From NCBI GenBank assembly GCA_964016885.1, contig CAXHJY010001348.1, positions 1-64,000 on the forward strand: 64,000 bases of DNA. The letters are read 5' to 3'. Below are positions 1 through 64,000 of this stretch, one piece after another. Both the position numbers and the translations under genes were made by a program. The notes under the pieces were generated by a model. It worked only from the letters and a program-made list of their open reading frames with translations. It searched no databases and was not told the origin of the DNA. Position 1 is the stretch's first letter. Each line of letters opens with the position of its first letter. Source of the stretch: Eledone cirrhosa (lineage: Eukaryota).

Positions 1-17060: not shown

Positions 17061-18039
17061 TGAGGTGTGGTGTGACGTGACAAGACACTATACCAGACTG
17101 TGAAATGCTGAGTCAATGGATTTATTAAATAAGACAGGTGGAGGGGGGGGGGGGGGGGTTGACACGTGAGCTGGTCGTTACGATGGCGACCGGTCTTTGT
17201 TTATTAATGGTCCACTTGGTTTAGGGAGAGAGAGGGAGAGAGACTGTGTATGTGTGTGTGTGTGTGTTGGAGAGAGAGAATGTGTGTTGGAGAGAGAGAG
17301 AGAGTGTGTGTGTTGGAGAGAGAGTGTGTGTGTGTGTGTGTTGGAGAGAGAGAGAGTGTGTGTGCGTTGGAGAGAGAGTGTGTGTTGGAGAGAGAGAGTG
17401 TGTGTGCGTTGGAGAGAGAGAGTGTGTGTGTGTGTGTTGAAGAGAGAGAGTGTGTGTGTGTGTTGGAGAGAGAGAGTGTGTGTGTGTGTTGGAGAGAGAG
17501 AGAGTATGTGTGTTGGAGAGAGAGAGAGAGTGTGCGTGTGTGTGTTGAAGAGAGAGAGTGTGTGTGTGTGTGTTGGAGAGAGAGAGAGTGTGTGTGTGTT
17601 GGAGAGAGAGAGAGAGTGTGTGCGTGTGTGTGTTGGAGAGAGAGTGTGTGTGTGTGTGTGTTGGAGAGAGAGAGAGTGTGTGTTGGAGAGAGAGAGAGAG
17701 TGTGTGTGTGTTGGAGAGAGAGAGTGTGTGTGTTGGAGAGAGAGAGAGTGTGTGTGTGTGTGTGTGTGTGTTGGAGAGAGAGAGGAAATGAGTGTGCTGA
17801 AGAGAGAGAGAGGTAGAGAATGAGAGTGTTGGAGAGAGGGCGAGACAGAATGAGAGAGAGGGTGCGAAAGACAGCGAGAAAGAGTATGGTAGATGGTGGG
17901 AGAATTGAAGGGAAAGAAAGAGGAGAGAGAACAAAGGAATAAGAGAGAGAATGTAGACAGATTGATAGGTGAACAGATCGAATTTCTGATGAACCTGTGA
18001 TTAGACAGGTGAAACTCTAGAATAACAAGAGTCATCCAT

Positions 18040-18073
<34 letters not shown>

Positions 18074-18242
18074 AAGGATAAAAAGAACGATTGATTATTC
18101 CTTCATTGCATATTATAATAGATTGAAGTGAAAACAACTGGTGCGTGTGGTTCTTATTGGCAACATGACCCTCCCAAAGTATAACAATATCGGTTTCAAC
18201 ACACGTTTTCAGATAAAGAATCTTGCTAAACAAATTCAGAAA

Positions 18243-18277
<35 letters not shown>

Positions 18278-18427
18278 AATTTTGAGTATATGTTGGTTGT
18301 ATACCAACACCTCAGTATGCAGATTGGAGCACTCGACGAAGTGCGCAGGTTGGTTTGGTTACTCCGGAATAATGTAAAATAAAATAAAATAAATAAGTCA
18401 AATGTTTACAATTTGGCTTCGTTTATT

Positions 18428-18482
18428 ACTGCTATATATATTCCGGTGACAGCTATCTTTGGTTGTGACCTCTTCAGGCAGT
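18428..18482 (-). ncRNA. Hammerhead ribozyme (family D) with core mutation GAAA>GGAA
   Basis: ACTGC-CTGAAGA-GGTCACA..TGTCACC-GGAA-TATATA-TA-GCAGT; intact twin at 24410-24464. Confidence 0.7.
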
Positions 18483-18523
18483 CCTCTGGTAAATGAAATA
18501 ATTATCTTATGTTGTTTATTACA

Positions 18524-18589
<66 letters not shown>

Positions 18590-18743
18590 ATAACCAGTTA
18601 TCGTTTCAGGTAATCCAGTTAGAGGTTGTGAGTACTCTGTACTATGGATAGTTTTAACGCACGGCGTTGTTTGACTCAACAAGAGGTTTCCTTAGTTAGG
18701 TGGCGAGTTAGCAAGAATTCCCATTCAGGTCATTCTTGGAGTA

Positions 18744-18928
18744 ATAATTGTTTCTATTTTAGGCACAAGGCCAGCAATTATCCAGTGCATTACTGGTACT
18801 TTATTTTATCGACCCCGTAAGGATGAAAGGCAAAGTCAACCTCGGCGGGATTTGAACTCAGATCGTAAAGGGACGTAACGATGCTAGAAAGCATGGCGTC
18901 CGACCCTCTACTGATACTGCCAATCCAC
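18744..18928 (-). mobile_element. tRNA-derived SINE
   Basis: Reverse complement of the 15267 family; twin at 24684-24870. Confidence 0.85.
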
Positions 18929-18974
18929 GTAATTGATTGTGATGGTCGGCTGTACAAAAAGGGTTTTATTTACA

Positions 18975-19087
18975 ATATTAACAATTGTTTCATTGATTAG
19001 GTGAGTCTAAAGGCCGCTAATCACTCGAAATTGCGTCACTCGGCCTTAAATACAGTGTGTGTGTGTCTGATCAAATCATCGGAATAC
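18975..19087 (-). ncRNA. Hammerhead-like motif with long stem II insert and CCGATGA core
   Basis: GTATT-CCGATGA-TTTGATCAG..CTAATCAAT-GAAA-CAATTG-TT-AATAT; flanked by 24-bp inverted repeats 18942-18966/19088-19111; twin at 24917-25029. Confidence 0.55.
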
Positions 19088-19153
19088 AAACCCTTTTGTA
19101 CAGCTGACCATGTTATTCTTCACTCTTTCACTGTGTATATATATATATATATA

Positions 19154-19592
19154 TACGATATTAAATAAATGGAAACTATATTTATAAAACCATATTTATT
19201 TCATTATATATATTTCAGGGATATCATATTAAAAATATGGTATGCCTTCTTCAGACAAAATACAATATAAACAGTCTTATAAATAGATAGATTTGACATA
19301 CCTTACAACTTCAACTTTCATTTAAATCAACTTTTTAAATGAAAGTTGAAGTTGTAAGGTATGTCAAATCTATCTATTTATAAGACTGTTTATATTGTAT
19401 TTTGTCTGAAGAAGGCATACCATATTTTTAATATGATATCCCTGAAATATATATAATGAAATAAATATGGTTTTATAAATATAGTTTCCATTTATTTAAT
19501 ATCGTAAATATACTCCAAATACTTGTTGAGTGCTTTTATATCAGTTATAAATATTTACTCGTTGTAACCCAACAATTTAAATAAAACTTTGC
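19154..19592 (+). mobile_element. Foldback element (family C): 173-bp inverted arms, 7-nt loop, a hammerhead in each arm
   Basis: Palindrome 19154-19506; TTTTGT-CTGAAGA(19406)-stemII-GAAA(19444)-TATATA-TA-ATGAAA; twin at 25094-25532. Confidence 0.85.
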
Positions 19593-19617
19593 ATATATAT
19601 ATATATATATATATATA

Positions 19618-19955
19618 TGTTGGCTGCAACTAGATTTCGAGTAATGCCATCGCTTGATACGCAAGCATGAACATCACGGACATGGCTTTTTAGTCCAGCT
19701 AGGGACTTGCCTATGGCCAGCAATACCACGCATCGCAAAAAACTGTCACATATCAAGCGATGCCTGTGCTTGAAGTTTTTTTAAGTGAGGAAAGGCTTTG
19801 CAAGGGGCCAATCCCTCTCTCTGAACATCAAATGCATTTACCCAAAAAGAAGAACTGGTCTACATCATTGGATGCAAACCAAGTTGCAGGTTTTATATCT
19901 GAGTGACCTTCTCCTAGAGAGATGTCTTAATGAAGACTAGGGGTCTCTTGCTCCA
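19618..19955 (-). mobile_element. RTE-derived bipartite non-autonomous element (fragment)
   Basis: Homologous to 49690-50297; retains LAGLKSHVR finger remnant; twin at 25555-25890. Confidence 0.6.
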
Positions 19956-19997
19956 CAAAAAATAAAAATAATATATATATATTTTTTTAAAAAAAGG

Positions 19998-20215
19998 TCA
20001 ATCGACTTTCGTCAAATCGAGCCGAAGAAACAATGTTTCTGTCAGTATTTCCAATTGCTAATACTATCTATCGGTCGCAACTCCAGGTAGAAGGAGCAAC
20101 GTGAAATAAAGTGTCTTGCTCAAGGACATAACGCATCGCCCGGTCCAGGAATCGAACTCACAACCTCACGATTGTGAATCCAATTCTCTAACCAATCAAC
20201 CGCACGCCTTCACAA
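19998..20215 (-). mobile_element. Second tRNA-derived SINE family (CORE-like)
   Basis: Minus strand GTGAGTTCGATTCC B box then GTCCTTGAGCAAGACACTTTATTTCAC; copies at 25933-26151 and 45515-45715. Confidence 0.75.
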
Positions 20216-21169
20216 TATGTATGTGTGTATATATATACACACATACACACACACACACACACGTGTGCGTGAGCCCCGAGTTCAATCAGGGGTAACCACG
20301 GTAAGTAAGGTACTCAATACATTAGTAGAGTATATGCAACAACATTTAATATAAGGTCTGGAACTGTTTCATTAGAAGGAAATCATCAGGAAATATATAA
20401 GTAAATCGAAATAACAAAGCAAATGACACAGTACATTGAAGAAATATATTAGTTTAACGCTTGATCTAGCAGATAAAGAGTCATAACGTATTGGACATGA
20501 AATGTTACAGGTATATACAAACACAAACACGTTTAAGAAATGATGTGTGACTTACCTACATATATATATATTTCATGTTCGATGGTATTGTGGTAAGGAA
20601 CAAGATGGACCATAACGCACCAGCGTACTCAATCCTTAGGGTAGTAGAGTGGGTAATAGGAAAAAGTATGACCCCGACGGCAGAGTTCAAGCCGTTTCGA
20701 CGGCTATTTCTGGACTAGTTTTGGGGGGTTATTTCACAGCTAGTTTATGTTGATTACCGACATGTGGAAGTGATTGTTTATAATAATTGTTTATACGTTA
20801 GGCACAAGGCCAGCAATTACCCAGTGTATTACTGGTACTTTATTTTATCGACCTCGTAAGGATTATAATAATAGTTTGATATAGGCCTAAGGCCAACAAT
20901 TTTTTTTTTTGGGGGGGGGGAGTCGATTCAATCGACCCCAGTGCGTTACTGGTACTTTATTTCATCGACACCGTAATGATGCAAGGCAAAGCTAACCTCT
21001 AATCATTACGGTGTCGATAAAATAAAGTACCAGGAACATACTGGAGTCGATTTAATCAACTTTCCGAAAGCGAGCTTGTCGTAACATTATCGAAGAAATG
21101 CGTTGTGTTTACATATGTCTCCGTTTCTGTGTGTACATTTTAACGACTTGCAGACATGTATATATATTG

Positions 21170-21219
<50 letters not shown>

Positions 21220-21301
21220 TGTATCCCAGGTTCAATCGGGAGTAACAACAGTAAGTAAGGTACAGTTCTAGTCCTGTAGAAGCTATTTCTATATTAAACA
21301 A

Positions 21302-21332
<31 letters not shown>

Positions 21333-21559
21333 TATATATTTAATATAGAAATGGCTTATATATATATATTACAAGGGTTATAGAAAACATACCCCTTTTT
21401 GTGTTTGCCTCTCTATATACTGTATTATGAAGAGTCCGGTAATTCTTCCTTGAGCTCATGAAATTACAGGACTTAACGCGAGTCTTCTCCGTTTTTTTTC
21501 AATTGATACACACATATATATATATATATATACACAAACATACTTGGCGTATTATTATG

Positions 21560-21680
21560 GTTCCTTACGTGTAAGTAAGCCGGCAACCGTATAATGCTCG
21601 TTTGGTAATGACGTTGGTTGATTGCATGTAGAAGTAACGAAGCCAAAAATACGATGACGTCCCGCCATTTTGAAAATCAA
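21560..21680. promoter_or_regulatory. Promoter/first-exon-like island (duplicated at ~27500-27615)
   Basis: TGACGT at 21609 and 21655, YY1 CCGCCATTTT 21662; minus strand AAAATGGCG opens 33 codons ending at AC|GTAAGG. Confidence 0.35.
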
Positions 21681-22159
21681 AGTTTTCGAAGAAGTTATGC
21701 AAAAATCTAAATTCTTGACTATTAAGCCGCTGTTTCGAATCTAAGTTAATGAATAGTCCTCGGTTTTAATGTTACTAAATTAATTTTACAGAAATTTAAT
21801 CATCCACTATTTATTTCCGTAATTTATTTCTTCATAATTAATAATTTCTTGTGTTTAAATTGATTTAATACTTTTAACTTTATTTTATATTGGCTTAAGA
21901 CGTTCACTTCTCAATCATTAGGTCTAATACCCCCCCTCCCCCATATATATAGATTTATATATATATATATATAACGAAGGAAGTGTGATAAGGAACAAGG
22001 TGGACCATAACGCACTAGAGTACTCAATACTTAGCGTAGTAGAGTGGGTAATAGGAAACTGTTCAAGACCCCGACGGCAGAGCTCAAGCCAGAAATAGAC
22101 GTCTAAACGGCTTGAGCTCTGCCGTCGGGGTCTTGGACACTTTCCTATATATATATATA

Positions 22160-22700
22160 TGAAGTTCAGAACTGGAAAGTGCTTGCTTTGAGGAGAGGTA
22201 AATAGAGAGGACATGTTAAGGAAGGCTTCAGAATGTTTGAAGAGAGACGTCTTGACCATGAAAAACTTAAACGTCAGCTAGAAAAAGGCCACAGTATGAA
22301 CCTCAATAAGAACATAGGGAGCTGGATTTGTGAGGTATGTGGTCATTTACTGCTCTCTAAATCCGGGTACATCACTCATTCAAAATCACATAAAAAGCCA
22401 ACTGTATGTAGCTCTATTCCTCCACCAATGCTAGGTGAGGCAACATGTGTGGCGTGCAAAAAGATCTGCAAATCAACTTCTGGTCTTAAAAGGCATATGT
22501 GGGTACATAAGGAAGGCACCCTACAAAGCGACCCAATCAATTCAATAGAGGGCACATCTTTTGACTGTCACATTTGCTGCAGACCGTGCAAATCTGCAGC
22601 TGGACTTAAAAGCCACCTAAGAAGCCATGAATGGACGTCTGGAGTTGATGGGAGTGCATAGGGAGACAGCAATCATCTGCAAAGATGAAGCAATCGCCAT
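22160..22700 (+). mobile_element. RTE LINE 3' fragment encoding three C2H2 fingers
   Basis: FEERRLDHEKLKR then CEVC..HSKSH, CVAC..GLKRHMWVH, CHIC..GLKSHLRSH, same layout as the end of the 8949 ORF; twin at 27987-28537. Confidence 0.85.
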
Positions 22701-22708
22701 ATAAATAC

Positions 22709-22901
22709 TAAGGGCGGTGTATTGGCAGTATCGGTAGAGGGTCGGACGCCATGCTTTCCAGCATAGTTACGTCCCTTTACGATCTGAGTTCAAATCCCGC
22801 CGAGGTTGACTTTGCCTTTCATCCTTACGGGGTCGATAAAATAAAGTACCAGTAATGCACTGGGTAATTGCTGGCCTTGTGCCTAAAGTAGAAACAATTA
22901 T
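22709..22901 (+). mobile_element. tRNA-derived SINE
   Basis: Full-length copy of the 15267 family; twin at 28547-28738. Confidence 0.85.
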
Positions 22902-23014
22902 ATAGAATGCATGGCAAACTGGCTTATACCTTCTAAGGTACCCAGAATTTCTTTTATATATATATATATACTCCCCCTCACACCCTCGGAACTCTTTTCC
23001 TGCCCCCTTTTCTC

Positions 23015-23045
23015 CTGATGAAGGGCTTATCCCCGAAACATCGTC
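23015..23045 (+). ncRNA. Hammerhead core without a recognisable stem I
   Basis: CTGATGA-AGGGCTTATCCCC-GAAA-CATCG-TC; twin at 28852. Confidence 0.45.
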
Positions 23046-23127
23046 CCCCACCCCCCACTCTCAAGCATGAACCTAATACTAACACTTTGTACTGCACTCT
23101 TCGCTATTGTTTTTATTTTCTGTTTTA

Positions 23128-23158
<31 letters not shown>

Positions 23159-23190
23159 ACTGAGGATGTGTCTCTGTCTCTCTCTCTCTG

Positions 23191-24033
23191 TGTGTGTGTG
23201 TGTGTTGGAGAGAGAGAATGTGTGTTGGAGAGAGAGAGAGTGTGTGTGTGTTGGAGAGAGAGTGTGTGTGTGTGTGTGTTGGAGAGAGAGAGAGTGTGTG
23301 TGCGTTGGAGAGAGAGAGAGTGTGTGTGCGTGTGTGTGTTGGAGAGAGAGAGTGTGTGTGCGTTGGAGAGAGAGAGAGTGTGTGTGTGCGTGTGTTGAAG
23401 AGAGAGAGTGTGTGTGTTGGAGAGAGAGAGAGTGTGTGTGTGTTGGAGAGAGAGAGAGTGTGTGCGTGTGTGTGTTGAAGAGAGAGAGTGTGTGTGTGTG
23501 TTGGAGAGAGAGAGAGTGTGTGTGTGTTGGAGAGAGAGAGTGTGTGTGCGTGTGTGTGTTGGAGAGAGAGTGTGTGTGTGTGTGTGTTGGAGAGAGAGAG
23601 AGTGCGTGTGTGTGTTGGAGAGAGAGAGAGTGTGTGTGTGTGTGTGTGTGTGTGTTGGAGAGAGAGAGTGTGTGTGTTGGAGAGAGAGAGAGTGTGTGTG
23701 CGTGTGTGTGTTGGAGAGAGAGAGGAAATGAGTGTGCTGGAGAGAGAGAGGTAGAGAATGAGAGTGTTGGAGAGAGAGAGGAAATGAGTGTGCTGGAGAG
23801 AGAGAGGTAGAGAATGAGAGTGTTGGAGAGAGGGCGAGACAGAATGAGAGAGAGGGTGCGAAAGACAGCGAGAAAGAGTATGGTAGATGGTGGGAGAATT
23901 GAAGGGAAAGAGAGAGGAGAGAGAACAAAGGAATAAGAGAGAGAATGTAGACAGATTGATAGGTGAACAGATCGAATTTCTGATGAACCTGTGATTAGAC
24001 AGGTGAAACTCTAGAATAACAAGAGTCATCCAT

Positions 24034-24067
<34 letters not shown>

Positions 24068-27000
24068 AAGGATAAAAAGAACGATTGATTATTCCTTCAT
24101 TGCATATTATAATAAATTGAAGTGAAAACTACTGGTGCGTGTGGTTCTTATTGGCAACATGACCCTCCCAAAGTATAACAATATCGGTTTCAACACACGT
24201 TTTCAGATAAAGAATCTTGCTAAACAAATTCAGAAACGAAATATATATATATATACATAAATTTTGAGTATATGTTGGTTGTATACCAACACCTCAGTAT
24301 GCAGATTGGAGCACTCGACGAAGTGCGCAGGTTGGTTTGGTTACTCCGGAATAATGTAAAATAAAATAAAATAAATAAGTCAAATGTTTAAAATTTGGCT
24401 TCGTTTATTACTGCTATATATATTTCGGTGACAGCTATCTTTGGCTGTGACCTCTTCAGGCAGTCCTCTGGTAAATGAAATAATTATCTTATGTTGTTTA
24501 TTACATAACTATATATATATATATAGGATAACAAGGTAGGTATCGTTTCAGGTAATCCAGTTAGAGGTTGTGAGTACTCTGTACTATGGATAGTTTTAAC
24601 ATAAGGCGTTGTTTGACTCAACAAGAGGTTTCCTTAGTTAGGTGGCGAGTTAGCAAGAATTCCCATTCAGGTCATTCTTGGAGTAATAATTGTTTCTATT
24701 TTAGGCACAAGGCCAGCAATTATCCAGTGCATTACTGGTACTTTATTTTATCGACCCCGTAAGGATGAAAGGCAAAGTCAACCTCGGCGGGATTTGAACT
24801 CAGATCGTAAAGGGACGTAACGATGCTAGAAAGCATGGCGTCCGACCCTCTACTGATACTGCCAATCCACGTAATTGATTGTGATGGTCGGCTGTACAAA
24901 AAGGGTTTTATTTACAATATTAACAATTGTTTCATTGATTAGGTGAGTCTAAAGGCCGCTAATCACTCGAAATTGCGTCACTCGGCCTTAAATACAGTGT
25001 GTGTGTGTCTGATCAAATCATCGGAATACAAACCCTTTTGTACAGCTGACCATGTTATTCTTCACTCTTTCACTGTGTATATATATATATATATACGATA
25101 TTAAATAAATGGAAACTATATTTATAAAACCATATTTATTTCATTATATATATTTCAGGGATATCATATTAAAAATATGGTATGCCTTCTTCAGACAAAA
25201 TACAATATAAACAGTCTTATAAATAGATAGATTTGACATACCTTACAACTTCAACTTTCATTTAAATCAACTTTTTAAATGAAAGTTGAAGTTGTAAGGT
25301 ATGTCAAATCTATCTATTTATAAGACTGTTTATATTGTATTTTGTCTGAAGAAGGCATACCATATTTTTAATATGATATCCCTGAAATATATATAATGAA
25401 ATAAATATGGTTTTATAAATATAGTTTCCATTTATTTAATATCGTAAATATACTCCAAATACTTGTTGAGTGCTTTTATATCAGTTATAAATATTTACTC
25501 GTTGTAACCCAACAATTTAAATAAAACTTTGCATATATATATATATATATATATGTTGGCTGCAACTAGATTTCGAGTAATGCCATCGCTTGATACGCAA
25601 GCATGAACATCACGGACATGGCTTTTTAGTCCAGCTAGGAACTTGCCTATGGCCAGCAATACCACGCATCGCAAAAAACTGTCACATATCAAGCGATGCC
25701 TGTGCTTGAAGTTTTTTTAAGTGAGGAAAGGCTTTGCAAGGGGCCAATCCCTCTCTCTGAACATCAAATGCATTTACCCAAAAAGAAGAACTGGTCTACA
25801 TCATTGGATGCAAACCAAGTTGCAGGTTTTATATCTGAGTGACCTTCTCCTAGAGAGATGTCTTAATGAAGACTAGGGGTCTCTTGCTCCACAAAAAATA
25901 AAAATAATATATATATATTTTTTTAAAAAAAGGTCAATCGACTTTCGTCAAATCGAGCCGAAGAAACAATGTTTCTGTCAGTATTTCCAATTGCTAATAC
26001 TATCTATCGGTCGCAACTCCAGGTAGAAGGAGCAACGTGAAATAAAGTGTCTTGCTCAAGGACATAACGCATCGCCCGGTCCAGGAATCGAACTCACAAC
26101 CTCACGATTGTGAATCCAATTCTCTAACCAATCACCCGCACGCCTTCACAATATGTATGTGTGTATATATATACACACATACACACACACACACACACGT
26201 GTGCGTGAGCCCCGAGTTCAATCAGGGGTAACCACGGTAAGTAAGGTACTCAATACATTAGTAGAGTATATGCAACAACATTTAATATAAGGTCTGGAAC
26301 TGTTTCATTAGAAGGAAATCATCAGGAAATATATAAGTAAATCGAAATAACAAAGCAAATGACACAGTACATTGAAGAAATATATTAGTTTAACGCTTGA
26401 TCTAGCAGATAAAGAGTCATAACGTATTGGACATGAAAAGTTACAGGTATATACAAACACAAACACGTTTAAGAAATGATGTGTGACTTACCTACATATA
26501 TATATATTTCATGTTCGATGGTATTGTGGTAAGGAACCAGATGGACCATAACGCACCAGAGTACTCAATCCTTAGGGTAGTAGAGTGGGTAATAGGAAAA
26601 AGTATGACCCCGACGGCAGAGTTCAAGCCGTTTCGACGGCTATTTCTGGACTAGTTTTGGGGGGTTATTTCACAGCTAGTTTATGTTGATTACCGACATG
26701 TGGAAGTGATTGTTTCTAATAATTGTTTATACGTTAGGCACAAGGCCAGCAATTACCCAGTGTATTACTGGTACTTTATTTTATCGACCTCGTAAGGATT
26801 ATAATAATAGTTTGATATAGGCCTAAGGCCAACAATTTTTTTTTTTTGGGGGGGGGGGAAGTCGATTCAATCGACCCCAGTGCGTTACTGGTACTTTATT
26901 TCATCGACACCGTAATGATGCAAGGCAAAGCTAACCTCTAATCATTACGGTGTCGATAAAATAAAGTACCAGGAACATACTGGAGTCGATTTAATCAACT

Positions 27001-27094
27001 TTCCGAAAGCGAGCTTGTCGTAACATTATCGAAGAAATGTGTTGTGTTTACACATGTCTCCGTTTCTGTGTGTACATTTTAACGACTTGCAGAC

Positions 27095-27152
<58 letters not shown>

Positions 27153-27235
27153 CTGTATCCCAGGTTCAATCGGGAGTAACAACAGTAAGTAAGGTACAGT
27201 TCTAGTCCTGTAGAAGCTATTTCTATATTAAACAA

Positions 27236-27268
<33 letters not shown>

Positions 27269-29016
27269 TATATATTTAATATAGAAATGGCTTATATATA
27301 TATATTACAAGGGTTATAGAAAACATACCCCTTTTTGTGTTTGCCTCTCTATATACTGTATTAGGAAGAGTCCGGTAATTCTTCCTTGAGCTCATGAAAT
27401 TACAGGACTTAACGCGAGTCTTCTCCGTTTTTTTCAATTGATACACACATATATATATATATATATATACACAAACATACTTGGCGTATTATTATGGTTC
27501 CTTACGTGTAAGTAAGCCGGCAACCGTATAATGCTCGTTTGGTAATGACGTTGGTTGATTGCATGTAGAAGTAACGAAGCCAAAAATACGATGACGTCCC
27601 GCCATTTTGAAAATCAAAGTTTTCGAAGAAGTTATGCAAAAATCTAAATTCTTGACTATTAAGCCGCTGTTTCGAATCTAAGTTAATGAATAGTCCTCGG
27701 TTTTAATGTTACTAAATTAATTTTACAGAAATGTAATCATCCACTATTTATTTCTGTAATTTATTTCTTCATAATTAATAATTTTTTGTGTTTAAATTGA
27801 TTTAATACTTTTAACTTTATTTTATGTTGGCTTAAGACGCACTAGAGTACTCAATACTTAGCGTAGTAGAGTGGGTAATAGGAAACTGTTCAAGACCCCG
27901 ACGGCAGAGCTCAAGCCAGAAATAGACGTCTAAACGGCTTGAGCTCTGCCGTCGGGGTCTTGGACACTTTCCTATATATATATATATGAAGTTCAGAACT
28001 GGAAAGTGATTGCTTTGAGGAGAGGTAAATAGAGAGGACATGTTAAGGAAGGCTTCAGAATGTTTGAAGAGAGACGTCTTGACCATGAAAAACTTAAACG
28101 TCAGCTAGAAAAAGGCCACAGTATGAACCTCAATAAGAACATAGGGAGCTGGATTTGTGAGGTATGTGGTCATTTACTGCTCTCTAAATCCGGGTACATC
28201 ACTCATTCAAAATCATATAAAAAGCCAACTGTATGTAGCTCTATTCCTCCACCAATGCTAGGTGAGGCAACATGTGTGGCGTGCAAAAAGATCTGCAAAT
28301 CAACTTCTGGTCTTAAAAGGCATATGTGGGTACATAAGGAAGGCACCCTACAAAGCGACCCAATCAATTCAATAGAGGGCACATCTTTTGACTGTCACAT
28401 TTGCTGCAGACCGTGCAAATCTGCAGCTGGACTTAAAAGCCACCTAAGAAGCCATGAATGGACGTCTGGAGTTGGTGACTGTTGATGGGAGTGCATAGGG
28501 AGACAGCAATCATCTGCAAAGATGAAGCAATCGCCATATAAATACTAAGGGCGGTGTATTGGCAGTATCGGTAGAGGGTCGGACGCCATGCTTTCCAGCA
28601 TAGTTACGTCCCTTTACGATCTGAGTTCAAATCCCGCCGAGGTTGACTTTGCCTTTCATCCTTACGGGGTCGATAAAATAAAGTACCAGTAATGCACTGG
28701 GTAATTGCTGGCCTTGTGCCTAAAGTAGAAACAATTATATAGAATGCATGGCAAACTGGCTTATACCTTCTAAGGTACCCAGAATTTCTTTTATATATAT
28801 ATATATACTCCCCCTCACACCCTCGGAACTCTTTTCCTGCCCCCTTTTCTCCTGATGAAGGGCTTATCCCCGAAACATCGTCCCCCACCCCCCACTCTCA
28901 AGCATGAACCTAATACTAACACTTTGTACTGCACTCTTCGCTATTGTTTTTATTTTCTGTTTTAACTATAATATATATATATATATATATATAACTGAGG
29001 ATGTGTCTCTGTCTCT

Positions 29017-29025
<9 letters not shown>
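23191..29025. repeat. Tandem segmental duplication, copy 2
   Basis: As copy 1, with a ~110 bp deletion at ~27839 and a 10 bp indel at ~28475. Confidence 0.95.
24410..24464 (-). ncRNA. Minimal type-I hammerhead ribozyme (family D, intact core)
   Basis: ACTGC-CTGAAGA-GGTCACAGC..GCTGTCACC-GAAA-TATATA-TA-GCAGT-AATAAA. Confidence 0.8.
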
Positions 29026-29092
<67 letters not shown>

Positions 29093-29657
29093 CCCTAAAA
29101 CTCGAGAAGTACCCAACCGATCTTTTTCAAACTTTATATGTGTATTACTTATGTTTCAGGGAATGTTATGCACACAAAAGAATTCAACTTTTCGATATTC
29201 TAGGGCCCGCATTAGGTGAAAAACTGCGTTTTTTCAGCTTTTTAGGGGTTTTTTGAGGCGTTACATCAGACCGATTTCCTTGAAATTGTAACTATGTATT
29301 AGTCAGTCTCTTCTTCATACCGTGAGCAAAGAAAATCCAATTTTTTTAATGGCCTAGGGCCCGCATTAGGTGAAAAACTTCATTTTTCAGCTTTTTAGGG
29401 CTTTTTCTCGAAATTTCAAGGCATATTATGCACATAAAAAAAATTCATTTTCTTGATCCCCTAGGGCCCGCATTAGGTGAAAACCAGCACTTTTGCTGCT
29501 TCATCGAGGACAATCTTAAAGATTATCCAGCCATCAGAGTATTCGGTTTATTTTCTTTACATATTGTCCAGGCATGCAGTTTTTCCACGATTAGGTCTGT
29601 TGGCGGCCCGAGTTCCAAAATACCTTATCCCGTGCAACCCCGGGTACCACTGCTAGT
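28985..29657 (+). mobile_element. Non-autonomous Helitron
   Basis: 5' TATATAACTG..(GT)n, three internal CTAGGGCCCGCATTAGGTGAAAA repeats (29200, 29354, 29461), 3' hairpin CCCG..CGGG 29629-29644 and terminal CTAGT. Confidence 0.7.
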
Positions 29658-30037
29658 ATATTATAAAATGACAGGAGGCTGGACTGGTGTAATGCCTTAG
29701 AAGATCTATTATACTATGATTCAGTATGAATCCGGTGACATCATCAGTTTTTCCAAAATTTATCCAACAAACGAATATAACAATAGACACAATGCAAGGG
29801 GATGACAAGCAGAGAGAAATGCCCAAGACGAGAAGGCGGCCAAAAATTAGCAGTTGCTAGTCCGAGCGGCCGCCTTCAAGTATATATATATATATAGTCT
29901 ATATTTGTAACTGCACACTTTTAGCTTTAGCATGCTTTTCCTTGATATCTTTCCTAAACTTTCATGGATATGAATTCCCTACTCTTCTGAGTTTTGGATT
30001 GTTCTGGCCGTTAATGCTTCTTGTCAATTTACTTGCC

Positions 30038-30075
30038 CTGATGAGTCCTTATTAATGGGACGAAACATTGTAGCC
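30038..30075 (+). ncRNA. Hammerhead core, degenerate stem I
   Basis: CTGATGA-GTCC(TTATTAATG)GGAC-GAAA-CATTG-TA followed by AATAAA. Confidence 0.6.
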
Positions 30076-30117
30076 TAATAAAGACTTTTGATGTATTGAA
30101 GGCTTCTTTGTTTATTT

Positions 30118-30161
<44 letters not shown>

Positions 30162-30165
<4 letters not shown>

Positions 30166-30356
30166 TTATTCCGGGTTGAATCGGAGGTAACCACAGTAAG
30201 TAAGGTACTCAATACATTGCAGAGTATAAAAGTTTTAATATAGATGAGATTCTACAGGACTAGAACTGTTTCATTCTTTAGAAATCATCAGGAATCCTGA
30301 TGATTTCTAAAGAATGAAACAGTTCTAGTCCTGTAGAATCTCATCTATATTAAAAC
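30162..30356 (-). mobile_element. Foldback element (family E), 62-bp arms with atypical hammerhead core
   Basis: Palindrome 30232-30356 centred at 30294; CTGATGA-TTTCTAAAGAAT-GAAA-CAGTTC; related pieces at ~14845-14930, 20270-20400, 21225-21300. Confidence 0.7.
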
Positions 30357-30485
30357 CTATATATATATATATATAGGAACGAGTACGTCGGGGTCCTACT
30401 CGTTCCTATTACCCACTCTACTACCCTAAGTATTGAGTACTTTGGTGCGTTATGGTCCACCTGGTTTCTTACCACATTTCCTTCG

Positions 30486-30587
<102 letters not shown>

Positions 30588-30709
30588 GTTGGCCCACCGT
30601 CGGCTCCGACCAAGAGTGCTCCAGTTGACTGAATCAACGTAACCACCTGCTCGTGATTTTTAACATGTAAGTGGCTGAGCATTCTACAGACTCGTGCATC
30701 TGTAACACA

Positions 30710-30746
<37 letters not shown>

Positions 30747-31157
30747 TAAGGCGGGTAAAATTCCCGAGATCCATGGACGAGTTCTCTCCAGCGGTCTCTG
30801 TCCCTCATTATCACTGCCATGTCCTGCGTCTCCAACAGACCAGTGTCTGTCCTTAGGGCATCAACATACGTTAACCTTGGTCTTCCTCTTCGTAGAGACC
30901 TGAAAATCCGCCTCTTCATTGCTGTAGTGGAGTCTGTGCTGCTGTATGGGTCTGAGACTTGGACACTGACCAAGAAACTCACTCAGATGGTGGATGGTTG
31001 CTACACGAGACTGCTGAGGATGGCTCTGAACATTAATCAGTATACACTGAGGATGAAAAACTCAGAGCTGTATGGGAGCCTCCCAAAAGTCAGCTCAAAA
31101 GTGACACAGAGGAGACTGAGGTTAGCTGGACATGCTCACCGACATCCAGAGTTGACA
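30747..31157 (-). mobile_element. RTEX-like LINE 3' end with inverted 5' segment
   Basis: Minus strand RRGRPRLTYVDALR..DRDRWR (30747-30895) joined to plus-strand ESVLLYGSETW..RRLRLAGH (30895-31157); colinear copy at 48810-49083. Confidence 0.85.
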
Positions 31158-31336
31158 CATATATATATATATATATATATGAAAGACGTAAAATAAGAAA
31201 ATTATAAAAATTAACTTACTTACTAAATTGTTCTGCATCTCCTTGCATTGAACCACAAAGTTACTAAGACAAAACCTATATATTTGCTAGCATAGGTATG
31301 CATCTGTATATATATGTTGTAGATATACTAATTCTT

Positions 31337-31426
<90 letters not shown>

Positions 31427-31829
31427 CCCTGTTGGAAGCTCAATAAAGAACAGAGTGTTGGGAGGGGGCACCCAGAGGGAACCAGGCCTAATTTATAAAC
31501 TGAAAACCCCAAAGACATTTTTATAAGTAGGACGATATATTAGGGAAGAAACACTGGACAGATTTTATGGGGAAAACCAACCGGTGGGAGACCCAGGGGT
31601 AGACTCCAGCCGGATCAGTTGGAGACGGTTGCTTCTGACAGGACCCGCTGGATGGAGTGTTTGGGGACTCTGCCGCCCACGACTCTCTCGTGAATAAGTG
31701 GGCAAAGAAGAAGACACGAAGGAAATACTTGCACAAAGGCCATACAAAAATGGCGAACGTATAACGACGTAGAACGGTAGGTTTAATGGCGGACAAGAAA
31801 ATAAAAGGACTTTTTTTTAAATAACATTG

Positions 31830-32322
31830 AGAAGAAGAAGAAGGCAAAGAAGAAGAAGAAGAAGAAGAAGAAGAAGAAGAAGAAGAAGAAGAAGAAGAAG
31901 AAGAAGGCAAAGAAGAAGAAGAAGGCAAAGAAGAAGGCAAAGAAGAAGAAGAAGAAGAAGAAGAAGAAGGCAAAGAAGAAGAAGAAGGCAAAGAAGAAGA
32001 AGAAGGCAAAGAAGAAGAAGGCAAAGAAGAAGAAGGCAAAGAAGGCAAAGAAGAAGAAGAAGAAGAAGAAGAAGAAGAAGAAGAAGAAGAAGAAGGCAAA
32101 GAAGAAGAAGGCAAAGAAGAAGAAGGCAAAGAAGAAGAAGGCAAAGAAGGCAAAGAAGAAGAAGAAGAAGAAGAAGAAGAAGAAGAAGAAGAAGAAGAAG
32201 AAGGCAAAGAAGAAGAAGGCAAAGAAGGCAAAGAAGAAGAAGAAGAAGAAGAAGAAGGCAAAGAAGAAGAAGAAGGCAAAGAAGAAGAAGAAGAAGAAGA
32301 AGAAGAAGAAGAAGAAGAAGAA
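31830..32322. repeat. (GAA)n microsatellite interrupted by GGCAAA
   Basis: Direct reading. Confidence 0.95.
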
Positions 32323-32790
32323 AAAAAAGAGGAAAAGGATATAAAGATATAAAGATATAAAGATATAAAGATATATATATAAGGAATTTTATTTCCTTAA
32401 AGTCGAGACGTTGAATAATAATTGAAATTACGTTGTATTCAATATAATTAAACTAACGTGTACTGTAATAGGGGTTTCTCTGGTCAACAAACACAGGTCC
32501 TTCGTCTTAGGGTGACCAAACTGAGAATTGTTGGCCTATTTGCTCTCTCTCTCTCGTTTTTTCTTTCTTCATATTCTTATTCTTCTTGTTCTTCTTGTCG
32601 AATGAAATTAAAAGTAGCTTTTAAGCGCAAATCTTTTTGATGATGTTTTTTTTTGTTGTTGTTGTTGTTTTTTTGTTTTTTTTTTGCTGCTACTACTGTT
32701 GCTTTTCATGATCAAAATAACGATGATGGTGGTGGTGGTGGTGGTGGTGATGGTGATGGTGGTGAAGTTGACTCAGTGGTTATGTCTGTG

Positions 32791-32823
<33 letters not shown>

Positions 32824-32984
32824 CACATATACACGCATACACGTATCGGGGGGAGCAATGAGATGAGAATGACGTAACAATTAACACGTGACTTCCGGAT
32901 CTCCTAATTCTAAAGTCTACCCCCCCCCCCGCATCTCAGTCAACAAAACAACAATAATAATTATTATTTCTATTATAAGCAGAA

Positions 32985-33180
32985 AGCCAGCAATTTCAAG
33001 GGGAAGGGAAAGTTGATTAAATCAACCCCAGTACATTACTGGTACTTTATTTCATCGACCCCCGTAAGGATGAAAGGCAAAGCTAACCTCGGCGGGATTT
33101 GAACTCAGACCATAAAGGGCCGTAACTCTTTGCTGCAAAGCATGGCGTCCGACCCCTCTACCGATACTGCCAATCCACCC
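32985..33180 (-). mobile_element. tRNA-derived SINE
   Basis: Reverse complement of the 15267 family. Confidence 0.85.
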
Positions 33181-34330
33181 AACCCTAACCCTTACTAGAA
33201 GATTAGTAATGATGGATAGAGATGTGTGATGGCCGTCATGTCACATATATTGACCACCTGGTGAAGGACACTGGCATGAAATATGTCCCAGGAACTGAAG
33301 AGACCAATGATAGCGATCTGAAATAAGGATTCTATGTCCTTGATCCTGATGAGAGTTCAAGTATGAATAAATAACGTATGTAGTTTATGTTAATGATGAT
33401 GATGTTGGCGAGGGAGCAAGGGCCGTTGTTCGTAGAGATAATTTGGTGGCTGGGAGTATGAGGCACCAAATTTACTCTGCTTGTTTTTTTCCTCCAGGGT
33501 TTACTTTAAGGAAATTTTAGAACTTTATGAATCTTATCGGTATGTGTCATGAAGCAGTGTTTGATATTCTCTGAGTCTAATAAGCATAGACATTTTCTTT
33601 CTGTTTTTTAACATTTTACGAGTGTTTTAAGTCTGTTCGCTATCATTTACCACGTAAAAATATATAATGTTTAGTTCAAAATGTAAGCTTACTGCACAAT
33701 TAGATTTAGAACCAAACGAACGAATGTCCACTCCATGTTTAAATAATTGCGATTCTCTTCTCAATTCAAACGAACAACAGGAAAAAATATTGCGCTTATC
33801 ATCTTCTCCCCTTACTACTTCACCCGATGGTTTTCCGCGGCAGACGACAGCACAGATCCTACAGCCGCTGTCACTGCTATTGTTGATGATGATGAGGATG
33901 ATGTTGGTCGTGGGTGGAGTCGGGTCTGCGCCAAATAAATTCAAACGACAGCAGTAAATAAATATATCACGATTTTTTTTTTTTTTTTTGTTGCTTCCGA
34001 GGGTGGTTTTTCTACGGTGACTCAAGATAGATAACCACTGCTGCTGTTGTTGCTGTTGCTGTCTTTGTTGTTGCTGTTGATGAAATTAGGGTAATGGGGA
34101 GATATTGTTTCTACGTTATTATTACGCCAAATTTACTCTTGAAGGGTGCGGAATGCGGGGTAGATGTTCTCGTCTGCTACTCAATGAAATTCAATATGTA
34201 ACCATTGTTAGTGTTACTGATACTGTTGCTGTTGATACTGATGCTGGTGTCCAGGTTGATGTACATGTTGATTTTGATCATTTGTCCAGTTGGGCAGCGT
34301 TGTTGTTGCTCTTACGCAACATTTATTATT

Positions 34331-34506
34331 TTATTTGGAGTCATCATCTTTAGTAGCATTGTCATCATCTTCCTCACCTCCACCCGATTCCGATCTGTGG
34401 AGGTACACCTCGTGGGCCAGGATACAGATGCTCAGCACTAACATGACTAAAGTCATGAAGAACAGGAATTCTGGGAAGGAGCCCATCATAATTCTGCTAG
34501 ATGAAC
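34331..34506 (-). CDS. Terminal exon A: small single-pass membrane peptide (MMGSFPEFLFFMTLVMLVLSICILAHEVYLHRSES..., 52 aa from ATG 34489)
   Basis: Acceptor TTTTCTTTCCGGTAG| at 34507, hydrophobic ~20-aa segment, acidic tail, stop at 34331; frame-preserving paralog at 36728-36888. Confidence 0.6.
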
Positions 34507-34579
34507 CTACCGGAAAGAAAATAATCCGTAATGTTTTCTTGAATATCCACATAGGGTTTATGTTTAGAAAATGTTAAGG

Positions 34580-36505
34580 ACAACACAGGAGGGCACAGGG
34601 GCTGGTACAGGAGGGGACAGGGGCTGGTACAGGAGGGGACAGGGGTTGGTACAGGGGCTGGTACAGGAGGGCATAGGGGTTGGTACAGGAGGGCATAGGG
34701 GCTGGTACAGGAGGGCACAGGGACTGGTACAGGAGGGCACAGGGGCTGGTACAGGAGGGCATAGGGGTTGGTACAGGAGGGCATAGGGGCTGGTACAGGA
34801 GGGCACAGGGACTGGTACAGGAGGGCACAGGGGCTGGTACAGGAGGGCACAGGGGCTGGTACAGGAGGGCATAGGGGCTGGTACAGGAGGGCATAGGGAC
34901 TGGTACAGGAGGGCATAGGGGCTGGTACAGGAGGGCACAGGGGCTGGTACAGGAGGGCACAGGGACTGGTACAGGAGGGCACAGGGGCTGGTACAGGAGG
35001 GCACAGGGGTTGGTACAGGAGGGCATAGGGGTTGGTACAGGAGGGCATAGGGGTTGGTACAGGAGGGCATAGGGGTTGGTACAGGAGGGCATAGGGGCTG
35101 GTACAGGAGGGCATAGGGGTTGGTACAGGAGGGCACAGGGGCTGGTACAGGAGGGCACAGGGACTGGTACAGGAGGGCACAGGGGCTGGTACAGGAGGGC
35201 ACAGGGGTTGGTACAGGAGGGCATAGGGGTTGGTACAGGAGGGCACAGGGGTTGGTACAGGAGGGCATAGGGGCTGGTACAGGAGGGCACAGGGGCTGGT
35301 ACAGGAGGGCACAAGATGGTACAGAATGGCACAGGGTGGTTCGGGATGGTACAGGGTGGCACAGGATGGTACAGAATTGTACAGGATGGTACAGGGAGGT
35401 ACAGGATGGCACAGGGTGGTACAGGTTGGAATAGGATGGCCCAAGATGGCACAGGATGGCACAGGGTGGCACAGAGTGGTACAAGGCGGTACAGGATGGT
35501 ACAGGATGGTACAGGATGGCAGAGGAGGGCACAGGGTAGAATAGGGTGGCACAGGATGGCACAGGATGGCAAAGGATGGAATAGGGTGGTACAGGGTGGC
35601 ACAGGATGGCACAGGAGGGCACAGGATGGTACAGGGTGGTACAGGATGGCACAGGGTGGCACAGGATGGTACAGGAGAGCACAGGGTGGTACATGATGGT
35701 ACAGGATTGTAAGGGTCTTACAGGGTGGTTCAGGGGGGTACAGGGTGGCACAGGGGGCACAGGATTGTACAGGATGGTACATGAGGGCAAAGGGTGGAAT
35801 AGGGAGGTACAGGATGGTTCAGGGTGGTACAGGGTGATACAAGATGGTACAGGGTGGCACGGGATGGTACAGGGTGGTACAGAATGGTACAGGGTGGTAA
35901 GGAGGGTACAGGGTGGCACAGTGTGGTTCCGGATGGTACAGGATGGCACAATGTGGTACAAGATGGTACAGGATGGTTCAGAGTAGCACATGGTGGTAGA
36001 TGATGGCCCATGGCAGCACAGGATGATACAGGGCGCTACAGGGTGGTACAGAGTGGCACAAGAGGGCACAGGGTTGTACAGGATGGTACAGGAGGGCACA
36101 GGAGGGCAAAGGGTGGAATAGGGTGGTACAGGATGGTTCAGAGTGGTACATGGTGATACAAGATGGTACAGGGTGGTACAGGGTGGTACAGGGTGGCACA
36201 GGCTGGCACAGGGTGGCACAGGCTGGTACAGGGTGGTTCAGAGTGGTACATGGTGATACAAGATGGTACAGGGTGGTACAGGGTGGTACAGGGTGGTACA
36301 GGATGGTTCAGAGTGGTACATGGTGATACAAGATGGTACAGGGTGGTACAGGGTGGTACAGGGTGGCACAGGCTGGTACAGGGTGGTACAAAATGGTACA
36401 GGGTGACACAACATGGCACAGGGTGACACAACATGGCCAAGAGTGGCACAGGGTGACGCAAAATGGCATAGGGTGGCATATGGTGCACAGGACGGCATAG
36501 GAAGG
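34580..36505. repeat. GC-rich minisatellite: 22-bp GGTACAGGAGGGCACAGGGGCT units (to ~35310) then diverged 10-bp GG(T/C)ACAGG(A/G)T units
   Basis: Direct reading. Confidence 0.95.
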
Positions 36506-36727
36506 TCCAGGATGATGCAGTGTGGGTTTGTGTGTAACAAAACAGTTATAACGAAAACAAAGAAATTTACTCTTCGAGGGTGCGGGATGCGGGGTAGATG
36601 TTCTCGTCTGCTACTCAATGAAATTCACTATGTAGCCACTGTTACTGTTGCTGTTGATACTGATGCTGGTGTTCCATGTTGATCATTTGTTTCGTTGAGC
36701 AGCGCTGTTGTTGCTCTTACGCCAAAT

Positions 36728-36888
36728 TCATTGGGCGACTTGCTGCTCGTCGGCATTATCTTTCGACGTTTCCGATCTGTGGACGTACACCTCGTGGGCC
36801 AGGATACAGAGGGTCAATATTAACATGATTATAGTTATGATGAACAGGTATTGTGGGAATTCCTCCAAGATCATTCTGCCAGCTGAAC
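36728..36888 (-). CDS. Terminal exon B: paralogous single-pass membrane peptide (MILEEFPQYLFIITIIMLILTLCILAHEVYVHRSET..., 48 aa from ATG 36874)
   Basis: Same acceptor at 36889, shared CILAHEVYxHRSE motif, stop at 36728, shared downstream sequence (36565-36670 vs 34130-34250). Confidence 0.6.
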
Positions 36889-36959
36889 CTACCGGAAAGA
36901 AAATAATCCGTAATGGTTTCTTGAATATCCACATAGGGTTTATGTTTAGAAAATGTAAG

Positions 36960-37830
36960 GGCGGTACAGGAGGGCACAGGGGTTGGTACAGGAGGGGTCA
37001 GGAGGGCACAGGGTGGCACAGGAGGGCACAGGGTGGCATAGGGTGGCACAGGATGGTACAGAACGGCACACGAGGGCACAGGATGGCACGTGGTGGCACA
37101 GGATGGCACATGGTGGCACAGGATGGTACATGATGTTACAGGATAGTACAGGGTGGCATAGGATGTTACAGAATGCTACAGGAGGGCACAAGGTGGTACA
37201 GGAGGGCACATGATGGCGTAGGAGGGTACAGGGTGACAAGAAGTGATACAGGATGCTACTGAATGTTACAGGAAGGCACAGGATGGCACAGGATGGCACA
37301 GGGTGTCACAGGATGGTACAGAATGGCACAGGGTTGCACGGAACGGTACAGGAGGGTACAGGATAGCACAGGGTAGCACAGGAGGGCACAGGAGGGCACA
37401 TGGTGGCATAGGGTTGCATAGGGTGGTATAGGATGGTACAGGGTGACACAGGATGGTACAGGATGGCACAGGAGGGCACAGGGGGGCACATGGTGGCATA
37501 GGACGACACAGGATGGTACATGATGTTACATGATAGTACAGGGTGGCACAGGATGGTACAGAATGGTACAGGAGGGCACAGGGTGATACAGGAGGGCACA
37601 GGATGGTAGAGGAGGGCACAGGAGGACAGGACAGGGTGGGACAGGATGGCACAGGGTGGTACAGGATGACACATGATGGTACAGGATGTTACAGGATAGT
37701 ACAGGGTGGCACAGGGTGGCACAGGGTGGAATAGGGTGGTACAGGATGGTACAGGTTGGCCCAGGGTGGAATAGAGTGGAACAGGATGGTACAGGATGAT
37801 AGAGGATGGTAGAGGATGGCACAGGATGGT
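36960..37830. repeat. 10-bp GG(T/C)ACAGG(A/G)T minisatellite
   Basis: Direct reading; same satellite as precedes exon A. Confidence 0.95.
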
Positions 37831-37846
37831 AGTAAAGCAATCTTCA

Positions 37847-38253
37847 TAATAATTGTTTCTACTTTAGACACAAGGCCAGCAATTATCCCAGTGCATTACT
37901 GGTACTTTATTTTATCGACCTCGTAAGGATGAAAGGCAAAGTTAACCTCGGCGTGATTTGAACTCAGATCGTAAAGGGTCGTAACTCTATGTCGCGAAGC
38001 ATGGTCCCCGACGCTCAACCGATACTACCAATCCATTGCCCTTCATCGATCTTCATAATAATTATTTCTACTTTTGGCACAAGGCCAGCAATTATCCCAG
38101 TGCATTACTGGTACTTTATTTTATCGACCCCCGTAAGGATGAAAGGCAAAGTCAACCTCGGCGGGATTTGAACTCAGATCGTAAAGGGCCGTAACTCTAT
38201 GTTGCAAAGCATGGCGTCCGACCCTCTACCGATACTGCCAATCCACCGCCCTT
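37847..38253 (-). mobile_element. Two tandem tRNA-derived SINEs
   Basis: Copies 37847-38043 and 38056-38253 of the 15267 family. Confidence 0.85.
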
Positions 38254-38609
38254 TGAACTAATAATGGACCCGGCCAATAACCGGATCTGTCCTACATGTG
38301 ACAGCAACGATCCGACATAACTCCACATGTCAGTGAAGCCCCGGTACTGAACGAATGCGTGCTAAATGCAATATTCTTGGGAAAATGCATCTGATGGCAC
38401 CACCATTCCAGGAGAATTTATCAGGAATTTGTAGCACTCCTCGTTAGCATTGCCAGGTCAGAGAAATTTGTTCATTGAAATCTCCGACATGAAAGTCCTC
38501 CGAAACAGGCTGACCAGTGCACTGTGTCCAGGCCCAAAGACTCCCCGATAAAGTTGTGGATTCTCCCTGCCACCAGTCCTCGATAAACTACCAAAGAGTT
38601 ACCTCCACC

Positions 38610-38780
38610 GATCACATGGGCGGAGGTGGTGAGAGCAGACCTCAGATCGCTGAAGCTCACCGAGGAGATGACGAAGGACCGTGACAAGTGGAGAGATGCT
38701 GTGTGTGCTGAATAATAGGACCCGTCCCACCCTTGCAGGGAAAAGCGGACGTAAAATGATGATGATGATGATGATGATCA
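38610..38780 (+). mobile_element. RTE LINE 3' end with (ATG)n tail
   Basis: TWAEVVRADLRSLKLTEEMTKDRDKWR; second copy at 43278-43495. Confidence 0.75.
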
Positions 38781-39161
38781 CATTGCCTGACTGATAGATA
38801 TTTCAGATGCTAGGCGTCCAATCTTGGTCTTCCTTCATAAGAGCTAGGACTCTGATTGAAAGTGACAGACTGTAGGATGACTAGCTCTGCGAACGGAGAA
38901 CATATGGCGGGATTTGAACTCAGAAAACGCAGAGAGCCGAAACAAATACCATTACATCTGATGCTCTAACAATTCCACCGATTCACCGTCGTAGGCACCA
39001 GCCTTCATTCGGGTTGATATATTTAAAAATACATCATAACTAAAGAACGCAGGCGTTAATAATAACGCTTTCGTCTTAAAGGTGATTTTTTTTCCCTCTC
39101 TCTCTCTCAACAAGTTGGCAACAAAATTTGCAAAAGTACATGAAAATAAAACATTTGATTT

Positions 39162-39189
<28 letters not shown>

Positions 39190-39197
<8 letters not shown>

Positions 39198-39383
39198 TTA
39201 TTAAAATAACAGATTAAAGTTTAACAGATTAAAGTTTAACAGATTAAAGTTTAAGCGATTCTTTGCTTAAACTTTAATCTGTTATTTTAATAAATATTTG
39301 CTCTACGGTTCTTATATATTTGATATATATTTATCCTTATCGAGCCCTCTTTGGATTTTAGTCTTCAAATTTTTATTATTACT
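39190..39383 (+). mobile_element. Short foldback element with a 15-bp triplication in one arm
   Basis: TTATTAAAATAACAGATTAAAGTTTAAGC..GCTTAAACTTTAATCTGTTATTTTAATAA; AACAGATTAAAGTTT x3; (TA)n flanks. Confidence 0.65.
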
Positions 39384-39545
39384 ATATATATATATATATA
39401 TATATTAAAGAGTTAAACAAGATTCAATGAGTATATCAAAGAATGAGTTTTACAGTAGATTGGAAGCACTCAACGGTTTTTATTTTCCAGTTATTAATAT
39501 TAAAATACAAATATTAATAAAATGATGTTCTTTTGATCAATTACA

Positions 39546-39596
39546 TTTTATTATACATATTTCGGATGTACAACAGTACGTCCTCATCAGACAAAA
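39546..39596 (-). ncRNA. Minimal type-I hammerhead ribozyme
   Basis: Reverse complement of 40111-40161. Confidence 0.8.
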
Positions 39597-40110
39597 TATA
39601 ATGATACATGACATACCCTGAGATGTTAAATGGTTAAGATTTAATCAAGGTAGGGATTAACCTGAGACAAAATTTAACATGTATACCCTAATAATGAGGA
39701 AATGAGAAAACGTAATAAATTCAATAGAGAATGTATGAGTAAGAAAAACGTTAGTTAATGTGAGAGCTATAGAGATTTTAAAATGTATGATACTACAAGT
39801 TAAGTTTATCTAGGAAAACATCTCATGAATTATAACAGTCAGTGACAGCCACTGAAAGATGATTTATAGAGAGGGAAAGATAAAGGGGGTAATATATGCA
39901 GAAGGAGGTTTTTTCCGAAAGTTAAACGGTTAAGTTTGAAAATATTTAATTTATGCTATTTTAGGGTGAAGAATCAAGATTTTAGGGTTTTTTTTAAATT
40001 GCTGGTTATTTATATTTATTAGTTTTGTAAATTCTATAAGTGTGTTAACATTTCTAAACTTCTGAATTTTATGAGGATAACATTTAAAGGATTTAGCATG
40101 CATCATTATA

Positions 40111-40161
40111 TTTTGTCTGATGAGGACGTACTGTTGTACATCCGAAATATGTATAATAAAA
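40111..40161 (+). ncRNA. Minimal type-I hammerhead ribozyme
   Basis: TTTTGT-CTGATGA-GGACGTAC(TGTT)GTACATCC-GAAA-TATGTA-TA-ATAAAA. Confidence 0.8.
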
Positions 40162-40202
40162 TGTAATTGATCAAAAGAACATCTATTTTATTAATATTTG
40201 TA

Positions 40203-40247
<45 letters not shown>

Positions 40248-40255
<8 letters not shown>

Positions 40256-40621
40256 ATACTTTGGGAGGGTCATGTTGCCAATTAGAAACACACGCACCAG
40301 TTGCTTTCACTCCAATTTATTATAAATTAAATTTATAAATTTAAGAATTTATAAATTTCCGGTTGGTTGGTTGGTTGGTTCCACAACCGGACGGTTCTTC
40401 ATATATTGTCAAAGTTCTTTCGTCACACATTCTGTGACCTCTTCAGTGACTGGGGATTCTTCTCTTTGTTTTGTGCCTCTCCTTTGTTCTATAATAAATT
40501 GGAGGGAAAGCAACTGGTGCGTGTGTTTCTTATTGGCAACATGACCCTCCCAAAGTATAACAATATCGGTTTCAACACACGATTTCAGATAAAGAATCTT
40601 GCTAGACAAATTCAGAAACGA
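40248..40621 (+). mobile_element. Foldback element (family F) enclosing a hammerhead-like motif
   Basis: Arms ~40248-40327 / 40490-40566; minus-strand GTCA-CTGAAGA-GGTCACA..TGTGAC-GAAA-GAAC-TT-TGAC at 40408-40450; tail also at 18110-18245, 24110-24240. Confidence 0.65.
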
Positions 40622-40723
40622 TATATATATATATAAATATATATATATATAAGTGGTATATACAGGTGGTATGGTGCATGCTTCTGATATTCTCAGACAT
40701 GGCATCTTTAATCTAATTTTGGT

Positions 40724-40774
<51 letters not shown>

Positions 40775-40847
40775 AAGGATACCAGGTGGACCATGACGCA
40801 CCAGAGTACTCGATACTTGGGGTAGCAGCTGTCGGGGTCCTGAATTT

Positions 40848-40897
<50 letters not shown>

Positions 40898-40966
40898 TAC
40901 TTTTAGTGAACCTTTCAAGCATATGAGGGACTATATATCTTATTGGGACTATGTATCTTATATATA

Positions 40967-41011
<45 letters not shown>

Positions 41012-41013
41012 AA

Positions 41014-41048
<35 letters not shown>

Positions 41049-41255
41049 AGCTTCTATAATCGCTGCCAGGATATATATTGGTAAACTGCAATATAACCTT
41101 ACACACACACACACACACACACCTATCTACGGCGGGTAAAATTCCCGAGATCAATGGACGAGTTCTCTCCAGCGGTCTCTGTCCCTCATTATCGCTGCCA
41201 TGCCCTTCGTCTCCAACAGACCAGTGTCTGTTCTTAGGGCATCAACATATGTTAA

Positions 41256-41309
<54 letters not shown>

Positions 41310-41313
<4 letters not shown>

Positions 41314-41553
41314 GTAAGAATATTTTCGAAACAGTTTGAAATTATTAAAAATGTAAGCTATCGCCGTATTTTGACTAAAGAAATTAAAGAAATTATTTAG
41401 CCTGATAGTGGGGTTAAGAACCCTCGGAGAAATGGAAAAAGATGAGTATTGACGTACATCAATACTCATCTTTTTCCATTTCTCCGAGGGTTCTTAACCC
41501 CACTATCAGGCTAAATAATTTCTTTAATTTCTTTAGTCAAAATACGGCGATAG

Positions 41554-41555
<2 letters not shown>
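41310..41555. mobile_element. Foldback element, ~95-bp inverted arms
   Basis: CTATCGCCGTATTTTGACTAAAG..CTTTAGTCAAAATACGGCGATAG centred at ~41456; related copy ~14525-14645. Confidence 0.7.
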
Positions 41556-41598
<43 letters not shown>

Positions 41599-41674
41599 AT
41601 ATATAAATATATATATATATAAATATATATAAATATATATAAATATATATATATAAATATATATATATATAAAT

Positions 41675-41706
<32 letters not shown>

Positions 41707-41758
41707 TTATATATATAAATATATATATATATATTTATATATATATATATATATATAA

Positions 41759-41863
<105 letters not shown>

Positions 41864-41925
41864 TATATATAAATAAATATACATATATATATATTTATAT
41901 ATATAAATATATATATATATATATT

Positions 41926-41961
<36 letters not shown>

Positions 41962-42004
41962 AATATATAATAAAATATATATATATATATAAATATATAA
42001 TAAA

Positions 42005-42077
<73 letters not shown>

Positions 42078-42082
42078 AATAT

Positions 42083-42143
<61 letters not shown>

Positions 42144-42158
42144 AATATATATAAATAT

Positions 42159-42193
<35 letters not shown>

Positions 42194-42520
42194 AATATAT
42201 AAATAAATATATATATGTATATATATATATATAAATATCCCACAACTCCTTGTGAAGTCGTATAGGCAACGTCATACAACGTTTCTAGGGCACTTTTAAA
42301 CCTGGCGAAACCCAACCCTCTCCAGGTCTGAACAAGCCGATTTTTTTCTATAGAGGAAGAATCGAGCCCAGTACTGGACTGGTACCTTTCCTTTAACGAC
42401 CTCGAAAGGATGAAAGGCAAAGTTGACCCCGGATGGATTTGAACTCAAAGCACGCAATGAGAAGGTACGAATACTGTAAAACATTCTATCCAACGTATAT
42501 ATATATATATATATATATAT

Positions 42521-42727
42521 ATAGGAACGAGTAGAACCCCGACGGCTGAGCTCAAGCCGTTTCGACGGCTAATTCTGGACTAAACATTTAGTCCAGAATT
42601 AGCCGTCGAAACGGCTTGAGCTCAGCCGTCGGGGTCCTACTCGTTCCTATTACCCACTCTACTACCCTAAGTATTGAGTACTTTGGTGCGTTATGGTCCA
42701 CCTAGTTCCTTACCACATTTCCTCCGT

Positions 42728-42773
<46 letters not shown>

Positions 42774-42975
42774 AACGAGTAGGACCCCGACGGCTGAGCT
42801 GAAGCCGTTTCGACGGCTAATTCTGGACTAAACATTTAGTCCAGAATTAGCCGTCGAAACGGCTTGAGCTCAGCCGTCGGGGTCCTACTCGTTCCTATTA
42901 CCCACTCTACTACCCCAAGTATTGAGTACTTTGGTGCGTTATGGTCCACCTGGTTCCTTACCACATTTCCTCCGT

Positions 42976-43015
<40 letters not shown>

Positions 43016-43218
43016 GGAACGAGTAGAACCCCAACGGCTGAGCTCAAGCCGTTTCGACGGCTAATTCTGGACTAAACATTTAGTCCAGAATTAGCCGTCG
43101 AAACGGCTTGAGCTCAGCCGTCGGGGTCCTACTCGTTCCTATTACCCACTCTACTACCCCAAGTATTGAGTACTTTGGTGCGTTATGGTCCACCTAGTTC
43201 CTTACCACATTTCCTCCG

Positions 43219-64000: not shown

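Follow-up and report, generated by a model that had tools for sequence, protein, structure and literature searches.

The stretch of DNA analysed here (the window) comprises the first 64,000 bases of a contig that is 71,635 bases long, from the 3.0 Gb genome of Eledone cirrhosa. Simple repeats, short interspersed repeats and LINE remnants make up most of the contig, and about 19.5 kb was left unmasked by the first mask, which is partial and in which LINE stretches were set by hand. The window carries two homologous units, A and B, both on the minus strand and both built in the same order: a minisatellite, a 68-base intron end, an acceptor, an open frame and a common downstream stretch. The coding part of exon A occupies positions 36,728-36,888 and that of exon B positions 34,331-34,506. 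Exon A opens with two bases of a split codon and exon B starts in the same phase; the stop codons are TGA in A and TAA in B. The acceptor, TTTTCTTTCCGGTAG, is identical in the two copies and ends at 36,889 (A) and 34,507 (B), which puts the exon starts at 36,888 and 34,506 on the minus strand, exactly where a sequence-only reading of this DNA had located them. Intron end and acceptor together (36,889-36,956 in A, 34,507-34,574 in B, minus strand) differ at one of 68 bases, and the near identity described around the acceptor in that reading was thus confirmed. The repeat scan placed a 10-base minisatellite upstream of A (36,966-37,829) and a minisatellite upstream of B (34,585-36,489) that contains an expanded 22-base unit at 34,651-35,425. 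The end of the contig lies 35 kb upstream of the two exons.

In DNA and protein searches A and B were the sole two copies found in the genome. Four further weak matches in the same genome (E 0.16-9.5) were on reading apparent chance hydrophobic or simple-repeat frames. Contigs from three runs of one sample cover A and B separately with no differences, a support that is not independent, since the sample may be the assembled one.

In exon A an ATG at 36,874 starts a frame of 48 residues, and in exon B a pair of ATG codons at 34,489 starts a frame of 52 residues, the two micropeptide lengths proposed earlier. The exon ATG has an A at position -3 in both copies. Codons 5 to 7 read ATG ATC TTG in A and ATT ATG ATG in B; as each triplet of codons holds an ATG, a start is preserved in each copy. 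Membrane-span prediction, one of the checks put forward with the sequence-only reading, revealed one 19-residue hydrophobic window in each peptide: the best hydropathy windows, predicted to be membrane helices, are at 36,794-36,850 in A (mean 2.58) and at 34,412-34,468 in B (mean 2.54), both on the minus strand. The block CILAHEVYxHRSE, described as fixed, is indeed common to both peptides. Peptide B contains an N-A-T glycosylation sequon, which is absent from A. The tails differ in length and keep the frame, also as claimed; after one five-codon gap the last ten codons and the stops (TGA/TAA) can be aligned in frame, and the tail alignment has 18 matches in 33 positions (P 0.008; 45% divergence).

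Over the 40 full codons that follow the split codon, A and B differ at 23 of 120 bases and at 18 of 40 residues. Once the split codon was included, the earlier counts (41 codons, 18 changed, 23 identical) were reproduced. The downstream stretch differs at 14 of 165 bases, and the exon is more diverged than its flanks (23/120 versus 15/233, P 0.0005). The core contains a single codon with a synonymous change only (TTG/CTG). To call the divergence almost purely non-synonymous, as had been done, is nevertheless an overstatement: the codons hit more than once add synonymous steps, which amount to 2.5 of 23 by path averaging and to as many as 4. When the same substitutions were placed at random, no more than one synonymous-only codon resulted in about 13% of cases. 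The changed residues are not concentrated on one face of the helix (P 0.11).

The pattern of replacements carries information on the reading frame. Changed residues had a mean BLOSUM62 score of +1.22 in the proposed frame; the other five frames gave means of -0.12 to -1.8. Two null models redistributed the same substitutions at random over matching bases, with 20,000 trials per null, of which about 40% were stop-free. The null means were -0.1 and -0.2, and the P values for reaching +1.22 were 0.0004 and 0.0001, not yet multiplied by six for the number of frames. Because the changes are conservative in that frame only (P about 0.0003), the proposed frame is very likely coding. The acceptor scored 6.9 with generic splice-site weights; it ranks 8th among 3,381 minus-strand AGs and falls within the range (4.6-10.4) of nine out of nine Cys-loop exon acceptors taken from the same genome. 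The frame test and the acceptor rank support the earlier claim that these are real coding exons, and we consider it highly probable that both copies are functional. The open plus-strand frames over both exons were rejected, as the changes are radical in them (mean BLOSUM -1.22). The units could also be read as single exons that open at an in-frame ATG lying 16 codons upstream of the acceptor, with products of 68 and 73 residues. We do not favour this reading, because the added region contains the acceptor and differs at 1 of 68 bases, compared with 19% in the exon.

We estimated dN/dS in several ways. Counting over 40-41 codons gave 2.3-2.8 (Fisher P 0.07-0.10), with P values of 0.33-0.40 on the most synonymous paths. 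Likelihood gave 6.8-30 for the core codons (P 0.04-0.07, or 0.02-0.03 with kappa fixed at 3), and inclusion of the tails gave 1.6 (P 0.40). From the codons alone, a ratio above 1 was not significant in most models (P 0.04-0.10 by counting or with kappa estimated). Using the downstream stretch as a neutral clock, a test that is invalid if the flanks are constrained or converted, we obtained a ratio of 3.5 (range about 1.9-6.5; P 0.0006). Non-synonymous sites differ at 22%, versus 8.5% downstream (P 0.004), and the roughly 28 synonymous sites show no difference from the downstream level (P 0.72). The site pattern is consistent with a fairly recent duplication followed by about a dozen excess replacements, and diversifying selection on the exons is suggested. 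The case for the proposed diversifying selection is no more than suggestive: the core gave P values of 0.02-0.10, 0.0006 was reached only with the neutral clock, and the signal did not survive inclusion of the tails.

The sequence below the exons is consistent with transcript ends. The downstream stretch of A that is common to B (36,563-36,727, minus strand) is likely 3′ untranslated. It ends at AGTAAA (36,571), which, together with the T-rich run behind it, is a candidate for a proximal polyadenylation site. In B the AGTAAA hexamer is present without the T-rich run, and the sequence continues into a 2 kb repeat-poor stretch (32,380-34,330, minus strand; AATAAA at 32,393), likely a long 3′ untranslated region. 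With the partial mask and with bin edges chosen to fit, 80% of the 2-kb bin below B is unmasked and none of the other 34 bins exceeds 43%, which supports a terminal position of the exons. Internal repeats in the stretch below B were noted by eye only. Copy B alone has a strong donor-like site (34,372-34,380, minus strand; GT at 34,377, score 7.2); an exon ending there would be 129 bases long and symmetric in phase. Below 34,300 the unmasked sequence has three acceptors scoring at least 4, none of which opens a credible coding exon: one leads into a 9-residue frame and two enter simple repeats.

Upstream of the exons we found a candidate non-coding exon at 46,695-46,940 (minus strand). It is single-copy, and has donors at GT 46,754 and 46,713 with no ATG before them. 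These are two of the five minus-strand donors scoring at least 7 in the contig and lie 41 bases apart. Two such donors occurred in 0.17% of 3,000 local shuffles; the cluster was chosen after looking, and over about 70 stretches of such size the chance is about 0.1. The lack of an ATG in the candidate leader has by itself a P value of 0.15. No strong acceptor or promoter was tied to 46,695-46,940, where the best acceptor scored 1.8. For all three strong upstream donors tested, joining of 60 upstream bases placed an in-frame stop before the exon and left the exon ATG as the first. A scan of the unmasked part of the 35 kb up to the contig end, with generic weights and a partial mask, detected no phase-matched coding exon. 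Octopod introns are usually long, and the contig may break off within one. Long DNA queries for upstream exons or a neighbouring contig gave results dominated by repeats.

The peptides were compared with protein families. Pfam yielded no family match (sub-threshold hits to DUF2721 and TMEM62_C only), NCBIfam returned no family, and 1.84 billion representative sequences contained no match at E 0.001. In a protein collection of uncertain cephalopod coverage none of 104, 4 and 36 candidates matched. The best PDB matches (E 0.18-2.1) were generic helices, the best Atlas values (0.77 and 0.80) were at chance level, and the predicted complex of A with B scored 0.02. The string LAHEVY was unmatched in the literature exclusive of supplements, and by title and abstract beginning none of the octopus micropeptide and novel-gene papers listed concerned this locus. 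The peptides belong to no family found in these searches and appear to be new.

Individual identities fared no better. Regulin membership was not supported: neither peptide has a tryptophan, the helix is preceded by Q or E, and there is no Pfam match. KCNE membership was not supported either, as Pfam gave no match and no KCNE chain was among the PDB matches at E up to 10; KCNE proteins are also much longer than the A and B peptides. Of the suggested regulin/KCNE-like character only the architecture was retained, as the sequence features of both families are absent. The possibility of a Cys-loop receptor M3 or M4 exon failed in all eight profile tests, where 56-427 of 500 block shuffles reached the observed score; the profiles were built from receptors of the same genome (M3 sets of 12, 2 and 10 sequences, an M4 set of 21 with one exon present twice), and among 30 loci the receptor patterns picked up only 2 canonical M3 segments. 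None of the 113 PF02932 matches was on the contig of A and B. The cluster of single-exon Cys-loop genes in this genome we take to be of the chemotactile-receptor type. Ionotropic glutamate receptor M4, tetraspanin, OST4, nicastrin and GPI-type anchors had no Pfam match, in a search that has little power with short hydrophobic queries.

Several explanations compete for these observations. A non-coding duplicate, with the frame and the hydrophobic stretch arising by chance, would agree with the lack of a relative in any protein library searched and with the codon-position skew of the differences (13/4/6), which reached only P 0.054 on its own; the frame-specific conservative change, the strong acceptor and the frame-keeping length differences of the tails make it very improbable. 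Slightly less remote, yet still improbable, is that one copy is functional and the other drifting, or that the copies are older with converted flanks, so that the replacement excess is not positive selection. The dN/dS confidence range from codons alone extends to about 1, and the two copies of the intron end are closer to each other than would be expected from the downstream stretch (P 0.018); the flanks may have been homogenised by gene conversion, and homogenised flanks around a divergent exon are documented for the red/green opsins (PMC3924837). Drift, however, should not yield such conservative changes, core synonymous divergence shows no peak above the downstream level, and the opsin model still has selection keeping the exon differences. 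Much the same low probability applies to B as an internal 129-base membrane exon ending at the donor 34,377, with A a donor-less copy that reads to its stop as a tail-less or decoy form. The donor is one of only five such minus-strand sites, would produce an exon of symmetric phase, and sits where the likeness of A and B falls, but the acceptors below it open no credible coding exon, the stretch below B resembles a 3′ untranslated region, and the tails can be aligned to a common stop.

A far stronger competitor, which we hold at under even chance and close behind the stand-alone model, is that a larger membrane protein uses the two as alternative last exons, each of them encoding a linker, the membrane anchor (or final helix) and a short tail, with upstream coding exons beyond the contig end or missed. 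The split-codon start in phase 1, with a frame open from the first base, is as expected of such exons. The contig stops at 71,635, and octopod introns tend to be long. The two changes ahead of the ATG are A/S and G/S, conservative first-position swaps, as expected if the part before the ATG is translated, and they count against a stand-alone peptide. C-terminal tandem exon substitutions are also described as common, and often as holding membrane helices, in PMC9741552. Against a larger protein stand the absence of a matching coding exon from the scan of the 35 kb, the ATG kept in both copies, the failed Cys-loop M3/M4 identity and, as weak evidence, the absence of a match to any longer protein among the 104 and 36 candidates. 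The retained ATG and the absence of a phase-matched coding exon from the upstream scan support the stand-alone model, and a stand-alone micropeptide is slightly favoured over the last exon of a larger protein.

Judged from the sequence, one gene probably uses the tandem-duplicated exons as alternative last exons. A and B are adjacent homologous exons of equal phase, each with its own acceptor and stop, as in tandem last exons, and each has an ATG frame shorter than 100 residues with one hydrophobic helix, as in microproteins. In the stand-alone model, to which we give somewhat less than an even chance, splicing would join a non-coding exon, located about 10 kb upstream, to one or the other copy and so yield single-pass microproteins of 48 or 52 residues. 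A single promoter would drive a transcript whose non-coding exon ends at 46,755 or 46,714 and is spliced to one of two competing identical acceptors. If A is used, the transcript would end at the AGTAAA of A; if A is skipped, B would be included with its 2-kb 3′ untranslated region. Translation would begin at the ATG inside the exon. Granted these steps, the chances are about evenly balanced that the peptides serve a channel, pump, transporter or other membrane protein as accessory subunits. By analogy, the fixed CILAHEVYxHRSE block could be the docking site, and swaps favoured by selection among the N-terminal residues, within the helix and in the acidic tail could tune the two forms differently.

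The full proposal, a lineage-specific gene in which a recent duplicate of a whole-protein exon acts as a splice switch between two orphan microproteins with helices that diverged under positive selection, forming a new family of accessory subunits of a cephalopod channel, pump or receptor, must be regarded as unlikely, although less so than drift or an internal exon. Single-helix microproteins are easily missed in annotation, and in other animals they tune pumps and channels. An orphan pair in which the juxtamembrane block is fixed and the helix changes fast would provide a two-way comparison for finding the partner and the key residues. If the exons are anchors of a larger protein, they would be a less surprising case, a recent tandem duplication of a last exon with selection on the membrane helix.

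The exon arrangement would work like one of a known kind, the alternative homologous last exon. C-terminal tandem exon substitution, as described in PMC9741552, resembles A and B in its adjacent homologous exons of equal phase, each with an acceptor and a stop, in its conservative residue changes and in the presence of a membrane helix. The events described there are mostly ancient, whereas A and B look recent (about 9% downstream divergence) and show an excess of replacement. In humans 77 of 236 tandem-exon substitutions are given there as C-terminal, and one of the 236 covers the whole protein, as the exon does in our best model. Sarcolamban and the regulins (PMC11475943; bioRxiv 10.1101/2020.07.19.211243) are likewise small single-helix membrane peptides, two per locus. 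In contrast to sarcolamban, A and B have neither a WLL motif or tryptophan nor a basic residue at the start of the helix (bioRxiv 10.1101/2020.07.19.211243), and unlike sarcolamban and the regulins they carry a polar tail of 21-26 residues after the helix. Sarcolamban is bicistronic and redundant according to these two sources, whereas A and B each have an acceptor of their own and 45% of their core residues are different. The KCNE and nematode MPS proteins share with A and B a small single-pass form, and their paralogues are tuned by helix swaps (the KCNE triplet); canonical KCNE genes are not reported in invertebrates (bioRxiv 10.64898/2026.04.28.721385). The red/green opsins (PMC3924837) are also tandem copies with non-coding flanks closer than the exon; A and B differ from them in being single 0.4-kb units and in that core synonymous divergence is not raised.

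The region upstream of A and B, the tandem-duplicated minus-strand exons, offers further candidate elements. In the single-copy segment at 47,695-47,910 there is a short inverted repeat as well as a TATA-like word, TGACGTCA; the segment could be a promoter on either strand. On the minus strand, the end of a degenerate microsatellite at 51,360-51,500 is a second candidate non-coding exon; its donor at 51,395 is strong, scoring 7.0. The segment at 45,060-45,190 (minus strand) has a CAG acceptor-like site at one boundary and, at the other, a weak donor (3.7); one of its frames is open, but the phase is incompatible with A or B. The 150-base repeat at 45,281-45,430 is the end of a young mobile element, because it has at least 39 copies elsewhere in the genome at 99% identity.

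Downstream of B, inspection by eye revealed degenerate internal repeats of the 165-base block shared by the 3′ flanks of the two exons, at 33,990-34,140 and around 33,477 (minus strand), among which GAGTAAATTTGG is present twice.

The window also carries retrotransposon-like and other repeated sequence. A long minus-strand open frame at 8,952-10,870, which we take to be that of a LINE-type reverse transcriptase, has C-terminal zinc-finger-like motifs, and similar finger fragments lie on the plus strand at 22,206-22,658 and 28,033-28,482. The broken plus-strand fragment at 62,000-63,200 resembles a restriction-like-endonuclease retrotransposon. A tandem duplication of approximately 5.9 kb (17,251-23,251 and 23,189-29,086, 95-97% identity) consists mostly of repeats. 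At 42,496-43,263 a unit of 244-248 bases is present in three copies; the palindromic element inside it recurs across the window.

Elsewhere in the genome, the Cys-loop receptor search found about 20 PF02932 matches clustered at 23.6-23.9 Mb of another sequence (G000:C11, loci L063-L071). The matches lie in long open frames, mostly of 383-431 residues, which are single-exon Cys-loop genes, presumably of the chemotactile-receptor type.
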